From positions 25,587 through 89,586 of the forward strand of contig JAUXSB010000008.1 in NCBI GenBank assembly GCA_030681595.1: a stretch of DNA of 64,000 bases. Reading direction: 5' to 3'. The position numbers and the translations under genes were made by a program. Within the stretch, counting starts at the first letter, position 1. Every line of letters starts with the position of its first letter. The notes beneath the pieces are model-generated. The model searched no databases, had not been told where the DNA came from, and saw nothing but the letters and a program-made list of their open reading frames with translations. Of the stretch, positions 1-64,000 are shown piece by piece. This stretch comes from Candidatus Omnitrophota bacterium (lineage in GTDB: Bacteria > Omnitrophota > Gorgyraeia > Ghiorseimicrobiales > Ghiorseimicrobiaceae).

Positions 1-69
1 TATTGCGCTTAATGTCTTTTAGAGTTAAAATATCCTTAAGTTGATAATATGTTTTAACAGGGAGGTTGC

Positions 70-1839
70 ATGATAAGTCCTACTCCACAAACACTCGAGA
101 CGCTTTTTACATCTTCTAAGTTATTAAAAGTACCCAAGAATCAAAGACAATTTGCTTGGGGGAAGAATGAGGCGTTAGAATTTATTGAAGATTTAAAAAG
201 TTATGCTGGGACTGGGCAGGGGGATCTTTTTTTAGGCACCATGATTTTTTGTAGTGCAGATGGAAGAGATGACTTTGTTAAGATTGTTGATGGACAGCAA
301 CGAATTACAACAGCATTATTACTCTTAATCGCATGCAGGAATTTGGCAAAAGCAATAAATTCTATCGGAATTGCAAATATTATTCAGCAAAGAATTACTT
401 TTGTAGATTCTACAACGGCCCAGTCTCTGGGAACGCGTCTGATTTCATCCGAATCCATTAAAGATGTTTTTGAATATATGGCTAACTTTGATTGGAATGG
501 AGATTTTCCAAATCGGATAGGTAATAGATCAGTGAAGAGGCAGGTCAATCGCGTCAAATCCATCTTTACTTTCTTTTATGAACAGATACATACATTTGAC
601 CAAGATACGCTAAGCAGATTTTTGAAAGCTATTTATAATGCGTATATAGCTCGGATTGATATTCAAGATGAAGCGGAAGCATTTAGCATTTTCGAGAGGA
701 CAAATGCTAGAGGAATTGATTTGGAGGCATCCGATCTTTTGAAGAATTTTCTTTTCGCGCAAGAAGTTGAAAATTTAGAGGAAGCTTGGCGACAGATAGT
801 TGATAATTCAGAAGGAACAATGTTGCGAATGTTAAAATATTTTTATGTTGCAAAAAAAGGGCCTGTGCTTAGGTCTGAGCTTTATAGAAAGATTAAATCA
901 TATAGCCAAACCATAGGAGCTCCGCAGCTTGTTAATGAGTTGGATAAATTCGCGAAATATTATTCTTTTGTTCAAGCTTCCGTTGAAGTTGAGACGCATG
1001 ACTACTTTGAATTTAATGATTGTGGTTTTATTTCTAATCACGAAGATCAATATGCAGCAATCCATTTAACGCTGGAAGGATTACGCTTGTTTAATATCTC
1101 GCAAATTTATCCACTAATTTATTCTGCTATAGAGAGCTTAAGGAGATTAAATGGGAGCAATAATTCTGGCATGTCTAAAAAGCTAGTTCAGTTGTTTGTT
1201 ACATTAGAAAAATATCATTTTATTAATAATGCAATATGTGATCGAGTTGGTAATGAGATTGAGAAGCTATATGCAGATTTTTGTGTAAATTACTCTGAGT
1301 GTGATGACTTTGTACGAACGACTGATGAATTGATTAATATCTTAAAAGGCCAATTGGCATCCGAACAAGAATTTATGGCTCGTTTTGTTGATATTTCTTA
1401 TTCTGCTGAAACGATACCATTAATTGTGTATATTTTTGATAGAATGGATAATATATGGTTGCATCCAGGAGAGAGAGTGCGTATTTTTAATCCAGATCGT
1501 AAGATTTTGCGTAGAAATCATAACATTGAGCATTTTTATCCTCAGACGCCCCAAGGGGGCGTAGAATTATTAACTGAGATGGTTGATGCTATCGATAATA
1601 TTGGTAATTTGCTGGTTGTGAGTTTTAGGACTAACTCAAAACTTGGGAATGTAACACCAGTTGAAAAAATCAAACTGTTAAAGAGTGATCTTAGAAGAGA
1701 AATTCAAAATCATATTTCCGTTCAGGAGTTTGTAGAAAAATATGAAGGAGTCGCTACCAATTGGGGAGCGGAGCAGATAAATAAGAGAGCAAATGAGCTC
1801 GCTCAATTAGCATATCGTTCTGTATGGAATATGATTTAG
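70..1839 (+). CDS. GmrSD-like type IV restriction / defense protein (N-terminal DUF262 ParB-like NTPase domain, C-terminal DUF1524 His-Me finger nuclease domain)
   Basis: DUF262 hallmark 'DGQQRITT' lies near the N-terminus. The DUF1524 hallmark 'RRNHNIEHFYPQ' lies near the C-terminus. Size 589 aa fits fused GmrSD/BrxU-like proteins. Local sequence looks AT-richer than the housekeeping genes. Confidence 0.65.
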   Translation: MISPTPQTLETLFTSSKLLKVPKNQRQFAWGKNEALEFIEDLKSYAGTGQGDLFLGTMIFCSADGRDDFVKIVDGQQRITTALLLLIACRNLAKAINSIGIANIIQQRITFVDSTTAQSLGTRLISSESIKDVFEYMANFDWNGDFPNRIGNRSVKRQVNRVKSIFTFFYEQIHTFDQDTLSRFLKAIYNAYIARIDIQDEAEAFSIFERTNARGIDLEASDLLKNFLFAQEVENLEEAWRQIVDNSEGTMLRMLKYFYVAKKGPVLRSELYRKIKSYSQTIGAPQLVNELDKFAKYYSFVQASVEVETHDYFEFNDCGFISNHEDQYAAIHLTLEGLRLFNISQIYPLIYSAIESLRRLNGSNNSGMSKKLVQLFVTLEKYHFINNAICDRVGNEIEKLYADFCVNYSECDDFVRTTDELINILKGQLASEQEFMARFVDISYSAETIPLIVYIFDRMDNIWLHPGERVRIFNPDRKILRRNHNIEHFYPQTPQGGVELLTEMVDAIDNIGNLLVVSFRTNSKLGNVTPVEKIKLLKSDLRREIQNHISVQEFVEKYEGVATNWGAEQINKRANELAQLAYRSVWNMI

Positions 1840-1998
1840 TTGATTTTGTTTGTGCCCAAAATGTGCCCATCTAAAGGGAAAACCTTGTAAAATATTGTAA
1901 AGAGTTGTATAACAGGTAGAATCGTTAATTCATTGTCATTTCAGCGAGTTATGCTATAATACTTTGAAAGTAAGAGAGTTAGGGAATTGTTCTTAATG

Positions 1999-2150
1999 GA
2001 CTCCCTCCCTCTCCGCCAATTTAAAAAATATGACTCTATAGTGGGATTCGAAGCCGACCCGAGCGCCACTGGTACAAGCGAGGGCGGCCGGCTTCGGAGG
2101 AGTCTCGACGAATGTCGAGACGGAGGAGAAGGAATCCCTCCCTCTCCGCC
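1999..2150. repeat. GC-rich structured element bounded by 16-17 bp direct repeats (tccctccctctccgcc at 2002-2017 and 2135-2150); candidate ncRNA or miniature inserted element
   Basis: Perfect direct repeats sit about 133 bp apart. The interior is GC-rich, unlike the flanks. It has a perfect hairpin gtctcgac-gaat-gtcgagac at 2102-2121 and a ccg-gctt-cgg hairpin. Confidence 0.4.
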
Positions 2151-2215
2151 AGTTTTAAATTTATATTGTCTGGAACTTTATTCGGTATATAATACTTAAA
2201 AGGAGGTGGTAGAAG

Positions 2216-2323
2216 ATGCTTTATATTAGCCTGATAGGTTTATTCATCTTAGCACTATTGTTTGATATATCATTTAATTTGAGGCGGCTAAATAGAAAAA
2301 TCACGGAATTTGTAAAGAAGTAG
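2216..2323 (+). CDS. small hydrophobic peptide (35 aa, MLYISLIGLFILALLFDISFNLRRLNRKITEFVKK), predicted single TM helix with basic tail
   Basis: Strong SD 'aaaggaggtg' lies 6 nt upstream of the ATG, with a TATAAT-like box at about 2188. The N-terminus is hydrophobic and the C-terminus basic. It is absent from the ORF track because it is under 60 aa. Confidence 0.35.
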   Translation: MLYISLIGLFILALLFDISFNLRRLNRKITEFVKK

Positions 2324-2668
2324 TGAGAATAAAAAAGTAGCCCGCTGTTGTTGCTAAATAAATTTTTGTTTTTTTCATCAAAATAATGTATGCCGCAATC
2401 GTAAGGATACGCGTTTCGGCATTGCGTCATTTTTTATTTTTCAATATTTAACTTAAGCCTATCCGTTAAATATCTCACCTGCAAACTAAAGTATCGTAGT
2501 TAAAAGTTTCGATTATAGACAAAACAAACCCGGCATGGTATTATTTATCAGAGGGTTAATGTTTTATCCTAAGATGTGGCTAAATTTATTATAGGCGATG
2601 TATGGCAAAGCGTGCGTATGGCTGCTTAATTATCAATTTGCTTTCTTCGGAGCAGTAAAGGAAATTTC

Positions 2669-3049
2669 GTGTATCGGGTAGAAATTTTAAATCAGGATGG
2701 TGCTTCGTTTAAAGTGCGCTCCGAAGGCTGCGAATTTATTATCAGTTCTGGCGGCAAGGCGATAACTCCGCCGGCGGCATTATTAGCAAGCCTGGGAAGC
2801 TGTATTGGGGTTTATGCGCGTAAATACTTAGAGGGGGCCGGTATTGCGTCCTCCGGATTTAATATAGCTATTGAGGCGGAATTCTCTAAAGAAAAACCTG
2901 TCTGTTTTGCGGTTATTGATGTAACAGTTGATTTAAAGGGTGTTTTGTTTGACGAACGCAGGAAAGATGCGTTCCTATCTTTTGTAAAAAATTGCCCTGT
3001 GCATAATACCCTGCGGGCTAATCCCGAAATAAAGATTAAAATTATTTAA
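2669..3049 (+). CDS. OsmC/Ohr family peroxiredoxin-like protein
   Basis: GTG start with an upstream AAGGAAA. Contains the two conserved Cys-containing stretches 'LLASLGSCIGVY' and 'CPVHNTL' typical of OsmC. Confidence 0.7.
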   Translation: MYRVEILNQDGASFKVRSEGCEFIISSGGKAITPPAALLASLGSCIGVYARKYLEGAGIASSGFNIAIEAEFSKEKPVCFAVIDVTVDLKGVLFDERRKDAFLSFVKNCPVHNTLRANPEIKIKII

Positions 3050-3071
3050 GATTTTGTTATAAGGAGGCGTT

Positions 3072-4403
3072 ATGGAGCCAGAAATGATTGCTGTGGAAAA
3101 TGAGATATTGGATAAACTTGCCGGAAAAGTTACCCTGATGCAGAACATGGAAGCCAAAAAAGACGCTATGTTTAAGGTATTTTTAGACGTTTACAACAGC
3201 GAAAAAGGCAAAGCACTCTTAAAACAGGTAAAAGGCATAGAGATAGAAAGTTTCTTTAATAGTTTTCTTTCTTATGGTTTAATTGAAGACCTGTTAAATG
3301 ACCAGCAGGTGGAAGATATAATGATTAATTCTTTAGGCCCTATTTTCGTGCATAAGACCAATACGGGCCTGGTTAAGTTAGACAAAAGATTTACTTCTTC
3401 TGAAGAATTAAATTTATTCATCAAGAAGCTTATTATTTTTTCCGGCAAGACCCAAGTCAGGAAGATAAATAACATAGTATTGTATAATATTAAAGGCAGA
3501 GGCAATATAGTATTTTCTCCATTTGGCCCGCAGGTTACTATTACGCGCGCCAAAGAAAAGCCTTTGAGTATTATAGAATTAATCGCAAATCGCACATTAT
3601 CATTTGAGATCGCTGCACAGTTATGGCTTTACGTTGAAGGATTAGGAATTAAGCCGGCAAACCTTATTATCTCGGGAGGGCCGGGTACAGGGAAAACTAC
3701 ATTATTAAATGCCTTGCTCGCCTTTATGCCTAGCGAAGACAGGTTGGTTGTTATTGAGGATACATTAGAGTTAAATACAGAATTAGAAGAAAATTGTTCG
3801 CGTCTTGAGAGCGACGAGGAAGTAACCTTGGCAGATTTGGTAAAGAATAGCCTGAGGATGCGCCCGGATAGAGTTATCGTTGGCGAGGTAAGAGGCGCTG
3901 AGGCGGCCGACCTTATGACCGCGATGAATATCGGTAAATATTGCATGGGCACAATGCATGCTTCTACCGCGCGTGAAACAATAATGAGGCTGGAAAATGA
4001 GCCGATGAATGTTCCGGAAGTATTGGTAAATTTAATCGATGTTTTTGTGATTACGAGGCGTTTTAATATTGACGGCAAAATTGTAAGGGCCATAGGCGAA
4101 GTTGTTGAGACTGCCGGGATGGAAAAGAAGCTGGTTTTGCTTTCTCCGGTTTGGACATTTGATTATAGTAAAAGAAAATTTGTTGAAGCGGGGGTAAGCA
4201 GTGTTTATAGGGATAAGCTTGCGGAAGTAAGCGGTGTTAGCCCGAGAGATATTATTGAGGAAATAAAATTAAGGATCGCGGTTTTAAAGTTTCTGCATGA
4301 GAAAAACATAATGGATAATAAAGACGTAACTTTGTTCTGCCGTAAGTATCACACCAGCCGTAAAGAAGCCTTGGACGGGATAGGTTTTAAATATGGTGAA
4401 TAA
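3072..4403 (+). CDS. type II/IV secretion-system family ATPase (CpaF/TadA/VirB11/FlaI-like), orphan
   Basis: Walker A 'GGPGTGKTT', Asp box 'LVVIEDTLEL', Walker B 'RPDRVIVGEVRG' and His box 'GTMHAS' are all present. No partner membrane-platform genes (TadB/TadC) are adjacent. Confidence 0.8.
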   Translation: MEPEMIAVENEILDKLAGKVTLMQNMEAKKDAMFKVFLDVYNSEKGKALLKQVKGIEIESFFNSFLSYGLIEDLLNDQQVEDIMINSLGPIFVHKTNTGLVKLDKRFTSSEELNLFIKKLIIFSGKTQVRKINNIVLYNIKGRGNIVFSPFGPQVTITRAKEKPLSIIELIANRTLSFEIAAQLWLYVEGLGIKPANLIISGGPGTGKTTLLNALLAFMPSEDRLVVIEDTLELNTELEENCSRLESDEEVTLADLVKNSLRMRPDRVIVGEVRGAEAADLMTAMNIGKYCMGTMHASTARETIMRLENEPMNVPEVLVNLIDVFVITRRFNIDGKIVRAIGEVVETAGMEKKLVLLSPVWTFDYSKRKFVEAGVSSVYRDKLAEVSGVSPRDIIEEIKLRIAVLKFLHEKNIMDNKDVTLFCRKYHTSRKEALDGIGFKYGE

Positions 4404-4449
4404 ATAGTCAAATTGCCCGGATTATTACGGAGAGCATCATCAAGCTGAT

Positions 4450-4893
4450 CTAGAATTTTATGCTGAAGACATATATGATGTTAGCGTTAGATTTATTGTC
4501 GTCGAATTTCATGCGGCCCTTCATGTTAAAAAGCCTTACCTTAAATTTTTCACTTACCCAGTCTTCTATTTCTTTAGCCTTAAAGTAGGGGTAGAACACA
4601 TCAACTCCTGTTAATTCTTCCCATTTTTCCCTGAGTTTTTTCTTATCTTCTTTGTCTTCTACGGGATCGGCATAAGCCTTTTTATTGATAAAATCAAAAA
4701 AAGAACAGGTTTCGTTCTTTCTGTTGTCAGGCACAGGGGTAGATAAGTTTTTGCCATCGTTTGTAGATTCTTGAGAAGGCGCTAACGCACTTTTCTTATT
4801 ACCGGAATTATCATTTTCGGCGCAACCAAGAGAGGCAACTAACGTTATGGCGCAACCTAATATAATCATGGTTGTTATAGTAAATATACGCAT
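4450..4893 (-). CDS. hypothetical lipoprotein
   Basis: N-terminus MRIFTITTMIILGCAITLVASLGC carries a signal peptide plus a lipobox-like SLGC. The rest is a charged soluble domain. Confidence 0.45.
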   Translation of the reverse strand: MRIFTITTMIILGCAITLVASLGCAENDNSGNKKSALAPSQESTNDGKNLSTPVPDNRKNETCSFFDFINKKAYADPVEDKEDKKKLREKWEELTGVDVFYPYFKAKEIEDWVSEKFKVRLFNMKGRMKFDDNKSNANIIYVFSIKF

Positions 4894-5024
4894 TCTTTAC
4901 CTCCACGCTTGCCCCCCAAAGCTTATGCCTCTCCTACTTTAAGTATAGCATTTTTTGCTTAATTTTGCCAAAAAATGGGTAAATTTGTTTCACGTAACTC
5001 TTTGTTAGTTAATAAGTTATAAAA

Positions 5025-5043
5025 TGTTAACAATTTGTTAACA
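5025..5043. promoter_or_regulatory. perfect palindrome tgttaacaa-t-ttgttaaca in divergent intergenic region (candidate operator)
   Basis: A 9-bp inverted repeat with a 1-bp spacer sits in the AT-rich region between the minus-strand lipoprotein gene and the tRNA-Arg/tadA unit. Confidence 0.3.
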
Positions 5044-5262
5044 AAAAATGTTGATTAAAATATTAAAAATACTTACTATTTAAAATTGCGAACCGCATGA
5101 TTGATATAAAAATAGAAGGGTTTATATTGTTTTTTCTTAAATAATCGGGTTCTTTATTTTTAAATCCGGCTTAATTTACTGAAATGGACACGCGTAAAAG
5201 TTTTTATTCAATAATCTTCTTGAATAAAACTACTGTTTAGGTATAATATAGTTTTAAACTTT

Positions 5263-5336
5263 GCGCCCATAGCTCAACTGGATAGAGCATCAGCCTACGA
5301 AGCTGGTTGTTGCAGGTTCGATTCCTGCTGGGCGCG
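5263..5336 (+). tRNA. tRNA-Arg (anticodon ACG)
   Basis: Cloverleaf read by eye: acceptor GCGCCCA/TGGGCGC, D-arm agctcaactggatagagc, anticodon loop CTACGAA, T-arm GGTTCGATTCC. CCA is not encoded. Confidence 0.8.
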
Positions 5337-5425
5337 CAATAATTCAGAACTAAGAATTAAGAGCTAAGAGTTAAGAAAAAACCAAAAGAGAAAACGAAAA
5401 TTTGGGAAAAATTGACGAGATTTAT

Positions 5426-5857
5426 ATGTCTGAAGCCATAAAGGAAGCAATAAAGGCTTCAGAGGAAGATGAGGTTCCTGTCGGGTGTGTGATTGTACGC
5501 GATGGCAAAATTATCGCCCGTGCGCATAATCAGGTAGAGCGCCTAAAAGATCCCACCGCGCATGCCGAAATGATTGCCATAACTTCTGCGGCAAATTTTT
5601 TAGGCAGTAAATGGTTGAGTGAAGCCTCGCTCTATGTTACAATTGAACCTTGCAGTATGTGCGCAGGGGCTTTGGTGCTTTCTCGTATAAAAGAGGTTGT
5701 TTATGGAGCGCCCGACCCGAAAGCCGGCGCCTGTGGTTCGATAATAAATATTGCCAACGATAAAAAATTAAATCATCGCATAAAAGTTAAAAGTGGAATT
5801 TTAGAAGATAAATGTGGTTCTTTGTTAAGTGAGTTTTTTAAGAAAAAAAGAAAATAA
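5426..5857 (+). CDS. tadA: tRNA-specific adenosine deaminase TadA
   Basis: Zinc-binding motifs 'HAEMIAI' and 'PCSMCAGAL' of the CDA fold are present. Start taken at the internal ATG (MSEAIKEAIKA); the track ORF begins at an upstream TTG at 5402. Confidence 0.85.
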   Translation: MSEAIKEAIKASEEDEVPVGCVIVRDGKIIARAHNQVERLKDPTAHAEMIAITSAANFLGSKWLSEASLYVTIEPCSMCAGALVLSRIKEVVYGAPDPKAGACGSIINIANDKKLNHRIKVKSGILEDKCGSLLSEFFKKKRK

Positions 5858-5874
5858 GAAGTTTGTGAAATTTT

Positions 5875-5966
5875 GGAGAGATGGCTGAGTGGCCGAAAGC
5901 AGCTTCCTGCTAAGAAGTTGACCTGGGAAACTGGGTCCCTGGGTTCGAATCCCAGTCTCTCCGCCA
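5875..5966 (+). tRNA. tRNA-Ser (anticodon GCT), type II with long variable arm, CCA encoded
   Basis: Acceptor GGAGAGA/TCTCTCC, anticodon loop CTGCTAA, long variable arm tgacctgggaaactgggtccc, T-arm GGTTCGAATCC. Confidence 0.8.
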
Positions 5967-6043
5967 TTGCAACCAATTCGAACCTTTTTGCTTTTTGGTT
6001 AACTCTTGCTGCTGGTAAACAGAAATATATTAAGAAGGAGGAT

Positions 6044-6235
6044 ATGGTGGTTCCTTTAGAAGTGCTTCAAATTGCGCTTGGAAAAGAAAAAGAGGCTTAT
6101 AAGTTTTATGAGGAGATGCTTGCTAAACACAGCTCATCCGTAATCAAGGATATTTTAATAAGTTTAAAAGACGCGGAATATAAACACGAGAAGATTATTG
6201 AAGAAAAAATTTCCGAGATAAATAAATCATTTTAA
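6044..6235 (+). CDS. small hypothetical protein (63 aa), possibly ferritin-like/rubrerythrin-like helical fragment
   Basis: ATG is preceded by AAGGAGGA. The track ORF 5873..6235 overlaps tRNA-Ser, so only this 3' part is plausible. An 'EYKHEKIIEE' motif is weakly ferritin-like. Confidence 0.35.
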   Translation: MVVPLEVLQIALGKEKEAYKFYEEMLAKHSSSVIKDILISLKDAEYKHEKIIEEKISEINKSF

Positions 6236-6245
6236 GGAGCTATTT

Positions 6246-6878
6246 CTGAAAAGAGCGTATTTTTTTACTCTTGTTTTGTTAATCTGCTACAATGCCGCGG
6301 CTTTTGCTGAATGGGAAAAACCCAAAGTAGAGTTTTCTAATTCTTACAGGTATTTATTCCGCGAGAGGCACAGTATTTATATTCAACGCGGCGAGTTCAA
6401 ATTTTCTTACGATAGGGGCACGGATAATTTTGCCAAAATAAAGCTTTCGCCGTTTATTGAATTAAGAAATAATTTACAGAAAGACAAGTTGGAGTATAAA
6501 GAGATTGGTTTTGAATTTGGAACAGATATTTTTCCTTGGTTTTACGCGGGGGAGAGTTTTCAGTATAGCCGCTATAATTATGATTGGGTAAATTGGCTTT
6601 GGCATCCGCGTATTAAATACGCCGCCGAAGCGGAAACACGCCTTAAGTTTATGCTTCCGGTTTACCAGCTTAGCGAAGAGAGAAAAATTATAGCCTATGT
6701 ATTAAACGAATTTACCTATAGTTTTAAACTGGCCGAAGGCACAAGAAATGAGGTGGTATTGGGGATAACTATCCCCGTTACAAAATATACGGAAATCGGC
6801 TTTGACTGGCGGCATATTGACAGAATTCATGATTTTGATTCGGATGCCCTTGAAGCAAACGTAAGCTTAATTTTTTAA
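6246..6878 (+). CDS. putative outer-membrane beta-barrel protein with Sec signal peptide, probable CTG start
   Basis: Reading from the in-frame CTG at 6246 gives the textbook signal peptide MKRAYFFTLVLLICYNAAAFA|EWEK. AAGGAG lies 6 nt upstream. The protein ends in an aromatic '...ANVSLIF' typical of OMP barrels. The track ORF starts at the TTG at 6276. Confidence 0.5.
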   Translation: MKRAYFFTLVLLICYNAAAFAEWEKPKVEFSNSYRYLFRERHSIYIQRGEFKFSYDRGTDNFAKIKLSPFIELRNNLQKDKLEYKEIGFEFGTDIFPWFYAGESFQYSRYNYDWVNWLWHPRIKYAAEAETRLKFMLPVYQLSEERKIIAYVLNEFTYSFKLAEGTRNEVVLGITIPVTKYTEIGFDWRHIDRIHDFDSDALEANVSLIF

Positions 6879-6940
6879 TTTTTTATTTTTTCCGCCTAAG
6901 GCGGATCAGCCTCCGGCTGAAACCTTTAATTTTTAAAGAT

Positions 6941-8587
6941 ATGTCTTATTTAGTTTTTGCGCGTAAATACCGCCCGCAAAATTTCGATGAAATAATCGGG
7001 CAGGAATCCGTTACGAAAAGCTTAAAAAACGCTGTTTCTTCCGGTAAGGTTGCGCATGCCTATATATTTTCCGGCCCGCGCGGCGTGGGGAAAACTTCTT
7101 GCGCGAGGGTGTTAGCCAAAGCGCTGAATTGTCAAAAAGGCCCCACGCTTGAGCCTTGCGGTAAATGCCCTGTCTGTATTGAAATTTCCGAAGGCAGAAG
7201 CATGGATGTTATAGAAATTGACGGGGCGTCAAACCGTGGCATAGAAGACATAAGAAGCCTGCGCGAGAATGTAAAATTTGCCTCCAGTTACGGAAAGAGC
7301 AAAGTTTATATAATCGATGAAGTCCATCAGATAACTCCCGACGGATTTAACGCGCTCCTTAAAACCCTGGAGGAACCCCCCGCGCATGTGGTATTTGTTT
7401 TTGCTACTACCGCAATACACAAAGTCCCTCCCACGATACTTTCCCGCTGCCAGAAGTTTGAGTTTAAGCCTATCACTATCCCTAAAATAATAGAGACGTT
7501 GGAACAATTGGCAAAAAGGGAAAATATTAAGATAGACGATAATGCCCTGTTGGCTATAGCCCGTGCTTCTGATGGGAGCTTAAGGGATGCCGAGTCATTA
7601 TTAGACCAGCTTGGTTCGTTTGGCCAGGGTAAAATCAGCCTAAGCGATATTTCTTCGCTCTTAGGCATTGTTGAGGATGAATTACTTGTTTCTTTGATCA
7701 GCCGGATAATTAAGAAAGACGCGGATGGCGCTTTGGAAATGGTAGATAATTTTATAAACCAGGGCAAAGATGCCGCGGTGCTTATTATCAGCCTTATTGA
7801 ATATTTCAGGAATTTAATGGTTGCAAAGGTGGCAAAAACACAATTAGATAAACTTTTAAATGTTCCATCCAACATAAAAGAGGAAATAGTTAAACAAACC
7901 CAGGGTATTCCGCTTGCCGATATTTTGCACAATATAAATACTCTCGTTGACGCTCAGGAAATGTTTAGGCGGATAGATTCACCGAGGATAGTCTTGGAGA
8001 TAGCGATAGTTAATATGTTCGGCGCGGCAAGAGATAGCCAAGCATTCGAGGAGCCTTTAGGCAAGGATAATTCCCCTATCGGCAGTAGCCCTTTGTTAAA
8101 GAAAGACTCAGAAGGCCGTGCCGTTAAAAATACTGGCGGGTATGTTTCTTCGGCATCTTTGGATTCATTATCTGTAAAAGTCGAGACGGGAATTCGCGCC
8201 GCCAAGGAATTAGACGCACCATGCCAGAAACAAGAAACGGTTGCGTTTGAGCGCATTAGAGGTGTTTGGCAGTCGGTCATTGACAAGATTAGTAAAACAA
8301 AAATGTCAATTGCCACATATCTGAATGAAGGCTCGCCTTTAAAGGCCGAAAATAATATTTTATTTATCAGCTTTCCTAGAAAGTTAAAATTCCATAAGGA
8401 TGTTTTAGAAAAAAGAGAGAATAGCGAATTTATAGAGCAGAATTTAAAAGATGTGTTAGGATCAAGAGTTAGAATAAGTTTTATCCTCTCAGATGAGCTT
8501 TCGGATAGGCAAGAGGCTGATATGGAGCCGGGCATTAAGTCAACTATCGCGGCGTTCAAAGGAAAAATTATTAACAGGGCTGATTAA
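6941..8587 (+). CDS. dnaX: DNA polymerase III subunit gamma/tau
   Basis: N-terminus 'FARKYRPQNFDEIIGQE', Walker A 'GPRGVGKTS', a Zn-finger Cys cluster and an 'SRCQ' box are present. Confidence 0.9.
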   Translation: MSYLVFARKYRPQNFDEIIGQESVTKSLKNAVSSGKVAHAYIFSGPRGVGKTSCARVLAKALNCQKGPTLEPCGKCPVCIEISEGRSMDVIEIDGASNRGIEDIRSLRENVKFASSYGKSKVYIIDEVHQITPDGFNALLKTLEEPPAHVVFVFATTAIHKVPPTILSRCQKFEFKPITIPKIIETLEQLAKRENIKIDDNALLAIARASDGSLRDAESLLDQLGSFGQGKISLSDISSLLGIVEDELLVSLISRIIKKDADGALEMVDNFINQGKDAAVLIISLIEYFRNLMVAKVAKTQLDKLLNVPSNIKEEIVKQTQGIPLADILHNINTLVDAQEMFRRIDSPRIVLEIAIVNMFGAARDSQAFEEPLGKDNSPIGSSPLLKKDSEGRAVKNTGGYVSSASLDSLSVKVETGIRAAKELDAPCQKQETVAFERIRGVWQSVIDKISKTKMSIATYLNEGSPLKAENNILFISFPRKLKFHKDVLEKRENSEFIEQNLKDVLGSRVRISFILSDELSDRQEADMEPGIKSTIAAFKGKIINRAD

Positions 8588-8623
8588 ACTAGCCTTTCTA
8601 AAAGTAGGCTTAAAGAAAGAATA

Positions 8624-9229
8624 ATGGCGAGTACTTTTCCTTTATCTTTTCAGGTGTTGATTGATAAACTGGTAAAATTTCCCGGCATAGGCAGGCGAAG
8701 TGCAGAGAGAATAGTGCATTTTATCCTGAATAAACTTTCTTTAGAAGAGATAAAATCTTTATCGGAGGCGATGGTTAAGCTTAAGGAAAGCATAAGGTTT
8801 TGTTCTGTCTGCCACAATATAAGCGAAGATGAGCTTTGTAATGTTTGTAAAGATACACAACGCGACAAAGGCATAGTTTGTATTGTTGAAGAGCCTAAAG
8901 ACGTTATCGCGATTGAAAAGACCGGCATCTTCAGGGGCGTCTATCATGTTTTAATGGGTTCGCTTTCTCCGCTTGATGGAAGAGGGCCGGAAGATCTAAG
9001 CATAAATGAACTTATCAGCCGCCTGAATAAAAATAGCATCAGCGAAATAATTATTGCCACAGATTCAGATACCGAAGGAGAGACTACGGCTTTATATCTT
9101 GCTCAGCTGCTTAAGCCCAAAGGTATAAAAGTAACGAGAATCGGTATGGGTATTCCTCTGGGTAGTAATATTGACTATTTGGATAACGGCACAATTATAA
9201 AGGCATTGGAGGCAAGGCGAGCGATATAG
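8624..9229 (+). CDS. recR: recombination protein RecR
   Basis: HhH motif 'FPGIGRRSAERI', Cys4 Zn finger 'CSVCHN...CNVC' and a Toprim C-terminal domain. Confidence 0.9.
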   Translation: MASTFPLSFQVLIDKLVKFPGIGRRSAERIVHFILNKLSLEEIKSLSEAMVKLKESIRFCSVCHNISEDELCNVCKDTQRDKGIVCIVEEPKDVIAIEKTGIFRGVYHVLMGSLSPLDGRGPEDLSINELISRLNKNSISEIIIATDSDTEGETTALYLAQLLKPKGIKVTRIGMGIPLGSNIDYLDNGTIIKALEARRAI

Positions 9230-9249
9230 TTTTTTAACGGCGTGTAGAT

Positions 9250-9291
9250 AAAATGAGGCCCGGCTTTTGAATTACGCCGGGCCTCATTTTT
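9250..9291. terminator. bidirectional rho-independent terminator between recR(+) and csp(-)
   Basis: Hairpin aaaatgaggcccggc...gccgggcctcatttttt with A-tract and T-tract flanks. Confidence 0.6.
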
Positions 9292-9299
9292 TGCTTAGG

Positions 9300-9500
9300 T
9301 TATAACTTGACTACTTTTACAGCTTGGTCGCCTTTTTGGCCTTTTTCAATTTCGAATTCAACTTCCTGGCCTTCTTCTAATGTTTTGTAACCTTCTCCTT
9401 GGATTGTGCTATGGTGGACAAATACATCAGTGCCTGACTCAGTAGTGATAAATCCGTAACCTTTTTGGTTCGAGAACCATTTAACTTTGCCTTTCGCCAT
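9300..9500 (-). CDS. cold-shock protein (CspA family)
   Basis: RNP motifs 'KGYGFI' and 'VFVHHS' within [21 protein letters not shown]... Confidence 0.9.
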
Positions 9501-9673
9501 TACTTACTACCCCCCTTTCTCTAATAAACAGAATTAGATAGTAAATAATGGCAGAAAAAAACCACAGGATGAGTATTGTCGCTCCTGTGGCATCTTGTTT
9601 CTTGACCTTTATTTACTTCTAAATTCATAACTAAGTAAAATATATACCAAGACTAATAATATGTCAAGGGAAA

Positions 9674-10453
9674 TTATTTAAGAATTTTAAGCATTTTATT
9701 ATGAATTTTGCCGTTAGAGGCGGCAATAAAAGATTTTTCCATTTTTACTTTTTTCCCGTATCTGTCGGTCACTTTTCCGCCTGCCTCATTAACGATTAGA
9801 ATTCCTGCGGCAAAGTCCCAAGGGCTGAGTTTAAATTCCCAGAATCCGCAGGCGCGGCCCGCGGCAACGTAGCAAAGGTCTAGGGCAGCCGAGCCTAGGC
9901 GCCTTATGCCAATGATGCGGCGGATAAGGAATTGCCTGATTTTTTTTAAGTTTTCATCCATTTCTTTGCCGCGGTCATAATAGAAACCTGTGATGAAAAG
10001 TGATTGTTTCAAGTCGGATATCCTTGAGACGTGTATCTTTTTTCCGTTTAAATAGGCGCCTTTACCCTTTTCGGCATAAAAAAGTTCGTCGCGCGTTACG
10101 TCATATATGGCACCTACGATCGGTTCATTATTTTTTAGAATGGCTATTGAGGAGCAGAAAATAGGTAGCCCGGAATAAAAATTATTCGTTCCGTCTAAAG
10201 GGTCAATAACCCACATATATTCCGAGGCAGTTTTTTTATACTTGTTTTCTTCGGCCAGAAAGTTATGATCAGGAAAATATTTTTTAATAACGGATACGGC
10301 GGTTTTTTCCGCCTCAATGTCTGCGGCAGTCACCAAGTCAAATGAGCTGGATTTGGTTTTGACTTTAAATTTGGTATTGAAGTATTTTTTATGGATTTTT
10401 CCCGCTTCTTTCGCCGCTAAAATTGCGATCTTTAAAAAGTCCACTTTATTCAT
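9674..10453 (-). CDS. inositol monophosphatase family protein (SuhB/IMPase-like)
   Basis: Contains the IMPase motif 'WVIDPLDGTNNF'. Confidence 0.8.
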   Translation of the reverse strand: MNKVDFLKIAILAAKEAGKIHKKYFNTKFKVKTKSSSFDLVTAADIEAEKTAVSVIKKYFPDHNFLAEENKYKKTASEYMWVIDPLDGTNNFYSGLPIFCSSIAILKNNEPIVGAIYDVTRDELFYAEKGKGAYLNGKKIHVSRISDLKQSLFITGFYYDRGKEMDENLKKIRQFLIRRIIGIRRLGSAALDLCYVAAGRACGFWEFKLSPWDFAAGILIVNEAGGKVTDRYGKKVKMEKSFIAASNGKIHNKMLKILK

Positions 10454-10615
10454 AATGGCTTAATTATAGCATAAAATTAGTTGGCAGGGCATCAAAAAGC
10501 ACATTGTAAATTTGATTGACGATAGGTTAGGGTTATGATATATTTAAAGGGCTGTATATAGCATATCTTGATGTAGAATGTCTCGCCGTTTTTGAAATTA
10601 TTACAGGAGAAGCCA

Positions 10616-11908
10616 ATGATTGAGCGCTATAGCCTGCCTAAAATGGCATATGTATGGTCTGAAGAGAGTAAGTTTTCTAAACTCCTTGATGTTGAAATAG
10701 TTGCGTTAGAAGCTCAGGTAAAGTTAGGTAATGTCCCCCCAAAATCCCTGATTAATATTAAGAATAAGGCTAAGTTTAACCTCGCCAGCATAAAAAAAAT
10801 AGAAGAAAAAACCCAGCATGATGTTGTGGCTTTTATCACCGAGATTTCTAGGTTTATAGGAAAAGATGCGCAGTATTTCCATTTGGGGCTTACTTCTTCG
10901 GATGTCTTGGACACGGCGCTTGCCCTTCAATGTAGGGAGGCCATAGATATAATCCTTTGCGATATTAAAAAGCTTGCGACAGCGGTCCGTAGCAAGGCTA
11001 AAAAATACAAAAATACGGTTTGTATCGGCAGGACGCACGGCGTGCATGCCGAGCCCACTACTTTTGGGCTAAAACTTGCTTCTTGGTATGCGGAAATTTT
11101 GCGCCTTCAAGATTTAATTGAACAGGCAAAAGAATATATAAGTTTTGCCAAATTTTCCGGCCCAGTGGGGACATATTCTAATATTGACCCCCGTATCGAA
11201 CAATATGCGGCCAAAAAGCTTGGTTTAAAAGTAGAGCCGGTTTCTACCCAGATTATCCCCCGTGACCGCCATGCTGTGTATATGGCGCGCCTAGCTATTG
11301 TGGCTTCTAGCCTTGAGAGATTTGCTTTGGAGGTTCGCCATTTACAAAAGACAGAAGTTTTAGAGGTGGAAGAGCCGTTTGGGAAGGGCCAAAAGGGTTC
11401 ATCGGCTATGCCACATAAGCGTAACCCGGTAATCTGTGAGCGGATTTGCGGTTTAGCGCGCCTTTTACGCTCCAACGCGCAGGCGGCGTTGGAAAATGTG
11501 GCGGTATGGCATGAACGCGATATCAGCCATTCTTCGGTTGAACGTATAATTCTGCCGGATTCGACAATCCTGCTTGATTATATGCTTAATAAAATGACCA
11601 GTGTTGTTGAGGGGCTGGTAGTTTATCCGGAGAATATGCTTAAAAATTTGGTAAAAACCGGAGGTTTGATATTTTCTCAAGCCGTGCTTACAAAATTAAT
11701 GGAAAAGGGCTTGGAACGGATGGCTGCCTACGAGATAGTGCAGAGGAATGCCTTAAAGACTTGGAATGAAGGTTCAAATTTTCAGTCTAACCTTGCTCAA
11801 GATTCCGCATTAAGAAACGTCCTCGGGGATAATGAGTTAAAAAATTGTTTTAATCTGGATTATTACCTGCGTAATATCAATACCATTTTTAAGCGGATAG
11901 GGATTTAG
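10616..11908 (+). CDS. purB: adenylosuccinate lyase
   Basis: Start MIERYSL is preceded by AGGAGA. Fumarate-lyase signature 'GSSAMPHKRNP' is present. Confidence 0.9.
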   Translation: MIERYSLPKMAYVWSEESKFSKLLDVEIVALEAQVKLGNVPPKSLINIKNKAKFNLASIKKIEEKTQHDVVAFITEISRFIGKDAQYFHLGLTSSDVLDTALALQCREAIDIILCDIKKLATAVRSKAKKYKNTVCIGRTHGVHAEPTTFGLKLASWYAEILRLQDLIEQAKEYISFAKFSGPVGTYSNIDPRIEQYAAKKLGLKVEPVSTQIIPRDRHAVYMARLAIVASSLERFALEVRHLQKTEVLEVEEPFGKGQKGSSAMPHKRNPVICERICGLARLLRSNAQAALENVAVWHERDISHSSVERIILPDSTILLDYMLNKMTSVVEGLVVYPENMLKNLVKTGGLIFSQAVLTKLMEKGLERMAAYEIVQRNALKTWNEGSNFQSNLAQDSALRNVLGDNELKNCFNLDYYLRNINTIFKRIGI

Positions 11909-11912
11909 CGGG

Positions 11913-12098
11913 ATGCTATTAATTCTATTCTGTACGACCGTTGGGTTCTTGGCTGGGCTTTTTTATGTTATGTATAAGCGTAGGATTAAGCTAAATGCCG
12001 TTCTTTCAACCGTTTTTTTAGGGCTGTTATCCGGGGCGATTCTAAAGATATTTAAAGATAGCTATCAGTCAAAATACAAGAAACGCTATTTTAAATGA
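11913..12098 (+). CDS. small membrane protein (2 predicted TM helices), possible partner of downstream SPFH protein
   Basis: Hydrophobic 61-aa ORF begins 4 nt after the purB stop. Confidence 0.35.
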   Translation: MLLILFCTTVGFLAGLFYVMYKRRIKLNAVLSTVFLGLLSGAILKIFKDSYQSKYKKRYFK

Positions 12099-12129
12099 GG
12101 AGAGTTTATTTGTCCTTTGGAGGTGCGTT

Positions 12130-13029
12130 ATGGGTTTATTAGTAATTCTTGCTTTGGGTTTTATTATCGGCGTTGTATTTGTAAACACGGCTAAAACCGG
12201 TTCAATAAAGCCGATAGTAGTTACTACATTTATTGGTTTATTTATCGGGATTATTCTTGCTTCAGTAAGGGTTGTCCCTGCCGGTTATGTAGGAGTAGTA
12301 GATTTCTTTGGCCACGTATCAGAGCGTCACTTAAATAGCGGGATTAGTTTTATTAATCCCTTGGCAAAGGTAATTAACCTTTCAGTGCGCACGCAAGAAG
12401 ATAAAGAAACGATGAATGTACCTTCTAAGGAAGGGATGAATGTTGCTTTGGATGTTTCAATCCTCTATAGGCTTGAACCGGCTAAAGCGGTGGATGTTTA
12501 TAAAACCATAGGCCCGTATTATCAGGATGTAATTTTAGTCCCTCAATACCGGGCAGCGGCCAGAGGGGTCACGGTCGCGCATGAATCAAAGGCGTTATAT
12601 ACTTCTGAGCGTGAAATGCTCGCCCAAGCCATACTCGATTCCTTAAGAAACCTTATCGGTGATAGGGGTGTTATTATTGAAAGGGTTTTACTTAGGGCGA
12701 TAACGCTTCCGGTGATAGTAAGCGGAGCAATAGAACAAAAGCTGAAAGCTGAGCAGGAAGCCGAAAGAATGAAATTTATTTTACAGCGTGAAACGCAGGA
12801 AGCCGAAAGGAAACGCGTTGAGGCGGCAGGTATCCGTGACGCGCAGACGATAATTAACCAGAGTTTAACTGCGCAGTATTTACATTATCTTTGGATAAGT
12901 ACGCTCAATCAGAACCCGAATGTAATTTATGTGGCAACCGAGGCAAATATGCCTCTTGTTAGGGCGATAAATCCGGATGAAGAAAATTTGCGCAAGAAAC
13001 CTCTTACGTTAAGAGAACAGAAAGAATAA
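12130..13029 (+). CDS. SPFH/band-7 (prohibitin/stomatin-like) membrane protein
   Basis: An N-terminal TM segment is followed by an SPFH-like domain and an Ala/Glu-rich coiled coil (KLKAEQEAERMKF...). Confidence 0.7.
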   Translation: MGLLVILALGFIIGVVFVNTAKTGSIKPIVVTTFIGLFIGIILASVRVVPAGYVGVVDFFGHVSERHLNSGISFINPLAKVINLSVRTQEDKETMNVPSKEGMNVALDVSILYRLEPAKAVDVYKTIGPYYQDVILVPQYRAAARGVTVAHESKALYTSEREMLAQAILDSLRNLIGDRGVIIERVLLRAITLPVIVSGAIEQKLKAEQEAERMKFILQRETQEAERKRVEAAGIRDAQTIINQSLTAQYLHYLWISTLNQNPNVIYVATEANMPLVRAINPDEENLRKKPLTLREQKE

Positions 13030-13056
13030 AATAACCGCTTTTAAAACCATCATTAA

Positions 13057-13203
13057 CCCCGTTAGAGATAACAGCTATTACTAATAAGCAGGGCTTGGTA
13101 AATTACGGAAGCATAAATTTTATCAGTGAGATTTGTAAAGAACAGACGCCCCGAAGCTTCGGGGCTATCCCCGCCAGACAGAAGTCGGGCTGGTCTAACG
13201 GGG
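13057..13203. repeat. MITE-like element, family A (termini ccccgttagag... / ...tctaacgggg), copy 1
   Basis: Termini are inverted repeats. Internal hairpin cgccccgaagcttcggggc is present. Core ccccgccagacagaagtcgggctgg sits at 13168-13193. Related copies lie at 37134 and 51415. Confidence 0.55.
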
Positions 13204-13221
13204 TAAATCCTGCCTAAAATT

Positions 13222-16200
13222 ATGTTTTGGCATATTGAAGTAAAAGAAAAACGCGGCATCTTTGATGCAGTCGGCGAAGGTGTCAAAAAAGATATCTTTG
13301 ACTTAGGAATCAAATCCGTCCGTAAAGTTAGCTTTATCCAAGTTTATTCTATTGAAGGCGATTTAGCTCAAGCGGAAATCAGACGGATCTGCGAAGAATT
13401 ATTAACCGACAAAATTACCCAGGAATATTTTATTAACCGGCCAACCGGCAGGCCACAAGGCCGTGGTTTGGCCTCCGATGGCCAAAGCCACAAACCGGCC
13501 AACCGGTCAACCGAATTCGTGATTGAAGTCGCTTATAACCCCGGAGTAATGGATCCTGTGGAGGGTTCAGTAAAAAAGGCGATTTTGGATTTGGGAATAA
13601 ACAGAATAAGTAGCCTGCATACGGCGAAGAAGTACGTTATTTACGGCAGGCTTTCCAATGCTCAAATTAAAACTATCCGCGGTAAATTATTAGTAAATAA
13701 AGTAATACAACATGCCGTAACCGGCGCATCTAAAGGAGCTGAGGGAAGTGATTCGGGATATAAATTTCAGTTAGTGAGTGTTGATTTATTAAGCGCATCG
13801 GATAAAAAATTGCAAAAAATCAGCCGGGATGGGCAGTTATTTTTAAATCTTACCGAGATGCGCGCGATAAAAAAATATTTCAGCCGCCTTAAGAGGAACC
13901 CGACAGATGTGGAGCTGGAAACTTTAGCACAGACTTGGTCAGAACATTGCGTGCATAAGACGTTTAGGGGAAAGATAGATTATAAAAGAGTCACCAGTCA
14001 CCCCCGCCAGAACGAAGTCGGGCTGGAGTCATCAGTCACCAGAAGAAAAATTAATAACTTGCTTAAATCCACGATAATGAAGGCAACAAAAGAGCTGAAT
14101 AAGCCGTGGTGCGTTTCGGTGTTTAGTGACAATTCCGGCGTCATTGAATTTGACGAAAATTTTGATGTCTGTTTTAAAGTAGAGACGCATAACCATCCAT
14201 CAGCCCTTGAGCCGTTCGGCGGAGCAAATACCGGAATAGGCGGAGTAATCAGGGATCCGTTAGGCACAGGCTTGGGGGCAAAGCCAATTTTTAATACCGA
14301 TATATTTTGTTTTGGGCCGCCGGATTATCCTGTTTCAAAGCTGCCTAAGGGCAGCCTTCATCCAAAAAGGATTGCAAAGGGTGTAGTCAGCGGCGTGCGT
14401 GATTATGGCAACAAAATGGGCATTCCTACCATAAACGGCGCTGTTTTGTTTAGCGAGGGTTATATAGCAAATCCTTTAGTCTATTGCGGGACCGCCGGCT
14501 TAATCCCGAAGGACAAAGTTTTTAAAAAGGTAAATTCCGGAGATTTGATTGTAGTCATAGGCGGAAGGACCGGCAGGGACGGTATCCATGGCGCAACTTT
14601 TTCTTCCGGCGAGTTAACTCATGAATCCGAAAGCGTTTCCGGAACAGCTGTGCAAATAGGCAATCCGATTACCGAAAAAAAGATGTTGGATACCCTGCTT
14701 AAGGCGCGCGATAAAAATTTATATAATGCGATTACTGACTGCGGCGCGGGGGGGCTTTCCAGCGCGGTAGGAGAGATGGGTAAAGATTTGGGGGCAGTGG
14801 TTTATTTAGATAAAGTACCCCTAAAATATAGCGGCCTTGCTTATGATGAGATATGGATTTCAGAAGCACAGGAAAGGATGGTCCTGGCGGTAGATAAAAA
14901 AAACATAGGCGAATTACTTGATATTTTTGCTTCCGAAAATACAGAAGCAACTGTAATAGGCGAGTTTGGGCAGGATAAAATGCTCAAGCTTTTCTATCAG
15001 GATAATTTAGCCGGGGAATTGGAGATGGGTTTTCTGCATGAAGGGGTTCCTCTTTCTGTCAAGAAAGCCATAAGTGCAAAGCGTAATTTAAAAGAGCCGT
15101 ATTTAGCGGAGAAAAAAGATTTAACAGTAACTTTAAAAAAAGTGCTTTCTGATTACAACGTTGCCAGTAAAGAATGGGTGGTGCGCCAGTATGACCATGA
15201 AGTGCAGGGTTCGTCCGTTTTAAAACCGCTGGTAGGTATAAATAATGATGGCCCGTCGGATGCGGGGGTTGTGCGGCCCGTTTACTCGTCTAAAAAAGGC
15301 TTGGCTGTTTCCTGCGGCATAAACCCGCGCTATGGAGAGATATCTGCCTATTGGATGGCGGCATCCGCTATTGATGAGGCGCTGAGAAATATCGTCTCTG
15401 CCGGAGGCAATTTAGAGCGCACAGCGATTTTAGATAATTTCTGCTGGGGCAATCCGGATAAGCCGAACCGGTTAGGAACGCTCGTTGATGCGGCTTTTGC
15501 CTGCTATGATTTTGCCAAATATTTTGGAGTGCCGTTTATTTCCGGGAAAGACAGCTTATATAACGAATATAACGTAAAAGGAAAAAGTATCGCCATACCG
15601 GGGACGCTTTTGATCTCGGCAATTTCTGTAATGGAGGATGTAACAAAGGCCGTTTCAATGGATATCAAAAAGCCCGGAAATCTGATTTATATCGCAGGAG
15701 AGACCAAAAATGAATTAGGTGGTTCGGTTTATTATAAATTGTATGATTATTTGGGCGCTAATGTGCCGCAGGTGGATAGAAAAAAATCCAAGGGAATTAT
15801 GCAAGCATTGAGCCGTGTAATAGCCGAAGGTTTAGTAAGGTCAGCCCATGATTGTTCGGAGGGCGGATTAGCGGTTAGTTTAGCAGAGATGTGTTTTGCC
15901 GGAGGATTTGGCGCCGAAGTATTTTTGAGCGAAGTGCCGTATCAAGCCGCAAGCTTCAAGCTTCAAGCTTCAAGCTTCAAAGCCTGCAGCCTGCAGCCTG
16001 CAGCTGTTCGCAATGACATAATTTTGTTTTCGGAGTCAAACACGCGGTTTGTGGTAGAGATAGAAAAGAAAAATCAGAAGGTGTTTGAGAAGGCAATGCA
16101 GGATGTACCGTTGGGCCTTATCGGCTGCGTGTCTGGCGGCAAAGTGTTAGATATTTATGGGCTTGACCGCAAAATATGCGTCAGGGCGGATATCAACGAG

Positions 16201-16236
16201 TTGAAAGAGGTATGGCAGGCGCCATTGAGGTGGTAA
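13222..16236 (+). CDS. purL: phosphoribosylformylglycinamidine synthase, PurS-PurS-PurL fusion (tandem PurS domains fused to FGAM synthase II)
   Basis: Residues 1-80 and about 110-180 are each PurS-like. The remainder is PurL (AIR-synthase-related repeats). The gene also carries in-frame repeat insertions (see findings). Confidence 0.85.
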   Translation: MFWHIEVKEKRGIFDAVGEGVKKDIFDLGIKSVRKVSFIQVYSIEGDLAQAEIRRICEELLTDKITQEYFINRPTGRPQGRGLASDGQSHKPANRSTEFVIEVAYNPGVMDPVEGSVKKAILDLGINRISSLHTAKKYVIYGRLSNAQIKTIRGKLLVNKVIQHAVTGASKGAEGSDSGYKFQLVSVDLLSASDKKLQKISRDGQLFLNLTEMRAIKKYFSRLKRNPTDVELETLAQTWSEHCVHKTFRGKIDYKRVTSHPRQNEVGLESSVTRRKINNLLKSTIMKATKELNKPWCVSVFSDNSGVIEFDENFDVCFKVETHNHPSALEPFGGANTGIGGVIRDPLGTGLGAKPIFNTDIFCFGPPDYPVSKLPKGSLHPKRIAKGVVSGVRDYGNKMGIPTINGAVLFSEGYIANPLVYCGTAGLIPKDKVFKKVNSGDLIVVIGGRTGRDGIHGATFSSGELTHESESVSGTAVQIGNPITEKKMLDTLLKARDKNLYNAITDCGAGGLSSAVGEMGKDLGAVVYLDKVPLKYSGLAYDEIWISEAQERMVLAVDKKNIGELLDIFASENTEATVIGEFGQDKMLKLFYQDNLAGELEMGFLHEGVPLSVKKAISAKRNLKEPYLAEKKDLTVTLKKVLSDYNVASKEWVVRQYDHEVQGSSVLKPLVGINNDGPSDAGVVRPVYSSKKGLAVSCGINPRYGEISAYWMAASAIDEALRNIVSAGGNLERTAILDNFCWGNPDKPNRLGTLVDAAFACYDFAKYFGVPFISGKDSLYNEYNVKGKSIAIPGTLLISAISVMEDVTKAVSMDIKKPGNLIYIAGETKNELGGSVYYKLYDYLGANVPQVDRKKSKGIMQALSRVIAEGLVRSAHDCSEGGLAVSLAEMCFAGGFGAEVFLSEVPYQAASFKLQASSFKACSLQPAAVRNDIILFSESNTRFVVEIEKKNQKVFEKAMQDVPLGLIGCVSGGKVLDIYGLDRKICVRADINELKEVWQAPLRW
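13434..13512 (+). repeat. in-frame repeat insertion in purL inter-PurS linker (direct repeats aaccggccaaccgg flanking an inverted repeat gtggtttggcc/ggccaaagccac)
   Basis: Seen directly in the sequence. It encodes the low-complexity peptide NRPTGRPQGRGLASDGQSHKPANRSTEF. Confidence 0.5.
13990..14042 (+). repeat. in-frame insertion in purL: agtcacc heptamer repeats flanking the family-A core cccccgccagaacgaagtcgggctgg
   Basis: The core is near-identical to the intergenic core at 13168-13193, with flanking gtcaccagtcacc / agtcatcagtcaccag. Confidence 0.5.
15950..16003 (+). repeat. in-frame tandem heptamers in purL: (caagctt)x4 then (cctgcag)x3
   Basis: Seen directly; encodes ...ASFKLQASSFKACSLQPAA... 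Confidence 0.6.
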
Positions 16237-16902
16237 ATGGATAAAGAAAAACTAATCAAAAAAGATGACTTTACTTCGGAAGAAACGTGGCGGATTTTCC
16301 GCATCATGGGAGAGTTTGTCGACGGTTTTGAGGTTTTATCCAAGGTGGGTAAGGCTGTTTCTATATTCGGTTCAGCCCGCCTTACTCCTACGGATAAATA
16401 TTATAAGTTAGCCGAAGAAACAGCTTATTTATTGGCTAAGGCCGGTTATGCCGTGATTACCGGCGGCGGGCCGGGGATCATGGAAGCAGGCAATAGCGGT
16501 GCAAAAAGAGCGGGTGGCCATTCTATTGGCTTGAATATCCAGATTCCTACGGAGCAAAAAGCGAATGAATATATCGATACGCTTCTGGACTTTCGTTACT
16601 TCTTTGTACGCAAAGTTATGTTTGTAAAATATGCCAAGGCGTTTGTGATCTTTCCCGGCGGATACGGCACGTTAGATGAATTGTTTGAGTCACTAAATTT
16701 AATCCAGACCCAGCGGATAGATAACTTTCCGGTAGTCTTGGTAGGCAGTGATTACTGGCAGGGGTTGATTAGCTGGATTAAAGATACGGTGTTGGCGCGG
16801 TACTGTATATCGCCTTCGGATTTGAATATTTTTAAAATAGTGGATAAGTCCGAAGACGTAGTTAGGATAATTAAAAAGTTTTACGCAAACAGTAAAAAAT
16901 GA
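16237..16902 (+). CDS. LOG family protein (cytokinin riboside 5'-monophosphate phosphoribohydrolase-like, TIGR00730 type)
   Basis: Carries the LOG motifs 'GGGPGIMEA' and 'PGGYGTLDEL'. Confidence 0.8.
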   Translation: MDKEKLIKKDDFTSEETWRIFRIMGEFVDGFEVLSKVGKAVSIFGSARLTPTDKYYKLAEETAYLLAKAGYAVITGGGPGIMEAGNSGAKRAGGHSIGLNIQIPTEQKANEYIDTLLDFRYFFVRKVMFVKYAKAFVIFPGGYGTLDELFESLNLIQTQRIDNFPVVLVGSDYWQGLISWIKDTVLARYCISPSDLNIFKIVDKSEDVVRIIKKFYANSKK

Positions 16903-17696
16903 CCAAGCCTAAAGCCTTAATTCTGCGTACCGCAGGGACAAATTGCGACAAGGAGACAAAGTTTGCCTTTGAGTTGGCGGGTGCCGCGGCAGAGCTTGTG
17001 CACATAAATGAAATTATAAAAGGCAGCGTTAAATTGTCTGATTATCAGATTTTGGCTCTGCCGGGAGGTTTTTCTTACGGCGATGATGTCGCCGCAGGAA
17101 AAATTTTGGCAAATGAGCTAAGGTTTAAAATGAGGGAAGATTTGAGCGGGTTCATCAAAGAGGGCAAACTTATTATCGGCATCTGTAACGGTTTTCAAAT
17201 TTTAGTCAAGGCAGGAATTTTACCGGGGAACGATGGTTTTGAGCAGGAGGCAAGCCTGATTATTAATGATTCAGGAAAGTTTGAAGACCGCTGGGTGTAT
17301 TTACGGGTTACGGGTTATGGGTTACGGGATACGAACTGCGTATGGACAAAGGACTTAGCGGAGATAGTATACCTTCCGGTGGCGCATGGGGAAGGAAAAT
17401 TTATTACAAAAGATAAGGCGGTTTTAGAAGGGTTGAAAAAGAATGGACAAATTGTTTTTCAGTATTGCGATAGGCAAGGGAGCTTAACCGGATACCCGGA
17501 CAATCCTAATGGTTCAGTGGATAATATTGCGGCAATTTCTGATAAGGCTGGCAGGATTTTTGGGCTTATGCCGCATCCCGAGCGCCACATTCTTGGGACA
17601 CAGCACCCGCGCTGGACGCGCCAAGGTTTAAAAAAATATGGCGATGGATTAGCAATTTTCCGTAACGGAGTAGAATATGCGAAGAAAAATCTCTAA
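16899..17696 (+). CDS. purQ: phosphoribosylformylglycinamidine synthase glutaminase subunit PurQ
   Basis: Class I glutamine amidotransferase with catalytic 'GICNGFQIL' and a His near 'PHPER'. Confidence 0.85.
   Translation: MTKPKALILRTAGTNCDKETKFAFELAGAAAELVHINEIIKGSVKLSDYQILALPGGFSYGDDVAAGKILANELRFKMREDLSGFIKEGKLIIGICNGFQILVKAGILPGNDGFEQEASLIINDSGKFEDRWVYLRVTGYGLRDTNCVWTKDLAEIVYLPVAHGEGKFITKDKAVLEGLKKNGQIVFQYCDRQGSLTGYPDNPNGSVDNIAAISDKAGRIFGLMPHPERHILGTQHPRWTRQGLKKYGDGLAIFRNGVEYAKKNL
17300..17330 (+). repeat. in-frame tandem heptamers in purQ (gggttacgggttatgggttacggg)
   Basis: Seen directly; encodes RVTGYGLRD. Confidence 0.6.
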
Positions 17697-19131
17697 GAAA
17701 AAGAGGACAGGTTACTTTTTAAATGATGATAAACCTAAAGAATCCTGTGGTTTATTCGGTATTTATGATAATAATGAGGCGCCGTGGCTGACTTATTTAG
17801 GGCTTTATGCGCTTCAACATAGAGGAGAGGAAGCCTGCGGTATAGTCGCCAGCGACGGAAAGCATCTTTCCATACACAAAGGTACGGGCTTGGTTGCTGA
17901 TGTTTTTAACGAAGACGCGTTTAAGAATTTATCAGGATTTATCAGTATCGGGCATCTGCGTTATTCAACTACCGGCTCCAGTATTTTAAAAAATGCCCAG
18001 CCGCTTTTAGTTGATTACCTTAAGGGTTCCTTAGCTGTAGGCCATAACGGCAATTTAGTAAATACGTTAGAGTTGCGCCGTAAATTAGAAAACAGCGGTT
18101 CCACCTTTCAAACTACTGCTGACTCTGAGATTATAGTTCAACTTATGGCGCGCTGCAAGAACTCGGATGTAATTAAGAGATTGATTTATGCGCTTAAAAA
18201 AATAAAAGGCGCTTATTCTTTGGTGATGATGACGAAAGACAGGCTTATCGGAGCGCGCGACCCGTTAGGTTTTAGGCCGTTAGTGATGGGCAGGTTAGGC
18301 ACAAGTTTATGCCTTGCTTCCGAAACTTGCGCGTTGGATCTAATCGGGGCAAAGTTAGTCCGCGAGGTTGAACCCGGAGAAGTAGTAATTATTACCAAGG
18401 ATGGTATAAAGTCCGTGCGCGCTTTCCCGAAACAGAAGCATCACGCCTATTGTATTTTTGAACATGTTTATTTTGCCCGCCCGGATTCTTTTATCTTCGG
18501 TGATACGGTTTATTCGGTGAGGAAAAAATTAGGCGCGCATCTTGCCAAAGAACACCCTGTAGATGCGGATTTTGTGATACCGGTTCCGGATTCAGGCACA
18601 TCTGCGGCAGTGGGATATTCGCAAGAATCGGGGATACCGTTAGAAATGGCGATTATCCGTAATCATTATATCGGCCGTACGTTTATACAGCCCTCTCAGC
18701 ATGTGCGTGATTTGGGCGTGCGGGTGAAGTTTAATATACTGCGCGACGTAATTAAAGGAAAACGTATTGTGATTGTTGATGATTCTATTGTGCGCGGTAC
18801 GACTTCCAAGAAGCGCGTCAAGGCGTTCAGGGCGCTGGGCGCTAAAGAAGTGCATTTTCGGATAAGCTGTCCACCGCATAAGTTTCCCTGTTTTTACGGG
18901 ATAGATTTTCATACGCAGAAAGAACTCATTGCCGCGCGTATGACGCTCGAGCAGATAAGAAAATATTTAAACGTAGATACGCTTGGGTATTTAAGCTTGG
19001 AAGGGATGTTAAAAAGTGTCAGCTGTCCCAAAGAGAATTATTGCACTGCCTGCTGGATAGGTAAATACCCTATAAAATGCGAAGGTAGGGTAACAAAGAA
19101 GGTCTTGGAGAAAAAGTGCTGCGGAGTTTAA
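17677..19131 (+). CDS. purF: amidophosphoribosyltransferase
   Basis: Ntn-hydrolase 'CGLFGIY' after a propeptide, a PRTase motif 'VIVDDSIVRGTT' and C-terminal Cys residues for an Fe-S cluster. Confidence 0.9.
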   Translation: MRRKISKKKRTGYFLNDDKPKESCGLFGIYDNNEAPWLTYLGLYALQHRGEEACGIVASDGKHLSIHKGTGLVADVFNEDAFKNLSGFISIGHLRYSTTGSSILKNAQPLLVDYLKGSLAVGHNGNLVNTLELRRKLENSGSTFQTTADSEIIVQLMARCKNSDVIKRLIYALKKIKGAYSLVMMTKDRLIGARDPLGFRPLVMGRLGTSLCLASETCALDLIGAKLVREVEPGEVVIITKDGIKSVRAFPKQKHHAYCIFEHVYFARPDSFIFGDTVYSVRKKLGAHLAKEHPVDADFVIPVPDSGTSAAVGYSQESGIPLEMAIIRNHYIGRTFIQPSQHVRDLGVRVKFNILRDVIKGKRIVIVDDSIVRGTTSKKRVKAFRALGAKEVHFRISCPPHKFPCFYGIDFHTQKELIAARMTLEQIRKYLNVDTLGYLSLEGMLKSVSCPKENYCTACWIGKYPIKCEGRVTKKVLEKKCCGV

Positions 19132-19143
19132 AACGATTTAATT

Positions 19144-20154
19144 ATGGCAAAAATAACTTATAAAAAATCCGGCGTAGATATTGGAGAAGCAGGTATTTTT
19201 AAGAATAAAATAAAGTCTTTGGTTCGGGAATCTTTCCGGCCTGAGGTCTTAAAGGATATCGGCGGATTCGGCAGTTTTTTTAGTTTCCCTAAAGATAAAT
19301 ACAAAGAACCGGTTTTGGTTTCATCTTCTGACGGTGTAGGCACAAAGCTAAAGATTGCTAGTTTAGTAAATAAACACGATACCATCGGTATTGATGCCGT
19401 AGCAATGAATGTAAATGATATTCTTTGTGTGGGCGCTGAGCCGTTGTTTTTTTTGGATTATATCTCCTATAGCAAGGTAGATTCCGGTGTGCTTATCGAT
19501 ATAGTAAAAGGCCTAAACCGCGGATGTATTGAGGCGGGTTGTTCTTTGGTGGGAGGCGAGACCGCTCAAATGCCCGGTATGTATAAGCAGGATGAATATG
19601 ATGTAGCCGGTTTTTGCGTCGGGGTAGTCGAGCGGAAGAATGTAATTGACGGCGCTAAAATTTCAGCCCGTGACGTTGTTATCGGTATAGAATCAAGCGG
19701 CCTGCATTCCAACGGCTATTCTTTAGTGCGTAAAGTTTTCTCTAAATCCGAGCTCATCCGTTATTCAGGGGAACTACTTATGCCTACCCGTATCTACGTT
19801 AAGCCTATTTTATCTTTGTTAAGGGTTAAGGGTTACGGGTTAAGGGTTAAGGGTATCGCGCATATCACCGGTGGAGCGTTCTACGATAAAATCGCGCGTA
19901 TCCTGCCGGATAATGTAAATGTCCGAATTAATAAGGATTCCTGGCCTGTGCCGAAAATCTTTAAACTTATCCAGAATAAAGGCGGGATCGCTGAGAAAGA
20001 AATGTACCATACCTTGAATATGGGCATTGGTTTGGTTTTGATAGTTGAGCCGAAAGCAAAAGAAGCCGTAATCTCGAAATTGGCTGAATTTAAGCTTAAG
20101 TCTTGGGCTATCGGTGAGGTCACCAAAGGTAAAAAAGAGGTTGAGATAGTTTAA
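19144..20154 (+). CDS. purM: phosphoribosylformylglycinamidine cyclo-ligase (AIR synthetase)
   Basis: PurM family; the N-terminus carries 'GGFGSFF' and 'DGVGTKL'. Confidence 0.9.
   Translation: MAKITYKKSGVDIGEAGIFKNKIKSLVRESFRPEVLKDIGGFGSFFSFPKDKYKEPVLVSSSDGVGTKLKIASLVNKHDTIGIDAVAMNVNDILCVGAEPLFFLDYISYSKVDSGVLIDIVKGLNRGCIEAGCSLVGGETAQMPGMYKQDEYDVAGFCVGVVERKNVIDGAKISARDVVIGIESSGLHSNGYSLVRKVFSKSELIRYSGELLMPTRIYVKPILSLLRVKGYGLRVKGIAHITGGAFYDKIARILPDNVNVRINKDSWPVPKIFKLIQNKGGIAEKEMYHTLNMGIGLVLIVEPKAKEAVISKLAEFKLKSWAIGEVTKGKKEVEIV
19818..19854 (+). repeat. in-frame tandem heptamers in purM (gttaagg gttaagg gttacgg gttaagg gttaagg)
   Basis: Seen directly; encodes LRVKGYGLRVKG. Confidence 0.6.
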
Positions 20155-20170
20155 CCTAAAGGAGGCAGAG

Positions 20171-21043
20171 ATGAACATTGTGTTTGTAGTTATTGCGGCG
20201 GTAATTTTTATTTTCTTATCCGGTATCAAAATTGTCAGGCCCACCCATCGGGGCTTAGTGGAAAGATTGGGAAAATACAACCGTTTTGCCGAGCCGGGAT
20301 TTAACTGGATTATCCCTGTCATAGAAAATATTTATCTGGTTAACATAACCGAGCAGATGGTTGATGCCGAACCGCAGGAAATCATCACCAACGATAATCT
20401 TAATGCCAAGGTAGACGCGCAGGTTTATTTTAAGGTAAAGACAGACGCTGATAGCGTAAAAAATTGCATTTATAATGTGAATAATTATCAGTGGCAGATT
20501 GTAAATTTAGCGCGTACGACTTTAAGAAATATTATAGGTACGCTTACCTTAAAGTCGGCAAACAGCGAGCGCGGCAGGATTAATGATGAATTACATAAAA
20601 CCCTGATGAATGAAACTGGCAGTTGGGGCATAGAAATTGTCCGTACCGAATTAAAGGAAATTGACCCGCCCAAAGACGTGCAGGAGACAATGAATAAAGT
20701 AGTCAAGGCGGAAAACGAAAAAATCGCCGCGATTGACTTTGCCACCGCTACCGAAACCGTCGCAGACGGCCAGAAAAGAGCCGAGATTAAGAAAGCTGAA
20801 GGTATTAAGCAGGCAAGGATCTTAGAGGCAGAGGGGGAGGCAGCGGCGATTAAGCTGGTAAATGAAGCAGCGGAGCATTATTTTGTGGGTAATGCCCAGG
20901 TTTTAAGGAAGCTTGAAGCAGTGGAAAAATCCTTGGCAAATAATGCGAAAATCGTCATCCCATCAAATACCGAATTGGTCAATGTCATCGGCGAGATGGC
21001 AGGTTTCTTACCGATTAAGAAAGAAGATAAGCCGGCAAAATAG
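20171..21043 (+). CDS. SPFH/band-7 (stomatin-like) membrane protein, second paralog
   Basis: An N-terminal TM segment is followed by an SPFH-like domain with an Ala/Glu-rich coiled-coil tail. Confidence 0.7.
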   Translation: MNIVFVVIAAVIFIFLSGIKIVRPTHRGLVERLGKYNRFAEPGFNWIIPVIENIYLVNITEQMVDAEPQEIITNDNLNAKVDAQVYFKVKTDADSVKNCIYNVNNYQWQIVNLARTTLRNIIGTLTLKSANSERGRINDELHKTLMNETGSWGIEIVRTELKEIDPPKDVQETMNKVVKAENEKIAAIDFATATETVADGQKRAEIKKAEGIKQARILEAEGEAAAIKLVNEAAEHYFVGNAQVLRKLEAVEKSLANNAKIVIPSNTELVNVIGEMAGFLPIKKEDKPAK

Positions 21044-21049
21044 TTTTTT

Positions 21050-21859
21050 ATGCACGATAAACCTGGGAAATCACCGGTTGGGCTTTTAGTTGGCACTATT
21101 GTAAGCATCGTTTTTCTTTATTGTTTAGACATTTTTACTGTTGGGCGTATTGCGCGGCCGGTTCCTTTCCCGTTTACCGATAACGAATGCTTAAACTATG
21201 AAATAAGCTATCCAAATAGCAATAATCCCGGCACGAATTCAAAAGTTTGTTTTAGGAAGAAAGGTGATAATTTTATTGAGCGTGTTAGCGGTGTGCCTTG
21301 GCTTTCAGAAGTGCTTACTACGACGTTTAACTTAGATGGATTCTCTATTCTTTCCAAAGAAGATATTGAGTATAGGATGAAGGCATTTTCACGCGATAAA
21401 AATCTCCCGTTATTTTTACAACAAGAAGAAAAAAGGGTAATGAAGGGCATGAAAGAACATTGCAGATATTTCGGCCCTCTCGACCTAGAGGCCGGGGACT
21501 TATTTTATAATAAATTTCCGGTGAAAGAATTTAGCGAATATAACAATGAGCCGGTTTATCTTGTAGAAGTTTATCCGTGGAGAGATACGCAGTATGCGGA
21601 TAAGGGTTTAGTTTCAAAATTTATTCAGAAGTTATGGTTGTTTAGTATCCGCCGCAGGCAGCAGTTTATAATGGGTTATCCTAAAAGGACAAAATCAAGC
21701 TCGGATGTTATGGAGCGCCTATATTATAGCCGAAAGAGCGGGGTATTAATGGGGAGTGAGCGTCTTTGGGTAGTTAGGGATGTTAAGGGAAATGTTGTTT
21801 CGGAGGATTCATCCAAAAAAGAGCGCGATGTTAAGACGCGTCTTATTCGGCAAAAATGA
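21050..21859 (+). CDS. hypothetical membrane-anchored protein
   Basis: One N-terminal TM segment and no recognisable motifs. It is tightly packed between the SPFH gene and purD. Confidence 0.35.
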   Translation: MHDKPGKSPVGLLVGTIVSIVFLYCLDIFTVGRIARPVPFPFTDNECLNYEISYPNSNNPGTNSKVCFRKKGDNFIERVSGVPWLSEVLTTTFNLDGFSILSKEDIEYRMKAFSRDKNLPLFLQQEEKRVMKGMKEHCRYFGPLDLEAGDLFYNKFPVKEFSEYNNEPVYLVEVYPWRDTQYADKGLVSKFIQKLWLFSIRRRQQFIMGYPKRTKSSSDVMERLYYSRKSGVLMGSERLWVVRDVKGNVVSEDSSKKERDVKTRLIRQK

Positions 21860-23199
21860 GAATTTTAGTTATTGGTTCCGGCGGCAGGGAGCATGCGCTG
21901 GTTTGGAAAATAGCGCAGTCGAAGTTGGTAGATAAGATTTTTTGTGCGCCGGGAAATGCCGGGATTTCCGATTTGGCGGAGTGTGTTGATATAAGGCCTG
22001 AAGATATCCCGGCACTGATAGATTTTGTGCGCCGGGAAAAAATTGATTTAACCGTTGTCGGCCCGGAGGCACCGCTTTCTTTGGGCATAGTTGACGAGTT
22101 TAACAATTATAAGCTAAAAATATTCGGCCCAAATAAAAAGGCAGCGAAGCTCGAGGCAAGCAAGGTATTTGCCAAGCAAATGATGGCAAAATATAAAGTG
22201 CCGACCGCGGATTTTAAAATCTTTACCGATGCCGAAGAGGCAAAAAAATATATCGATAAAATTGGCCCGTCTTGCGTAGTTAAGGCAGACGGTTTGGCTA
22301 GCGGCAAGGGAGTAGTGGTAGCTAAAACTATTAATGAGGCAAAAGACGCAGTTACCTCAATGATAGAAGAGAAGATTTTTGGCGATGCCGGTAATAGAAT
22401 TATTATTGAGGAATGTTTAGAAGGCGCGGAGGCATCGATATTAGTTTTAACTGATTCGAAAGAAGTTATCCCTCTTGCGTCAGCCCAGGACCATAAAAGA
22501 ATTTTTGATAAGGATCAAGGCCCGAATACCGGCGGGATGGGGGCTTATTCGCCCGCGCCCGTAGTAACAAATGAATTATTCAACGAAATTTTAGATAAGG
22601 TTGTATATCGTATAATCGACGGTTTGATAAAAGAAGGGATAGATTATCGCGGCGTATTATACGCCGGGATTATACTGACTAAAGAAGGACCGAAAGTATT
22701 AGAGTTTAATGTGCGTTTTGGCGATCCCGAGACGGAAGCGATATTGCCGCGCCTATCGTCTGATTTAGTAGAGGCAATGTTGGCAACAGCCGATGGCAAA
22801 TTGACTAAGTTCAAAAAATTCGGCGGCCTTAATTGGGATAGCCGCGCCTGCGTTTGTGTTGTCTGCGCTTCCGGAGGATACCCGGGAAAGTATGAAAATG
22901 GAAAAGAAATTTTTGGTTTGGATGAAGCGGCAAAGATGAAAGATGTGGTAGTCTTTCATGCGGGAACTAAAAAGTCACCAGTCACCAGTCATACCCTTAC
23001 GGGCACAGGCCAGTCACCAGTAAAATATTTTACGAATGGCGGAAGGGTTTTGGGGGTGACGGGGTTAGGTAATATTATAAAAGAGGCAGTAGATAAAACC
23101 TATAAGGCTGTAGATAAAATTAGCTTTGAGGGGATGAATTACAGGAAAGATATAGGATATAAAGCGATAGCAAATATTAAAAATCAAATATCAAAATAA
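21856..23199 (+). CDS. purD: phosphoribosylamine--glycine ligase
   Basis: N-terminus 'MRILVIGSGGREHAL' and an ATP-grasp fold. Confidence 0.9.
   Translation: MRILVIGSGGREHALVWKIAQSKLVDKIFCAPGNAGISDLAECVDIRPEDIPALIDFVRREKIDLTVVGPEAPLSLGIVDEFNNYKLKIFGPNKKAAKLEASKVFAKQMMAKYKVPTADFKIFTDAEEAKKYIDKIGPSCVVKADGLASGKGVVVAKTINEAKDAVTSMIEEKIFGDAGNRIIIEECLEGAEASILVLTDSKEVIPLASAQDHKRIFDKDQGPNTGGMGAYSPAPVVTNELFNEILDKVVYRIIDGLIKEGIDYRGVLYAGIILTKEGPKVLEFNVRFGDPETEAILPRLSSDLVEAMLATADGKLTKFKKFGGLNWDSRACVCVVCASGGYPGKYENGKEIFGLDEAAKMKDVVVFHAGTKKSPVTSHTLTGTGQSPVKYFTNGGRVLGVTGLGNIIKEAVDKTYKAVDKISFEGMNYRKDIGYKAIANIKNQISK
22974..23021 (+). repeat. in-frame insertion in purD: (agtcacc)x2-3 flanking ccttacgggcacaggcc
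   Basis: It uses the same heptamer (agtcacc) as the purL insert at 13990. It encodes SPVTSHTLTGTGQSPV just before the conserved GGRVL. Confidence 0.5.
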
Positions 23200-23223
23200 A
23201 ATTTCACGCAAGGGGGTATTTTT

Positions 23224-23703
23224 ATGAGTATCGAAGTAGCGATAGTAATGGGCAGTGAGTCGGATTTAGAAATAATGAAAGAGGCGGCGAGCGCTTTGGG
23301 TGAATTTGGTATCGGTTATAGAGCAATGGTGATGTCGGCGCATAGAAGCCCTAAGGTAGTAGTGGGGTTTGCTCTTTGCGCAAAAGAAAAAGGCATTAAG
23401 GTAATAATAGCAGGCGCCGGAGGCGCGGCGCATTTAGCCGGAATAATTGCCGCGCATACAACTTTGCCTGTAGTAGGCGTTCCGATTGAAACAAAGAGTC
23501 TAAAAGGATTAGATTCGCTTCTGTCTACGGTGCAGATGCCGAAAAATGTGCCGGTGGCAACTTTAGCAATAGGCAAAGCAGGAGCAAGAAATGCCGGGAT
23601 ATTGGCGGCGCAAATTTTAGCGCTATCCGATAAAAAAATTGCCGATAAGTTAGCTAATTTTAAAAAACAATTGGTAAAATCGGCGAAGAATATCAAGCTT
23701 TAA
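23224..23703 (+). CDS. purE: N5-carboxyaminoimidazole ribonucleotide mutase
   Basis: PurE family with 'GSESDL' and 'AGGAAHL'. Confidence 0.9.
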
Positions 23704-23705
23704 CG

Positions 23706-24758
23706 ATGAAAACCCAGGTAATTAAAATTGATCCAATAAATCCTGACCCGGATAAGATTAAAGATGCCGCATTAGTATTGGCAAACGGCGGTCTGGTAGC
23801 TTTTCCGACGGAAACAGTTTACGGCTTAGGCGCGAATATGCGCGATGAAAAGGCGCTGGCGCGCCTTTATGAGGTAAAGAAAAGGCCGCAAGATAAACCT
23901 TTTTCTATTCATATTGCCAGGAAAGAAGAGATAGAAAATTTTGCCGTAGATATCGCGCCTTTTGCCTGGCGGATAGTTGACAGGTTTTTACCCGGTCCAT
24001 TGACTTTAGTCTTAAAAGGAAAAGATAAACATAAAGTCGGCTTTAGAATGCCGAATAACCGCCTGGCGTTAAGCCTTATTTTAGAGGCAAGGGTGCCGGT
24101 AGTGGCTCCGTCGGCGAATATCTCGGGAAATCCGCCCCCTAAAAACGCAGAAGATGTATTAAAGGATCTAGGCGGCCATATTGAAGTCGTAATTGACGGC
24201 GGGCCGGTGGAATTAGGTATTGAGTCAACCGTAGCGGATCTAACGAGCCTGCCTATTAAAATCCTTCGGGATGGAGCCATAAGTAAGGAAGCGCTGGAAA
24301 AAATTTCAGAGTCAAAAGAGGTGCTTTTTGTCTGCACGGGCAATTCATGCCGCTCGGTGATGGCAAAATATCTCTTGGAAAAGGAGTTAAGCCTTTTAAA
24401 TAAAAATAATGTTTCCGTTCTTTCCTGCGGGGTAAGCGCCATAGAGGGGATGTCGGCCACGCCTTTTACCCTGAATTTAATAAGAGCTGACGGTATTGAG
24501 ATAAAAAAACACGAAGCCATAAGATTAAAGAAACAGCTGGTAAGGCGCGCGGATATAATCTTGGTTATGGAGAACTTGCATAAAGAAGAGGTGCTTCGGC
24601 TTTATCCCGAGGCAAAGGAAAAAAATTATCTTTTGGGGGAGTTTGCCGACAATTTAATCGCGGATATTCATGATCCGATAGGGAAATCAGAAGAGGAGTA
24701 TGGGAAATGTTTTCTCCAGATAAAGGAACTTGTGAAAAAGGCGGCCGCAAAGATTTAA
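23706..24758 (+). CDS. tsaC: fusion protein: L-threonylcarbamoyladenylate synthase (TsaC/YrdC domain) + low-molecular-weight protein phosphatase (YwlE-like) domain
   Basis: YrdC motif 'LVAFPTETVYGLGAN' at the N-terminus. LMW-PTP P-loop 'CTGNSCRS' and a DP motif in the C-terminal half. Confidence 0.8.
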   Translation: MKTQVIKIDPINPDPDKIKDAALVLANGGLVAFPTETVYGLGANMRDEKALARLYEVKKRPQDKPFSIHIARKEEIENFAVDIAPFAWRIVDRFLPGPLTLVLKGKDKHKVGFRMPNNRLALSLILEARVPVVAPSANISGNPPPKNAEDVLKDLGGHIEVVIDGGPVELGIESTVADLTSLPIKILRDGAISKEALEKISESKEVLFVCTGNSCRSVMAKYLLEKELSLLNKNNVSVLSCGVSAIEGMSATPFTLNLIRADGIEIKKHEAIRLKKQLVRRADIILVMENLHKEEVLRLYPEAKEKNYLLGEFADNLIADIHDPIGKSEEEYGKCFLQIKELVKKAAAKI

Positions 24759-25198
24759 AGATCGGCTTTGCCTCTGACCATGGCGGGCTTGAGCTAAAAG
24801 AAAACCTAAAAACCGCATTAGAGCATAAGGGCTATAATGTTTTAGATTTCGGCACATATAGCCGCCAATCCTGTGATTACCCAAAATTTGGGATAAAATT
24901 AATCAGGGCAATTTTAGAGAGGAAGTTAGCTCGCGGTGTGCTTCTCTGCCGCTCCGGCATAGGCTTTTCTATTTTGGCAAACAGATTTAATGGTATAAGG
25001 GCGGCGCTTTGCTATAATGTTAAAGCTGCTGCGCGTTCACGGGCGCATAATGACTCCAACATCTTAATTTTAGGCGGTGATTTTGTAAAGAAAAGAGAAG
25101 CCGCAAAGATTCTGGATGTATGGTTGAATACCGAGTTTGAGGGCGGGAGGCATTTACGAAGATTAAGGCAAATTGAGAAATTTTGTAAAAATCTTTAA
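24707..25198 (+). CDS. rpiB: ribose-5-phosphate isomerase B
   Basis: RpiB/LacAB family with 'ASDHGG' and 'LLCRSGIG'. It overlaps the upstream gene end, so the start is uncertain. Confidence 0.85.
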   Translation: MFSPDKGTCEKGGRKDLKIGFASDHGGLELKENLKTALEHKGYNVLDFGTYSRQSCDYPKFGIKLIRAILERKLARGVLLCRSGIGFSILANRFNGIRAALCYNVKAAARSRAHNDSNILILGGDFVKKREAAKILDVWLNTEFEGGRHLRRLRQIEKFCKNL

Positions 25199-25331
25199 CT
25201 CCTTGCTTAGGCACTTGAAAATTTCTGCGAAATTTTCTGCGTAAGCTTCGGAGTCAATTCGCACTTATAAGTTACATCTCCGCCTGCGGCAGGTTCTGTA
25301 ACTTATGTGCTCATTGAGGAGTTAGGAAAGA

Positions 25332-26567
25332 ATGAATTACTTAAAAAAGACAGACCCGGAAGTTTATCGGATTATACAGAAAGAGTGCAAGCGCGAGGAA
25401 GAAAGCTTAGAATTAATTGCTTCGGAAAACTTTACTTCGCCTGCGGTGCTTGAGGCTCAAGGCTCATGCCTGACCAATAAATATGCTGAAGGATATCCAG
25501 GCAGGCGTTGGTATGGCGGATGCGAATTTGTCGATGAAGTGGAGGCGTTAGCAATTGAGCGGGCAAAAAAGATATTCGGCGGCGACCATATCAATGTACA
25601 GCCGCATTCAGGCTCACAGGCGAATATGGCGGTTTTTTTTGCGAGTTTAGAGCCTAACGATACTATTTTAGCGATGGGCCTCGCCTGTGGCGGGCACTTA
25701 ACGCATGGCCATCGGCATAATTTTTCCGGCAGGCTGTATAAAGTAGTTTGCTATGGGGTAAACCCTAAAACAGAAATGCTTGATTACGATGAAATTTTAA
25801 AATTGGCCCAAGCGCATAAGCCAAAAATGATTTTAGCCGGGGCATCTGCCTATTCGCGCGTAATTGATTTTAAAAAATTCCGTCAAATCTGCGATAAGAC
25901 AGGCGCTTATTTATTTGTGGATATGGCGCATATCGCGGGGCTTGTCGCGGCGGGGCTGCATCCTTCGCCGGTTCCCTACGCGGAATTCGTCACTTCGACT
26001 ACGCATAAAACTTTACGCGGCCCGCGGGCGGGATTTATCATTTGTAGGCACGAATTTGCCAGAAAAATCGATATGCAGGTTTTCCCGGGCATTCAGGGTG
26101 GGCCTTTAATGCATGTGATTGCCGCAAAGGCAGTGGCATTCAGAGAGGCGTTAACACCCGGTTTTAAAAAATATCAGGCGCAGGTGATAAAGAATGCCAA
26201 GGCCTTGGGGGCAGCACTTGAGAAAAAAGGCCTGCGGATTGTTTCCGGAGGAACGGATAATCATTTGTTTCTGGTAGATTTAAGGGCAAAAAATATTTCC
26301 GGGCGTGACGCGGCGGAATTTTTAGACCGTGCCAATATCACCGTAAATAAAAACCTTATTCCGTTTGACCCGACGTCTGCTACGATAACCAGCGGGATAC
26401 GTTTGGGTACGCCGGCAGTTACCACGCGCGGAATGAGAGAAAAAGAAATGGGGAGAATTGCCGAATTTATTGATAGCGTATTGACATCAGGCGGAGATGA
26501 GAAGGCTTGTTTAAGGGTTAAAAAAGAAGTTTTGAAATTGGTAAAGAAATTTCCACTCTATAAATAG
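25332..26567 (+). CDS. glyA: serine hydroxymethyltransferase
   Basis: PLP site '[10 protein letters not shown]' and strong overall SHMT similarity. Confidence 0.95.
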
Positions 26568-26572
26568 GTGAT

Positions 26573-27043
26573 GTGATGATACAAAAAAAACGCTTTCGCC
26601 CAAGTTGGGATGAGTATTTTTTAGAAATGGCAAAGTTGGTAGCTAAACGTTCTACTTGTTTACGCCGTCAGGTAGGGGCGGTATTAGTTAAAAATAAGCG
26701 TATCCTTGCGACAGGGTATAATGGCGCGCCGAGCGGTTTAGGCCATTGCCTGGATATCGGTTGTTTACGCGAAAAATTAAAAATTCCTTCTGGCGAGCGC
26801 CATGAGCTTTGCCGCGGCTTACACGCGGAACAAAATGCGCTTATACAGGCATCGTTATACGGTATCAGCGTAAAAGACAGCGTATTTTACCTTACCAATC
26901 AGCCTTGTATTATCTGTGCAAAGATGCTGATTAATGCCGGAATAAAAGAAATTGTTATTGCCGACGGTTATCCGGATAAGATGGCGCAGGATTTTTTCAA
27001 AGAGGCGAAGATAAAGGTAAGAAAATTTGTAAAATCGAAATGA
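26573..27043 (+). CDS. dCMP deaminase (ComEB-like)
   Basis: CMP/dCMP deaminase Zn motifs 'HAEQNA' and 'PCIICA'. Confidence 0.8.
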
Positions 27044-27121
27044 TTTTTATATCGTTTTGCCTGTCTACCGATAGGTAGGCATTTTACATTTTGAATTTTA
27101 AATTTTAGGAGCGAAGCTACG

Positions 27122-27628
27122 ATGAAGTGCCAATTCTGCGGTTATCATGAAGATAAGGTGGTGGATTCGCGTTCAAGCTCTGAAGGCGCTTCTGTGCGCA
27201 GGAGGCGTGAATGTATTAAATGCGGCCGGCGTTTTACGACTTATGAATATATTGAAGAAATGCCTTTGATGGTGATTAAGAAAGACGGCCGCCGGGAACC
27301 TCTTGACCGCAAGAAAATCCAGGCAGGTATCATAAAGGCTTGCGAAAAACGGCCGATAAGCACAGAAAAGATAGATGATGTGGTGGTAGGTGTAGAAAGA
27401 GCGATTTTGAAAAAATTTGACCGCGAAGTGCCTTCTGTATTTATCGGCGAGTTAATTATGCAGAAATTGGCAGATTTAGATGAGGTTGCTTATGTGAGGT
27501 TCGCTTCGGTGTATCGGCAGTTTAAAGATGTCAACCAATTCATGAAAGAATTAAAGACTATTTTAGATAAGGAAAGCTTAATTGCTAAATTGGTAAAGCC
27601 AAGGCGTAAGAAAAAGAAAGGCATTTAA
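27122..27628 (+). CDS. nrdR: transcriptional repressor NrdR
   Basis: N-terminal Zn ribbon 'CQFCG...CIKCGRRF' plus an ATP-cone domain. Confidence 0.9.
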
Positions 27629-27629
27629 T

Positions 27630-28058
27630 ATGGTTGAGATGGAGCTAAGCAAAATTATCATCGACGAGAAAAGGCATGATCAGGTGATTGTTTTGAAAGA
27701 AAAGTCCGGCGGCCGCCTTCTCCCTATTGTTATCGGGATAACCGAAGCAGCAGCCATAAAAATGCAGCTTGCCGGAGTCTATCCTCCGCGGCCGATGACT
27801 CACGATTTGCTTAAGACAATACTAGAAGATTTAGACGCGCACGTAGATAAAATTATTATTGATAAATTAGAAGAGAATACTTTTCACGCAAAAATTGTAA
27901 TCACTTTAGAGGGTAAGGTTAAAATAATTGATTCTCGTCCTTCTGACAGTATTGCTCTTGCGGTAAGGACAAAATCGCCCATATTTGTAGAAGACGAAGT
28001 GTTGAATAAGGCTAATCCTTTTGGTGAAGTGGACATTCACGATGATCCCTCTTCATGA
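27630..28058 (+). CDS. bifunctional nuclease family protein (DUF151/BFN)
   Basis: Contains the motifs 'LPIVIGITEAAAI' and 'RPMTHDL'. Confidence 0.65.
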   Translation: MVEMELSKIIIDEKRHDQVIVLKEKSGGRLLPIVIGITEAAAIKMQLAGVYPPRPMTHDLLKTILEDLDAHVDKIIIDKLEENTFHAKIVITLEGKVKIIDSRPSDSIALAVRTKSPIFVEDEVLNKANPFGEVDIHDDPSS

Positions 28059-28059
28059 A

Positions 28060-29496
28060 ATGAAAAAAAATCCTTTTTTTGGCGTTATTTTAAAGCTTGC
28101 GGAATTAAACAGGCGCAAGGTTTATCTTGTCGGAGGGTACCTGCGTGATTTGTTTTTAAAGCGCAAAAGTTTTGATTTTGATTTTGCGGTGGATAAGGGA
28201 GCTATAAAATTTTCGCGCTCTATCGCCGAAAGGCTCAAAGGCGATTTTGTTGTTTTGGATAAAGAGCATGGTTCAGCGCGGGTTATTGTAAAAAAAGAAA
28301 ATACGAGTTACACTCTTGATTTTACAGATTTCCGCGGCAGGGATATAAACGAAGATCTATCGCTGCGTGATTTTACTATTAATGCGATGGCGCTAGATTT
28401 AAGTTGCCTGAAAAATGCCGCTAGCGAAGAGTTTATTGACCCTTATTCGGGAAAAAGCGATATAAAAAAAGGGCTGATTAAGGTAATTAACAACAGGGCG
28501 TTTTGCGATGACCCTTTGAGGATATTGCGTGTATTCAGCTTATCCGCAGTATTAAAATTTAAAATAGACGGCGAGACGCTTAAGCTCGCCCAGGAAAATA
28601 AAGATGGGATTTTTTCGGTTTCTTCTGAAAGGATAAGGGAGGAACTGTTTAAAATTTTAGCCGTGCCGAATGCGGCCGATTTTTTTAAAAAGATGGATAG
28701 TTTGTCTATACTGGAAAAAATTATCCCGGAAGTAAATATAATGCGTGATATTCAGCAGGGGCCGTATCACCATTTAGATGTTTTAGAGCATTCTTTTGAG
28801 GCGATGAGCCAGATTGAAAAATTATTTTCTGAATTAAAGCGCAATAAAAAAGTATCGGTTTATTTAGACGAAATTATCGCTGCGGAGCATTCACGCAGGC
28901 AAGTTTTAAAACTTGCCGTTTTTTTACACGATATAGGCAAACCCGATGCCATAACCTTTGAAGAGGGCAAAACAAAATTTCACGGACATGAACATATCGG
29001 CAGGCGCCTTGCATCCGCAGTTTGCGATAGGCTTAAGCTTTCCGGTAAAGAAAAAGATGCGATAAAGGCGATGATATTGTGGCATCTTCGCCCCGGTTAT
29101 TTAGCCGATAACCCCGATATAAGCGAGCGGGCGATATTCAGGTATTTTCGCGACACGGATAGCGAAGGTGTGAGTATCCTGCTTTTGTCTATGGCAGACC
29201 AACGATCAACCCGCGGCCCTTTAACTGTCAAGGCAAGCAGAATAAGGCATGAAAAGACCTGTCTCTGGTTGATAAAAGAGTATTTCCGGCGTAAAGAAGA
29301 GAAGAAATTGCCTAAGATAATTACCGGCGATGATTTGATGGAAAAGCTTAAGCTTGTTCCCGGCCCGGTGTTTGGAAAAATTTTAGATAAGGTGGAAGAA
29401 GAGCAGGCGGCAGGGGAAATAACTACTAAAAAGGAAGCTTTGGAATTAGCCCGCCAAATAGCAGCCGGGCATGTAAAGAAAATAGTAAAAACATAA
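28060..29496 (+). CDS. cca: CCA-adding enzyme / tRNA nucleotidyltransferase with HD domain
   Basis: PolyA-polymerase head 'LVGGYLRDL' with 'DFDFAV'. HD domain with 'FLHDIGKP'. Confidence 0.8.
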   Translation: MKKNPFFGVILKLAELNRRKVYLVGGYLRDLFLKRKSFDFDFAVDKGAIKFSRSIAERLKGDFVVLDKEHGSARVIVKKENTSYTLDFTDFRGRDINEDLSLRDFTINAMALDLSCLKNAASEEFIDPYSGKSDIKKGLIKVINNRAFCDDPLRILRVFSLSAVLKFKIDGETLKLAQENKDGIFSVSSERIREELFKILAVPNAADFFKKMDSLSILEKIIPEVNIMRDIQQGPYHHLDVLEHSFEAMSQIEKLFSELKRNKKVSVYLDEIIAAEHSRRQVLKLAVFLHDIGKPDAITFEEGKTKFHGHEHIGRRLASAVCDRLKLSGKEKDAIKAMILWHLRPGYLADNPDISERAIFRYFRDTDSEGVSILLLSMADQRSTRGPLTVKASRIRHEKTCLWLIKEYFRRKEEKKLPKIITGDDLMEKLKLVPGPVFGKILDKVEEEQAAGEITTKKEALELARQIAAGHVKKIVKT

Positions 29497-29507
29497 AGAA
29501 TATTTTA

Positions 29508-29696
29508 TGCTGTCTTCGCTCAAATTGCAATTTTATACGCTAGCTTCTCGGCATTTTAAGGCGCCTGCGGAACTCGTTCTTCGGCGGCTATGCCGCCAGG
29601 AATGAACTCAAACAGTCCTCGGCGTCCCGCTCTGCGAGCGTGAAACCTTAAAATGCTGCGACTCCTAGCTAAATTGCAAAATCGCTCAAACAGCAC
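29508..29696. repeat. ~190 bp imperfect palindromic (MITE-like) element
   Basis: Arms of about 55 bp (29508-29564 vs 29638-29696) include a perfect 11-bp ggcattttaagg/ccttaaaatgc pair. The GC-rich centre holds a ggcggctatgccgcc hairpin. Confidence 0.5.
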
Positions 29697-29733
29697 AAAA
29701 TATTGTTTATGTTTTCTTAAACTGGAATAAGAT

Positions 29734-30705
29734 ATGCTAATTAAGGGAATTGATATTAAAGTAATTAAAGGCGATATTACGGATTTAAAGATTGAAGCAA
29801 TAGTTAATGCCGCCAATAACGAGTTGGTGATGGGGGGTGGAGTGGCAGGGGCGATAAAGCGAAAAGGCGGCCAGGCAATAGAGGATGAGGCAATGAAATT
29901 AGGCCCCATAGAAATAGGTAAATCAGTTATAACTTCCGCGGGAAAGCTGCCGGCGCAATATGTGATACATTCTGCTGTGATGGGGTTAGATTTTAAAACA
30001 GATGAAATAAAAATAAGAAGTGCCGCAAACAGCGCTCTAGCCCTTGCTGAGGCTAAGGGTATTAGGAGTATTGCTTTTTGCGCTTTGGGCTGCGGAACAG
30101 GGGGTTTTGATTACGCGGCTTCTGCCAAGATCATGTCGCAGGAAGTATTCCGCCTGATGCGGGAAAACAAAAATTCTAAAATTAAAGAAATAGTTTTTGT
30201 GCTCCGCGATGATGAGGCAAGGAATATCTTTGAGAAAACGGTTTTCAGTTATATCGGCTATATCAGCAAAAAATTAGAAGAAGGCCCTTTTATTACCGTA
30301 GATATAATTATTGACCTTGTCGAAGAGCAAAAAACCGCTATCCCTAAAGTAGTAATAATTGAACGTAGCAATCCGCCTTTTGGCTGGGCGCTTCCCGGAG
30401 GATTCTTAGATTACGGCGAAAGCTTGGAAGATACGGCAGTGCGCGAGGCAAAGGAAGAGACCTCGTTGGATATTTTTGATTTTAAACAATTCCATACTTA
30501 TTCAAAATACGGACGCGATCCGCGCTTTCATACGGTTACAACTGTTTTTACCGCAAAAAGCAAAGGTGTGCCTTACGCCGCATCTGACGCGCAGAATATA
30601 AAAATAATCGGCGAAAAAGATTTAGAGCATATAAGCTTCGCCTTTGACCATAAAGAGATTCTAAGGGAATATTTCGGCATGAGGGGTCTTAAAAGTAGCG
30701 TTTAG
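29734..30705 (+). CDS. Macro domain (ADP-ribose binding/processing) - Nudix hydrolase fusion protein
   Basis: The N-terminus 'IKVIKGDITDLKIEAIVNAANNELVMGGGVAGAI' is macro-domain-like. The C-terminus has a Nudix box 'GGFLDYGESLEDTAVREAKEETSL'. Confidence 0.75.
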   Translation: MLIKGIDIKVIKGDITDLKIEAIVNAANNELVMGGGVAGAIKRKGGQAIEDEAMKLGPIEIGKSVITSAGKLPAQYVIHSAVMGLDFKTDEIKIRSAANSALALAEAKGIRSIAFCALGCGTGGFDYAASAKIMSQEVFRLMRENKNSKIKEIVFVLRDDEARNIFEKTVFSYIGYISKKLEEGPFITVDIIIDLVEEQKTAIPKVVIIERSNPPFGWALPGGFLDYGESLEDTAVREAKEETSLDIFDFKQFHTYSKYGRDPRFHTVTTVFTAKSKGVPYAASDAQNIKIIGEKDLEHISFAFDHKEILREYFGMRGLKSSV

Positions 30706-30724
30706 GGGAAGGAGGGGTAAAACT

Positions 30725-31189
30725 ATGGCAGTTTTAAAATTTGCAAAAAAGAAGGTTATAAAGAAAAAGGTAAAAACAAAACCAGCAAGGAAAGTAATTA
30801 AAAAATCTATAGTAAAAAAGCCTCTAAAGAAGAAAAATAATATCAAGGTTGGTTTAAAGAAACAAAATATGGTTGCAAAGAGTAAAAAAGCGCTTAAAGT
30901 TAAGAAGGCGGTTTTGCCTAAACCCGAAGCTGGCATTGGCGAAGAATTTATCGGAGCTGTTACGCATTATTTCCCAAAGGTAAAGGCCGCAGTCGTTGTG
31001 CTTAAGGCTACTCTTAATATAGGCGATAAGATTCACATAAAGGGGCATACTTCTGATTTTATCCAGGTTGTTAATTCGATGCAGATAGAGCATCTGCCTA
31101 TAACCAGCGCCAAAAAAGGCGATGAGATAGGCATGGGTGTTATTTCGCGTGTACGCCGTGACGACAGGGTCTATAGGGTAACGGTATAA
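30725..31189 (+). CDS. lysine-rich histone H1-like protein with C-terminal beta-barrel-like domain
   Basis: The first ~75 aa are about 40% Lys (KKKVIKKKVKTKPARKVIKK...). The C-terminal ~75 aa form a compact globular-looking domain. Confidence 0.45.
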   Translation: MAVLKFAKKKVIKKKVKTKPARKVIKKSIVKKPLKKKNNIKVGLKKQNMVAKSKKALKVKKAVLPKPEAGIGEEFIGAVTHYFPKVKAAVVVLKATLNIGDKIHIKGHTSDFIQVVNSMQIEHLPITSAKKGDEIGMGVISRVRRDDRVYRVTV

Positions 31190-31264
31190 ATGGCTGATTG
31201 CCGGAGAATTGAATTATAAACAATTCCCGATTTTTTAATCCGGCAGCGCCAATTTTATTGAATA

Positions 31265-32050
31265 TTGAATATGGGATTAGAAACAGTAAGTAAGGAGTTG
31301 ATTGTGCCTCATCCGGTACATAATAAAAAGGCTAAGCCGGCAAAACAGGCATTCTTTCTTTCTAAGAAAGTAGGCAAAGCGATCCACGATTACCGGATGA
31401 TTGAAGATGGCGACCGGATTGCCGTCGGGGTTTCAGGGGGCAAGGACAGCATTTCTTTATTAAAAATACTTAAAGACAGGCAAAGTTTTGTCCCTGTAAG
31501 GTATGATTTAGTTGCCGTACATATTGATTTTGGCTACCATTGTATGCCGCCGAAAACGCTCCTGGACTATTTTGAGCGTAACGGATATAATTATCATATA
31601 AAGAAAATAAAGATATTGAAAGAAGGCCAGAGCCGTTCAGATATAACTTGTTTTTGGTGCTCATGGAACAGGAGAAAAGCGATATTTGAGGCTGCACAAG
31701 AATTAAATTGCAATAAAGTTGCTTTGGGGCACCATAGAGATGATATTATCCAGACAATATTGCTTAATATGTTTTATCAGGGTCAAATCAGCGCAATGAA
31801 ACCACGGCAGGAGTTATTTGAGGGTAAAATTACTATTATCCGCCCGCTTGCCTACGTAGAGGAAAAACAAATCCAGAAATTTGCCCAGACCTTGGATTTT
31901 CCTATACCGCATTGTAAATGCCCGAATACGCAGATATCTAAAAGGACGTTTGTAGAAAAGATGATCAGCGAAATTGAAAAAGAATGCCCTGATGTAAGGA
32001 CGAATATTTTTAATTCGCTAAAAAGAATAAAAAATGATTATTTATTATGA
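31265..32050 (+). CDS. ttcA: tRNA 2-thiocytidine(32) synthetase TtcA-like PP-loop ATPase
   Basis: PP-loop 'GVSGGKDS' and TtcA-type CxxC pairs ('CFWCSW', 'HCKC'). Confidence 0.7.
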   Translation: MNMGLETVSKELIVPHPVHNKKAKPAKQAFFLSKKVGKAIHDYRMIEDGDRIAVGVSGGKDSISLLKILKDRQSFVPVRYDLVAVHIDFGYHCMPPKTLLDYFERNGYNYHIKKIKILKEGQSRSDITCFWCSWNRRKAIFEAAQELNCNKVALGHHRDDIIQTILLNMFYQGQISAMKPRQELFEGKITIIRPLAYVEEKQIQKFAQTLDFPIPHCKCPNTQISKRTFVEKMISEIEKECPDVRTNIFNSLKRIKNDYLL

Positions 32051-32134
32051 GCCCCGCTTTTTGCGGCGGATGCCTAGATGGCGGTGGTTTTAGGAAGGAT
32101 AGAGGGCTAAGTTGAGAAAAGGCGAGGTGAAGAA

Positions 32135-32626
32135 ATGGCGCGTTTTTTAATAAGTTTATTATTGCTTGTGTTTGTAGCTTCCGGCTGCGCAAGCTATAAG
32201 TATGGCTCAGACATAAAGCCTTACGGTAAAGGTTATGTGGTTTTACGCAATAATACAGTTATTCCCGAATATACTCTTGGCGGCGACAATAAAGCGCCTC
32301 TGGATTTAGATTTAGCAAAAGAACGATTTAAGTCAAGGCGGTCCAAGGTTGAATACTATTATAAAAAATTGAATATAATCTATAGTATTTATAGTTCTTT
32401 TATAACTTATCCTGCCGCTATTGTAGGCATGGTGGGAGGGGTATTCAAACTACCCTTTATATTTGTTTCAGATTACCGTTATGAACATAACCCTGAATAC
32501 AGAAAAAAAATCGATGCGAAAGAACTGGAAAGGCGGATAAAAGAGGCAAGGGAGCGTAAAGGGTTAAAAGAAAAGTTAAGTAATTATATAGCGCAGGAAT
32601 TAGAAAAAGAAGGAAAAACAGAATAA
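32135..32626 (+). CDS. hypothetical lipoprotein
   Basis: N-terminus 'LLLLVFVASGC' provides a signal peptide and lipobox. Confidence 0.45.
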   Translation: MARFLISLLLLVFVASGCASYKYGSDIKPYGKGYVVLRNNTVIPEYTLGGDNKAPLDLDLAKERFKSRRSKVEYYYKKLNIIYSIYSSFITYPAAIVGMVGGVFKLPFIFVSDYRYEHNPEYRKKIDAKELERRIKEARERKGLKEKLSNYIAQELEKEGKTE

Positions 32627-33615
32627 TGTTTATCTGGATAGCTTTAGCGGTTTTGGCGGCGGCTTTTATATTTCTCGTTATAACGCTTAATATCCTTTTC
32701 CGCAATTTAAGCCGAGAGTTGTCTTTATTGAGCGGGCAATTTAATCTGCAGCTGAAAGATAACCTTAATGCGCTTTTAGACACGCATAAAACAGTTGGTG
32801 AGCGCATAGACAACGTTACTAATGTAATCAGTAAGGTGCACACCAGCCTTGGTGAATTAAGCCGGACATCTGATATGATTTTTGGCGTAGGTAAGGATAT
32901 TTCAAGTTTACAGCAGCTCTTACGCGCGCCGAAATTCCGCGGAGAGTTCGCTGAAACGCTATTGGAAAACTTATTAACGCAGGTTTTACCGCGCGATTAT
33001 TTCCACATGCAGCATAAATTCAGAAACGGCGAAATAGCCGATGCCGTGGTGGTCTTGGGTGAAAATATTGTTCCGGTTGATGCCAAGTTTCCGCTGGAAA
33101 ATTTTAAGCGCATGCTTGAGGCCGTTGTAGATACGGAAAAAGCGCAATTCCGTAAGTTATTTGTCCGCGACGTAAAAAACCGCATTTCCGAAGTATCCTC
33201 TAAATATATCCTTCCAGATGAGAAGACTTACGATTTTGCCTTAATGTATATCCCTGCCGAAAACGTTTACTATGAAACGATAATCAAGGAAACCGAAATA
33301 ATGCCGTATAGTATTTCTAAAAAAGTAATTCCTGTTTCTCCCAATACTTTTTACGCCTACTTACAGGTAATCTGTCTGGGGCTAAAAGGGATGCAGATTG
33401 AGAAGAATGCTAAAGAAGTAATGGCTAATCTTTCACGCCTAAATACCGATATCGACAGGTTTAAGGAAGATTTTGATTTAGTGGGGGTGCATTTGACTAA
33501 CGCTAAAACAAAGTATGCGGATGCGCAAGTACGGCTGGATAAATTTTCGGATAAGTTAATAAGCAGTACGCAGGTAAACCAAAACTCTATCGCGGGAGGG
33601 GAAAATGGCAAATGA
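32626..33615 (+). CDS. rmuC: DNA recombination protein RmuC
   Basis: N-terminal TM segment, a coiled coil and a C-terminal 'DAVVVLGENIVPVDAKFP' RmuC nuclease-like motif. Confidence 0.65.
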   Translation: MFIWIALAVLAAAFIFLVITLNILFRNLSRELSLLSGQFNLQLKDNLNALLDTHKTVGERIDNVTNVISKVHTSLGELSRTSDMIFGVGKDISSLQQLLRAPKFRGEFAETLLENLLTQVLPRDYFHMQHKFRNGEIADAVVVLGENIVPVDAKFPLENFKRMLEAVVDTEKAQFRKLFVRDVKNRISEVSSKYILPDEKTYDFALMYIPAENVYYETIIKETEIMPYSISKKVIPVSPNTFYAYLQVICLGLKGMQIEKNAKEVMANLSRLNTDIDRFKEDFDLVGVHLTNAKTKYADAQVRLDKFSDKLISSTQVNQNSIAGGENGK

Positions 33616-33907
33616 AATTAGCGGAAATCCGGGAGTCGCGGCGGTGCTTTCTTTTTTCTTTTCCGGGTTGGGCCAGATTTATAACGGAGAAATCAAGAAG
33701 GGGCTTCTTGTTATGTTTTTTTCCTGCCTGGGTTTGTTGATGTTGTTGGTAGGGGCAGTATTCTTTGGTTATTATATTTTAGGGGAAGTATTTTTTAAAG
33801 GGCAGTTTATCGGGGGCCTGATTTTATTTTTAGGAGGTATTTTTTTAGTTGCGATTTTGGGAACCCGCAGCATTTTTGATGCTTACAGCCGCGCTAAAGA
33901 AAAATAG
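33605..33907 (+). CDS. TM2 domain membrane protein
   Basis: Motif 'FFFSGLGQIYNGEIKKG' followed by two TM helices. Confidence 0.5.
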   Translation: MANEISGNPGVAAVLSFFFSGLGQIYNGEIKKGLLVMFFSCLGLLMLLVGAVFFGYYILGEVFFKGQFIGGLILFLGGIFLVAILGTRSIFDAYSRAKEK

Positions 33908-33931
33908 TCGAATCTTAAAAAGAAAAAAGTA

Positions 33932-34153
33932 ATGAAATTAAACGTACGGGTTGTAGCTAATGCCAAAAGAGATGAAATTTTAAAAGACGGCGAAACCTTT
34001 AAGGCCTATCTGAATGCCCCTGCCGTCGAAGGCAAAGCGAATAAAGCGTTGGTAAGAGTGTTGGCAGATTATTTTAGCGTGAAAAAATCGCAGATTAATA
34101 TTATTAAGGGTGAGAAGTCGCGCAATAAGATAGTCGAGGTTTATGATAAGTAA
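33932..34153 (+). CDS. DUF167 (YggU/UPF0235) family protein
   Basis: Contains the motifs 'PAVEGKANKAL' and 'IIKGEKSRNK'. Confidence 0.65.
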   Translation: MKLNVRVVANAKRDEILKDGETFKAYLNAPAVEGKANKALVRVLADYFSVKKSQINIIKGEKSRNKIVEVYDK

Positions 34154-34856
34154 TCTTTTAGATAAGGTGGGTGTCTTTAGGATATTTTCCGGCTATCCTG
34201 TTATCGCAAGTTTTAGCGATAGGAATTTGGATTTAGGGTTTGATTGCCCGGATTATAAAAAAAACCGTAAAGAGTTTCTTCGGCTTCTAGATATAGATTA
34301 TGACAATCTTGTCTGCGCAAAACAAATACATAGCGCAAATGTAGTTGAGGTATGCAAAAAAGATGCGGGCGGAGTAATTCCCGATACTGATGCTTTAATT
34401 ACGAAAGCAGAACATTTAGCGCTTGCAGTGTTTACCGCAGACTGTCCCTCCGTTTTTATTTATGATTCTAGAAATAACGCTATCGGTTTAGTGCATGCCG
34501 GATGGAGGGGGAGCAAAGATAAAATTTTACAGAAAGCACTAATGTTGATGCGCCAGAAATTCGGCACAGAGCCAAAAGATTTATTTTGCGCCTTTGGCCC
34601 GGCAATACACGCCTGTTGTTATGAAATCGGGCCTGATGTAGCCGCGTATTTCCCGGAAGGAGTCACGATTCGTAATAATAAACGATATTTAGATTTAGCA
34701 CTGGTGAACCAAAATCAGCTTTTAGGATTAGGGGTCAAAAAAAGCCAGATTGAAGATAGCGCTATCTGTACTGTTTGTTCTAACGTGCGATATTTTTCTT
34801 ACCGTAAAGAGAAAGAAGAATCCGGCAGAATGATGTCGGTGATGGTATTGAAATAG
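34143..34856 (+). CDS. pgeF: purine nucleoside phosphorylase/polyphenol-oxidase-like YfiH (PgeF, DUF152)
   Basis: 'HSANV', 'VHAGWRG' and a Cys/His pair are present. Confidence 0.8.
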   Translation: MISNLLDKVGVFRIFSGYPVIASFSDRNLDLGFDCPDYKKNRKEFLRLLDIDYDNLVCAKQIHSANVVEVCKKDAGGVIPDTDALITKAEHLALAVFTADCPSVFIYDSRNNAIGLVHAGWRGSKDKILQKALMLMRQKFGTEPKDLFCAFGPAIHACCYEIGPDVAAYFPEGVTIRNNKRYLDLALVNQNQLLGLGVKKSQIEDSAICTVCSNVRYFSYRKEKEESGRMMSVMVLK

Positions 34857-34868
34857 GGGAGTGTTATT

Positions 34869-35348
34869 ATGGCTAAAGTATTGGTTGTTTATTATTCGCG
34901 TTCAGGAACAACGGAGAAAATGGCAAGGATAATTTCGGAAAATATCTCAAAAGAAGGTATTGAGGTTAACCTGAAAAACGTTACAGGACTAGACGCAGAT
35001 GAATTATTGAAATATGACGGCGTACTTATCGGTTCTCCTACCTACTATGGCACGATGAGTTGCGAAATTAAGAAGTTACTTGACGAAAGCGTGAAATTCC
35101 ATGGAAAATTAGACGGTAAGGCAGGTGGCGCATTTTCGTCAAGTGCTAATGTTGCCGGCGGCAACGAGACTACAATAGTAGATATTCTCTGTGCTTTATT
35201 AATCCATGGTTGCATTGTTCAAGGGGATCCTAGGGGCGATCATTACGGGCCGGTGGCAGTAGGCTCTGTGGATGAGCGTTCAACCAAGGAATGCGCAAGA
35301 TTCGGACAGCGTTTTGCCCGGCTGGTCAAGAAAATAGGCCCTAAATAG
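34869..35348 (+). CDS. flavodoxin-like fold protein (WrbA/NAD(P)H quinone oxidoreductase-like)
   Basis: N-terminus 'KVLVVYYSRSGTTEKMA' and 'GSPTYYG' flavodoxin motifs. Confidence 0.6.
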   Translation: MAKVLVVYYSRSGTTEKMARIISENISKEGIEVNLKNVTGLDADELLKYDGVLIGSPTYYGTMSCEIKKLLDESVKFHGKLDGKAGGAFSSSANVAGGNETTIVDILCALLIHGCIVQGDPRGDHYGPVAVGSVDERSTKECARFGQRFARLVKKIGPK

Positions 35349-35373
35349 ATTAAATTTTTTTTAAGGAGGACAG

Positions 35374-35586
35374 ATGGCAATTACCAGGCAGGATGTGCAC
35401 ACTATTAATAATTTGTTAAACAAAATAACCATAACTTGCGGCGGAATAAAGGATATGCTAGAGACTGAAGCGTTAGATAAGTTACCAGCCGAAAAGTTAA
35501 GGCAGTTAAGTGTTGAATTAATTAAGGGGTTTTCTGATATAGAGCAGGCGGCAATGGATATATCTAATATTGCATTTAAGATATAG
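35374..35586 (+). CDS. hypothetical small protein
   Basis: Good RBS AAGGAGGA; no recognisable motif. Confidence 0.35.
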   Translation: MAITRQDVHTINNLLNKITITCGGIKDMLETEALDKLPAEKLRQLSVELIKGFSDIEQAAMDISNIAFKI

Positions 35587-35595
35587 GGGGCGGGG

Positions 35596-35907
35596 ATGTT
35601 TATTGTTGTTCTTGTGACGGCAAGAGATAAAACGGAGGCAGAGCTTATCGCTAGGCATTTAGTTGAGCGTAAGCTTTGTGCCTGCGTAAATATAGTAGCC
35701 CCGGTTAATTCTTTATTCCGGTGGGATAATAAATTAGATAGTTCAGAAGAGGCAATGCTTATAATCAAAACAAGGAAGGCACTGTTTAAGAAGCTGGAGG
35801 AAGCGGTAAAATCCGTGCATAGTTATGAAGTTCCGGAAATAATTGCTTTACCGGTGGTGCTGGGCAGTAAAAAATATTTAGATTGGGTTAAAACATCGAC
35901 AGTCTAA
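35596..35907 (+). CDS. cutA: divalent-cation tolerance protein CutA
   Basis: CutA1 signature 'CACVNI' and 'S.Y.W'. Confidence 0.8.
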   Translation: MFIVVLVTARDKTEAELIARHLVERKLCACVNIVAPVNSLFRWDNKLDSSEEAMLIIKTRKALFKKLEEAVKSVHSYEVPEIIALPVVLGSKKYLDWVKTSTV

Positions 35908-35915
35908 GGGGTTAG

Positions 35916-36617
35916 ATGGATAATTTGTTGGTTTTATTATCGCAAAAATTGGATTTTTCTTCGGGTTTTTCTTTCGTGATTGCTTTCTTTGGCGGGTTGT
36001 TAGTGAGCTTTACTCCCTGCGTTTATCCGCTCCTACCGGTAACTATAGGCTTCATTAGCGCAAAAAGCAACGGCTCTAAATTGAGAGGATTTTTATTAAG
36101 CGCAGCGTATGTTTTTGGAATGGCAGTGATTTATTCTGTGTTAGGCGGGCTTGCCAGCCTTTATGGGCAGTCTTTTGGCAGTATAAGCAATACGCCTTTA
36201 GTTTATTTTATTGTCGGAAACATTTTTTTGTTATTCGGGCTTTCTATGTTTGGCGTTTTTAATATCAGCCTGCCTCAATTACGTTTAAATCCGGGCCTTA
36301 AAAAAAAGGGTGGGGTTATACAGGCTTTGCTGTTAGGCTTGGCCTCGGGTTTGGTAATCAGCCCGTGCGTTAGCCCTGTCTTAGGCGCGTTGTTAGTTTT
36401 TGTCGCTTCTAAGCAAAATATTTTGTACGGTGCTGCTCTTCTTTTCGTCTTTGCCTACGGAATGGGTACATTATTAATTCTAGCAGGGACATTTACGGCT
36501 TTACTTACAGCAATCCCTAAATCCGGCGTATGGCTTGCAAGAATCAAGAAGGCCGGCGGTTTTATATTAATCCTATTTGCAGAATATTTATTTATAAAAA
36601 TGGGGGGGTTATTATGA
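35916..36617 (+). CDS. ccdA: cytochrome c-type biogenesis / thiol-disulfide transporter CcdA (DsbD core)
   Basis: Two conserved Cys in TM segments ('FTPCVYPLLP', 'SPCVSP') across 6 TM helices. Confidence 0.8.
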   Translation: MDNLLVLLSQKLDFSSGFSFVIAFFGGLLVSFTPCVYPLLPVTIGFISAKSNGSKLRGFLLSAAYVFGMAVIYSVLGGLASLYGQSFGSISNTPLVYFIVGNIFLLFGLSMFGVFNISLPQLRLNPGLKKKGGVIQALLLGLASGLVISPCVSPVLGALLVFVASKQNILYGAALLFVFAYGMGTLLILAGTFTALLTAIPKSGVWLARIKKAGGFILILFAEYLFIKMGGLL

Positions 36618-37132
36618 GAAGAGTGATTGCGTTTCTGGCGGTTTTTCTGTTTTGTTTTTTTTCGCCTTTAGTATCAGCTGAAGATCACTTAGGTGAACAA
36701 ATAGAAGGTGAAGAGCCTTGCCCCTGTCCTGTTTCGTTAGGAAAGGCACCGAATTTTACCTTAAAAGACTTAAAGGGTAATGAAGTAAAACTTTCGGATT
36801 TTAACGGCAAGGGCATAATTTTATATTTTTGGGCTACAACATGCCCGATATGCGTAGAGCACACGGATGCGTTAAATAAAATGTATACCATACTTAAAGA
36901 AAAAAATATAGAATTTATCGCTATAGGCATGGGGGAGACCAAGAACCGCGTGAATCGTTTTATGAAAAGGAAACCCATAGATTTTCCTGTTCTCCTTGAT
37001 ACAAACGGCAAGGTAAGCCAATCGTATGTGATATTAGGCCCGCCTTCATTTGTAATCATTAATAAAACCGGGTATATCCGTTTCCAAAATTTTTTCTGGC
37101 CGCTTGACTACGAAAAATACATTTGTGAATAA
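36614..37132 (+). CDS. thioredoxin-like thiol:disulfide oxidoreductase (TlpA/ResA family)
   Basis: Signal peptide plus a 'WATTCPIC' CxxC motif. It overlaps the ccdA end. Confidence 0.75.
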   Translation: MRRVIAFLAVFLFCFFSPLVSAEDHLGEQIEGEEPCPCPVSLGKAPNFTLKDLKGNEVKLSDFNGKGIILYFWATTCPICVEHTDALNKMYTILKEKNIEFIAIGMGETKNRVNRFMKRKPIDFPVLLDTNGKVSQSYVILGPPSFVIINKTGYIRFQNFFWPLDYEKYICE

Positions 37133-37133
37133 A

Positions 37134-37253
37134 CCCCGTTAGAGATGATGTTTATCACTGTAAGGCGGAATTTGACAATTACTGAAATGCAGAGTTTATT
37201 AGTAGGCTTACAATTATTAGATGGTCACCTGCGGTGGCCTATCTCTAACAGGG
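37134..37253. repeat. MITE-like element, family A, copy 2 (ccccgttagagatg ... ctatctctaacaggg)
   Basis: 14-bp terminal inverted repeats with one mismatch. An internal near-palindrome ggtcacctgcggtggcc is present. Confidence 0.55.
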
Positions 37254-37263
37254 TAAAAAATCG

Positions 37264-37291
37264 TTGCATAATTTTTTAATTATGGTATAAT
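37264..37291 (+). promoter_or_regulatory. candidate sigma-70 promoter (TTGCAT -16- TGgTATAAT, extended -10) upstream of por operon
   Basis: Seen directly in the sequence, about 150 nt upstream of the porG GTG. Confidence 0.4.
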
Positions 37292-37442
37292 TTTTACTTC
37301 GCGTGCTTTAATTTTTTAAAATGAGGAAAAGATGAACCCCATTAGACCTCTGTGAGGTTAGCGGGATTTTGAAATATGGCGTTTGTGAGGTTGTAAATAG
37401 ACAATTTAGAAAAAGATACTTATTTTAGGGAGGTCTAACGGG

Positions 37443-37994
37443 GTGAAGGAAATCCGTATTCATGCCCGCGCAGGGCAGGGGGCGATAACAACAGCCGAGA
37501 TTCTTGGGCAGGCTTATTTTCAGGAAAATAAGTTTGCCTATGCCTTTCCGCATTTTGGCGCAGCACGTATGGGCGCTCCGATGAATGCCTTTGTGCGCGT
37601 GGATGAAAATCCGATAAGGCTAAGAAGCCAGGTGACCCAGCCTGATTATTTAATAGTTGCTGATCCTACCTTAATAATGCGCGGTTTTGATTGTTATTCT
37701 GGTTTTAAGGCGGATGGTATCGCGGTAATCAATACCAAAGAGGGTTTGGATATTCCGCAGCCTAAAGGAAAGCAAAAGATTTATCTAGTTCCAGCCAATG
37801 ATATTGCGATGAAGACAATCGGCAGGCCATTAGGCAACACGGTCTTGCTAGGTGCTTTTTCCGCGGCAACCAAAGAGATAAAATTGGAATCGCTTAATCA
37901 ATCAATAAAAGAAAGATTTTCCGGTAAAACCGCAGATTTAAATATTGAAGCGGCAAAACAGGGCTACGATTACATAAAGTCCGGTAAAACCTAA
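37443..37994 (+). CDS. porG: pyruvate/2-oxoacid:ferredoxin oxidoreductase gamma subunit
   Basis: GTG start. 'RAGQGAITTAEILGQA' is a POR gamma motif. Confidence 0.85.
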   Translation: MKEIRIHARAGQGAITTAEILGQAYFQENKFAYAFPHFGAARMGAPMNAFVRVDENPIRLRSQVTQPDYLIVADPTLIMRGFDCYSGFKADGIAVINTKEGLDIPQPKGKQKIYLVPANDIAMKTIGRPLGNTVLLGAFSAATKEIKLESLNQSIKERFSGKTADLNIEAAKQGYDYIKSGKT

Positions 37995-38002
37995 GGATTC
38001 AA

Positions 38003-38266
38003 ATGGCAAAAGTTAAGCATGATATAGGAATAGCAAAGCCGCGCTCGAGCCTGAACAATAAGACCGGCTCTTGGCGCACAGAGGCAAGGCCGAAATTTTT
38101 ACAGAAGAATTGCATTGGCTGTAAGATATGCCTGTTGATTTGCCCCGAGGGTTGTATTACAGGCGAGGCTAAGAATACCTATAATTGCGATTACTTGTAT
38201 TGCAAAGGCTGCGGCGAATGCGCGGTGATTTGCCCTAAAAAAGATATTGAGATGGTGAAAGAATGA
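38003..38266 (+). CDS. porD: pyruvate:ferredoxin oxidoreductase delta subunit (2x[4Fe-4S])
   Basis: Two CxxCxxCxxxCP motifs. Confidence 0.85.
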   Translation: MAKVKHDIGIAKPRSSLNNKTGSWRTEARPKFLQKNCIGCKICLLICPEGCITGEAKNTYNCDYLYCKGCGECAVICPKKDIEMVKE

Positions 38267-39423
38267 AACAGTTTATTGAAGGCTCAAAGGCAGTAGCATT
38301 GGCGGTTAAGCTAGCTCGTCCGGGAGTAATTTCGGCCTATCCAATTACTCCGCAGACACATATTGTGGAAGAATTAGCGCAGTTAATTGCTGATGGGGAA
38401 ATGAAAGCCGAATTTGTAAATGTTGAGAGCGAACATTCAGCGGCATCGGTAGTTTTGGGCTCAACTGCAACTGGCGTGCGTTCATTTACCGCGACCAGTT
38501 CTCAAGGGTTTCTCCTGATGATCGAAGTCTTGTTTAATATTGCCGGCATGCGCCTGCCGCTGGTGATGACCTGCGCAAACCGCGCTATTTCCGCTCCCTT
38601 AAACATCTGGAATGACCAGCAGGATTCAATGACGGCACGTGACAGCGGCTGGATTCAGCTTTATGCCGAGAATAATCAGGAAGTAGTGGATTTGCACATT
38701 CAGGCTTATAAGATTGCCGAGAATAAAGAAATAATGTTGCCGGTAATGGTTTGTATGGACGGGTTTATCTTAACCCACGGAGCAGAGGTAGTAGATATTC
38801 CGGATCAAACTTTGGTGGATAAATTTCTTCCCGCTTTTGAGTTGAGCGACAAATTAGATATAAATAACCCTAAGACTTTAGGCGCCTTTGCCGACCCCGA
38901 TCATTATACCGAGGCAAGGTATGCGATGCAGGTAGCTAATGATAACGCTTTGAAAATTATCCCGCAGGTTGCGGATGAATTTAAGAAAATTTTCGGCAGG
39001 GTTTCCGGAGGATTAATTGAGGGGTATAGAATAGAAGATGCCGAGCAGGTAATTGTTGCGATGGGTTCTGTGGTAGGCACAATCAAGGACGTTGTAGATG
39101 AGTTACGCGCCGAAGGCAAAAAGGCCGGTGTTTTAAAGATTGTTACTTATCGTCCGTTTCCTGCGGAGGTAGTTTATCGCGCGCTTAAGGACATCCCTCA
39201 GATTGCGGTATTAGAGAAGGCTGTTTCTTTAGGCGCTTCCGGGCCGTTGCATATTGATTTAAAATCAGTGCTATGCGGCAGGGAAGGAAAGATTTCCAGG
39301 GTAAGCGGTTTTGTGATCGGATTAGGCGGACGCGATATTACCAAAAATTCTATCCGTGAAGTATTTGATTCGTTATCTAAAGAAGAAGTTAGCTGCAAAT
39401 TTGTGGGTTTAAAACTAGGATAA
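38263..39423 (+). CDS. porA: pyruvate:ferredoxin oxidoreductase alpha subunit
   Basis: POR alpha family with motifs 'GYPITPQT' and 'SEHSAAS'. Confidence 0.9.
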   Translation: MKQFIEGSKAVALAVKLARPGVISAYPITPQTHIVEELAQLIADGEMKAEFVNVESEHSAASVVLGSTATGVRSFTATSSQGFLLMIEVLFNIAGMRLPLVMTCANRAISAPLNIWNDQQDSMTARDSGWIQLYAENNQEVVDLHIQAYKIAENKEIMLPVMVCMDGFILTHGAEVVDIPDQTLVDKFLPAFELSDKLDINNPKTLGAFADPDHYTEARYAMQVANDNALKIIPQVADEFKKIFGRVSGGLIEGYRIEDAEQVIVAMGSVVGTIKDVVDELRAEGKKAGVLKIVTYRPFPAEVVYRALKDIPQIAVLEKAVSLGASGPLHIDLKSVLCGREGKISRVSGFVIGLGGRDITKNSIREVFDSLSKEEVSCKFVGLKLG

Positions 39424-39426
39424 GTT

Positions 39427-40320
39427 ATGGCAGAAGCTTTTAAAACATTATTTAGCCCCGGGCATACGGCTTGCGCAGGGTGCGGGCAGGCAATCGCCGC
39501 GCGTCTAGTGGTGGATACCGCGGGAGCCAACACTATCATTGCCAATAACACCGGATGCCTTGAAGTTTTTTCTGCTAAATATCCTGAGACTGCATGGGGA
39601 GTCCCCTGGATACATTCTTTGTTTGAGAATGCCGCGGCAGTTGCTTCAGGGATAGAGGCAGCACTTAAGTATTTAGGGCTAAAAGATAAGATAAATATAA
39701 TTGCCCAGGCCGGAGACGGCGGCACCGCCGATATAGGGCTGCAGGCGCTTTCCGGGATGTGGGAGAGGGGGCACGATATACTATATGTCTGTTACGATAA
39801 CGAGGCCTACATGAATACCGGCGTGCAGCGTAGTGGGCTTACGCCTTTTGAAGCTAATACTTCTACCAGTCCGATAGGAAAAATATTGGCTACGGGGAAT
39901 TTGCGCCCCAAAAAACCGATGCCGGAGATTGCTTTTGCCCACGGTATTCCTTATGTAGCTACGGCTTCGGTGGGGTATCCTCAGGATATACAGCGAAAAG
40001 TAAAAAAAGCTTTGGCTATAAAAGGACCAAAATATATCCAGATACATGTTTCTTGCCCCTTAGGCTGGCGGCATGCGCCAAATTTAACCCTTGATGTAAG
40101 TAAGCTTGCTGTTGAGACCGGGCTTTACCCTTTGATAGAGTATGAAAACGGAAAGCTCACACAGGTCAGAAAGCTTACTAAAGTTAAGCCTGTGGAAGAA
40201 TATTTGAAGTCGCAAGGCAGGTTTAAACATATCTTAAATTCTCCGGATGCAATAAAATTAATTCAGGCGATAGCCGATAGCAATATTGAAAAATACGGCC
40301 TTATTGAAAAAAAGGCATGA
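39427..40320 (+). CDS. porB: pyruvate:ferredoxin oxidoreductase beta subunit (TPP-binding)
   Basis: 'CAGCG', a 'GDGG' TPP motif and an Fe-S Cys residue. Confidence 0.9.
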   Translation: MAEAFKTLFSPGHTACAGCGQAIAARLVVDTAGANTIIANNTGCLEVFSAKYPETAWGVPWIHSLFENAAAVASGIEAALKYLGLKDKINIIAQAGDGGTADIGLQALSGMWERGHDILYVCYDNEAYMNTGVQRSGLTPFEANTSTSPIGKILATGNLRPKKPMPEIAFAHGIPYVATASVGYPQDIQRKVKKALAIKGPKYIQIHVSCPLGWRHAPNLTLDVSKLAVETGLYPLIEYENGKLTQVRKLTKVKPVEEYLKSQGRFKHILNSPDAIKLIQAIADSNIEKYGLIEKKA

Positions 40321-40326
40321 TTTGGT

Positions 40327-40704
40327 ATGCTTGATAAAAAAAATATTCTTATTGTAGAAGATGAAAAGGATATGGTTGGCCTTCTCACGGTGCGGCTTGC
40401 AAATTTGGGCTACGAGGTAATGGCAGGCTACGACGGACAGGCGGGTTTAGCTTTGGCACAAAAGTATAGCCCGGATTTAATCGTTTTAGATTTAATGCTT
40501 CCCAAGCTAAACGGTTATAAGGTCTGCCGCATGCTTAAATTTGATGAAAAATACAAGAATATCTTCATTGTTATTTATTCGGCCCGTTCACAGGAAAGGG
40601 ATAAACAGTTGGCCGATGAATGCGGCGCGGATGCTTATATTGCTAAAACTTCGGGACAGGAAATATTAGTAGACCAGATTAAAAAATTACTTAGTTTACA
40701 ATAG
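40327..40704 (+). CDS. orphan response-regulator receiver domain protein (CheY-like)
   Basis: Conserved residue pattern DE...D...K. The phospho-acceptor D lies in 'LIVLDLMLP'. Confidence 0.8.
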   Translation: MLDKKNILIVEDEKDMVGLLTVRLANLGYEVMAGYDGQAGLALAQKYSPDLIVLDLMLPKLNGYKVCRMLKFDEKYKNIFIVIYSARSQERDKQLADECGADAYIAKTSGQEILVDQIKKLLSLQ

Positions 40705-40716
40705 GGGGTAAAAAAA

Positions 40717-40899
40717 ATGGCAAAGGTAACAGTAGATGTGTCAACATGCGTAGGATGTGGTTTGTGTGAACAGAACTGCCCCGATGTGTTTTACGTAAAA
40801 GATGACGGTATAGCCTATGTTAAGGCCAATAGTTGTTCGTCTTGCGATTTAAAAGAAGTGGCAGAGCAGTGCCCGGTTGCGGCAATAAAACTAGAATAA
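40717..40899 (+). CDS. small ferredoxin
   Basis: Motif 'CVGCGLCEQNCP' plus a second partial cluster motif 'CSSCD...CP'. Confidence 0.7.
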   Translation: MAKVTVDVSTCVGCGLCEQNCPDVFYVKDDGIAYVKANSCSSCDLKEVAEQCPVAAIKLE

Positions 40900-40901
40900 T
40901 T

Positions 40902-42431
40902 CTATCGATATAGATTTGGATTGTAGTCTTGGCTGATGAAGTTTACAAGTTTAGCCTTGCCTTTTAATTCCTGCATAAATTTCATAAAAGCTTCTTCTTT
41001 CTTTTGCGAAAGTAATTTATCCGTAACATCTTGGCGTTCTTTCGCGAATTTTTCTTTATCAATCCCGATGAATTCTTTAATTCCTAAAATAATATAGAAG
41101 TTTTTATTTATTTCGATAATATCGTTGATGTTATTGTTGACATTGCTAATGGCGGAAGCGTCGGCCACCTCCGGTATGCCTTGCGTAAGATTAAAAGCAG
41201 AAGCCGCAAATTCTTCAGACACGCCTATTCCTTCAATAGGGCTATTTCTTTTAAAAAGCGGGCTCTCCTTTATCTTTAAGCCTAAATCTTTAGCTATTAT
41301 AGGGAAGGTTCCTTTAGGTTTCTTGGCATATCCGTCTTTGAGTTGGGTTAATATTTCTGTCGCTTTATCCTGGGCCATCAAATAGCATTTTTTATCGCGC
41401 AAGGCGTTAATTATCAAATCTCTTACTTCGTTGGTTTCAGGCAGATAAGCCTCTTTTTTGCTTTTTAACCTTAAAATATATACTCCGTTAGGAGCTTCTA
41501 AAGGCGGGCTTATTTCATCTAACGAAAGGCCGAAACAAAGCTTGTTTATTTCAACAGAGTCTCCGATGCCGGGGATGAAGCCGTCTTGCAAGAAGAATCC
41601 GGTTTCCCGGATACTTAAAGACTGTTCTTTGGCTATCCTTGCAAAATCATCGGGGTTTTTAATATTCGTTTTTAATTGCTGAAGTTTTTCTTTGATTTTG
41701 TCTTTATCCTGCTCATTTGCGGAATAATCAATACCTAAATATTCTATATTTACGCTGGCAGGCCGCAGGAATGAGCTTTTTTCTTTATCGAAATATTCTT
41801 TTATTTCCTCATCTTTTATTTTAATTTCTCCCGCATAATCTGTAGGAGAAATTAAAAGATATTCTACTTTTATCTCTTCATTTTCCTTTTTGTATTCTGC
41901 TTCTATTTCCTGGCCGCTTATGTTTATGCCTTCAGTAAGTTCTTCGTAGAGCTTGGATATTCTCAAAGAATCGCGCAGGTTTTCTTCAAAGGCGCGCGCA
42001 GAAGTCTTTAAAACGTAGCGCATGGCATAATCATAAATTTTTTGATCAAATGAATTATTTTTTTGGAAGATAGGCATTTTTCCGATAGTATTAATTATTT
42101 TGCTATCTTCAATTTTTATCCTTCTTTTATCTGATTCATAGAGTAAAATTAGCCTGTCCCATGCCTGTTGCGGCAGATTCAGGTATTTTTCTAATCTTTC
42201 CGCATTTTCGCCCAATTGCATCAGCATCTGCGTCTTTACAGCCAAAAAAGAATTATTATATTCGCTAAATCCGATTTTCCTGCCGAAAATCTTTCCGGCA
42301 TAATTAACTTTTCCTTTTTTTTCTCTGATCAGGCCGCCCGCCCCCCAGAAAATAAAAGGCGGTATAATAATAATTGCCAATGTCCATAATATTCTTTTTG
42401 CGGTTTTTCTTTTACGTAATTGTTTTAACAT
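40902..42431 (-). CDS. periplasmic chaperone PpiD/SurA-like (peptidyl-prolyl isomerase family)
   Basis: N-terminal TM anchor, a SurA-N-like region and a parvulin-like region. Confidence 0.65.
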   Translation of the reverse strand: MLKQLRKRKTAKRILWTLAIIIIPPFIFWGAGGLIREKKGKVNYAGKIFGRKIGFSEYNNSFLAVKTQMLMQLGENAERLEKYLNLPQQAWDRLILLYESDKRRIKIEDSKIINTIGKMPIFQKNNSFDQKIYDYAMRYVLKTSARAFEENLRDSLRISKLYEELTEGINISGQEIEAEYKKENEEIKVEYLLISPTDYAGEIKIKDEEIKEYFDKEKSSFLRPASVNIEYLGIDYSANEQDKDKIKEKLQQLKTNIKNPDDFARIAKEQSLSIRETGFFLQDGFIPGIGDSVEINKLCFGLSLDEISPPLEAPNGVYILRLKSKKEAYLPETNEVRDLIINALRDKKCYLMAQDKATEILTQLKDGYAKKPKGTFPIIAKDLGLKIKESPLFKRNSPIEGIGVSEEFAASAFNLTQGIPEVADASAISNVNNNINDIIEINKNFYIILGIKEFIGIDKEKFAKERQDVTDKLLSQKKEEAFMKFMQELKGKAKLVNFISQDYNPNLYR

Positions 42432-42600
42432 AATCTTGCTCCTTTTTGAGAGGTATGCATTTTAGAATACATAGTATAAAAGTTATTCTAAGGCAGGTCA
42501 ATATTTTTCTTTACAAAGGAAGGTCTAAAATGTATAATATCTATCTGTTTTAGACAGTATCTGTAAAATCTATTTTTCTAACGGGAGCTATAACTATATT

Positions 42601-43473
42601 ATGAAACTAAAGCTTGGTATACCCAAAGGGAGCTTGCAGCAGGCGACCGTCAATGTTTTTAAAAAGGCCGGTTTTGAGATCAGGGTCAGCGAGCGGTCTT
42701 ATACGCCGTCAATAGACGATCTCGAAATCGAACCTTTCTTAATCAGGGCGCAAGAAATTTCCCGCTATGTAGAAGAAGGTGTGTTGGACTGCGGTATTAC
42801 AGGCAATGACTGGATTCTGGAAAATAAATCTAAGGTTTTGAGGATTCTCGACCTTGCTTACGCAAAACAGACGACAAATCCTGTGCGCTGGGTTTTAGCT
42901 GTGTCTGATGATTCTCGAATCAGAAAAGCGCAAGACCTTAACGGTAAGAGAGTGGCAACGGAATTGGTTGGTGTAACCAAGGATTATTTAAAGAAGCATA
43001 AAGTAAATGCCCATGTTGAATTTAGTTGGGGAGCAACTGAGGTAAAAGTCAAGACGGGTTTAGTCGATGCAATTGTGGAATTAACCGAAACAGGTTCGAG
43101 TCTCCGGGCAAATAACCTCAGGATTATTGATACCGTATGCGTTTCTACTACACAATTTATTGCCAATAAGAACGCCTATCAAAATAAATGGAAGAAGGAA
43201 AAAATGTCGCAGCTGGCATTGTTGTTGTCAGGGGCGATTGCGGCAGAAGGCAAGGTCGGCATTAAGATGAATGTCGGCAAGAAAAACATTAAAAGAATTA
43301 TTTCGCTTCTCCCTGCTTTAAAGAATCCTACGGTTTCTTCTTTAAGCCGCGGGGAATGGTATGCGGTTGAAACAGTAGTGGAGGAGAAGATAGTGCGTTC
43401 TCTTGTCCCGCGCCTGAAAAATGCCGGTGCCGAAGATATTATTGAATATCCGTTAAATAAAGTGATATACTAA
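42601..43473 (+). CDS. hisG: ATP phosphoribosyltransferase (long form with C-terminal regulatory domain)
   Basis: HisG family, about 290 aa. Confidence 0.9.
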
Positions 43474-43480
43474 GTAATTA

Positions 43481-43522
43481 GAAACCAGTAATACCCTGTT
43501 GGGTACAGGCCAGAAACCAGAG
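43481..43522. repeat. short repeat family B, copy 1 (gaaaccagtaataccctgttgggtacaggccagaaaccagag)
   Basis: An inverted copy with about 85% identity lies at 49565-49608. Confidence 0.5.
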
Positions 43523-43574
43523 TTATTTTTTCGGCAACTAGTATTTGGTTTCTATTGAACGAAGTGAGGGTTAG

Positions 43575-43676
43575 ATGCCTTGTGGAAGGAAAAGGAAGTT
43601 AAGGAAAATAAAGACGCATAAAAGAAAAAAAATGCGTAAGAAACTCAGACATTTGAAGAAGAGAGCCTGGGGATAA
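43575..43676 (+). CDS. 33-aa highly basic peptide, candidate ribosomal protein bS22-like
   Basis: Sequence MPCGRKRKLRKIKTHKRKKMRKKLRHLKKRAWG with RBS GTGAGGG upstream. Composition and length match bS22. It is under 60 aa and therefore absent from the track. Confidence 0.45.
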   Translation: MPCGRKRKLRKIKTHKRKKMRKKLRHLKKRAWG

Positions 43677-43708
43677 AAAATAGGCCTTGCTAAGCGGGCG
43701 GAATTTAA

Positions 43709-44689
43709 ATGTCTCTGTTTTCTGGTAAAATAGCTAAAACATCACTCCTTGCCGTTTTAGGGATTGTGTTTTTTGTGAGTTGTCTTAGTGCTTCTTCCGA
43801 AAAAGATAAGCAGGCTTACCTGCATTATCTTTTAGGCGCTATTTCCGATAGGTCAAATAATACAGGTCAAGCGATAGAGCATTACAAGTCCGCAAGTAGA
43901 TCAGATTCCGCTTCGGCGAAGATCCATTTTAATTTAGGTAACGAGTATTTAAAGCTAAATAAACTGGATTTAGCTCTCCTGGAGTTGAATTCCGCAATTA
44001 CTTTAGACCCGGATAATTTAGAGGCCAGGTTTGTTCTTGCCTTAGTCTATTTATCCCTCCAGAAAAATAATGAAGCGGCAGAGCAGTACGAGTATATATT
44101 AAAGAAGCAATCAGAGCTAGAGCCTGATAACATAGAAATAATTGCGTCTTTAGCTCAGCTTTATTATCGGCAGAAAAAGGTTGATGAAGCTATAACGCAA
44201 TACAGGCATTTGATAAAAGTTGCCCCGGATAAAGCGGAAGCCTATTTGTTTTTGGGAGAATTACTAAGCGGTTCAGGCAATATCGATGCCGGTATCAATA
44301 ATGTTAAAAAGGCGCTTGAACTTAAACCGGATTATCCCCAGGCAAAAAATTCTTTAGGGTATTTATATGCCCAAAAAGGCGAGAAATTAGACGAAGCCCT
44401 TGTTTTAGTTAAAGAGGCCCTAGAGAAAGACGCGGATAATGCCGCGTATATTGACAGTTTAGGATGGGTATATTTTAAGAAAAACTTGTTAGATGAGGCG
44501 ATAAAGCATTTAGAGAGAGCGGCAATGATTTTGGAAGATGTTGTAATTTATGACCATTTAGGCGATGCTTATTCTGCCAAGGGCCTATATGAAAAGGCCG
44601 AAGAAATATGGCAGAAAGCTTTAGTTGCAGATCCTGCTCAAGAAAAAATTAGAGAAAAATTGAATGCCTTACAGCGAAAAACGAATTAA
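43709..44689 (+). CDS. TPR-repeat protein with signal peptide
   Basis: Multiple 34-aa TPR-like repeats and an N-terminal signal sequence. Confidence 0.6.
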   Translation: MSLFSGKIAKTSLLAVLGIVFFVSCLSASSEKDKQAYLHYLLGAISDRSNNTGQAIEHYKSASRSDSASAKIHFNLGNEYLKLNKLDLALLELNSAITLDPDNLEARFVLALVYLSLQKNNEAAEQYEYILKKQSELEPDNIEIIASLAQLYYRQKKVDEAITQYRHLIKVAPDKAEAYLFLGELLSGSGNIDAGINNVKKALELKPDYPQAKNSLGYLYAQKGEKLDEALVLVKEALEKDADNAAYIDSLGWVYFKKNLLDEAIKHLERAAMILEDVVIYDHLGDAYSAKGLYEKAEEIWQKALVADPAQEKIREKLNALQRKTN

Positions 44690-45488
44690 AGAATTAGAGC
44701 ATATTGCTAAGAGAATCCGTTATAAAATAGTACAGATGATTTCTTGCGCGGGAAGCGGGCATCCCGGAGGAAGCTTATCGGCGACGGACTTGGTAACTGC
44801 GCTCTTTTTTAATGTGTTAAAATATAACCCTAAAGATCCGAATTGGCCGGACCGGGACAGGTTTCATATGTCTAAGGGGCATTGTTGCCCGCTCTGGTAT
44901 GCGGCGCTGGCTGAGGTAGGTTATTTTTCCGCCGATACTTTAAATACTTTAAGAAAATTGGGAAGTTGTTTTCAGGGGCACCCCGACAGGCGCACCCCCG
45001 GTATAGAGGTGCCTTCAGGGTCTCTGGGGCAAGGCTTATCTGTAGCTTTAGGAATGAGCCTAGCGGCAAGAATAGACAAAAAGGCTTACCGGGTTTATTG
45101 CCTTTTGGGTGACGGTGAGATACAGGAGGGCAATATCTGGGAAGCGGCAATGGCGAGCGCCCATTATTGCTGTGACAATATCTGCGCGATCCTCGACTAT
45201 AACGGCTTTCAGATCGATGGCTGTATAAAAGACGTGATGAACCTGGAGCCATTGGTAGATAAATGGCGGGCCTTTGGATGGCATACGATAGGTATAAACG
45301 GCCATAATATGAATGAGATTTTAGAAGCCTATGATGAGGCAAAGACAATCAAAGGAAAGCCGACTATTATTATTGCCCGAACCATAAAAGGCAAGGGTGT
45401 ATCATTTATGGAAAACGTAGTTGATTTTCACGGCAGGGCCCCGACAAAAGAAGAGACGGAGATAGCGTTGAGGGAATTGTCATCATAA
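44664..45488 (+). CDS. tkt: transketolase, N-terminal subunit (TPP-binding)
   Basis: 'SGHPGGSLSATD' and 'GDGE' TPP motifs. Confidence 0.85.
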   Translation: MPYSEKRIKELEHIAKRIRYKIVQMISCAGSGHPGGSLSATDLVTALFFNVLKYNPKDPNWPDRDRFHMSKGHCCPLWYAALAEVGYFSADTLNTLRKLGSCFQGHPDRRTPGIEVPSGSLGQGLSVALGMSLAARIDKKAYRVYCLLGDGEIQEGNIWEAAMASAHYCCDNICAILDYNGFQIDGCIKDVMNLEPLVDKWRAFGWHTIGINGHNMNEILEAYDEAKTIKGKPTIIIARTIKGKGVSFMENVVDFHGRAPTKEETEIALRELSS

Positions 45489-45598
45489 AATGACTAATGT
45501 CGAAATCCGAATGACGAATAAATTTGTAAATGCTATAATATTCAATTTGAATTAGATAATTAATTCGACATTCGTCATTAGGAATTCGGAATTTTATT

Positions 45599-46525
45599 AT
45601 GGAACTATTATACCAGCGCGACGTATACGGCAAAGCTTTAGTTGAATTAGGCAAAACGAATCCGGATATTGTAGTTTTAGATGCGGATTTATCCAGTTCA
45701 ACCCGCACTAAAATGTTTGCTAAGGCGTATCCGGAAAGATTTTTTAATTTCGGAGTTGCCGAGCAGAATATGATGGCAGCCGCCGCAGGCCTTGCCAGTT
45801 GCAATAAGACAGTCTTTGTTTCTACTTTTGCTGTGTTTGCTACCGGAAGAGCCTGGGATCAAGTGAGGACATCTATTGCCTACCCGAAGTTTAATGTAAA
45901 AATTGTCGCTACTCACAGCGGCGTTACCGTGGGTCCGGACGGAGCAACACACCAGGCTTTAGAGGATATTTCTTTAATGCGTGTTTTACCGGGTATGACT
46001 GTAGTTGTCCCATGCGACGGGCCGGAAACTTATGATGCGGTACTGGCAAGCGTAAAACATCCCGGGCCGTTTTATATCAGGTTAGGCAGGGATAAAGTGC
46101 CAACCATAGAGAATAAAGGCGAATTTAAGCTAGCTAAAGCGTCCAAGATTTGCGATGGCAATGATGTGGCCATTATTGCCTGCGGGGCAATGGTGAATAT
46201 AGCCTGCCAGGCTATAAAATCCGAAGCGCTTAAAAAAGTTTCATGCCGCCTTTTAAACATGCATACCATTAAACCTATAGATAGGGAAGCGATCATTTGT
46301 GCCGCTAAAGAAACCAGAGCAATTGTGGTTGTTGAGGAACACTCTGTAATCGGCGGCCTCGCCTCTGCAGTAGATGAAGTGGTTTCAGAGAATTATCCTA
46401 CCAGAGTCGTTAGGTTGGGGATAAAAGATAGATTTGGCCAGTCGGGTCAACCGCAGGAATTACTCAAAGAGTATAATTTAACAGAGGCGGATATTATCGC
46501 TAGCGTAAAAAAAGCCCTTGTTTAG
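45599..46525 (+). CDS. tkt: transketolase, C-terminal subunit
   Basis: Pyrimidine-binding and C-terminal domains; 'FGVAEQNM' is present. Confidence 0.85.
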   Translation: MELLYQRDVYGKALVELGKTNPDIVVLDADLSSSTRTKMFAKAYPERFFNFGVAEQNMMAAAAGLASCNKTVFVSTFAVFATGRAWDQVRTSIAYPKFNVKIVATHSGVTVGPDGATHQALEDISLMRVLPGMTVVVPCDGPETYDAVLASVKHPGPFYIRLGRDKVPTIENKGEFKLAKASKICDGNDVAIIACGAMVNIACQAIKSEALKKVSCRLLNMHTIKPIDREAIICAAKETRAIVVVEEHSVIGGLASAVDEVVSENYPTRVVRLGIKDRFGQSGQPQELLKEYNLTEADIIASVKKALV

Positions 46526-46534
46526 CCGGATCCG

Positions 46535-47398
46535 ATGAAGAAAATAATCATCAAGTCTCCTGCCAAAATCAATCTGTACTTAGAAATAATCAATAAAAGG
46601 CCGGATGGTTACCATAACATAAAGACTGTATTCGAAAGGATAAGCCTTTGCGATAGGGTAACAATTAGTATTATACCAGAAAACAAAATAGAAGTTTTAT
46701 GTAGTAACCCTGATGTCCCATCCGACAAAACCAACCTTGCTTTTAAGGCAGCCCAGCTTTTAAAAGAAGGTTTATCCATTCGATCCGGCATAAGGATCAA
46801 AATAGAAAAAAATATTCCTGTGGCGGCAGGGTTAGGCGGCGGTTCAAGCAATGCCGCGAGTGTGCTTTTGGGGTTAAACCGCCTGCTGCAGCTTAAGTTA
46901 GATAAAAAAAGTATGGTGAAATATGCCTCTAGACTGGGTGCCGATGTAGCCTTTTTCGTAAATGAAGAGCCCTTTGCGTTAGGTACAAAACGGGGCGATG
47001 TCATTAAGCCTTTGCAAATAAAAAATTCATTCTGGCATGTCTTGGCGGTTCCGAAGATAACGGTTTCTACCAGAGAGATTTATGAATCATACAGAAAAGA
47101 TTTAAGATTGACAAAACAACAATTTAATATTAAAATACTATCTTCTGCTTTAACCAGAGGCGATATACCCCTGCTTGGCCGTTTAATCTATAATGACCTT
47201 GAGGCGGTTACTACAAAAAGATACAAGCGGGTGGCTAAAATTTTAGGCATTTTAAAGCAATTTGGTGTCGCTTCATGCATGTCCGGGAGCGGGCCGTCTG
47301 TATTTGTTGTTGCCGCAGATAGAGATGAGGCAGAAAGAATAGCAGGCAGTCTTTACCGGCTTAAAGATATAAATATTTTTGTAGTACGTACTTATTGA
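46535..47398 (+). CDS. ispE: 4-diphosphocytidyl-2-C-methyl-D-erythritol kinase
   Basis: GHMP kinase with 'PAKINLYL' and a 'PVAAGLGGGSSNAA' ATP motif. Confidence 0.85.
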   Translation: MKKIIIKSPAKINLYLEIINKRPDGYHNIKTVFERISLCDRVTISIIPENKIEVLCSNPDVPSDKTNLAFKAAQLLKEGLSIRSGIRIKIEKNIPVAAGLGGGSSNAASVLLGLNRLLQLKLDKKSMVKYASRLGADVAFFVNEEPFALGTKRGDVIKPLQIKNSFWHVLAVPKITVSTREIYESYRKDLRLTKQQFNIKILSSALTRGDIPLLGRLIYNDLEAVTTKRYKRVAKILGILKQFGVASCMSGSGPSVFVVAADRDEAERIAGSLYRLKDINIFVVRTY

Positions 47399-47499
47399 TA
47401 CGAGGAGCATATTCACGCTTCATAATCTATTTAAAAATTATCGTGGGTAATTTTTAAGTATTCGGCGGGATCAACTCGGCGCCATTGGCGTGGTCATTG

Positions 47500-47554
47500 C
47501 CCCGATAGATAAGCACTGCGCAGATTTCAAATAAATCTGCTTGTATCTATCGGG
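47500..47554. terminator. long two-tier hairpin (cccgatagat...atctatcggg with inner gcagattt/aaatctgc) between ispE and spoVG
   Basis: Seen directly; a 10-bp stem plus an 8-bp stem. Confidence 0.4.
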
Positions 47555-47622
47555 ATCAATTCCGGCATATAATTTACGTCAACACCGTTTCCGTAAATTA
47601 TGCCGTCATTGAGGAGGCGTAT

Positions 47623-48030
47623 ATGGAGATAACTGAGGTAAGGGTTTTCTTAAAAGATGACGAGGATAAAAAGCTAAAGGCATATGTTACCGTTACGTTT
47701 GACAATGCCTTCGTAGTGAGGAATATTAAAGTGATTGAGGGCTCCAGCGGTTTATTTATCGCCATGCCTTCAAGAAGGATTAAACAGCCTTGTTCTAAGT
47801 GTAATTTTAAGAATGAACTGCGCAGTAAATTCTGCAATCAATGCGGCGGGCAGTTATCGGTAAATACCCAGCCCGTTTCTTCAGAGGATAATAGGCAGGC
47901 AGAGCATAAAGATATCGCCCATCCCATTACCCAAGGTTTCCGGGAGCAGCTTCAAAAGAAAATATTGGATGCATACCAAAAAGAAAAAGCAGGTTCGGGT
48001 ACAGGTTCAAGCTTGCATAACTTAGGTTAG
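47623..48030 (+). CDS. spoVG: SpoVG family protein with C-terminal zinc-ribbon extension
   Basis: N-terminus 'MEITEVRVFLKDDEDKKLKAYVTVTFDNAFVVRNIKVIEG' is classic SpoVG. The extra ~40 aa carry 'CSKCNFKN...CNQCGG'. Confidence 0.8.
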   Translation: MEITEVRVFLKDDEDKKLKAYVTVTFDNAFVVRNIKVIEGSSGLFIAMPSRRIKQPCSKCNFKNELRSKFCNQCGGQLSVNTQPVSSEDNRQAEHKDIAHPITQGFREQLQKKILDAYQKEKAGSGTGSSLHNLG

Positions 48031-48155
48031 GGCCGATATATTTTGGCTATATATTGACTCTAAAGAGTGTTTTTTGTTTTTAGGGAAGCCGGCAGATTGA
48101 TAGGACTAGCATTAAGTTATCAAATTATCAAGCCATGGTTTCTTAAGTATATTAT

Positions 48156-48226
48156 TGGGATGTCGTCCAATGGTAGGACACGAGAATTTGGGTCTTGGTA
48201 TCATGGTTCGAATCCATGCGTCCCAG
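48156..48226 (+). tRNA. tRNA-Gln (anticodon TTG)
   Basis: U1:A72 acceptor TGGGATG/CGTCCCA, D-arm gtccaatggtaggac, anticodon loop ATTTGGG, T-arm catggttcgaatccatg. Confidence 0.7.
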
Positions 48227-48278
48227 TTGAATTCGCTAGAATTTTTCGATTGAGACAAATTTACTTGAGGCATAACAT

Positions 48279-49547
48279 ATGCATAATGGATTAACGGCGA
48301 TAATACTGGCAGCAGGAAAAAGCACTCGGATGAATTCTGCCAAGCCTAAAGTTCTGCATGAACTTTGCGGCAAGCCCCTGATTTCCTATGTATTAGATTT
48401 ATGCCTCTCGCTTAAAGTTCATCACATCATCGTTGTTACGGGTTGGGGGAAAGAAAAGATATTAGATTATATCCAAACAAATTACCGGGGCAAAAATATT
48501 GATGTTGTCATACAAGAAAAAATGTTGGGTACGGCTGATGCAATTTTAAGCGCAAGACCTAAAATAAAAAAAGAAGATACGGACTTATTAATCCTTTATG
48601 GCGACCAGCCGTTATTCGGTCTGGGCGCGGCAAGAAAGCTGGTGAACGAATATTTTAAAAAGAATGCCGCTTGCGTATTGTTTACCGCGGACTTGGAGAA
48701 TCCTCGCGGGTACGGTAGGATTATCCGCGGCAGTAAAGGAGAAATCTTAGGTATCCGCGAAGATAAAAATTTAAACAGGGCTCAGGAAAGTATAAAAGAA
48801 GTTAATGCCGGAAGCTGTATTTTTAAAAAAGAAAAATTATTCGGTGTGATAAACAGGATTAAATCAGGCAATAAGAAACATGAATATTATCTTACCGATG
48901 CGGTAAAATTACTTCGTCATGAAGGAGAAAACGTATTTTCCGTAAAATCAAAAAATGAGCTAGAGGTTTTAGGTGTAAATTCGCGCTTTGATTTGATACA
49001 GATGGAAAGAATCCTACGGAAGAGGTTAATTGAAAAATTTATTGCGCAAGGAGTAACAGTTAAAAGCCCCGAGACAACTTTTATTAATCATGGAGCAAAA
49101 ATCGGCCGTGATACAGTGATTAACCCTTTTGTATACATTGATTCTAACGTTAAAATCGGTAAGAATTGCACAATCGGCCCGTTTTCACATATCCGCGGCG
49201 AAAGCGAGATTAAAGATAATGTAATCGTGGGCAGTTTTGGCGAATTAAACCGTACCTCGGTTGGTAGCAACAGCCGCATTAAGCATTTTTCTTATTTAGG
49301 CGATGCCGAAATAGGCAGAAATGTGAATATTGGGGCTGGGACTGTTACCGCAAATTATGATGGTAAATCCAAACATAAAACCTGTATAAAAGACGGGGCG
49401 TTTATCGGCTCAGATACGGTGTTGGTTGCCCCTTTAATAGTGGGAAAACATGCCATAACAGGCGCCGGATGCGTGGTGCCTAAATGTAAAAATGTACCGG
49501 ATGGCGCAGTGGTTGCCGGGGTGCCGGCACGGCCGCTTAGGAAGTAA
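48279..49547 (+). CDS. glmU: bifunctional GlmU-like nucleotidyltransferase/acetyltransferase
   Basis: N-terminus 'ILAAGKSTRM' and C-terminal left-handed beta-helix hexapeptide repeats. Confidence 0.8.
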   Translation: MHNGLTAIILAAGKSTRMNSAKPKVLHELCGKPLISYVLDLCLSLKVHHIIVVTGWGKEKILDYIQTNYRGKNIDVVIQEKMLGTADAILSARPKIKKEDTDLLILYGDQPLFGLGAARKLVNEYFKKNAACVLFTADLENPRGYGRIIRGSKGEILGIREDKNLNRAQESIKEVNAGSCIFKKEKLFGVINRIKSGNKKHEYYLTDAVKLLRHEGENVFSVKSKNELEVLGVNSRFDLIQMERILRKRLIEKFIAQGVTVKSPETTFINHGAKIGRDTVINPFVYIDSNVKIGKNCTIGPFSHIRGESEIKDNVIVGSFGELNRTSVGSNSRIKHFSYLGDAEIGRNVNIGAGTVTANYDGKSKHKTCIKDGAFIGSDTVLVAPLIVGKHAITGAGCVVPKCKNVPDGAVVAGVPARPLRK

Positions 49548-49564
49548 TCATAATTTAGCAAGAT

Positions 49565-49608
49565 AATAAAATTCTTCTGGCCTGTGCCCGGCAGGGTATT
49601 ACTGTAAT
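49565..49608. repeat. short repeat family B, copy 2 (inverted orientation)
   Basis: The reverse complement gaaaccagattacagtaataccctgccgggcacaggccagaa matches 43481-43522. Confidence 0.5.
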
Positions 49609-49646
49609 CTGGTTTCTCCCGAACGACTGAAAGGAGTAAGGGTAAG

Positions 49647-50591
49647 ATGGATAAACTGATGATTGTGAGCGGAAATGCCAACCCGCAACTTGCCAAAGAT
49701 ATCTGCGTAGAATTGAAGATAAAACTCGGAGAGGTTTTGGTCGGGCGTTTCAGTGAGGGTGAAATTAGGATTAAGGTAAGTGATAATGTGCGCGGTAAAG
49801 ATGTATTTGTGATACAGCCGACGTGCCCGCCGGTTAATGAAAACTTAATGGAGTTGCTTATTCTTATTGATGCTTTAAAGCGTGCGTCAGCACATCGGAT
49901 TACCGCAGTTATTCCTTATTATGGCTATGCCCGCCAGGACAGAAAAGACCAGCCGCGCGTTCCTATCACAGCGAAATTAGTAGCAAATCTTTTGACTATT
50001 GCCGGTGCGGATAGAATTTTGACCATGGATTTGCATGCAGGCCAAATTCAAGGGTTTTTTGATATTCCTTTGGATCATTTATTTGCGATTAATGTTTTTG
50101 TCGACTATATCTCAAAGTTAAAGCTAGATAATTTAGTAGTGGTTTCTCCGGATGTCGGCGGGATTAAGACGGCCAGGGCTTATGCCAAGCGGCTGTCCGC
50201 AGGTCTGGCTATAGTTGATAAGCGCCGTATTTCTCCGGAAAAATCCGAAGTAATGCATATACTCGGCGAGGTGAACGGCAGGGATGCCTTAATTGTTGAT
50301 GATTTGACGGCTACAGGTAGCTCTCTTATTGAAGCTGCCGCTGTAATCAAAAAAGCCGGGGCAAAGAATATTTATGCCGCGGTTACCCACGGAATATTAT
50401 CAGGTAATGCAATAGAGAATGTTCAAAATTCGGAGATAAAAAAACTTTTAATTACAGATACAATTCCTTTGGATGGTTCTAAGAAAGCTTCAAGGATATC
50501 CGTACTTTCGGTTGCTTCTTTATTGGCTGATGCAATAAAGCGTATTCACAATGAAGAATCAGTGAGTTCGTTGTTTGATATGCTTGCCTAA
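49647..50591 (+). CDS. prs: ribose-phosphate pyrophosphokinase
   Basis: PRPP synthetase motifs 'DLHAGQIQGFF' and 'VDDLTATGSS'. Confidence 0.9.
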   Translation: MDKLMIVSGNANPQLAKDICVELKIKLGEVLVGRFSEGEIRIKVSDNVRGKDVFVIQPTCPPVNENLMELLILIDALKRASAHRITAVIPYYGYARQDRKDQPRVPITAKLVANLLTIAGADRILTMDLHAGQIQGFFDIPLDHLFAINVFVDYISKLKLDNLVVVSPDVGGIKTARAYAKRLSAGLAIVDKRRISPEKSEVMHILGEVNGRDALIVDDLTATGSSLIEAAAVIKKAGAKNIYAAVTHGILSGNAIENVQNSEIKKLLITDTIPLDGSKKASRISVLSVASLLADAIKRIHNEESVSSLFDMLA

Positions 50592-50636
50592 AGCGTAAAA
50601 ATTAACTCACATTTATGATAAGGGGGAAAAGTTAAA

Positions 50637-51353
50637 ATGAAAGAAGTCGTTTTAAACGTTGATCTAAGAGAAGACACAGGTACGGGAAAGTCAAGGTCAT
50701 TAAGAAAAGCGGGTTTTATTCCTTGTGTAGTTTACGGTGGGAAGAAGTCCCGGGCGCTTAAAATTACGCGTTCCGAGTTGCTAAAGTTCCTTCGTGAGCA
50801 CAAAGGCGAAAATGTGATTATAGATTTAAAAATATCCGGGGACAGCAAGGCGGAAAAAGAAAATACCGTCATGATTAAAGAGATGCAGCAGGACCCGGTA
50901 AGCGAAGAGGTAATCCATATTGATTTTAACCGTATATCGCTTACCAAAACTATTTCGGTAAAAGTTCCTGTCAGTGCAAAGGGCGAAGCGGTGGGCGTAA
51001 AGTCGGATGGCGGCATATTGGAACATGTTTTATGGGAAATAGAAATAGAGTGTTTGCCTAAAGATCTGCCAAAATCTATCGAAGTGGATGTGGCAAATAT
51101 GAAGATAGGCGATGCCATACATGTAAAAGATATAAAGCTTCCTGAAAAAATTAAAGTAAAACATGATCCCGATACAATAGTTTTATCTGTGGCCCCTCCG
51201 TCAAAGGAGGAAGCTGCGGCTCCCGAAGCAGCTTTAGGCGCTACTGCCGCGGCAGAGCCGGAGGTTATTAAAGAAAAGAAGAAAGAAGAGGCCGAAGATA
51301 AAGAGGCTAAGCCAAAGGCTCAAGGTTCACCCGGCAAGGAAGAAAAGGCCTAA
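50637..51353 (+). CDS. rplY: 50S ribosomal protein L25/general stress protein Ctc with Ala/Glu/Lys-rich C-terminal tail
   Basis: bL25 N-terminal and central domains. Position matches ctc in the Bacillus prs-ctc-pth order. Confidence 0.85.
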   Translation: MKEVVLNVDLREDTGTGKSRSLRKAGFIPCVVYGGKKSRALKITRSELLKFLREHKGENVIIDLKISGDSKAEKENTVMIKEMQQDPVSEEVIHIDFNRISLTKTISVKVPVSAKGEAVGVKSDGGILEHVLWEIEIECLPKDLPKSIEVDVANMKIGDAIHVKDIKLPEKIKVKHDPDTIVLSVAPPSKEEAAAPEAALGATAAAEPEVIKEKKKEEAEDKEAKPKAQGSPGKEEKA

Positions 51354-51414
51354 CGGTAATACCGCGCCTTTGCCAAGGCAGAGAAGAAAAGTAGGTTGAT
51401 ATATGCGGGGCTTA

Positions 51415-51455
51415 CCCCGTTAGAGATAGCCCCGAAACCTCGGGGCGTCTATAGC
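51415..51455. repeat. MITE-like element, family A, truncated copy 3 (ccccgttagagatagccccgaaacctcggggcgtctata)
   Basis: It shares the left terminus and the ccccgaaRcYtcgggg hairpin with copy 1. Confidence 0.45.
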
Positions 51456-51478
51456 AGCAATGTCTTAAATAATAGTTT

Positions 51479-52111
51479 ATGTTTCTTAAGGGTAGTTCAG
51501 GTAAAATAAAGACAAGAGAAGTTATCTCGAGCGCGGTGAAGCTGATTGTGGGTTTGGGCAACCCAGGCGGCAAATATAAAAATAGCCGGCATAATTTTGG
51601 GTTTAAGGTAGTTGAGGCTTTAGCCGAAGAATTAAAATGTTCTTTTAAAAAAAGACTGTCTTTAGAGAGTTTTATGGCCGAGGCTGATATCGGCGGCATA
51701 AGCGTGTTACTGGCGCTGCCATTTACATTTATGAATTTATCGGGCAGGGCGGTAGAGGCGATAATAACAAGGCGAAAAATAGCTATTTTTGATTTGATTG
51801 TTGTTTGTGATGATGTTAATCTTGAATTTAGTGTAATCAGGTTAAGGCCTAAGGGTTCAAGCGGCGGCCATAACGGCCTTGCAAATATAATTGATAGGCT
51901 GGGGTCTTCTGAATTTGCGCGTTTGCGTATGGGCATAAGAGGTGGTTCTTTAGGGGAGCTTGATTTAAGCGGTTATGTTTTATCTGATTTTAACAAAAAG
52001 GAAAAAATACTGCTTGAAGACATAATAGGTGAAGCAGTAGGTTGTTTAAAAATGTGGGTTGAGGAAGGCATAACAGGGGCAATGAACAAATTTAGCCAAA
52101 GGAGTGACTAG
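51479..52111 (+). CDS. pth: peptidyl-tRNA hydrolase
   Basis: 'LIVGLGNPG' and 'RHNFGF'. The true start may be the GTG at 51536 (VKLIVGLGNPG). Confidence 0.85.
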   Translation: MFLKGSSGKIKTREVISSAVKLIVGLGNPGGKYKNSRHNFGFKVVEALAEELKCSFKKRLSLESFMAEADIGGISVLLALPFTFMNLSGRAVEAIITRRKIAIFDLIVVCDDVNLEFSVIRLRPKGSSGGHNGLANIIDRLGSSEFARLRMGIRGGSLGELDLSGYVLSDFNKKEKILLEDIIGEAVGCLKMWVEEGITGAMNKFSQRSD

Positions 52112-52405
52112 ATGAGAAAGTATGAAGCAATGTTTATTTTGAAGCCGGATTTAAAAGAAGATGAAATAAGCTCAATAGCAAAGCATATTACTGAGCCTAT
52201 AGTGAAAAACCAGGGAACAATAAGCATAAACGAAGTCTGGTCGCCTAAGCGCAGGCTCTGTTTTCCCATCAAGAAATACAAAGATGGTATTTACTACCGT
52301 GTAAATTTTTCTATTGAGCCTAAAGCGATAGAGATCTTAAGGCAGAATTACCATTTAAATGAGAATATTTTAAGGCTTTTGATTTCAAGCTTGGAGAGTA
52401 ATTAA
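52112..52405 (+). CDS. rpsF: 30S ribosomal protein S6
   Basis: N-terminus 'MRKYEAMFILKPDL'. Confidence 0.85.
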   Translation: MRKYEAMFILKPDLKEDEISSIAKHITEPIVKNQGTISINEVWSPKRRLCFPIKKYKDGIYYRVNFSIEPKAIEILRQNYHLNENILRLLISSLESN

Positions 52406-52419
52406 AAGGAGAGGCAGCC

Positions 52420-52905
52420 ATGGCTAATTTAAACAAGGTATTGATTATCGGTAATTTAACCAAGGATCCGGAGCTGCGCTATACACCTGGCGGCATGGCC
52501 GTGGTTAACTTAAGAGTTGCTACCAACAGGCGCTTCAAGGATAAAAATGGGGAACAAAAAGAAGAGGTTTGTTTTATTACGGCAGTTGTTTGGGATAAGC
52601 AGGCAGAGGCGTGCAATCAGTATTTAAGGAAGGGAAATCCTCTGTTTATTGAGGGTAGGCTGCAGTCGCGTTCTTGGGATGCCCAGGATGGTTCAAAGCG
52701 CAATGTTATTGAAATTAGGGCTGAACGGGTACAGTTTTTAAATGTTCAAAAACAACAGGGCAAGGCATCTGATGAAACCGATAAGCCGGAGGGCGATGGT
52801 TTGACCTCCGATAGCCAAAGCCATGATTTTTCAGAAGAAGCAAAAGAACCTGAAGGGAATACGGGCGATAGCGCTACAACCGCGCCTTGGCCCGGAAGCG
52901 AATAA
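52420..52905 (+). CDS. ssb: single-stranded DNA-binding protein
   Basis: OB-fold N-terminus 'NKVLIIGNLTKDPELRYT' and an acidic C-terminal tail. Confidence 0.9.
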   Translation: MANLNKVLIIGNLTKDPELRYTPGGMAVVNLRVATNRRFKDKNGEQKEEVCFITAVVWDKQAEACNQYLRKGNPLFIEGRLQSRSWDAQDGSKRNVIEIRAERVQFLNVQKQQGKASDETDKPEGDGLTSDSQSHDFSEEAKEPEGNTGDSATTAPWPGSE

Positions 52906-52956
52906 TTAATTTTTTGCGGGGGAGAATCCCCCTTGACGAAAGAGGAGGTAATAACC

Positions 52957-53226
52957 TTGAGACAGGAAGGATTTAGCAGGAAAACAATTAAGGAAAGAAA
53001 AGCAAAAGAACAATTAGGGGTAGTCAAGAAAAGATTTTGCCGTTTTTGCAGGGAAGGCGGAGTAAATTTTGATTACAAGGAAGTAAAACGGTTTGAGAAA
53101 TTTATGAGTGAAAGAGGTAAAATTTTATCCCGCCGTTTTACCGGTAATTGCGCCAAACATCAGAGAAAGATTGCCGCCTTGATAAAACGGGCAAGATTTT
53201 TAGCTCTCATGGTTTATACAAAGTAG
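52957..53226 (+). CDS. rpsR: 30S ribosomal protein S18 (probable TTG start after AGGAGG)
   Basis: 'CRFC' and 'DYKEVKRFEKFMSERGKILSRRFTGNCAKHQRK'. Confidence 0.8.
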   Translation: MRQEGFSRKTIKERKAKEQLGVVKKRFCRFCREGGVNFDYKEVKRFEKFMSERGKILSRRFTGNCAKHQRKIAALIKRARFLALMVYTK

Positions 53227-53321
53227 AAAAAGCAGCTTCTTATTAGTTAAAAGAACATTGATTTTTTGATTTAACTAGAAGCGCTTAAGAGTTCGGTTAA
53301 ATTTTAAGAGGTGGACAGAAA

Positions 53322-53768
53322 ATGAAAATAATACTACAGGAAGATTTAAGAGGGGTTGGTAAAAAAGGAGCGGCAGTCAAGGTAAAAGACGGTTTTGCCC
53401 GTAATTTTTTATTGCCTAACGGTTTAGCGCTCAAGGTAACCCCGGCTAATTTAGCATTCATTGAACGGAAGATAAAAACCGAGGCAGGGCGTTCTTACGA
53501 TGAAAAAAAGAAGGCAGAGGAACTTGCCGCGAGGTTTTTAAGTGTATCTTGTACTGTTTCCGTGGATACGCACGATGATGATAAATTATACGGCAGTATT
53601 ACAGCTGCGCATATTGCCGGAGCGCTTGAAGCGGAGGGCATTATTTTAGATAAAAAACAAATCCTATTAGGCGAACCGCTGAAGGCATTGGGTATATATA
53701 ATATTGAAGTAAAGCTGCATCCGGAAGTTAAAGCAATGCTGAAGGTCTGGGTAGTTAAGGGGAAATAG
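53322..53768 (+). CDS. rplI: 50S ribosomal protein L9
   Basis: N-terminus 'MKIILQEDLRGVGKKG'. Confidence 0.9.
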   Translation: MKIILQEDLRGVGKKGAAVKVKDGFARNFLLPNGLALKVTPANLAFIERKIKTEAGRSYDEKKKAEELAARFLSVSCTVSVDTHDDDKLYGSITAAHIAGALEAEGIILDKKQILLGEPLKALGIYNIEVKLHPEVKAMLKVWVVKGK

Positions 53769-53774
53769 TTACTT

Positions 53775-55118
53775 ATGGCAAACGACTTAATTTTAGCTAA
53801 GGTTCCTCCGCAGAATATTGAAGCGGAAATGGCTGTTTTAGGGTCTATACTTTTAGAAGAAGAAGCCATTAATGAAGCCCTGGAGATTCTTGACGAGAGC
53901 CAATTTTATAAAGAGGCCCACCGTAAAATTTTTTCTTGTATAATTAATCTTTTCCATAGCAGTAAACCCGTTGATTTAATTACCTTGACAGATGAATTAA
54001 AGAGAATTAACGCTATTGACACTATCGGAGGAGTAAGTTATTTAACGACCTTGGTTAATGCGGTGCCTACCGCCGCCAATGTGCGTAACTATGCCCGCAT
54101 TGTCAGGGAAAAGGGTATGCTGAGAAACCTGATAAACAAGTCTACCCAGATTATCAGCGAAAGTTACGAGGCAGAGAGTAATGTAGATGAACTTCTGGAT
54201 AAGGCAGAGAAGGCGATTTTCGAAATTACGGATAAAAAAATAGAAGGCAGTGTTATTTCAATGAGGGATCTCGTAAGCGATGCGGTGGAGAGGATAGATA
54301 AGCTTTATCAAAACAAGTCGCAAGTTACGGGCCTTGCGTCTGGATTTACGGATTTTGACAGGAAAACCGCGGGGCTGCAGCCTTCGGATTTAATTATCGT
54401 TGCCGGCCGCCCATCAATGGGCAAGAGTGCATTCTCCCTTTGCATTGCTAACAATATCGGAGTGGTAGATAAAATTCCCATTGCTTTTTTTAGCTTGGAA
54501 ATGTCTAAAGAACAGTTGGTTCAGCGGCTTCTCTGTCTGCATGCCAGGGTTGACGCGCATAGCGTAAGGACCGGCTTTCTATCTGCTTCGGATTGGCCGA
54601 AGATTACTGCTGCCGCGGGGAAGCTTTCCGAATCAGCGATTTTCATAGATGATACGCCGGCGATTTCAGCTTTGGAATTGCGCGCTAAGGCACGCAGGTT
54701 AAAATCACAACATAATATCCAAATGATAGTAGTGGATTATTTACAGCTGATGCGCGGCGCAGGGAAGAGTCAGGAATCAAGGCAGCAAGAAATCTCCGAT
54801 ATATCCCGTTCGCTTAAGGCGCTTGCCCGTGAATTAAATGTCAGCGTTATCGCGATAAGCCAGCTTTCGCGCGCGGTTGAATCGCGCCAGGGCAATAGGC
54901 CGCAGCTTTCCGATTTAAGAGAATCCGGCGCAATAGAGCAGGATGCCGATGTGGTAGTTTTTTTGTTTCGCGAAGAATACTATAATCCTACAGAATCTAA
55001 TAAAGGCGTAGCAGAAATAATCATTGCCAAGCAGAGAAACGGCCCGGTTGGTTCGCTTAACCTCACGTTTTTAAAAGAATATACAAGATTTGAGGATAGC
55101 GCGCGTGCTTTTGAATAA
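53775..55118 (+). CDS. dnaB: replicative DNA helicase
   Basis: Walker A 'GRPSMGKSAF', Walker B 'IVVDYLQLM' and an N-terminal DnaB domain. Confidence 0.9.
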   Translation: MANDLILAKVPPQNIEAEMAVLGSILLEEEAINEALEILDESQFYKEAHRKIFSCIINLFHSSKPVDLITLTDELKRINAIDTIGGVSYLTTLVNAVPTAANVRNYARIVREKGMLRNLINKSTQIISESYEAESNVDELLDKAEKAIFEITDKKIEGSVISMRDLVSDAVERIDKLYQNKSQVTGLASGFTDFDRKTAGLQPSDLIIVAGRPSMGKSAFSLCIANNIGVVDKIPIAFFSLEMSKEQLVQRLLCLHARVDAHSVRTGFLSASDWPKITAAAGKLSESAIFIDDTPAISALELRAKARRLKSQHNIQMIVVDYLQLMRGAGKSQESRQQEISDISRSLKALARELNVSVIAISQLSRAVESRQGNRPQLSDLRESGAIEQDADVVVFLFREEYYNPTESNKGVAEIIIAKQRNGPVGSLNLTFLKEYTRFEDSARAFE

Positions 55119-55212
55119 AAACTTATTATTTAATTGACTATGGATGTTTAATTATCTATAATAGAAAAATATGGAAAAAAAATTAACTACCGGAAAATAT
55201 AATTACTGTTAT

Positions 55213-57690
55213 ATGGTAAATTATCGATTGAGGTATTTGATCTTTGGTTTCATTTTTAGTTTTGCCTTAGTTTCTTCCCTTTATGCTCAAGGTTCGCAAA
55301 CGGATGCGTCCTCTTCCAAGGGGTCTATCATTGAAGACGAGCTTAAGAAACAAGAGGAAGAGGCTTTGGGCCTGGATACAGGGGCTGTTTTATTGCAGGA
55401 AGCGGATTCCCGGGAAGCCTCCGGCAAAGAAGAAGAGAAAAAAGTGGTTCTCTTGGACATCAAAGGCAATAAAACAATTGCTACGAGCGTTATCCTTTCT
55501 AAAATAAAATTACGCGTCAGTCAGGATTATTCGGCAAATATCGTGCGTGATGATATAAAGAGGCTTTACGGCACCGGGTATTTTAGCGATATTAAAGTTA
55601 ATCTGGAAGACGCCGCCGGCGGTTTAAAAGTTGTTTTTGTTTTGAAAGAGAAGCCCTTGATTGAAAAAGTAAATTTTAAGGGTTTTAAGTCTCTAAGCCT
55701 TGAGAAAGTGCGCAGCGTAATTAATACTAAGCAGGGCCAGTACCTGGATTATTCTAAAATAAAGCAAGATATTAAAGAAATAAAAGCCTTGTATGAAAAA
55801 AAAGGATTTAGCAGTGTTTCTATAGAAGAAAACGTTAAATTGGATACAAACGAAGAAAAAGCGGAAGTAGAGTTTACGGCTGGCGAAGGCAGGCGGCTTA
55901 AGGTAAGAAAAATTACTATTCTGGGTTTAAGGAGCTACAAAGAAAAAAGGATACTAAAGCTAATAAAGACAAAAAAGAAAAAATTCTTTAGCGCCGGCTT
56001 GCTTAAAGAGGATGTATTAGAAGAGGATATGCAGAGGATACTTTCTTTTTATAAAAGTAACGGGTTTATAGATGTCAAGGTAGATAAAAACGTAGAACGC
56101 GGCACAGAATTAGGAAATATTTATATTGCTATTACTATTGATGAGGGGCGGCAGTATAAGCTGGGTACTATTCAAATTAAAGGCAATAAAGTTGCTTCCG
56201 TCAAGGATTTGGAAGGGGAAAATAAGCTGATGGCAGGAGATATTTATACTGAAGAAAGCGTGCGGGATAATGCCGCCGCAATCCAGTCATATTATTTTGA
56301 AAAAGGCTATATATTTGCCAGGATTGATATCGGCACATCTTTAAATTCTGATACCGGGGAAGTGGATATAGTTTATAATATTACGGAAAATGAGTTGGCT
56401 TATGTTAACCGCATTAATATCCGCGGCAATATAAAAACCAGGGATAAAATCATCCGGAGAGAATTAAGGATTAATCCCGGGGAGCAGCTTGATGGGGTAA
56501 AACTTAAGAGGAGCAGGGAAAGGCTTAATAATTTAGGTTTTTTTGAAGAGGGCAGCGTTAATTTTGATATAGCAGATACTTCCGAACCGGATAAAAAAGA
56601 TTTAATCGTAGAAGTAAAAGAGGCGAAAACAGGCGAATTCAGTTTTGGCGGAGGGTATAGTTCCGTAGATCAATTTATCGGCTTTGTAGAGATTGCCCAG
56701 AGAAATTTTGATTTTAAAAATTTTAATACTTTTACCGGAGCGGGGCAGGATTTAAGGCTGAAAACACAGTTAGGTTCCGTAAGCAGCAGTTTTGAATTAA
56801 GTTTTACCGAGCCATGGATTTTTGACTATCCGTTGTCTTTCGGGTTTGATGCTTACAACACAGGGCATAAGCGTGAAAGTAGCACAGGCTACGGTTACGA
56901 TGAAACCAGGACAGGCGGGGATTTAAGGCTTTCAAAAGAATTGAGCGAATTTTTGAAGGGGGGGTTGGTTTATAGGATTGAGAGCGTAGAGATAGGCGAT
57001 GTAGCATCAGACTCTACCAATGATTTGAAGCAGGAAGAGGGTGTTAATTTAATCAGCAGCTTAGGCATGAATTTAACTAGGGATAGCCGTGATAATATTT
57101 TTAGCCCCACTAAGGGTACAGTTTTAAGCGGTTCAGTTGAGTTGGCCGGAGGCCCTTTTGCCGGAGATAAAGATTTTTACAGGCTGGCCGGTTCTTTTAT
57201 ATATGACCACCCTCTTTTTAAAGTTGGCAAGGTAAAGAGAGGCGAAGATGCCAGGTATTCCGTCTTAGAGCTCAGAGCGCGCGTAGGAATTGTCGATGAA
57301 TTCAGCGATTCAGACAGCGTGCCGATATATGAAAGATTTTATTTGGGTGGGTCAAATTCCGTAAGGGGTTATAACGAGAGGAAAATAGGCCCGATAGATG
57401 CGGCTACTGAGGATCCCTTAGGTGGAGAGGCAATGATTTTAGGTAACATAGAATACACTTATCCTTTGCTTGATTTCATTAAGGGCGCGGCTTTTTACGA
57501 TATAGGTAATGTCTGGGTAAAATCCAACGATTTGGGGGGAAGTGGTTTTAAGGCAGGTGTTGGGTTAGGCTTAAGGATTCGTACGCCACTGGGCCCGGTA
57601 AAATTAGATTACGGTATTCCTTTAAATGAAGAACCCGGAGAAGACAGCAAAACCGGAAAGTTCCATTTTAGTATTAGCAGAGGCTTCTAG
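55213..57690 (+). CDS. bamA: outer membrane protein assembly factor BamA (POTRA repeats + Omp85 barrel)
   Basis: Signal peptide, repeated POTRA-like blocks and a C-terminal barrel ending '...SISRGF'. Confidence 0.85.
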   Translation: MVNYRLRYLIFGFIFSFALVSSLYAQGSQTDASSSKGSIIEDELKKQEEEALGLDTGAVLLQEADSREASGKEEEKKVVLLDIKGNKTIATSVILSKIKLRVSQDYSANIVRDDIKRLYGTGYFSDIKVNLEDAAGGLKVVFVLKEKPLIEKVNFKGFKSLSLEKVRSVINTKQGQYLDYSKIKQDIKEIKALYEKKGFSSVSIEENVKLDTNEEKAEVEFTAGEGRRLKVRKITILGLRSYKEKRILKLIKTKKKKFFSAGLLKEDVLEEDMQRILSFYKSNGFIDVKVDKNVERGTELGNIYIAITIDEGRQYKLGTIQIKGNKVASVKDLEGENKLMAGDIYTEESVRDNAAAIQSYYFEKGYIFARIDIGTSLNSDTGEVDIVYNITENELAYVNRINIRGNIKTRDKIIRRELRINPGEQLDGVKLKRSRERLNNLGFFEEGSVNFDIADTSEPDKKDLIVEVKEAKTGEFSFGGGYSSVDQFIGFVEIAQRNFDFKNFNTFTGAGQDLRLKTQLGSVSSSFELSFTEPWIFDYPLSFGFDAYNTGHKRESSTGYGYDETRTGGDLRLSKELSEFLKGGLVYRIESVEIGDVASDSTNDLKQEEGVNLISSLGMNLTRDSRDNIFSPTKGTVLSGSVELAGGPFAGDKDFYRLAGSFIYDHPLFKVGKVKRGEDARYSVLELRARVGIVDEFSDSDSVPIYERFYLGGSNSVRGYNERKIGPIDAATEDPLGGEAMILGNIEYTYPLLDFIKGAAFYDIGNVWVKSNDLGGSGFKAGVGLGLRIRTPLGPVKLDYGIPLNEEPGEDSKTGKFHFSISRGF

Positions 57691-57773
57691 TTAAAAGTAT
57701 TCTTGGTGTTTGTGGCGCCAATTGGTCAGTTTGCCCTGTCGAAATTGGGGCTTATTAAAGGAGTATTAAAAAA

Positions 57774-58286
57774 ATGAAAAAAATAATAATTGCAAGTTTA
57801 ATAGCGGTGTTATTAGGGGTGTTTTCAGGAAGTGATTTGTTTGCTGCGGATAAATTTGGCTATGTAAATTTAGGCAGAATTTTTGATGAATATAATAAAA
57901 CAAAAGATTACGATAAGATTTTAGAAAAAAAGCAAAAAGATTTTGAAACTGAGCGTGAAACAAAAATTAATGAAATAAAAAGCCTGCAGGATAAGCTGAG
58001 TTTGGTAGATGAAAAGCAAAAGGCGGCCAAAAAAACCGAATTAGAAGAAAAAGTAAAAGCTTTTCAGGATTACGAGCGTAAAAAGGTGGAAGCCTTAAAA
58101 AAAGAAAGGGATGAAATCCTTAAGGAGGTATTAAAAGACATAGAAAAAGCCGTGCATCAGCAGGCGGAATCCGAAAGCTATACTTTGGTATTTAACGATA
58201 GGGTTTTGGTTTATCAGACAAAAGATGGCGATTTGACCGATAAGGTTATAGCGATAGTGAATAAAAATTATCAGCCGGCAAAATAA
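57774..58286 (+). CDS. skp: periplasmic chaperone Skp (OmpH)
   Basis: Signal peptide plus a coiled-coil OmpH domain. Position between bamA and lpxD is canonical. Confidence 0.8.
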
Positions 58287-58294
58287 ACAAAAAT

Positions 58295-59344
58295 ATGGAG
58301 CAGTTTAGGAAAACATTAACGGAAATAGCTAAAATTATTGACGGACAGGTTATCGGTAACAAGGATACTATTATTACGGGTATCTGCGGTATAAAAGAAG
58401 CAAAAAAAGGCGATTTGACTTTCGTGGCAAATCCTAAGTACTTGCCTTTGATTAAGCATACGCATGCCTCGGCTATTATTACTTCAAAAGAAATAGATTC
58501 GCTTTCTATGCCGATTATTCGGACCGAAAATCCATCGTTAGCGTTTGCTAAAATGGTATCCTTGTTGTCTCCTAATCATGTAATGCACCCTTCGGGCATA
58601 CATTCTACGGTTATCTTGGGTAAAAATGTAAAATTAGGCAAAGGTGTCGCTGTCGGCCCTTATGTGGTAATAGAGGATAATGTTGAAATAAGAGACAATA
58701 CGATTATATATTCCGGCTGCTATATTGGGCATCATTCGCTAGTCGGTAAAGATACCCTTATTTATCCTAATGTATCTATACGCGAGAGGATAGTTATCGG
58801 TAACCATGTAATAATTCATAGCGGTACAGTTATTGGATCTGATGGTTTTGGTTTTGCGACTGTTAGAGGTATGCATGAAAAAATACCCCAGATAGGCATA
58901 GTAGTAATTGAGGATAATGTTGAAATAGGCGCTAATGTTACAATTGACAGGGCGCGTTTTGATAAAACAATTATAGGTAAGGGTACTAAGATAGATAATC
59001 TAGTGCAGATTGCCCATAATGTGGTAGTTGGCGAGAATTCTATTATCGTAGCTCAAGCAGGAATTTCAGGCAGTACTGCTATAGGAAACGGCGTTATTCT
59101 GGCAGGGCAATCCGGTATAGTCGGCCATGTTACTATCGGCGATGGCGCGGTAGTTGCGGCTCAGGCAGGGGTGACAAAATCAGTGCCGGCAAACACAAAA
59201 GTTTCAGGTTATCCTGCCAAGCCTCACAATATCGCCAAGCGTGTAAACGCGTGTGTGCAAAATTTGCCGAATCTCCTTAAGACAGTTAATGAACTAAAAC
59301 AAAGAATTGCTAGTTTAGAAGCCCGTCAGAATGGAGCCGGGTAG
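58295..59344 (+). CDS. lpxD: UDP-3-O-acylglucosamine N-acyltransferase
   Basis: Left-handed beta-helix hexapeptide repeats. It lies in the lpx cluster. Confidence 0.9.
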
Positions 59345-59433
59345 GCCCGCCTGACTCCCGCCCGACCGAACGTCGTTCGGGCGCGGTCATTCGGGCAGGC
59401 CCCGTCAAAATGAGGCTGGGCAGGGAGAGCTGA

Positions 59434-60756
59434 ATGTCAGAAAGTCAACAGACGATAAAAAAAGAAGTAAGCATTAAAGGCGTAGGCCTGCATACCGGAA
59501 ATAAGGTTAATATTAAGTTTAAGCCCGCGTCGATGAATCTGGGGATAAATTTTGTCAGGATCGATTTGCCTGATAAGCCGGTGATAAAGGCAGATCTTAC
59601 TAATCTTTTGGATTATAATAGAAGCCCGCGGCGCAGCTCGATAGGGGTTGGTAATGCCGAAGTGCATACAATAGAGCATATCATGGCGGTATTCGCCGGG
59701 CTATCTATCGATAATATTTTTGTAGAAATTGATAATAATGAAGTGCCGGGACTAGACGGAAGCGGGGCAACATTTTTAGATATCTTAAGCGAGGCCGGCT
59801 TAGAAGAACAGAATGCCGCGCGCAAATATTTCCTGATTAAGGAGCCTGTATGGGCGGAAGAAGAAGGCGCTTCGTTAGTGATAGTGCCGGCGTTAGATTA
59901 CCGCATATCCTATACTTTAAGCTATAACCATTGTTTACTAGGCGACCAATATTTTGATGCCGTAGTTAATCCCGATACTTTTAAGTCAAGCATTGCTTCG
60001 GCTAGGACATTTTGCCTGGAAGAGGAATCTGAAATGCTCCGCGCGCAAGGCTTAGGCCGGGGTGCAAATTACGACAATACGTTAGTAGTCGGTAAGAAAG
60101 GAATAATTAAAAACCGCCTGCGTTTTGATGACGAATTTGTCAGGCATAAAGTGCTGGATTTAATCGGCGATTTATATTTACTGGGTGTACCTATAAAAGG
60201 CCATGTGATTGCTTTAAAAAGCGGCCATCCCCTGAATATAAAGCTGCTTAAAAAAGTATATCAGCAGAAAGAAAGATATAATACTGCGGCAATAAAGGCT
60301 GTCAGCGAATTTAAGTATACTGAAGGTCAAATGTTGGATGCGGAAGCGATAATGCGTATCCTGCCGCATAGGTATCCATTTTTATTTGTGGACAGGGTAG
60401 TATCTTTGGTGCCGGGTAAAAGTGTAACGGGTTTAAAGAATGTAACCATAAACGATAATTTTTTTAACGGGCATTTTCCGGGAAGGCCGGTTATGCCCGG
60501 AGTATTAATCGTGGAAGCAATGGCGCAAATCGGCGGCGTGATGATGCTTGCTTCAGAAGACAATAAAGGTAAACTTGCCTATTTTCTTGCCGCTGATAAT
60601 GTCAGGTTTAGAAAGACAGTCCTGCCGGGAGATCAACTTGTTTTAGAGGCAGAGGCAATTAAGATAAAGTCTAGAACCGGCCAGGTTAGAGCAAAGGCCT
60701 TTGTAGGCGGCAAAGTAGTAGCTGAGGCAAATTTAATGTTTGCTTTGGTGGATTAG
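59434..60756 (+). CDS. lpxC: bifunctional UDP-3-O-acyl-GlcNAc deacetylase / 3-hydroxyacyl-ACP dehydratase (LpxC-FabZ fusion)
   Basis: An LpxC fold fills the first ~290 aa. The FabZ hotdog motif 'FFNGHFPGRPVMPGVLIVEAMAQ' lies in the C-terminal 150 aa. Confidence 0.85.
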   Translation: MSESQQTIKKEVSIKGVGLHTGNKVNIKFKPASMNLGINFVRIDLPDKPVIKADLTNLLDYNRSPRRSSIGVGNAEVHTIEHIMAVFAGLSIDNIFVEIDNNEVPGLDGSGATFLDILSEAGLEEQNAARKYFLIKEPVWAEEEGASLVIVPALDYRISYTLSYNHCLLGDQYFDAVVNPDTFKSSIASARTFCLEEESEMLRAQGLGRGANYDNTLVVGKKGIIKNRLRFDDEFVRHKVLDLIGDLYLLGVPIKGHVIALKSGHPLNIKLLKKVYQQKERYNTAAIKAVSEFKYTEGQMLDAEAIMRILPHRYPFLFVDRVVSLVPGKSVTGLKNVTINDNFFNGHFPGRPVMPGVLIVEAMAQIGGVMMLASEDNKGKLAYFLAADNVRFRKTVLPGDQLVLEAEAIKIKSRTGQVRAKAFVGGKVVAEANLMFALVD

Positions 60757-60777
60757 CCTTATTTTTTTTGCAATAGT

Positions 60778-61554
60778 ATGAATATACATCCTACCGCGAT
60801 AGTTTCCAAGAGAACCAATCTTCATGAATCGGTTAAAGTAGGCCCGTACAGCATTATTGAGGATAGTGTAAGCATCGGTAAGGATAGCCAGATAGGCGCG
60901 CATTGCCATATTTCGGGTAATACTGTGATTGGTGAAAGATGCAATGTTTTTACCGGCGCTGTTATTGGCAGCATCCCGCAGGACTTAAAATTTAAAGGCG
61001 AGAAAAGTTCTTTGATTATTGGTAACGATAATATTATCCGCGAATATACAACTATTAATTTAGGCACGGGCGATGGCGGCAAGACCGTTGTTGGTTCCGG
61101 TAACCTGATTATGGCCTATTCGCACGTTGCCCATGATTGCAATGTGGGGAGTGAATGCGTCATTGCAAATTGCGGCACATTAGCAGGGCATGTTACTGTT
61201 GAAGATATGGCTGTGATTGGCGGATTTGGAGCTATACATCAATTTTGCCGCGTAGGCAAGCTTTCTATCGTAGGCGGATGCTCCAAAGTAGTGCAGGATA
61301 TCCCGCCTTATTCGACCTGTGATGGCCATCCTGCCAGAGTATACGGTTTGAATTTGATAGGTTTAAAACGGGCAGGCTTAGACAGTAAAGTTCTTCTGGA
61401 GTTAAGGAGAGCTTTTAAAATCCTCTTTTTCTCCCGCCTTGTTACTTCGACCGCTATAGAAAAGGTCAAAGATGAAATCCCCGAGTCAAATTATCTCACC
61501 CACTTGATAGAATTTATTACCGGTTCCCAGAGGGGCGTCTGTAAAAATAAATAA
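60778..61554 (+). CDS. lpxA: acyl-ACP--UDP-N-acetylglucosamine O-acyltransferase
   Basis: Hexapeptide repeats followed by a C-terminal helical domain. Confidence 0.9.
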   Translation: MNIHPTAIVSKRTNLHESVKVGPYSIIEDSVSIGKDSQIGAHCHISGNTVIGERCNVFTGAVIGSIPQDLKFKGEKSSLIIGNDNIIREYTTINLGTGDGGKTVVGSGNLIMAYSHVAHDCNVGSECVIANCGTLAGHVTVEDMAVIGGFGAIHQFCRVGKLSIVGGCSKVVQDIPPYSTCDGHPARVYGLNLIGLKRAGLDSKVLLELRRAFKILFFSRLVTSTAIEKVKDEIPESNYLTHLIEFITGSQRGVCKNK

Positions 61555-61558
61555 TACG

Positions 61559-62362
61559 ATGGCAAAAATTGGTCTTATTGCTGGTTCAGGCAAGTTTCCT
61601 ATCTTATTTGCTCAGGAAGCAGGCAAGTTGGGCGTAGAAGTTACAGCTGTAGCCGTTAAGGGGGATACTTCATTCAAATTACGCCATTTTGTTAAAAAGA
61701 TAACCTGGCTTAACATTTCCGAATTTGAGAGGATTCCCGTAATTTTTAAAAATGATTCCGTGGATAAAGCAGTAATGGCAGGCCAGATTAATCCCCGGCG
61801 CCTGTTTAATAAAAATAATAAATTTGGGCCGGAACTGGACGGGTTGTTGGCCGGGATAAGCGATAAAAAAGCCGATACTATTTTCTTGGCAATCGCCGAT
61901 AAGTTAAAGGAAAAAGGCGTAGAATTGGTAAGTTCGCTGACTTTTCTTTCTGCGTATCTTCCGTCGAAGTCGGTGCTCACGAAACGAGAGCCTTCTAAGG
62001 AAGAGTGGCAGGATATATATTTCGGTTTGGATATGGCAAAAAAAATAGCGGGTTTGGATATTGGGCAGACTGTAGTAGTTAAGCAAAAAGCGGTATTAGC
62101 GGTAGAAGCCCTTGAGGGGACCGATGTAGCTCTTTTAAGAGGGGGATTTATCGGGCGCGGGAATGCTACGGCGGTTAAGGTAAGCAAGCCTAAGCAGGAT
62201 ATACGCTTTGATGTGCCGGTTGTAGGTATTAGGACAATCCGTACTTTAATTAAAGCAAGGATAAGTTGTTTGGCTATTGAGGCGGAAAAAACACTCTTCT
62301 TGGATAAGGTGGATTCATTGCGCCTTGCGGATAAAAAAGGCATAGCTATCGCGGTAGTTTGA
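61559..62362 (+). CDS. lpxI: UDP-2,3-diacylglucosamine hydrolase LpxI-like (DUF1009)
   Basis: N-terminus 'IGLIAGSGKFPILFAQEAGKLG', and it sits directly after lpxA. Confidence 0.65.
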   Translation: MAKIGLIAGSGKFPILFAQEAGKLGVEVTAVAVKGDTSFKLRHFVKKITWLNISEFERIPVIFKNDSVDKAVMAGQINPRRLFNKNNKFGPELDGLLAGISDKKADTIFLAIADKLKEKGVELVSSLTFLSAYLPSKSVLTKREPSKEEWQDIYFGLDMAKKIAGLDIGQTVVVKQKAVLAVEALEGTDVALLRGGFIGRGNATAVKVSKPKQDIRFDVPVVGIRTIRTLIKARISCLAIEAEKTLFLDKVDSLRLADKKGIAIAVV

Positions 62363-62559
62363 ACAGGCCCCCGTTTGTCCCTGCACAGGAAAGCATAAAA
62401 ATACTTTCCTGTCTCCGCCTGCTTTGCTACGCAAAGCAAAACGGCTGGGGCTGAAAATCGCCTATAGCCGGCGATAAAAGTCATCGCCGAAGGCAATTTT
62501 CTTGCAAAATAGTAATGGCTATATGGGGAAGAGCGGGGTTTGTGATAATTCGGAGGAAA

Positions 62560-63279
62560 ATGAAGTATATTTACGGTCCGGTACAGTCGCGCAGGCTGGG
62601 TTTTTCTTTAGGCATTTCTCTTACGCCTTATAAGGTGTGTAATTTTGATTGCATCTATTGCCAGCTAGGCCGCACTACGGTTAAAACATCGCTAAGAAAA
62701 GAATATGTGAATATAAAAGATGTATTGCGGGAGTTAAGGGAATTTATCTTAAACCCTGGCTCTGATAATTCGCGTATTGACTATATATCGCTTTCCGGGG
62801 CAGGGGAACCGCTACTTAATTCAGGAATCTCAAGTTTAATCCGCGGAATAAGAGCGATTACCGATATCCCCATCGCTTTAATTACTAATGCTTCCTTGCT
62901 TAAGAATAAAACTGTGAGGCAGGAAATATCGGGCGTGGATGTGATTTTGCCTTCTTTAGACGCAATAGATAAAGAGGCGTTTGAAATCATAGATCGTCCC
63001 GGGCCCAATCTTAAAATTGAAAATATTATTAATGGGCTTATCGAATTAAGGAAGGGGTTTAAGGGTAAGATTTATTTAGAAGTAATGATAATTGCCGGTG
63101 TAAATGATAAGCTGGATGTGTTTAGCCGTTTTAAACAGGTAATTTCCAAGATTAACCCTGATAAAATTCATCTTAATACGCCTAAGAGGCATACTTCAGA
63201 AAGAGGGGTTTTGGCACCGCCAGAGAAAATTCTTAATAAGATAAAAGAACTGCTGGGACCGAAATGTGAAATTATCTAA
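62560..63279 (+). CDS. radical SAM domain protein of unknown specific function
   Basis: 'CNFDCIYCQ' CxxxCxxC follows 'YGPVQSRRLGFSLGI'. Start taken at MKYIYGPV; the track ORF begins at 62515. Confidence 0.6.
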   Translation: MKYIYGPVQSRRLGFSLGISLTPYKVCNFDCIYCQLGRTTVKTSLRKEYVNIKDVLRELREFILNPGSDNSRIDYISLSGAGEPLLNSGISSLIRGIRAITDIPIALITNASLLKNKTVRQEISGVDVILPSLDAIDKEAFEIIDRPGPNLKIENIINGLIELRKGFKGKIYLEVMIIAGVNDKLDVFSRFKQVISKINPDKIHLNTPKRHTSERGVLAPPEKILNKIKELLGPKCEII

Positions 63280-63380
63280 TCCTACTAGGGATAGACCATC
63301 CTAAACCTTTACCCAGCAGGGTAGACTTTCTACTCCTTTGAAGGAAAGGTCTAAAAGGATGGGCCTAACATTTCTTAAAG

Positions 63381-63863
63381 ATGCGGTTGGTTACTAGAAG
63401 CGTAAGCGAAACAAAAGAATTAGGCGCAATGATTGCCCGGAGCCTTAAGCCTTCGGATATAGTTGCGCTTTTTGGAGAATTGGGTTCCGGCAAGACCGTA
63501 TTGGTTAAAGGCATCGCCGAAGCCTTAGGCATAAAATCAGACCGCGTAGTAAGCCCCACCTTTGTTTTAATCAGGGAATATAAAGCCAAGATACCGCTTT
63601 ATCACTTCGACCTCTATCGCCTTAAAAAAATTAATATTCAGTCCCTTGGTTTTGACGAATACTTTTATGGTAATGGAATAAGCGTAATCGAATGGGCCGA
63701 CCGCATAGAATGGCAATTGCCGAAAGGATCTTTAAGGATTAAAATTTCAATTATAGATAAAAATAAGCGCCTCTTCACTATAAAAAAACCTGCCCTTTCC
63801 GGTTTTAGCCGGTATCGGCGGAATAATCAGGCAGGGAATAAGTTAGGCGATGTGAAACAATAA
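63381..63863 (+). CDS. tsaE: tRNA threonylcarbamoyladenosine biosynthesis protein TsaE
   Basis: Motifs 'GELGSGKTVLVKG', 'SPTF' and 'HFDLYRL'. Confidence 0.8.
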   Translation: MRLVTRSVSETKELGAMIARSLKPSDIVALFGELGSGKTVLVKGIAEALGIKSDRVVSPTFVLIREYKAKIPLYHFDLYRLKKINIQSLGFDEYFYGNGISVIEWADRIEWQLPKGSLRIKISIIDKNKRLFTIKKPALSGFSRYRRNNQAGNKLGDVKQ

Positions 63864-63881
63864 TGAACACGGGGCATAATA

Positions 63882-64000
63882 GTGAAAATACTGGGCATTG
63901 ATACTTCCACAAGAATGTTAAGCCTTGCTTTAACGGATAAGGATAAAGTTATCTTTAGCTATAAGAAGGAAGCAGGTAGGAAACATTGCGTTGTTTTGCT
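63882..64000 (+). CDS. tsaB: tRNA threonylcarbamoyladenosine biosynthesis protein TsaB (N-terminal fragment, runs off window)
   Basis: GTG start; 'KILGIDTSTRMLSLAL' matches the TsaB/YeaZ N-terminus. Confidence 0.65.
   Translation, partial: MKILGIDTSTRMLSLALTDKDKVIFSYKKEAGRKHCVVL

Follow-up and report, generated by a model that had tools for sequence, protein, structure and literature searches.

The first 5260 bp of the window (the whole 64,000-nt stretch of Candidatus Omnitrophota DNA analysed here) hold a gene for a GmrSD-like restriction nuclease, a structured element between repeats, several further genes including one for a secretion-superfamily ATPase, and, directly following, a tRNA-Arg gene. 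The original prediction had treated this stretch as a single accessory block ending at the tRNA-Arg gene, with the nuclease and the ATPase possibly forming a new system. Do these genes constitute one horizontally acquired unit, and where does the acquired DNA end? All of the predicted features were found at about the expected positions. Nevertheless, 1-5260 consists of two unlike parts, an island from position 1 to about 2000 and core DNA from 2152 to 5260 and onward. In this segment, a genomic island gained by horizontal transfer, from here on island A, very probably meets the conserved chromosome of this Candidatus Omnitrophota genome. Features are on the forward strand (+) unless stated otherwise.

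The GC content of 1-5260 is 0.366, the lowest of any 5260-bp stretch (rank 1 of 235), compared to a window mean of 0.414 (sd 0.015). The predicted AT-richness therefore holds for the stretch as a whole, but it is unevenly distributed among its genes. With the 63 other genes of the window as reference (GC3 0.409 ± 0.036), the nuclease gene is clearly deviant (GC3 0.285, z = -3.5), whereas the genes for OsmC, the ATPase and a 147-aa protein are within ±1 sd; the remaining low GC stems from AT-rich intergenic DNA. The same gene order in relatives, which would speak against accessory DNA, was found for 2152-5260 and not for 1-2000.

The nuclease and other island cargo

The nuclease (70..1839, 589 aa, MDP1852917.1) matches the Pfam domains GmrSD_N (1.7e-31, residues 9-229) and GmrSD_C (5.6e-11). 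It also matches the PADLOC HEC-06 models over almost the entire profile, with E-values of 5.5e-61 (whole profile), 2.6e-58 and 7.1e-56, while the PADLOC SspE profile matched its N-terminal 90 residues and no more. In an alignment with 24 homologues, all residues of the motif DGQQR (D74, G75, Q76, Q77 and R78) are invariant. Within NIEHFYP, E487 and H488 are invariant and P491 is at least 90% conserved, constituting an EHxxP motif that aligns with the same motif in DUF262 proteins of the PDB. Motifs of the DGQQR and EHxxP type are essential to HEC-06 defence (bioRxiv 10.1101/2024.01.29.577857). Its sequence features place the protein among the GmrSD-like type IV restriction nucleases, as one of the HEC-06 type in preference to BrxU or SspE.

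The closest non-self homologue found has just 59% identity, and the named homologues are scattered among Patescibacteria, Elusimicrobia, Margulisiibacteriota, Verrucomicrobia, Acidobacteria and Bathyarchaeia. Their gene neighbours vary across the three contexts inspected at five loci (L329/L330, L331 and L332/L333), and no constant partner gene was found there, as for a stand-alone gene. The prediction of a GmrSD/BrxU-type defence gene was thus borne out by a full-length HEC-06 type gene with both Pfam domains that is accessory and horizontally acquired. From what is known of the family, the nuclease, encoded by the last gene of island A, would be a type IV restriction enzyme that depends on NTP. 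Its DUF262 domain (DGQQR) would hydrolyse the nucleotide and its DUF1524 His-Me/HNH domain (EHxxP) would cut modified invading DNA.

The window was expected to begin within the accessory block, and it does. The Logan contig L001 matches the window without a difference for 5,963 nt and continues for another 8,038 nt upstream, where the GC content is 0.340. Island A is therefore at least 10 kb long and its last 2 kb alone lie within the window (right-hand end at 1..1997). The GC3 of six of the seven called upstream island genes is 0.22-0.33 (z -2.3 to -5.4); that of a 110-aa RepA_N-like gene is normal (0.44).

As anticipated, there is further defence content upstream; L001 contains the C-terminal portion of a Res gene of type III restriction. 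Its 86%-identical relative belongs to a Mod-Res operon, within a Gp49/HTH - RadC - N6_N4 methyltransferase - ResIII cluster that adjoins a tRNA-Ser(GGA). The island also encodes a small replication/regulation module consisting of SpoVG-like, RepA_N/DnaD-like winged-helix and HTH_17 excisionase-like proteins. Three more genes of no assigned function, at L001 1085-4872, might together form a defence system not described so far.

The conserved chromosomal flank

Downstream of 2152, the order is 35-aa peptide, OsmC, FlaI/CpaF-like ATPase, 147-aa protein, tRNA-Arg(ACG), TadA deaminase, tRNA-Ser(GCT) and DnaX, and everything from here onward is very probably vertically inherited core DNA. The genes for OsmC, the ATPase and the 147-aa protein had been placed in the accessory block, with tRNA-Arg as its border. 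None of these four genes belongs to the island. They are syntenic in L335, L337, L083 and L336 as well as in more distant Omnitrophota, and the codon composition of the three protein-coding genes is normal.

The gene for the 35-aa small hydrophobic and basic peptide (2216..2323) is preceded by a promoter-like site at 2166-2193, recognized by consensus match, and by an AGGAGG ribosome-binding site. It had been described as a toxin-like membrane peptide of the accessory block. A small hydrophobic peptide is indeed present, but it belongs to the core flank and not to the island, and it is conserved in the island-free L337. There, 13 nucleotide differences lead to only four amino acid changes, all of them conservative, a pattern indicating that the peptide is under purifying selection. 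Of the traits of a type I toxin (small hydrophobic peptide, overlapping antisense RNA, toxicity on over-expression), those of the peptide are present; a promoter scan detected no antisense promoter, and the sole Rfam match, RatA, was non-significant (E = 2.1).

The gene for the OsmC-family protein (2669..3049; Pfam OsmC 3.5e-15; GC3 z = -0.9) is located directly upstream of the ATPase gene in L335, L337, L083 and L336. Each of the relatives has a different stretch of DNA in front of osmC. The 147-aa exported protein (4450..4893, reverse strand; GC3 z = -0.3) has a predicted signal peptide and no match in Pfam or NCBIfam. It is known from the closest relatives alone, with a 53% identical homologue at the same position in L335 and another homologue in L337. 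Its previous classification as a lipoprotein is doubtful, since the lipobox cysteine of LGC is not retained in the closest relative (VYCVHA). The tRNA-Arg(ACG) gene (5263..5337; ARAGORN and Rfam) lies in a conserved block and is no island border. It is followed by the gene for tRNA adenosine(34) deaminase TadA (5402-5857; NCBIfam TadA 2.8e-50, above the cut-off) and by tRNA-Ser(GCT) (5875-5966; ARAGORN). At least 12 Omnitrophota loci share the order ATPase - tRNA-Arg(ACG) - TadA - tRNA-Ser(GCT) (L003, L008, L010, L011, L013, L017, L083-85, L336 and L337 among them).

The FlaI/CpaF-like ATPase (3072..4403, 443 aa, MDP1852919.1) contains a T2SSE domain (PF00437, 3.5e-34). Its top NCBIfam match is FlaI (1.1e-63), full length yet below the cut-off, as it is for every equivalog; relatives in the PDB are afGspE, CpaF and FlaI. 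In an alignment of 23 sequences, G202, G203, P204, G207, K208 and T210 of the Walker A motif GPGTGKT are invariant and G205 is at least 90% conserved. Among the 120 cluster representatives listed, the non-self matches are 63-85% identical and, where named, all but one are from Omnitrophota. Together with a GC3 z-score of +0.2, this identifies the ATPase as a conserved core gene of Omnitrophota. No T2SSF-type Pfam family (FlaJ/TadB/TadC-type platform) was found within ±10 kb of the gene in L083 or L337.

The suggestion that nuclease and ATPase form a new system was not upheld at either type of locus. No T2SSE ATPase was found beside the nuclease homologues in the three contexts at five loci, and no GmrSD in the more than 20 ATPase loci examined. 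The pairing is considered coincidental because the nuclease homologues inspected elsewhere are never located beside such an ATPase; the nuclease gene would have come near it by accident of the insertion site.

The junction at tRNA-Ser(GGA) and element B

Instead of tRNA-Arg, the true border is a repeat of the tRNA-Ser(GGA) 3' end at 1998-2018, as judged from the empty site in L337. This contig shares ~87% DNA identity with the window across the core and possesses neither GmrSD nor the island. Its gene order is a 140-aa gene, tRNA-Ser(GGA), element B (see below), the 35-aa peptide gene, OsmC, ATPase, a 148-aa gene, tRNA-Arg and TadA, followed by DnaX and RecR. The alignment opens at position 1999 of the window, corresponding to L337 9089, which lies inside an intact tRNA-Ser(GGA) gene (9021-9108), and nothing left of 1999 could be aligned. 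The L337 locus is the empty site of island A.

The 17-21 nt of tRNA-Ser 3' end at the island end (1998..2018) thus represent attR of island A, that is, copy 1 of the repeat and the original tRNA-Ser(GGA) 3' end from the T-loop/T-stem to CCA. The 17-nt direct repeat TCCCTCCCTCTCCGCCA is located at 2002-2018 and again at 2135-2151. A search of the window allowing up to 3 mismatches yielded three matches compared to 0.13 expected, the third being the genuine 3' end of tRNA-Ser(GCT). All tRNAs containing the 17-mer have it as a tRNA-Ser 3' end (107/107 metagenomic and 73/73 from viral contigs). On viral contigs, 40 of its 121 occurrences lie outside any tRNA, as expected of att fragments. One 9.6-kb element with capsid and integrase genes (L103) is bounded by tRNA-Ser(CGA) and the TCCCTCCCTCTCCGCCA repeat. 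In L008, L010, L013 and L018, the DNA upstream of the ATPase gene likewise contains a tRNA-Ser(GGA) gene. Just inside the island end, a TG-extended promoter-like site (TTGTCA-16-TATAAT, 1933..1960), assigned by its consensus match alone (11/12), is directed into the repeat region.

This junction points to site-specific integration. Island A would have inserted into the tRNA-Ser(GGA) gene, most likely by means of a site-specific recombinase with the crossover in the T-loop/T-stem, so that the displaced 3' end persists at attR. The opposite end of the island, far upstream, would be expected to have a whole tRNA-Ser(GGA) gene to which island DNA has restored the missing part. Since no integrase or recombinase gene was found in the ~10 kb of readable island, and since the related type III R-M cluster in L334 lies beside a tRNA-Ser(GGA) whose 3' end (CCCTGCCTCTCCG, no CCA) differs from the window repeat, with no integrase in the 5 kb between the two, island A may be an immobile, decayed element.

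Two other readings of the locus were weighed. It is highly improbable that all of 1-5260 is one island bounded by tRNA-Arg, in which the nuclease and an 'orphan' ATPase might make up a new two-gene defence system. The low GC of the whole stretch, the tRNA at 5263 and the lack of a platform or pilin partner gene near the ATPase would fit such an arrangement. However, island-free relatives have the four genes from OsmC to tRNA-Arg in identical order and the three coding genes have normal GC3; the listed ATPase matches (63-85%) are nearly all from Omnitrophota whereas the best nuclease match of 59% goes with scattered phyla; no T2SSE ATPase adjoins the nuclease homologues, and the empty site in L337 contradicts a single island directly. 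It is also unlikely, although less so, that the nuclease block is a variable defence hot spot by tRNA-Ser(GGA) whose content is swapped via homologous recombination of the flanks, the tRNA-Ser fragments being old scars that have nothing to do with the arrival of the block. The variation upstream of OsmC among all relatives and the absence of an integrase from 10 kb of island would be explained in this way, as would L334, where the related type III R-M cluster adjoins tRNA-Ser(GGA) and no integrase is present. Against recombination of the flanks, the novel DNA begins inside the tRNA T-loop/T-stem with the displaced 3' end kept, which is the signature of site-specific tRNA integration; the same 17-mer borders bona fide integrase-bearing elements elsewhere, and the island carries HTH_17 excisionase-like and Rep-like genes. 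We therefore favour an island integrated at tRNA-Ser(GGA) next to conserved chromosomal DNA.

Element B (2019..2130) separates attR from the chromosome and is composed of an AT-rich spacer (2019-2042) and a GC-rich structured core (2043-2130/2134). It is closed by repeat copy 2, a second tRNA-Ser(GGA) 3' end (2131..2151) that is also present in L337; including this copy the unit comprises 133 bp (2019-2151) and contains no ORF. The 92-nt core opens with GGGATTCGAA, in which the tRNA T-loop/T-stem is repeated in inverted orientation, and fold z-scores for the element are -2.5 to -2.8. The core is 97.8% identical to that of L337 compared to 75-92% for neighbouring DNA (P ≤ 3e-4). In L337, element B is found at the same place, directly after the intact tRNA-Ser(GGA); element B pre-dates island A, as this contig is island-free. 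A second copy in L337 lies behind tRNA-Ser(GCT), and the repeats on its two sides match the GCT type found there. Short look-alike units, similar in architecture but with unrelated core sequence, are located behind intact tRNA-Ser genes in unrelated metagenomes that differ strongly in GC content (L237, L241, L255, L284 and L308).

It is quite plausible that element B is a decayed integrative element, i.e. a functionless CIME-like scar with attL and attR, which island A joined later by tandem accretion. Tandem accretion is known from integrative and mobilizable elements and from CIMEs (Pavlovic 2004; Bellanger 2011, reviewed in PMC5704250), and the location of element B between two tRNA 3'-end copies fits this scheme (PMC5704250). 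The look-alike units behind intact tRNA-Ser genes also speak for a scar. A neutral scar should decay, however, and the core is better conserved than its neighbours; moreover, a simple integrase exchange with an element-borne repeat would not predict the GCT-type repeats found around the second L337 copy. Gene conversion may be involved.

More tentatively, element B may belong to an undescribed kind of miniature element with specificity for the tRNA-Ser 3' end, mobile and/or expressed as structured RNA. The basis of this reading is that element B always begins after a tRNA. It ends with a duplicate of the last 20-30 nt of the target tRNA. The two L337 copies, each with the sequence of its own tRNA at the flanks, resemble a long target-site duplication. 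The core, with its inverted T-arm copy at the start, surpasses every neighbouring gene in conservation, and the look-alike units share its architecture.

Relation to known systems

Island A resembles islands integrated in the 3' part of tRNA genes: AT-richer foreign DNA (GC 0.340) begins within a tRNA gene, whose displaced 3' end forms a direct repeat at the junction, the island-free relative L337 supplies the empty site, and the cargo consists of defence genes. It differs in that no integrase, attL or intact tRNA was found within the sequence reaching 8 kb upstream.

Like CIMEs that take part in tandem accretion, element B is a small gene-less unit with att-like repeats, and it shares its tRNA with a larger element arranged in tandem. 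In contrast to CIMEs, it is only about 110 bp long, conservation of its core exceeds that of the flanking genes and it is bounded by 7-10-bp inverted repeats mimicking the T-arm; at a second tRNA-Ser, it has the 3' end of that tRNA on both sides.

The ATPase shares the T2SSE domain, the Walker A motif and, with FlaI, full-length similarity with FlaI of the archaellum, CpaF of the Tad pilus and GspE2. Unlike these, the window-type ATPase has no platform gene nearby (±10 kb, L083 and L337) and is fixed beside tRNA-Arg(ACG)-tadA in many Omnitrophota.

The nuclease corresponds to HEC-06 and the other GmrSD-like enzymes (GmrSD, BrxU and SspE relatives) in combining DUF262 at the N-terminus and DUF1524 at the C-terminus in one polypeptide, and to HEC-06 in standing alone in a defence island. 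It is distant from solved structures; the family profile matches the DUF262 protein 9JFL at 2.7e-14, whereas the single sequence matches nothing. From the known HEC-06 and GmrSD-like enzymes it is set apart by its uncultivated Omnitrophota host and by an identity of at most 59% to anything found.

Gene content and the border at tRNA-Ser(GGA)

All items named in the original prediction were found in the segment 1-5260 by ORF listing, Pfam, NCBIfam, ARAGORN and Rfam. These are a protein with Pfam domains GmrSD_N and GmrSD_C (MDP1852917.1; 70-1839), the direct repeat TCCCTCCCTCTCCGCCA in two exact copies (2002-2018 and 2135-2151), a 35-aa ORF (2216-2323), OsmC (2669-3049), a T2SSE-family ATPase (MDP1852919.1; 3072-4403) and, on the minus strand, a 147-aa protein with a signal peptide (4450-4893). 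They are followed by tRNA-Arg(ACG) (5263-5337), the gene of the tRNA adenosine deaminase TadA (5402-5857; above the NCBIfam cut-off), tRNA-Ser(GCT) (5875-5966) and DnaX. The adjoining tadA gene is unrelated to the name "TadA" used in the prediction, which refers to the Tad-pilus ATPase family. The source organism of MDP1852917.1 and MDP1852919.1 is a Candidatus Omnitrophota MAG. When up to 3 mismatches were allowed, TCCCTCCCTCTCCGCCA had three matches in the window versus 0.13 expected, the third being the genuine 3′ end of tRNA-Ser(GCT).

The segment has the lowest GC content among the 5.26-kb stretches of the window (0.366 vs. a mean of 0.414, sd 0.015; rank 1 of 235). At the level of single genes, GC3 values split in two when compared to the 63 genes downstream of position 5400 (0.409 ± 0.036). 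GmrSD (GC3 0.285, z -3.5) and six of the seven genes upstream of it on the island (0.22-0.33, z -2.3 to -5.4) are low, the seventh, a 110-aa RepA_N-like gene, reaches 0.441 (z +0.9), and OsmC (0.378, z -0.9), the ATPase (0.414, z +0.2) and the 147-aa gene (0.399, z -0.3) are close to the reference. This places the compositional break in the interval 1839-2669 and not at tRNA-Arg. Of the 64 1-kb bins of the window, 62 have a positive GC skew, and the cumulative skew climbs almost monotonically, a pattern that would fit a leading-strand location on one replichore.

The second member of the 90%-identity cluster of the ATPase, P0351, is encoded on a 519-kb ENA contig. Its locus, L337, shares ~87% identity with the window over the core region and contains neither the DNA left of ~2000 nor the preceding 8 kb. 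The gene order in L337 is a 140-aa gene, an intact tRNA-Ser(GGA) (9021-9108), the same GC-rich element as in the window together with another tRNA 3′-end copy, the 35-aa gene, OsmC, the ATPase, a 148-aa gene on the minus strand, tRNA-Arg(ACG), TadA, a LAGLIDADG-like insert, tRNA-Ser(GCT), DnaX and RecR. The insert (12866-13642; a weak Pfam match), located between tadA and tRNA-Ser(GCT), is absent from the window. The alignment begins at window position 1999, corresponding to 9089 in L337, within the T-loop/T-stem of its tRNA-Ser(GGA); the junction sequences read ...GAGGGTTCGAATCCCTCCCTCTCCGCCAATTTAAAAAG in L337 and ...TTCTTAATGGACTCCCTCCCTCTCCGCCAATTTAAAAAA in the window. Judged from this alignment, the junction looks like the textbook case of an element that would have entered a tRNA gene in its 3′ part and left the displaced end of the tRNA at attR (1998-2018). 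The actual edge of the island is marked by a degenerate piece of a tRNA, which goes unreported by tRNA finders.

Island cargo and the conserved core neighbourhood

Both GmrSD and the ATPase were traced to a single 14-kb Logan contig (L001), which matches the window without a difference over 5,963 nt and adds 8,038 nt upstream at a GC content of 0.340. This extension codes for the C-terminal part (287 aa) of a type III restriction Res/helicase, three consecutive proteins of 473, 331 and 327 aa (L001 1085-4872, at 7-3 kb before the window) and, behind them, a replication/HTH module made up of a SpoVG-like protein, the 110-aa protein with weak RepA_N/DnaD-like similarity and, directly 5′ of GmrSD, an HTH_17 excisionase-type protein. 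No integrase was found in these 8,038 nt. The 473-, 331- and 327-aa proteins had no significant match in Pfam, PADLOC or PHROGs, and for the extension's genes U2-U5 PADLOC and PHROGs gave none and Pfam sub-threshold matches only. Searches of viral contigs with U2, U5 and U7 yielded no useful match, searches of plasmids with U2 and U3 none, and U4 had a single weak plasmid match, to a haloarchaeal hypothetical protein. The three consecutive genes are candidates for defence cargo. A relative of the Res fragment with 86% identity (P0241, locus L334) belongs to a cluster of a Gp49/HTH toxin-antitoxin, RadC, an N6_N4 methyltransferase and ResIII, which begins ~570 nt after a tRNA-Ser(GGA). The expectation of further defence content upstream was hence borne out by the Res C-terminus and by its relative in a methyltransferase-ResIII cluster. 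Weak MADS matches of the HTH_17 protein to MAD1 and of the ATPase to mad8 were taken as generic domain matches.

For the ATPase, every non-self match among the 120 cluster representatives listed is 63-85% identical, all named non-self ones but one among the matches listed are from Omnitrophota, and an alignment of 23 sequences has a mean column identity of 78%. In a GTDB scan (17 Omnitrophota genomes), the order ATPase, tRNA-Arg(ACG), TadA, often continued by tRNA-Ser(GCT) and DnaX, was found in L003, L007-L011, L013, L017 and L018, with tRNA-Ser(GGA) 1.7-3.9 kb 5′ of the ATPase in L008, L010, L013 and L018. OsmC is kept directly 5′ of the ATPase in L083/84/85, L336 (ATPase 75% identical) and L335 (85%), and L335 also keeps the 147-aa minus-strand gene (53% identity). 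GmrSD is absent from all compared Omnitrophota ATPase loci (the GTDB-scan set, L083/84/85, L335 and L336). By their conserved gene order, the ATPase and its neighbours are core genes.

The block 1-5260 is therefore not a single island ending at tRNA-Arg as originally proposed: OsmC, the ATPase and the 147-aa gene have normal GC3 and are syntenic in relatives, and both the compositional break (1839-2669) and the start of the L337 alignment (1999, in tRNA-Ser(GGA)) lie well before that tRNA. The accessory nature assigned to GmrSD was confirmed by its GC3 (z -3.5) and its absence from the relatives' loci. The flagged observation is real but composite.

Over its full length the ATPase resembles FlaI (NCBIfam 1.1e-63, below cut-off), and its relatives in the PDB are afGspE, CpaF and FlaI. 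There is no platform gene within ±10 kb of it in L083 or L337, and a literature search found nothing on an Omnitrophota FlaI-like ATPase. The best matches from outside Omnitrophota (L019-L033) came from Micrarchaeota/DPANN archaea (32-42% identity, many almost full length), in a GTDB scan by two exact peptide patterns that may bias this ranking; bacterial CpaF-like proteins rank next (31-36%, ATPase domain only).

The established substrate of TadA in bacteria is tRNA-Arg(ACG). This tRNA gene is directly followed by tadA in the window (5263-5857), L003, L008, L011, L013, L083, L336 and L337, making them a conserved enzyme/substrate gene pair, usually followed by tRNA-Ser(GCT). The spacer between the ATPase and tRNA-Arg varies from 27-30 nt in L083, L003 and L011 to 860 nt in the window (4404-5262, holding the 147-aa gene), 3.7 kb in L007/L009 and ~8 kb of other genes in L086. 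The CG11 Omnitrophica relative L083 carries, 8-10 kb upstream of OsmC, a gene for a Vsr-like endonuclease as well as an IS3-type transposase pair (66-2099), another sign of a variable zone upstream of OsmC-ATPase.

Two further genes of this flank encode small proteins. In front of the 35-aa gene lie a promoter-like site (2166-2193) and, as ribosome-binding site, AGGAGG. Its 13 nucleotide changes between the window and L337 cause only 4, conservative, amino-acid changes, so that it is a genuine gene of the core flank. Promoter-like-site and Rfam searches gave no signal of an antisense RNA. Of the "toxin-like 35-aa membrane peptide" originally described, the gene itself, with a hydrophobic N-terminus and a basic C-terminus, stands; the toxin label derives from these traits and nothing else. 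The 147-aa protein is conserved in its C-terminal 90 residues, not in the lipobox Cys, and is a predicted exported protein.

A short element between two tRNA-Ser 3′ ends

Directly after the first copy of the tRNA-Ser(GGA) 3′ end (1998-2018) comes element B (2019-2151), to which the "structured repeat-flanked element" of the original prediction corresponds. It consists of an AT-rich spacer, a 92-nt core of ~63% GC and the second 3′-end copy (2131-2151). The first bases of the core, GGGATTCGAA, are the T-loop/T-stem TTCGAATCCC in reverse complement, and the core is predicted to form two hairpins (fold z about -2.7). A missed tRNA or tmRNA (ARAGORN, no match even at 70% thresholds) and a known RNA (Rfam, nothing significant at E ≤ 10) were rejected as explanations of the region. 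In the window, TTGCAACCAATTCGAACC directly follows tRNA-Ser(GCT) (5967-6000) and contains ATTCGAAC, the inverted T-loop motif opening B and its look-alikes, with no second tRNA-end copy after it; this may have arisen by chance or represent a terminator stem or a footprint.

The tRNA-Ser 3′ end serves widely as an attachment sequence. With the T-loop included, a 25-mer matched >120 metagenome contigs, and the 17-mer TCCCTCCCTCTCCGCCA matched >120 IMG/VR contigs; wherever the 17-mer was inside a tRNA, this was a tRNA-Ser (107/107 and 73/73), and 40 of its 121 viral-contig occurrences were outside any tRNA. L103 is an element of 9.6 kb that carries genes for a capsid, a prohead protease and a tyrosine integrase and is bordered by tRNA-Ser(CGA) on one side and by the repeat on the other. 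In L139 (375-2567) and in the Omnitrophota relative L086 (10595-11497), genes of large serine recombinases adjoin tRNA-Ser 3′ ends, hence tRNA-Ser genes appear to be targeted by both tyrosine- and serine-recombinase elements.

Look-alike units of ~110-190 bp were found behind intact tRNA-Ser genes in unrelated metagenomes (contig GC 34-65%): L237 2357-2520, L241 1061-1220, L255 1326-1506, L284 527-734 and L308 7247-7630 (two in tandem). They share the architecture of spacer, inverted T-arm motif, structured core and a 3′ end duplicated from the T-loop on, often together with up to 35 nt of downstream flank. No relationship of their cores to B was detectable: in 100 loci searched with a covariance model of the B core there was no significant match, the best (E = 0.55) falling at unrelated positions. 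A 22-nt B-core pattern had no exact match in viral contigs, nor did the core match plasmids. The L284 core resembles Rfam Clostridiales-2 below threshold (33.5 bits vs. a gathering threshold of 58.6), a family on which we found no literature; neither the other look-alikes nor B resemble an Rfam family. L219, L223, L227 and L317, considered as short duplications, proved to be tandem tRNA-Ser genes.

Since L337 carries B directly behind its intact tRNA, B is older than the island. Most simply, B is read as the decayed remnant of an integrative element (CIME), with the island joined to it by tandem accretion, a process described for integrative elements and CIMEs (PMC5704250). B could also be a miniature element that is still active or a tRNA-trailer RNA with a function, given the strong conservation of the core, of whose 92 positions only 2 differ between L337 and the window while adjoining DNA is 75-92% identical (P ≤ 3e-4), and given the target-type repeats at a second tRNA. 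There, behind tRNA-Ser(GCT) of L337, a second B copy with 5 differences is flanked on both sides by repeats of GCT type (GAATCCCAGTCTCTCCGATAAT), so that the duplication was target-derived or homogenised. Logan contigs of this organism end inside B, as expected of a repeat. Among the 5 differences of the second copy, one forms a compensatory pair in the second hairpin and one breaks a pair; the three B sequences are too few to claim an RNA structure. If B were confirmed as mobile or functional, it would represent a new kind of tRNA-targeting miniature element and a simple marker of integration hot spots. It is the sole part of the flagged segment deserving further work, with decay of an integrative element as the simplest account.

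The GmrSD nuclease among known defence genes

The GmrSD protein matches the full length of PADLOC HEC-06 profiles (5.5e-61). HEC-06 is a GmrSD-like stand-alone defence that was validated experimentally, with Q79/R80 of DGQQR and E471/H472 of EHICP as essential residues (bioRxiv 10.1101/2024.01.29.577857). In the protein studied here, DGQQR (74-78) and NIEHFYP (E487, H488) are invariant across 24 homologues and align with their counterparts in solved DUF262 proteins. By analogy with the family, it would be predicted to cleave modified DNA in an NTP-dependent manner (PMC4619093, PMC4437046, PMC8565348). The closest non-self homologue has 59% identity, and named homologues are from Patescibacteria, Elusimicrobia, Margulisiibacteriota, Verrucomicrobia, Acidobacteria and Bathyarchaeia.

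The suggested pairing of GmrSD with the orphan ATPase did not hold, because no secretion ATPase is located beside GmrSD homologues in three homologue contexts (five loci), which all differ from each other, and the ATPase loci of relatives have no GmrSD. What looked like a plausible new system is a chance adjacency resulting from the insertion of the island. The locus cleanly illustrates the traffic of defence genes in the Omnitrophota, an uncultivated phylum whose cells are very small, and involves type III R-M, an HEC-06-type GmrSD and genes with no family match, with homologues scattered over Patescibacteria and DPANN archaea. The GmrSD gene is a new addition to an already known family, and the flagged finding is nothing unusual: a tRNA-integrated island carrying a defence gene of a known kind.

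Follow-up and report, generated by a model that had tools for sequence, protein, structure and literature searches.

A family of short inverted-repeat elements in a 64-kb stretch of Omnitrophota DNA probably consists of non-autonomous DNA transposons (MITEs) that arose by deletion from a ~277-bp element carrying a GIY-YIG nuclease gene, and that rebuild codons where they insert at TNAA targets. MITEs are a known kind of element; neither this family nor its codon-rebuilding sites nor its nuclease-only parent turned up in Rfam, in NCBIfam or in the literature that could be searched. Literature queries by terminal sequence, by MITE with Omnitrophica, and by GIY-YIG with inverted repeats, transposon, COG2827 or UPF0213 returned nothing relevant; their coverage was incomplete and an earlier description is possible.

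Four full copies lie in the window

The window, by which we mean the whole 64-kb stretch of DNA analysed, holds four full copies of the repeat, all non-coding and 107-147 nt long, each with 13-nt inverted repeats as its ends (CCCCGTTAGAGAY) and a 4-bp target duplication of the form TNAA. The copies and associated features are as follows.

13057..13203, forward strand: copy 1, 147 nt, in the spacer between a Band7/SPFH gene and purS-purL (Pfam)
13148..13165, forward strand: subterminal hairpin of copy 1 (GCCCCGAAGCTTCGGGGC), on the side equivalent to the parent gene 3′ end
13170..13193, forward strand: secondary insert within copy 1, 24 nt (CCCGCCAGACAGAAGTCGGGCTGG), missing in copies 2 and 3
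37134..37253, forward strand: copy 2, 120 nt, on the TAA stop codon of an AhpC/TSA gene
37264..37291, forward strand: por promoter (TTGCAT, 16 nt, TGgTATAAT), between copies 2 and 2b and outside both
37337..37443, no strand assigned: copy 2b, 107 nt, within the porG start codon
51415..51536, reverse strand: copy 3, 122 nt, in the L25/pth spacer

The motif CCCCGTTAGAG, with at most one mismatch allowed, was observed six times in the window compared with 0.51 expected, and none of 100 shuffles reached six. The first-pass annotation of this DNA was therefore right to recognize a real repeat family, which is also multi-copy beyond the window. It had already placed the full copies at 13057-13203 and 37134-37253, with their inverted termini, and had named purL, por and pth as neighbors, which Pfam confirms in the gene orders Band7 - copy 1 - PurS-PurL, AhpC/TSA - copy 2 - promoter - copy 2b - POR gamma subunit, and L25 - copy 3 - Pth. 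Its count of three copies, two full and one fragment, has to be raised to four full copies. The solo terminus reported ~20 nt upstream of purL belongs to copy 1 as its right end, and the one reported on the porG GTG closes another full copy on the right, the diverged copy 2b, which has TGAA on both sides and brings the number to four. The copy described as truncated at 51455 has its full length: a family profile of 65 members covers copy 3 across 51414-51528 (E 1.3e-6), and its degenerate right end (ATCTCGAGCGCGG) finishes at 51536, which is the first base of the pth GTG.

Copy 1 is flanked by TTAA (13053-13056) and TAAA (13204-13207), and its left end runs on into the 5′ leader of the parent element described below (CCCCGTTAGAGATAACAGCTAT), with 21 of 22 bases the same as in the 5′ end of the full-length consensus. 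The target duplication of copy 2 is TAAA (37130-37133 and 37254-37257) and its hairpin lies at 37223-37239. Copy 2b has diverged ends, CCCCATTAGAC on the left and GTCTAACGGGG on the right, and a TGAA duplication (37333-37336 and 37444-37447). Matching has been lost from the flanks of copy 3 (CTTA and TGAA), which is oriented opposite to copies 1 and 2 and has its hairpin (51429-51446) adjoining the left end. The GC hairpin that had been reported as shared by copies 1 and 3 is indeed common to both, although it stands in inverted orientation, which had been missed. No GIY-YIG gene was found within the 64-kb window, and neither such a gene nor a further copy was found in the 8 kb of the same organism beyond it.

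The window also contains a second family of small GC-rich repeats (14002-14026, 13169-13193, 22977-23013, 43473-43515 and 49575-49617). The 25-mer at 13169-13193, which overlaps the insert in copy 1, is identical at 23 of 25 positions to purL 14002-14026, and this purL stretch falls within what seems to be an additional in-frame segment, VTSHPRQNEVGLESSVT. The three remaining loci have a common inverted-repeat motif, ACCAGT..ACCC...GGG.ACAGGCCAG, and it is only our impression that this motif is linked to the 25-mer of copy 1 and purL. Heptamer runs of TTACGGG / GGGTTA(A/C) occur inside ORFs at 17301-17328 and 19812-19853.

Close relatives carry empty insertion sites

Relative L119 is syntenic with the window over 20 kb (PorG 96% identical, ~85-89% DNA identity) and, like relatives L123 and L120, is without copies 2 and 2b. 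At the site of copy 2, L119 reads GTGAA-TAAA-AATAC where the window reads TAAA(copy 2)TAAA; at the site of copy 2b, L119, L123 and L120 read GAGGAAAAGA-TGAA-AGAAATCCG where the window reads TGAA(copy 2b)TGAA. Because relatives without the copies show single TAAA and TGAA sites, we conclude that copies 2 and 2b are insertions with a textbook 4-bp target duplication. Copy 3 is older than these two and is also found in relative L222, of the L119 lineage, with compensatory changes in the hairpin. The opposite situation occurs in L026, whose glmU-like/prs spacer contains a copy that is missing from the window.

In a more distant relative (Pth 64% identical), the L25-pth spacer contains a separate, decayed copy (L223:1342-1462), which lies in the other orientation and off the start codon; the pth start of this relative is ATG (TTTTAATGAAG). 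Separately, a ~190-nt segment of the window (29506-29697) with a 26-nt inverted repeat (29488-29513 / 29690-29715) lies between two co-directional genes and is missing at the syntenic site in L119; it looks like a different MITE-like element.

Start codons are rebuilt at porG and pth and a stop codon is kept at the AhpC/TSA gene

Copy 2b split the ancestral porG start, turning ATGAA into TGAA(element)TGAA, and the present porG GTG (37443-37445) is composed of the last G of copy 2b and the duplicated TG. Owing to this insertion the ancestral porG GAGGA is now 111 nt upstream, and a GGGAGG within copy 2b (37428-37433) stands 8 nt before the rebuilt GTG. The old porG ATG (37332-37334; ancestrally ATG-AAA-GAA) now opens a 7-codon upstream ORF, MNPIRPL followed by a stop. 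The pth GTG (51536-51538) has the same construction, the last G of copy 3 plus TG. The Pfam POR domain begins at residue 10 of PorG and the Pth domain at residue 3, counted from GTG 51536; on the basis of these domain boundaries and of homologue N termini, porG and pth would now be translated from the rebuilt GTG codons. At the AhpC/TSA gene, where copy 2 went into the TAA, the left half of the duplication keeps the stop. The NCBI protein P0241 (210 aa, Pth) begins at an ATG within copy 3 (window 51479-51535) and is 19 residues too long compared with the GTG 51536 start favored by the Pfam domain and by shorter homologues. A relative carries the same 210-aa Pth call.

It had been suggested that the elements supply promoter or ribosome-binding context to the genes behind them. 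A promoter role is rejected: the por promoter lies between copies 2 and 2b and is ancestral, since it is kept in L119, which has neither element, and promoter scans inside the elements gave results at chance level. The suggestion of ribosome-binding context holds in a stronger form than was proposed at the porG and pth start codons, but nothing alike was found at purL, where copy 1 is merely in the spacer and has rebuilt neither a start codon nor a ribosome-binding site.

The family spans phyla and sits on gene boundaries

Among species-representative genomes, scanned for both ends 98-128 nt apart, more than 118 loci fit the two-terminus pattern compared with ~4 estimated chance matches. The condition under which the first-pass annotation would have given up the family, a lack of more copies in the genome, is thus clearly contradicted. 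With inverted ends, a 4-bp duplication, empty sites in relatives and hundreds more copies, its description as a family of miniature inverted-repeat elements is correct. The hosts are Omnitrophota, Planctomycetota, many Patescibacteria lineages, Elusimicrobiota, Ratteibacteria, Nitrospinota, Nitrospirota, Desulfobacterota ("Deltaproteobacteria") and Bdellovibrionales, which amounts to at least eight phylum-level groups, with copies on several contigs per MAG. Copies occur in both orientations beside unrelated genes across these phyla, and a ~146-nt subfamily is conserved in sequence from phylum to phylum. No family matches were found on viral contigs or plasmids.

The 4-nt flanks were identical in 74 of 128 paired copies compared with 15.3 expected (maximum 28 in 1000 shuffles). 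Duplicated flanks are TAAA/TTTA, TGAA/TTCA or TCAA/TTGA, and the preferred site is R-TNAA-Y, in which the T at -4 and the A at +4 are free of constraint from the search pattern. Positions 1-10 of the 13-nt repeat are invariant in the sample, an invariance that the search pattern partly imposes, and positions 11-13 differ from copy to copy while covarying between the two ends of one copy (self 0.90-0.93, cross 0.49-0.87). A hairpin begins at element nt 15 in 54 of 66 window-type copies, with 53 distinct stem sequences, a mean stem of 7.6 bp compared with 5.5 in shuffles, a GT following it, and covariation across the family. Consensus folding of the family alignment recovered the terminal stem only, because loop lengths vary, and the hairpin was therefore measured directly.

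A covarying hairpin, folding that is better than in shuffles (z = -4.6, -3.9 and -3.9) and the intergenic placement of all copies upstream of genes are what a structured cis-regulatory RNA, such as a leader, riboswitch or terminator of purL, por and pth, might show. However, the favorable folding is mostly that of the terminal repeat, close relatives have the same genes without the elements, target duplications are present, copies lie in both orientations beside unrelated genes in many phyla, and some are in frame within prepilin leaders. Rfam returned only tRNAs for the window at the gathering threshold and nothing credible for the elements even at permissive E-values. We consider a regulatory RNA extremely improbable. 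An intrinsic terminator was also rejected, as no T-run follows the hairpin, and so were attC sites, in which the GTT...AAC order is reversed relative to that seen here.

By crude ORF calls, 47 copies could be classified by gene context: 31 separate co-directional genes, 16 separate divergent genes, and no copy has convergent neighbors. In 24 copies, the terminal G and the TG after it open the frame of an ORF of 100 codons or more; most of these copies have ATGAA or GTGAA on the opposite flank, several are at ATGA stop/start overlaps, and they are insertions into start codons. At the stop side, the duplicated TAA or TGA terminates the incoming gene in 11 copies, and a TAG within the repeat (CCC CGT TAG) does so in 12 more. 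Seventeen copy ends adjoin the prepilin G-FT(L/I)E N-terminus, the target being the TTTA inside GGN TTT ACN, and 7 of these 17 are open, in-frame leader insertions of ~43-50 codons in a leader that gets cleaved off.

Prepilin-leader copies at the G-FT cleavage motif occur at L060:2738-2885 and 3369-3513 and in L061, L084, L051, L067 and L090. They read ...GFTPLE...SLT-GFTLIELL, so that the GFT motif is duplicated, and many of the loci are type IV pilus or T2SS clusters with PilB, PilC, secretin and prepilin peptidase.

A ~277-nt element with the same ends encodes a GIY-YIG nuclease

Among ORFs beside unpaired ends we noticed a 280-nt element (L040:2564-2843) with the same ends as the short copies and a complete GIY-YIG ORF, and a second full-length element of this kind lies at L054:3785-4060. 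The layout is a repeat, ~8 nt, an ATG and 86 codons, with no other gene. The right inverted repeat doubles as the last six codons (TTC CTA TCT CTA ACG GGG, F L S L T G), and the ORF takes its stop from the flanking target TGA or TAA. A relative of the nuclease is encoded by 433 of 600 sampled stretches of a metagenome collection, and 78 of the 80 metagenome loci kept have both ends, 270-286 nt apart. Across 1.18 Mb of loci, adjacent left-right end pairs are spaced at 150 nt or less (181 pairs) or at 250-306 nt (90 pairs), with one pair of 3517 nt outside both classes; these loci were picked by the protein or by patterns fixing ends and size range, so that both the two size classes and the constancy of the ends are in part a product of this selection.

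The window copies keep remnants of both ends of the gene of the full-length element and are probably deletion derivatives of it. The conserved AGG...hairpin end of the short copies is equivalent to the ORF 3′ end, many short copies retain the ..KRFLSLTG codons, and one short copy (L008) retains 23 N-terminal codons of the nuclease gene; beyond the repeat, the window copies match the parent profile weakly and over a short stretch (E 0.21). Short and full-length copies lie within a few kb of each other at 15 loci, a co-occurrence that is only suggestive of mobilization in trans. The first-pass annotation had missed the relation of the short copies to a protein-coding parent.

Extragenic palindromic doublets of the REP/REPIN kind, spread by a RAYT (HUH Y1) transposase, resemble the short copies in size (~100-150 nt), in their hairpin-forming inverted ends, in lying outside genes and in copy number. 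REPINs are not known to leave a target duplication, whereas this family does; the protein between the ends is a GIY-YIG rather than an HUH enzyme, and no RAYT gene was seen. The empty sites and duplications contradict the REPIN reading and the RNA reading alike, and we give a REPIN origin next to no weight.

Full-length copies fall into two types. The C-type copies have direct-repeat flanks in 8 of 61 cases and almost always TGAA or TAAA as the right flank, which gives the ORF its stop. They would be old copies in which the unconstrained left flank has drifted, and some may reflect replacement-type insertion. A longer inverted repeat in full-length copies was considered and rejected, with flank positions 5-12 pairing at chance (2.0 of 8). 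The T-type copies (21 distinct) have ends TCCC...GGGA and lie on start codons, with an ATG in the left flank in 17 of 21 and an ATG rebuilt at the right junction in all 21. In 11 T-type copies of 274-277 nt, the host ATG is in frame, via the left repeat, with the nuclease ORF and on to the flanking TGA, which overlaps the rebuilt ATG. In such a layout the element would be translated from host signals and ribosomes would then continue into the host gene. For the short start-codon copies, translational coupling was rejected, as 0 of 22 retain an ORF that runs from the host ATG as far as the TGA on the right.

N-terminally extended gene calls of the nuclease include a translation of the left repeat, in the form MNPVRE.. 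or ..FTPLE... Many nuclease homologues are on very short contigs, and the elements probably break assemblies. One host gene family (...FDAIRQLM.PPEPEPPKKRIGF...) has full-length elements, many C-type copies among them, at varied points of its 3′ tail at ~19 metagenome loci (L155-L206), which suggests a hot spot or a linked mobile unit. Full-length elements on a TspO/MBR start codon were found in two genomes (L125-L141) with different neighbor genes.

The nuclease is old and under selection

The 86-aa protein belongs to the Pfam GIY-YIG family (PF01541, E 4e-16); no NCBIfam model covers it. A protein search returned 4528 clusters, the best 120 of which are 72-94% identical and mostly exactly 86 aa, with 78 of these 120 ending exactly in ...SLTG. 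An exhaustive profile search found 3614 clusters (50% identity) at E <=1e-10, among which a sister group ends in ..YLTG, suggesting that it has a related end sequence. The nearest PDB entries by sequence are the UPF0213 structures 1zg2 (E 1.3e-9) and 1ywl, and the AlphaFold model (pLDDT 92.4) is closest to 1zg2, then to Slx1 (TM 0.59-0.65) and then to the I-TevI catalytic domain. Residues Y5, Y16, G18, R26, H30 and E62 are invariant and correspond to the canonical Tyr, Tyr-x-Gly, Arg, His and Glu. The ORF is intact in 69 of 77 cases. Because synonymous sites are saturated (pS 0.83) with pN at 0.20 and dN/dS at ~0.11, we conclude that the nuclease is old and under selection; the terminal DNA has meanwhile remained nearly invariant.

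How the elements may move

Insertion duplicates a 4-bp TNAA within the preferred R-TNAA-Y, and the targets TAA-A, TGA-A and A-TGA-A are stop codons, start codons or ATGA overlaps. With an element end of G (A in one subfamily), insertion into a stop keeps the stop and insertion into a start rebuilds a GTG or ATG; the accumulation of surviving copies on gene boundaries could thus be due to this regeneration of codons. The GIY-YIG protein, acting in trans, may move the short copies, cutting at the base of a structure formed by the paired ends, for which an Slx1-like fold would be suited, while host repair would fill the 4-nt stagger and join the ends. Whether the nuclease itself drives movement seems to us about evenly balanced. 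We propose more tentatively, at somewhat less than an even chance, that the ~277-bp element moves autonomously and represents a new transposon class, in which the nuclease, its only protein, cuts the ends and TNAA and host repair joins them. Such an element would insert into start codons, be translated from the start signal of the host and return translation to the host gene by way of an overlapping stop/start.

GIY-YIG enzymes cleave DNA by hydrolysis and to our knowledge have no strand-transfer activity, and inverted ends with a 4-bp duplication are the classic signature of a DDE transposase. The main rival reading is therefore that a DDE enzyme encoded elsewhere, for example an IS1380/piggyBac-like one, might move both the short and the 277-bp elements, with the GIY-YIG protein as a passenger or a helper such as a break-making homing nuclease. 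IS1380 has ends beginning CC and 4-5 bp repeats, and piggyBac targets TTAA and has CCC... ends, more precisely CCCTAGAAAGATA; the ends of the present family likewise begin CC(C), with a 4-bp duplication at a T..A site. IS1380 is treated in the literature as a prokaryotic relative of piggyBac. In the 1.18 Mb of loci, however, no DDE gene was found between the family ends, the largest element is ~280 bp, and no ORF-carrying end pair above 306 nt was seen (the 3517-nt pair being the one pair of greater length). Recurrent ORF clusters in the loci are pilus and secretion genes and kinases, with no transposase; the large ORFs beside unpaired ends are all housekeeping genes; a generic repeat-plus-duplication scan for insertion sequences found none; and the family is without plasmid or viral-contig matches. 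In addition, the C-terminus of the ORF merges with the repeat and the ends enclose 78 of 80 ORFs, which argues for co-evolution rather than a passenger. We regard a DDE transposase acting from elsewhere as unlikely.

Several known systems share features with the elements that we read as nuclease-derived MITEs. Correia/NEMIS elements of Neisseria are similarly 100-150 bp, with terminal inverted repeats, short duplications and many intergenic copies near gene starts, where they can alter expression. Correia elements, known from a single genus, differ in their 26-bp repeats and TA duplication, and we know of no cognate transposase for them, whereas the window family has 13-nt repeats, TNAA targets, identifiable full-length relatives and a range of at least eight phylum-level groups. 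Rickettsia palindromic elements (RPEs) are also small and palindromic and are tolerated as in-frame insertions in coding regions, as in the 7 prepilin leaders here. The window family differs in lying mostly on gene boundaries and not inside genes, and we know of no RPE that rebuilds start or stop codons or derives from a nuclease gene.

Free-standing homing endonucleases such as phage T4 Seg, and I-TevI, likewise involve a small selfish GIY-YIG gene, and the parent-element nuclease has the fold of the I-TevI catalytic domain. Homing copies a gene into a homologous allele via flanking homology and is not known to involve inverted ends, target duplication or deletion derivatives at unrelated loci. 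In contrast to homing endonucleases, the parent-element protein is an 86-aa catalytic domain alone, without a separate DNA-binding domain, and it is closer to UPF0213 and Slx1 than to I-TevI. UPF0213/YhbQ and Slx1 are its best matches by sequence and structure, the difference being that in the parent-element clade the C-terminus is encoded by the repeat; we know of no report of UPF0213 genes bounded by inverted repeats.

Implications

Start codons beside these elements are easily miscalled, which matters for the annotation of uncultivated lineages. The proposal that target and element ends together regenerate codons offers a testable reason why compact genomes tolerate such elements, even in cleaved prepilin leaders. 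An 86-aa nuclease and a 10-nt invariant end make up a small system open to in vitro study. If our proposal is true, the ~277-bp element would rank as the smallest protein-coding transposon known and as the origin of a MITE superfamily that crosses phyla, and GIY-YIG would join the few nuclease and other enzyme classes by which inverted-repeat transposons are driven.

Follow-up and report, generated by a model that had tools for sequence, protein, structure and literature searches.

How do conserved enzymes of de novo purine synthesis come to carry short tandem repeats whose unit, 7 nt, is not a whole number of codons, and how is the reading frame kept? The question is raised by a 64,000-nt stretch of Candidatus Omnitrophota DNA (hereafter the window), for which a sequence-only reading had reported repeat runs at six places in purL, purQ, purM and purD. 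All six were located, with coordinates off by a few bases at most. The features are as follows, gene identities being Pfam matches.

13222-16236, forward strand: purS-purS-purL fusion (FGAM synthase II), an ORF with Pfam PurS (twice), FGAR-AT_linker, AIRS and AIRS_C; hosts three array sites and one fossil array.
13435-13506, forward strand: purL site 1, within the inter-PurS linker; octamer direct repeat AACCGGCCAACCGG at 13435-13448 and 13493-13506 around a hairpin (TRF period 8); peptide NRPTGRPQGRGLASDGQSHKPANRS.
13989-14040, forward strand: purL site 2; AGTCACC x2, a 24-nt core (fam1; 14003-14026, CCCGCCAGAACGAAGTCGGGCTGG), then AGTCATC AGTCACC; peptide RVTSHPRQNEVGLESSVT.
15064-15083, forward strand: fossil (decayed) heptamer array in purL, AAAGCCA TAAGTGC AAAGCG; the orthologous position in the close relative L082 has AAAGCCA x2.9.
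15943-16004, forward strand: purL site 3, a composite of CAAGCCG, CAAGCTT x4 and CAA (15943-15980; x5.4), then AGCCTGC x3.4 (15981-16004); peptide QAASFKLQASSFKACSLQPAA.
16899-17696, forward strand: purQ (glutaminase subunit of FGAM synthase), Pfam GATase_5.
17301-17333, forward strand: purQ array of TTACGGG (GGGTTAC-type), x4 at 17301-17328 and x4.7 by TRF, a G3N4 x4 G-quadruplex-like motif; peptide LRVTGYGLRD.
19144-20154, forward strand: purM (AIR synthetase), Pfam AIRS and AIRS_C.
19818-19854, forward strand: purM array of GTTAAGG, x5.3 including one GTTACGG unit (TRF); peptide LLRVKGYGLRVKG.
21856-23199, forward strand: purD (GAR synthetase), Pfam GARS_N, GARS_A and GARS_C.
22973-23021, forward strand: purD composite; AGTCACC x2.7, an 18-nt core (fam2; 22992-23009, TACCCTTACGGGCACAGG), then CCAGTCACCAGT; peptide KSPVTSHTLTGTGQSPV.
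23167-23206, forward strand: degenerate A/T-rich period-7 tract (ATATCAA-type; TRF) over the purD stop codon.
27081-27107, forward strand: intergenic array ATTTTAA x3.9 (TRF) directly upstream of nrdR (by Pfam).

The tracts in the four genes comprise about 4-5 tandem 7-nt units and are all in frame and stop-free; one consists of 8-nt units. This is purL site 1, which had been taken for a heptamer-based insert with a direct repeat-inverted repeat-direct repeat layout (13434-13512). The layout is real, with an 11-bp-stem hairpin (arms 13463-13473 and 13480-13491; DNA fold z = -4.8), but its unit is 8 nt rather than 7. Folding was not significant at the other five of the six sites (z = -0.3 and -1.3 for the fam1 and fam2 composites). 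The units of purL site 3 include the palindromes AAGCTT and CTGCAG, and the purQ and purM arrays contain at least four G3 tracts at 7-nt spacing, which the AGTCACC, CAAGCTT and AGCCTGC arrays lack. In the purM array the sole off-consensus unit, GTTACGG, falls at the very position at which a TAA would be read as a stop. Among the 64 window ORFs, arrays of at least 2.5 units occur only in pur genes.

Arrays of this kind can mislead assemblers, as a chimeric contig (L210), joined exactly at such an array, demonstrates. Nevertheless, the concern that the window tracts are assembly artefacts or mark pseudogenes is effectively refuted. Both reads and assembly k-mers exceed the tracts in length; the independent Logan assembly of SRR13727519 agrees with 13140-22891 (9.75 kb) at 100% identity and reproduces all five of the six sites that it spans; every gene is intact and has full-length Pfam matches; and the pattern recurs in dozens of MAGs from separate studies.

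The tracts are specific in period (7 and 8 nt). Exact two-copy heptamers occur 24 times in the window, where triplet shuffles lead one to expect 4.2 and give at most 8; two-copy repeats of periods 6, 8 and 9 were at background relative to such shuffles. Across 1.39 Mb from Omnitrophota there were 24 exact period-7 arrays of at least 3 copies, and 4, 1, 1 and 0 for periods 5, 6, 8 and 9; a heavy tail is seen for period 7 alone, where lengths peak again at 30-34 nt. Head-to-tail 7-nt units are therefore over-represented over other periods, as in the cyanobacterial STRR class. The earlier argument that heptamers cannot stem from codon-level slippage is supported. Tracts in the window and its relatives typically span 4-5 units (28-37 nt). 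Intergenic arrays, which are under no frame constraint, likewise favour 4-5 units, so a frame filter cannot be the sole cause of this size. AGTCACC arrays are widespread in metagenomes of many taxa, and their length also peaks at 27-34 nt. On the coding strand the units contain 15% T; AGTC is present in merely 7 of 39, and most units have neither G-tracts nor a common motif. The same heptamer is nevertheless shared within single genomes more often than chance allows (10 pairs vs 2.35 expected, a level reached by 0 of 2000 label permutations). Within the window AGTCACC occurs at two sites (purL, purD), as does GGGTTAM (GGGTTAC in purQ, GGGTTAA in purM), and AACGACC, AGTCCAC and GGTCTAC each recur in three genes of the relatives L008, L006 and L009, respectively.

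The sites are not the one-off insertions first supposed: they are recurrent, clade-wide hot spots in length-variable loops, where many relatives carry arrays of their own. The same loops hold tracts in many of the 80 Omnitrophota species surveyed, with unit sequences that differ by genome. Array density per 100 kb is 21.9 in purQ, 12.2 in purL and 10.3 in purM vs 2.0 elsewhere (5-10 times), and about 80% of arrays at the 80 loci fall within purL, purQ, purM or purD, a distribution that departs from the predominantly intergenic one of the STRR class. No arrays were found in purF, purE or purB of the same pathway. All of the 60-odd arrays in the 80 species lie in intact genes, and no pur gene among them is frameshifted at an array. 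Array ends have no fixed phase or length, and some tracts, such as the purL fossil array, are decaying. Orthologues had been expected to be contiguous at these positions. Alignment with solved homologues from other phyla agrees, since these lack the extra residues (PurD +12/13 aa vs 2yw2 and 1gso; PurM +4 aa; PurQ +4 aa), but many Omnitrophota carry arrays in the same loops. Among the 120 best PurQ homologues, loop length is bimodal (7-9 aa in 18, 14-16 aa in 94), and 7-aa periodicity is frequent. The data support the view of the tracts as additional sequence, variable between lineages, within loops of conserved enzymes. The AF2 model of PurQ has pLDDT <50 at aa 137-142, and this prediction, with the residues absent from PDB homologues, suggests a permissive position.

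Comparison with L082 revealed how differently the same sites can be filled. At purL site 1 L082 has a CCCCGAA-type array and is 11 aa shorter than the window; it carries CAAAAAT x4.9 at purL site 2, CAAGTGT x3.4 alone at purL site 3 and AAAAGTC x3.6 in purQ. The purM array is kept in L082 with 3 substitutions, and its GTTACGG variant is common to both. At the purD site the window has 36 nt more than L082, which is without an array there, and by alignment its PurD C-terminus is 9 aa longer. The array upstream of nrdR corresponds to ATTTTTA x4.6 (20427-20458) in L082. In another relative, L209, the purL site 3 composite is nearly the same (55/60 identical), whereas the flanking DNA has just 68% nt identity, an odd degree of conservation for a neutral hypermutable tract.

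Closely related strains exhibit unit loss, mini-element gain or loss, and replacement of whole tracts. Two sequences from different metagenomes (L203, L204) are identical over 6,392 nt bar one 8-nt AAGTTCGC unit, and in the shorter allele purQ is split into 144- and 105-aa ORFs. This is the only OFF (intermediate) allele found, and it shows, in a relative, a frameshifting change of unit number of the kind known from phase-variable loci (-8 nt, in purQ); it contradicts the earlier statement that the repeats occur only as frame-preserving sets. L205 and L206 differ in 1,901 nt solely by a 24-nt insert within a TACGAGT array. The purQ genes of L208 and L209 are about 98.5% identical outside the loop, and inside it the tract is wholly replaced (AAAGTGTC x4 vs AAAAATC x4.9). 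Similarly, every unit differs between CTATCGA in L030 and CTATCAG in L028. Both parts of the mobile or slippage origin proposed at the outset are thereby demonstrated in relatives.

The 18-24-nt cores nested in two window tracts are small dispersed repeats, because the window's intergenic DNA contains them as well. Copies of the 24-nt fam1 lie at 14003 and 13170, with a weaker one at 59322; those of fam2 (18 nt plus flanks) lie at 22992, 43492 and 49581 (minus strand). The main intergenic copies are:

13170-13193, forward strand: fam1 copy in the purL leader, CCCGCCAGACAGAAGTCGGGCTGG, with 2 mismatches to the purL copy.
43492-43509, forward strand: fam2 copy, TACCCTGTTGGGTACAGG, with AGAAACC-like heptamers at its flanks.
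49581-49598, reverse strand: fam2 copy, TACCCTGCCGGGCACAGG on the minus strand.

Both genic copies (fam1 in purL, fam2 in purD) interrupt AGTCACC arrays, and both families are absent at the orthologous sites of L082. Fam1 is also missing from the L082 purL leader; no Rfam family matches the window leader. A mini-element inside a heptamer array, as in the window, was found in L205, L006, L008 and L049. The 24-nt family of L205 purQ occurs in purD of L006, and in other Omnitrophota a GC-rich palindrome, CCTGCCTGCC-GGCAGGCAGG, takes this role.

With a probability of roughly 50%, we favour the reading that the tracts are hypermutable hepta- and octanucleotide microsatellites, some with nested 18-24-nt small dispersed repeats, which are tolerated in loops and linkers of PurL, PurQ, PurM and PurD, rewritten in place and filtered for frame and stops; as part of it, the peptides themselves would be functionless, disordered loop filler. 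Replication or repair slippage would be the engine, and the tracts would be non-adaptive and inherited rather than repeatedly re-inserted. Colonisation probably took place early in this Omnitrophota clade, each tract being passed on with its loop. Rewriting could then follow three routes: single-unit slippage, which would have to pass through frameshifted, non-functional alleles as neither 7 nor 8 is divisible by 3; collapse and re-expansion, altering all units together; and insertion or excision of mini-elements, which would use the tracts as landing sites. With the enzymes under selection, only net lengths divisible by 3 that are stop-free in all three phases would persist, and such a filter would yield T-poor coding-strand units, the TAA-to-TAC fix in purM and the size of about four units (one ancestral unit plus three). 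The selection after insertion invoked by the sequence-only reading is borne out to this extent: the survivors look filtered for frame and stops, as the purM TAC variant and the intact array-bearing genes of the 80 species indicate.

Some observations sit uneasily with parts of this scheme. Heptamer sharing within genomes exceeds chance, and two window sites have gained AGTCACC composites after divergence from L082; purely local slippage predicts neither. Growth from about one to about four units needs either one +3 event or three frameshifts in succession. Tolerance of loops alone does not account for why purL, purQ and purM are so strongly favoured over their neighbours.

Part of this would be accommodated if whole arrays, or heptamer-core-heptamer composites of about 30-50 nt, were copied between loci as mobile micro-elements by an RNA- or DNA-mediated enzyme or template, slippage being secondary. 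We hold such copying to be possible, if clearly the less probable course. The shared heptamers of the window, L008, L006 and L009, unmatched in 2000 permutations, speak for it, as do the absence of both AGTCACC composites from a relative as close as L082, the near-identity of the purL site 3 composite between species of 68% nt identity, and the 24-nt element that is polymorphic in otherwise identical genes and has family members in a different gene elsewhere (L205 purQ, L006 purD). The AGAAACC-like flanks of the intergenic fam2 copies suggest, moreover, that core and flanks may move jointly. However, matching heptamers adjoin similar flanks (TTA plus an R/K codon at purQ and purM; AAAA(G) at the AGTCACC sites), so that parallel local seeding is conceivable; array ends show no fixed phase or length, the one-unit polymorphism shows slippage at work, and a scan of 39 window ORFs revealed no transposase, reverse transcriptase or RAYT-like gene. 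That the tracts are adaptive contingency loci, kept so that costly de novo purine synthesis can be turned ON and OFF reversibly, appears unlikely. A frameshifted purQ allele exactly one unit from an intact one, in otherwise identical DNA from two metagenomes, is what such switching would produce, non-3n units are a hallmark of phase-variable genes, and the tracts are focused on one pathway. Yet there is just one OFF allele against arrays in 80 species that all lie within intact pur genes, purF, purE and purB carry no tracts, several tracts per gene and operon exist where one would do, about four units is short for high-rate switching, and some tracts are decaying.

Rather doubtful, too, is a combination of the two: an active Omnitrophota system for writing or copying short hepta- and octanucleotide arrays, with nested mini-elements, into specific pur-gene loops, by which de novo purine synthesis would be switched ON and OFF heritably and reversibly. 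If true, it would amount to phase variation of a core metabolic pathway, a possible benefit to very small cells if these can now and then take purines from a host or their surroundings. A role as functional nucleic-acid elements (G-quadruplexes, protein-binding heptad arrays or pause sites), with the in-frame peptide as a by-product, seems very improbable. By analogy with GGGNATC repeats, for which G4 formation has been demonstrated, the G3N4 x4-5 motifs of the purQ and purM arrays might fold, and both the conserved purL site 3 composite and the four-unit preference of intergenic arrays would fit; most units, however, have no G-tracts or common motif, units at the same site are wholly different between close relatives, and five of the six window sites lack significant folding.

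Several known systems resemble these tracts in part. Like the SSR tracts of phase-variable loci in Haemophilus, Neisseria and Mycoplasma, they are non-3n tracts inside ORFs in which a one-unit change causes a frameshift; unlike those, they are short, several to a gene, and hosted by housekeeping biosynthetic enzymes rather than by surface or restriction-modification genes. Rickettsia palindromic elements, selfish and 100-150 bp long, are palindromic repeats that have entered conserved protein-coding genes in frame where the protein structure tolerates them. In-frame insertion at such positions is shared, whereas the window inserts are 28-72 nt, mostly tandem repeats, with a significant hairpin at site 1 only and in a different lineage. 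In-gene repeat units of Borg elements are reportedly multiples of 3 nt, while window units of 7 and 8 nt mean that a tract is necessarily read in three frames. Common to both are rapidly changing tandem repeats that lengthen proteins with disordered regions: PMC9879509 describes the Borg amino-acid repeats as fast-evolving, recent, independently formed and adding intrinsically disordered regions.

The mini-elements are closest to the small dispersed repeats (SDR) of Nostoc. The 18-24-nt elements are dispersed within heptamer arrays, both intergenic and intragenic, and are present or absent between near-identical strains, all features of the Nostoc type; they come from another phylum and show no evident conserved hairpin in the window cores, and the likeness is one of description. 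The SDR of Nostoc punctiforme, an account of which is attributed to Elhai et al. in 2008 (Genome Res 18:1484), are said to be 21-27 nt long (about 20-27 nt for the class, with multiple dispersed copies) and often embedded in tandem heptameric repeats, and copying mobility has reportedly been proposed for them. Heptanucleotide tandem repeats as such are an established bacterial class, contrary to the initial impression of an undescribed phenomenon: a heptamer excess (Mrazek 2007), cyanobacterial STRR, GGGNATC in Xanthomonas and Nostoc, and TAACTGA in Beggiatoaceae, cyanobacteria and Bacteroidetes. These repeats are over-represented and prefer four units. A full-text search returned no relevant account of such repeats for Omnitrophota or Omnitrophica, and the novelty is limited to in-frame colonisation of housekeeping enzymes, which appears undescribed. 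Known heptamer arrays are overwhelmingly intergenic and reported as under-represented in coding regions. Like STRR, GGGNATC and TAACTGA repeats, the Omnitrophota arrays are short tandem 7-nt arrays of preferably about four units, with genome-specific units at several loci and with length and sequence that vary between close relatives; unlike them, they lie in frame within conserved housekeeping enzymes, in the same loops in many species.

Repeat tracts are present, all in frame, at each of the six places in purL, purQ, purM and purD where the sequence-only reading had put insertions of 7-nt repeats (6/6). All four genes belong to a purine operon with a single orientation (purS-purS-purL, a LOG-family gene, purQ, purF, purM, an SPFH gene, a hypothetical gene and purD), and the top relatives of its PurL are Omnitrophota MAGs at 55–69% identity. 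The tracts are the following (window coordinates):

purL, 13435-13506 (site 1): octamer direct repeat AACCGGCC around a real hairpin (fold z = -4.8)
purL: AGTCACC array split by a 24-nt non-repeat core
purL, 15943-16004 (site 3): tandem heptamers, CAAGCTT x4-5, then AGCCTGC x3.4
purQ: tandem heptamer, TTACGGG x4.7
purM: tandem heptamer, GTTAAGG x5.3
purD: AGTCACC array split by an 18-nt non-repeat core

The heptamer unit claimed for all of them is right for the five tandem-heptamer sites and wrong for 13435-13506, with its octamer. A hairpin in every composite (a heptamer-core-heptamer tract or, at site 3, two adjoining arrays) was ruled out, the fold being significant at site 1 alone. An assembly artefact was likewise ruled out by an identical independent assembly: the Logan assembly of run SRR13727519 contains 9.75 kb identical to the window, five of the six sites included. 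Outside the pur genes, no comparable tract was found in any other of the ~64 ORFs of the window, and 7-aa periodic peptides are at background level there.

The operon also carries conserved passengers that are unusual for pur genes: the LOG/lysine-decarboxylase-like gene between purL and purQ (16237-16902; present in 63 of 80 loci) and, between purM and purD (20171-21859), the SPFH gene and the hypothetical one, which has no Pfam match. Directly 5′ of purF, many Omnitrophota have a second purF-like gene (~30% identity to PurF) that the window lacks (L008, L014, L016, L019, L026, L029, L030, L032, L034, L035 and L037; L-numbers denote loci in relatives' genomes or metagenome contigs). Compared with L082, the closest relative found, the window PurF is 10 aa longer at the N terminus (SKKKRTGYFLND region, 17677-17750) and PurD 9 aa longer at the C terminus (23146-23199); the PurD extension coincides with an A/T-rich, degenerate tract of period 7 (23167-23206). 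Elsewhere in the window, an array of period 7/14 (AATTAAG/AACTAAG, 5341-5377) comes immediately after a tRNA gene (5263-5336), the variable arm of a second tRNA (5875-5963) is long, and a gene for a GmrSD-type, modified-DNA-dependent restriction endonuclease stands at the window start (58-1836).

In an alignment of PurL, PurQ, PurM and PurD from 80 Omnitrophota species representatives, every site is a length-variable loop, and many species have a low-complexity insert of their own at the same place. In the DNA, the inserts prove to be heptamer arrays whose units differ between genomes; the purQ loop, for example, holds CTACGGC, GTCCACA, CAGGCCG, AAGTCAC, AGTCGTC, TTACGGG, ACAGAAA, AACGACC, ACGAAAG or AGACACC. 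Arrays per 100 kb number 21.9 in purQ, 12.2 in purL, 10.3 in purM and 3.3 in purD, and ~2 in purF, the LOG gene and all remaining sequence. The extra residues are absent from solved homologues of other phyla (PurD +12/13, PurM +4 and PurQ +4 aa), and the PurQ insert appears as low-confidence coil in the structure model. Among the 120 closest public proteins the PurQ loop is bimodal (7–9 aa, n = 18; 14–16 aa, n = 94), with 7-aa periodicity in many of the long loops. The purM loop is mostly +5 aa, and that of purD +7 or +14 with exceptions; quantisation by exactly +7 aa is approximate only, the PurQ classes being 7–9, 14–16 and 20–21 aa.

Exact two-copy heptamer repeats are in excess in the window (24 observed vs 4.2 expected), while such repeats of periods 6, 8 and 9 do not exceed background. 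Across 1.39 Mb of Omnitrophota DNA, a heavy tail is seen for period 7 alone, with a second mode at 23–27 matched bases, which corresponds to 30–34-nt arrays of 4.3–4.9 units; intergenic arrays favour 4–5 units as well. One common heptamer motif was ruled out: AGTC occurs in just 7 of 39 units, so the arrays do not form a single family.

We compared the window with L082, which has the same gene order at 84–94% amino-acid identity. L082 retains the purM array and an intergenic array upstream of nrdR, carries another heptamer (AAAAGTC) at the purQ site and different arrays at all three purL sites, and lacks a purD array; one decayed array, at window 15064-15083, is common to both. At purL site 3 the window shares a conserved CAAGCTW + AGCCTGC composite with L209, identical at 55 of 60 positions although the flanks of the two are only 68% identical; in a much closer relative, half of the composite is missing. 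Changes were also seen between strains of other Omnitrophota, where they are sharper. Loci L203 and L204, from two different metagenomes, are identical over 6,392 nt but for one AAGTTCGC unit, and the shorter purQ allele, with one unit fewer, is frameshifted into ORFs of 144 and 105 aa (locus coordinates 3405-3441); this genome has mainly 8-nt units (CAAAGTCA, AAGTTCGC, AGTCACAA). L205 and L206 differ over 1,901 nt solely by a 24-nt insert, CCCCTCGACTGCGCTCGGGGCAAG, within a TACGAGT array, and L208 and L209, ~98.5% identical in purQ outside the loop, have AAAGTGTC x4 and AAAAATC x4.9, respectively. Thus, unit slippage, insertion or excision of mini-elements and wholesale concerted replacement all happen, and the tracts change much more quickly than their flanks acquire point substitutions.

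Both cores of the AGTCACC composites in the window are dispersed repeats, and a GC-rich palindrome is dispersed in many other Omnitrophota, both between genes and in frame inside heptamer arrays:

fam1, CCCGCCAGAACGAAGTCGGGCTGG (24 nt): core in purL; second copy (2 mismatches) in the purL leader, 13170-13193, which L082 lacks
fam2, TACCCTTACGGGCACAGG (18 nt): core in purD; intergenic copies at 43492-43509 and 49581-49598 (-), bordered by AGAAACC-like heptamers
palindrome, CCTGCCTGCC(N0-4)GGCAGGCAGG: L028, L074, L049, L021, L030, L006, L008, L011 and L042; absent from the window

The L205 24-nt element and the core in purD of L006 belong to one family. A weak intergenic copy of fam1 (59322-59345, 6 mismatches) precedes a CCCGCC-rich tract of period 11, and the palindrome shows a compensatory change, CCCGCCgttGGCGGG in L018 vs CCTGCCgttGGCAGG in L028. 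A riboswitch in the purL leader as the reason for the fam1 copy was rejected, there being no Rfam family match. No transposase or reverse transcriptase was found near the arrays among the 39 of ~64 window ORFs scanned.

We favour, at a probability of about 0.5, a reading of the tracts as hypermutable hepta- and octanucleotide microsatellites with nested small dispersed repeats. They would be inherited together with permissive loops and rewritten in place, and those that survive would have been filtered for frame and stop codons. Coding DNA would be expected to lose repeats whose unit length is not divisible by three. Host genes are intact for all arrays in the 80 species, with no frameshifted pur gene at an array. 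T makes up only 15% of array units on the coding strand, a shortage that we attribute to avoidance of stop codons, and the only deviant purM unit, GTTACGG, occupies precisely the position at which GTTAAGG would create an in-frame TAA; L082 has the same variant. Frame changes in tblastn matches were ruled out as frameshifts, their cause being the purF paralogue beside purF. The one-unit frameshift allele of purQ could point to on/off control of purine synthesis through repeat slippage; adaptive switching of this kind seems to us improbable. A second frame-breaking allele (P0130 / L210) was ruled out, its contig being an assembly chimera: in L210 (ENA ERZ27254836 k141_70530) a high-GC leuS fragment is joined at ~680-740 to the 3′ part of an Omnitrophota purQ, with the junction exactly at a AAGGTGTC/AAAGTGTC octamer array. 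Metagenome contigs can be wrongly joined at arrays of this kind.

Spread of arrays or composites by copy-and-paste is a less probable account than in-place rewriting, although arrays of the same genome share a unit (≤1 mismatch) in 10 pairs vs 2.35 expected, a count reached in 0 of 2000 label permutations, and both AGTCACC composites, in purL and purD, arose after the split from L082. Taken together, these two observations speak for a degree of copying from locus to locus. However, flanks are similar at the sites with a common unit, so parallel local seeding may also be at work. In a metagenome scan, (AGTCACC)x3 turned up on at least 120 contigs of organisms with 38–72% GC (L083-L202). These arrays are mostly intergenic, immediately before or after a gene, and their lengths again peak at 27–34 nt. 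A few are in frame (a CopA-type ATPase in L118, a membrane glycosyltransferase in L109), and L164, L173, L177, L181 and L188 carry several arrays per contig, AGTCACT variants included. General targeting of pur genes by AGTCACC arrays was ruled out, with none in a pur gene among these contigs. Finally, a function at the nucleic-acid level such as a G-quadruplex is conceivable, the tracts of purQ and purM being G3N4 x4-5 motifs; we consider it very improbable.

Heptamer microsatellites have long been noted and, to our knowledge, never explained. Here non-3n repeats are kept in frame within conserved enzymes across a poorly known phylum, which offers a natural system for the origin and turnover of such microsatellites, for target finding by tiny mobile repeats and for the entry of new disordered loop sequence into old proteins. 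In practice, chimeric contigs and split gene calls can arise from the tracts when metagenomes are assembled; as strain markers, the tracts are very fast.

SDR elements of Nostoc are reportedly embedded in heptameric repeats, an observation attributed to Elhai in 2008. According to later summaries of Mrazek 2007, heptamer repeats are reported to be the long SSRs with the strongest over-representation in many bacteria, and polymerase slippage was proposed as the cause of their excess. Cyanobacterial STRR arrays, GGGNATC repeats and TAACTGA repeats are all mainly intergenic, and GGGNATC repeats clearly prefer four units. A literature search on repeats in Omnitrophota or Omnitrophica yielded nothing relevant. 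The class of repeat is therefore general; the novelty is that it occupies purine enzymes densely, in frame and at recurrent sites.

Follow-up and report, generated by a model that had tools for sequence, protein, structure and literature searches.

A discrete 24-nt GC-rich sequence in purL and in a MITE-like element of Candidatus Omnitrophota, probably a mobile element of the small dispersed repeat kind

Introduction

The closest described relatives in kind of the sequence studied here are the small dispersed repeats (SDRs) of the Nostocaceae, whose mobilising machinery has, to our knowledge, not become known since 2008. Elhai et al. 2008 (Genome Res 18:1484) are said to have described SDR1-8 as dispersed sequences of 21-27 nt with exact ends, reportedly housed within mini-transposons as well as arrays of tandem heptamers, nested, and endowed with a small hairpin potential. 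Two later papers (PMC5861425, PMC4390886) report these repeats, describe SDR5 as inserted precisely into HIP1 and present SDRs as restricted to the Nostocaceae. In the searchable literature, as far as we found, very small mobile repeats were previously a matter of the Nostocaceae only.

Other small palindromic units are also known. The GC clusters of yeast mitochondria and the double-hairpin elements of Allomyces are small GC-rich palindromic mobile units of AT-rich organellar genomes, ~30-80 nt long, optional between strains and sometimes located inside genes. Bacterial REP sequences are extragenic, begin with GTAG, usually form inverted doublets and are found flanking a RAYT gene. Finally, the Rickettsia palindromic elements (Ogata et al. 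2000) are characterized in PMC10969869 as selfish palindromes of ~100-150 bp found in Rickettsia only, which reside in frame in unrelated housekeeping genes and add a tolerated peptide to the product.

An earlier note on a 64-kb stretch of Candidatus Omnitrophota DNA (the window hereafter, meaning the whole stretch analysed) had pointed to a 25-nt core shared by purL and a MITE-like element just upstream. Here we describe this sequence as element A and argue that it is probably a discrete, non-coding, GC-rich mobile element of 24 nt, SDR-like, copied with exact ends and without target-site duplication.

Results

The common unit measures 24 nt

The core reads CCCCGCCAGAACGAAGTCGGGCTGG at 14002-14026, inside purL, and CCCCGCCAGACAGAAGTCGGGCTGG at 13169-13193, in the intergenic region. 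The two copies are 833 nt apart and differ at 2 of 25 positions, which are adjacent; this confirms the pair as first reported, except that the intergenic copy had been given a start at 13168. No further match with up to 3 mismatches was found in the 64-kb window, and the chance expectation is 0.00 matches (100 dinucleotide shuffles). The true common unit is, however, 24 nt long and not 25: CCCGCCAGA-NN-GAAGTCGGGCTGG, with exact ends (CCCGCC...GCTGG). The 25th base, a 5' C, is a heptamer base in the purL copy and a base of the MITE terminal repeat in the intergenic copy.

Element A is as long as 8 codons, and its AC, CA and CC variants are stop-free in all six frames, a property that is not special, since 47% of shuffled sequences share it. 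A loose family pattern matched four times in the window against 0.04 expected. A covariance model (R1) raised nothing more above noise in the window save a marginal, possibly decayed family member at 29450-29473 (plus strand), at the end of the ORF 28021-29496, with a weak score (18.2 bits, E 0.09). A scan of the window with Rfam returned three tRNAs only.

Element A splits the terminal repeat of a MITE-like element

The intergenic copy, CCCGCCAGACAGAAGTCGGGCTGG at 13170-13193 (plus strand), lies in the right terminal inverted repeat of a MITE-like element of ~125 nt plus the 24-nt passenger (13056-13204, plus strand), which is situated upstream of purL, has the termini ACCCCGTTAGAGAT ... ATC[A]TCTAACGGGGT and carries a subterminal hairpin at 13148-13165. 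Two comparators in the window are empty, that is, without element A: a second copy of the MITE family at 37133-37254 (plus strand) and an end fragment at 51414-51446 (minus strand) that consists of the terminal repeat and the subterminal hairpin GCCCCGA..TCGGGGC. In both, the right end reads ...hairpin-TATCTCTAAC(G/A)GGGT, whereas that of the 13056 MITE reads ...GGGGCTATC[CCCGCCAGACAGAAGTCGGGCTGG]TCTAACGGGGT. Cutting out exactly 24 nt joins ...GGGGCTATC to TCTAACGGGGT and restores the full 14-nt terminal repeat with nothing duplicated; no other cut works. The intact repeat is indeed seen at 37241-37254 and, inverted, at 51414-51427. As a separate observation, one Logan contig (L001) ends within the 13056-13204 MITE.

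Because element A splits the terminal repeat and the other MITE ends are empty, it is a secondary passenger and not the core of the MITE, as the earlier note had it. Nor does element A look like a MITE in its own right: it has 24 nt as opposed to ~50-500 bp, and no target-site duplication.

The purL copy sits at a unit boundary of an older heptamer array

The second copy, CCCGCCAGAACGAAGTCGGGCTGG at 14003-14026 (plus strand; 32.4 bits with model R1), encodes PRQNEVGL in frame within purSL, a 1004-codon ORF (13222-16236, plus strand) for a PurS-PurL fusion whose product is 100% identical to the NCBI-named PurL of a Candidatus Omnitrophota MAG. The 25-nt core copy translates in frame as ...KRVTSHPRQNEVGLESSVTRRK... 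and is located in the second of three array or insert sites of this gene (13440-13510, 13989-14047 and 15942-16004). The left half of the hosting array consists of two AGTCACC units (13989-14002, plus strand) and the right half (14027-14047, plus strand) of AGTCATC AGTCACC (14027-14040) followed by a degenerate AGAAGAA. The array thus reads AGTCACC AGTCACC [24 nt] AGTCATC AGTCACC, with element A exactly at a unit boundary.

We compared the purL loci of two relatives, L002 (a 519 kb ENA contig; 83% identity to the window in purL DNA and 84-87% in PurSL protein) and L003 (76% identity in protein). At all three loci, an array directly follows the conserved motif HKTF(R/K)G(K/R)I.YK. It reads AAAAATC AAAAATC AAAAATC AAAATTA in L002 and AGTTACC AGAAAAC AGAAACC AGTAACC in L003, and element A is absent from the site in both. 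The length of the site is hypervariable among 16 Omnitrophota orthologs, and its flanks do not vary. The site falls between the SEHCxHK motif and the first conserved block of AIRS, a segment of 52 residues in the window protein versus 11 in T. maritima PurL. The segment with the array site is missing from small PurL structures. An AlphaFold2 model of PurSL, built from the 16-sequence alignment, was set aside because its mean pLDDT was 42.5.

Arrays also occupy matching positions of purL (C-terminus), purQ, purM and purD in the window and L002, often with different units and without the 24-mer. In purD, an AGTCACC array (22973-23020, plus strand) surrounds a different GC-rich centre, CCCTTACGGGCACAGGCC (22994-23011). 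This centre has an intergenic relative, which the earlier note had suggested looking for: CCCTGCCGGGCACAGGCC at 49579-49596 on the minus strand, with 2 mismatches and 0.01 such matches expected.

It had been proposed that a single MITE-derived class of mobile sequences enters ORFs by its core, and that the AGTCACC heptamers arose as target-site duplications or as footprints of excision. The core is common to the MITE and purL, and heptamers flank the purL copy on both sides, as this would predict. However, the L002 (AAAAATC) and L003 (AGTTACC-type) purL arrays exist without the core, as do arrays in purQ and purM; the copies in the MITE, in murC and in two other contigs (L013, L027) have no heptamers; and other MITE copies are without the core, which splits a terminal repeat in the one that has it. 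We therefore regard that proposal as highly improbable. Since L002 and L003 have arrays at the same purL site without element A, the heptamers are instead an older resident array. Element A landed twice independently in the window, once in the right terminal repeat of the MITE and once in the purL heptamer array.

Filled and empty murC alleles differ by exactly the 24 nt

Outside the window, one host of element A is the murC gene of a marine Flavobacteriaceae bacterium, as named by NCBI (L028/L031; several MAGs, contigs up to 310 kb). The 90% protein cluster of this MurC includes proteins that lack exactly PPERSRAG and are otherwise identical save a few scattered substitutions and alternative start calls. 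At the DNA level, which we examined for the empty allele in 3 of the 14 contigs carrying it, filled (L028, L031) and empty (L036-L038) alleles have identical 60 nt on each side and the difference is exactly CCCGCCAGAACGAAGTCGGGCTGG; the empty junction is formed by ...GTTGAGCG and CAGTCGAAAC... in direct contact. The alleles are 98.6% identical over 4.8 kb, and both occur in many independent assemblies. The murC site shows no duplication, the flanking repeat never exceeding 1 nt.

Because the two alleles differ by the 24 nt only, without duplication, the 24-mer alone has been gained, or precisely lost, in nature, for which murC provides direct evidence. The exact unit is thus defined three times independently, by the MITE, the purL array and the murC polymorphism, and a target-site duplication is absent from all three of these defined junctions.

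Element A recurs in at least three phyla

We scanned one genome per GTDB species with the pattern CCGCCAGANNGAAGTCGGGCTG and obtained 18 matches. Twelve were judged to be chance matches, incomplete and in genomes of 52-67% GC; 3 of these 12 encode the FtsH motif FDRQIEVGLP. The other 6 have the full CCCGCC...GCTGG: three on different contigs of Omnitrophica GWA2_41_15 (L006, L015, L019), one each in Ca. Scalindua rubra (L010) and a Scalinduaceae MAG (L013), and one in an Ignavibacteriaceae MAG (L021) that we regard as uncertain. A metagenome scan with the full pattern added 11 loci, and other low-GC contigs likewise carry the full 24-mer. The strict pattern had 0 matches in IMG/VR, where loose-pattern matches were mostly generic CCCGCC/GGCGGG terminator stems of high-GC phages and were discarded. 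A CRISPR repeat was ruled out, no locus having spaced multiple copies. Element A was found in ~13 independent contexts in genomes outside the window. As the murC copy belongs to a Flavobacteriaceae bacterium, it adds a third phylum, and element A is present in at least three: Omnitrophota, Planctomycetota (Scalindua) and Bacteroidota (Flavobacteriaceae).

These contexts are diverse. In porG (L006), element A lies at the C-terminus within a CAGAATC array, whereas the window ortholog (37443-37994) has neither array nor element. In carB (L019/L025) it occupies the inter-domain linker, within a TGTCCYC array; in dnaA (L015/L026) a linker region, nested in a sister 24-nt element; in lspA (L033) a sister element again, beside an intact copy of that sister; and in intergenic hairpins (L029/L030) the loop of an inverted sister. 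The contigs with the porG, carB, dnaA and lspA copies are of Omnitrophota type. Long ORFs hold about half of the independent copies, which lie there in both orientations and in no fewer than four of the six frames. Most copies are singlets, and only L010 (Scalindua rubra) has an inverted doublet. Strains at 89-95% identity have kept orthologous copies, so that the majority are not very recent.

The wider distribution bears on whether the two window copies result from a local event only, such as ectopic gene conversion or copy-slippage between sites 833 nt apart, without any general mobility. The earlier note had taken a core confined to two places as a possible sign of gene conversion. Within the 64-kb window the core is indeed found at two neighbouring places only, but the 24-mer is found, identical and with unchanged borders, in the ~13 contexts outside it, which span several genomes and phyla, and murC is polymorphic for it. 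These contexts and the filled/empty polymorphism overturn the gene-conversion criterion, and a purely local event is hardly credible. On the same evidence, the suggestion that the intragenic insert and the intergenic repeat share one mobile sequence tolerated in ORFs holds.

Could element A instead be a selected functional motif, for instance a protein-binding site or a structured RNA signal, and not selfish at all? Its identity across phyla would fit, as would its being more conserved than its flanks (between L024 and L032, 1 change in 24 as against 11% flank divergence). A motif under selection is, however, hard to reconcile with at least four frames, both orientations, unrelated housekeeping genes, a MITE end and sister-element nests, and in murC the sequence is dispensable, both alleles being common. 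We consider such a function very unlikely.

Sister families share a frame and form nests

Element A has relatives of similar build. Sister family B reads CCCGCCTGCCTTCAGTCGGGCAGG and sister family D reads CCCTTCGACTTCGCTCAGGGCAGG; D occurs between 8-mer units at the same purL array site in two further loci (L034, L035), and also in the purQ array of L034. Family E is 27 nt long and was found in Scalindua rubra, in L002 purL and, within a GGCAAAG array, on a phage-like contig; at the purL position where L002 has E, the window and 14 other orthologs have an empty site. The frame common to these families is CCC..C....(loop)....GGGC.GG, and all the defined units are 24 or 27 nt long, that is, multiples of three.

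In the window, three diverged 24-nt relatives with this frame form a cluster at 59322-59424 (plus strand; 59322-59345, 59346-59399 and 59401-59424) at the 3' end of the ORF 58295-59344, to which the cluster provides the last codons and the stop. The middle relative (59346-59399) holds a nested 30-nt insert. In L015/L026, L029/L030 and L033, element A itself is nested in sister 24-nt elements of the B type, in or at their loops, and the window nest looks similar by sequence.

Hairpin potential and possible routes of movement

Element A can form an imperfect hairpin of modest stability (z-scores of -0.4 to -2.3). Two alternative pairing schemes each give ~82-86% paired cells with one compensatory event, in which families A and B exchange A-U for U-A at positions 7 and 22. 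Wobble (T-G) pairing in the proposed stem is seen on the given strand only. Folding of three nested copies placed the insertion point in or at the loop of the hairpin that hosts it; for the array hosts no structure is predicted, and the murC site is not clearly a loop. Examination of the 5' and 3' flanks revealed no convincing target motif, although a C precedes element A in 8 of 14 contexts, and there was no orientation bias relative to GC skew. Among 10 poorly annotated ORFs of the window, no transposase or reverse transcriptase was found.

One conceivable route is that of the REP/REPIN type, in which a GC-rich imperfect palindrome is moved as single-stranded DNA by a RAYT, an IS200/IS605-like Y1 transposase. 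Element A fits the REPs in its GC-richness, its imperfect palindrome and its size (21-65 bp in REPs; PMC3184786), its insertion is not accompanied by a target duplication, and the doublet of Scalindua rubra L010 is REPIN-like. Yet element A is often inside ORFs, all members begin with CCC and lack the 5' GTAG, most copies are singlets, a conserved 5' target tetranucleotide was not seen, strand is unbiased with respect to GC skew, and the 10 window ORFs scanned include no Y1 transposase; we think this route unlikely.

The other route, in which copies are made from RNA through reverse transcription or through repair templated by RNA, strikes us as improbable to a similar degree. An RNA intermediate has reportedly been proposed for the small dispersed repeats of Nostoc, the behaviour of which element A parallels, and the strand-specific wobble pairs and the many copies in transcribed ORFs point in the same direction. 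Against it, copies occur in both orientations relative to their host genes, no reverse transcriptase was found among the window ORFs scanned, and no tail or other retro-signature accompanies the element.

Discussion

Element A is a discrete 24-nt unit with exact ends, which has inserted independently and without duplication, is nested in other elements, is polymorphic in nature and occurs in several phyla. With respect to how it moves, we suggest that it would travel as a single-stranded hairpin of DNA or RNA, handled by a trans-acting enzyme that would be encoded elsewhere, and that it would enter transiently unpaired DNA such as unstructured tandem arrays or the loops of small hairpin elements. 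The purL host array was present beforehand, in a length-variable segment of PurSL. The machinery or the elements would pass from one phylum to another, possibly with phages. In tolerant protein loops, copies survive as 8-residue insertions, because the element measures 8 codons and its AC, CA and CC variants are stop-free.

Extended to the sister families, the results raise the tentative possibility, to which we incline less than to its opposite, of a superfamily of 24-nt "nano-transposons", made up of A, B, D and E (27 nt), that would be actively mobilised, keep exact ends and leave the target unduplicated. Its machinery or elements would be shared horizontally between Omnitrophota, anammox Planctomycetota and marine Bacteroidota, perhaps via phages, and tandem arrays in loops of essential proteins would be the preferred "landing pads", receiving peptides of 8 or 9 residues.

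Element A is among the smallest mobile DNA units seen. With a sharply defined unit, with filled and empty alleles in an abundant marine bacterium and with hosts in several phyla, a comparative search for the responsible enzyme becomes feasible. Moreover, essential genes (purL, dnaA, carB, murC) of streamlined uncultured bacteria gather in-frame selfish insertions at tandem-array sites, which bears on the annotation of genes, on alignments of protein families and on how new protein loops originate. Full-text literature searches returned no paper linking Omnitrophota with heptamer repeats, and the top matches of a search for repeat elements of Scalindua were unrelated.

Among known systems, bacterial MITEs share with element A a non-autonomous nature and inverted termini (here 10 nt, 8/10 complementary), but element A makes no target-site duplication, is far below MITE size at 24 nt and itself inserts into a MITE. 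It is shorter than the mitochondrial GC clusters and the Allomyces elements, non-organellar, and different in sequence and target rules. Like REPs and REPINs, it belongs with short GC-rich imperfect palindromes of high copy number that cause no target duplication; unlike them, it has about half of its copies in long ORFs, starts with CCC and forms a doublet in L010 only. In-frame residence in ORFs is a trait in common with the Rickettsia palindromic elements, but element A, with its 24 nt, is ~5 times shorter and is present in several phyla.

The likeness to SDRs is the most extensive. The 24 nt of element A fall within the 21-27 nt class, and its exact ends are reproducible in unrelated contexts; its hosts include tandem arrays (purL, L006 and L019/L025, and also those of sisters D and E) and a MITE (at 13170); and it shows nested insertions and a small hairpin potential. 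Evidence of recent mobility comes here from murC alleles that differ by the 24 nt only. There are also differences: element A appears to have another sequence; its hosts are non-cyanobacterial, with an identical 24-mer across phyla; it lies in frame in essential genes (purL, dnaA, carB, murC and lspA); and it displays a natural filled/empty polymorphism. Element A is therefore of the same kind as the SDRs without being a described SDR family, because its hosts are Omnitrophota, Scalindua and Flavobacteriaceae, not Nostocaceae.

Tandem arrays in the pur genes

In-frame tandem arrays of heptamers or octamers are found in purL, purQ, purM and purD, where they occupy equivalent loop positions across distantly related Omnitrophota. 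In the pur genes of the window, these arrays lie at 13989-14047, 15942-16004, 17301-17333, 19818-19854 and 22973-23020; arrays were also seen at orthologous sites of four Omnitrophota relatives (L002, L003, L034 and L035). The array units vary by genome (in purQ, for example, TTACGGG versus GTCAAAA), while array length is roughly conserved. Such a pattern resembles concerted array turnover within essential genes.

Small in-frame elements

The purL gene of one of these relatives (L002, 84% identical) carries an insertion of a 27-nt sister element (CCCGCCTGAATGAC..AGTCGGGCAGG; 11687-11713), and the corresponding site in the window is empty. A second copy is present in Candidatus Scalindua rubra (L010, 706-732). 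The third, flanked by GGCAAAG heptamer units, lies at 933-958 of L052, a phage-like IMG/VR contig whose genes include a tail-fibre chaperone and an integrase.

Another presence/absence polymorphism of a small element is a 45-nt difference in the dnaA linker: a GC-rich in-frame insertion, adjoining a copy of the 24-nt element A, distinguishes two strains of Omnitrophota with 95% identity (Omnitrophica GWA2_41_15, L015, and L026).

A GC-rich stretch of about 33 nt with a hairpin is common to purL and SSB, in an identical reading frame. The purL copy (13455-13490) lies in the PurS-linker and encodes GRGLASDGQSH; the SSB copy (52790-52823) lies in the C-terminal tail and encodes GDGLTSDSQSH. This stretch appears to be a further family of small in-frame inserts. 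An internal insertion may be carried by the SpoVG homolog (47623-48030), as suggested by its Pfam match, in which 82 positions are stretched across 120 residues.

At the start of the window lies a GmrSD-type restriction endonuclease gene (70-1839). In the region at 1998-2164, two 34-nt direct repeats (GGA.TCCCTCCCTCTCCGCCA.TTT) bracket a GC-rich stretch with hairpin potential (2043-2110); this region had no match to Rfam or to tRNAs.

Neighbourhood and spread of the MITE family

A Band_7/SPFH gene (12130-13029) is flanked by purB and the MITE; at the equivalent position in L002 the gene is absent and purL directly follows purB. The rearrangement borders the MITE. Upstream of porG, the MITE copy at 37133-37254 has an immediate neighbour on the minus strand at 37338-37444: a shorter MITE-like sequence (ACCCCATTAGACC ... 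GGTCTAACGGGGT), which is the third copy.

Outside the window, the terminal repeat of this family, ACCCCGTTAGAGAT, is present in a Scalinduaceae contig (L013, 3810-3823 and 7211-7224) and in Omnitrophica GWA2_41_15 (L015, 235-248), which suggests a repeat mobilome common to the Omnitrophota and the phylum of the Scalinduaceae.
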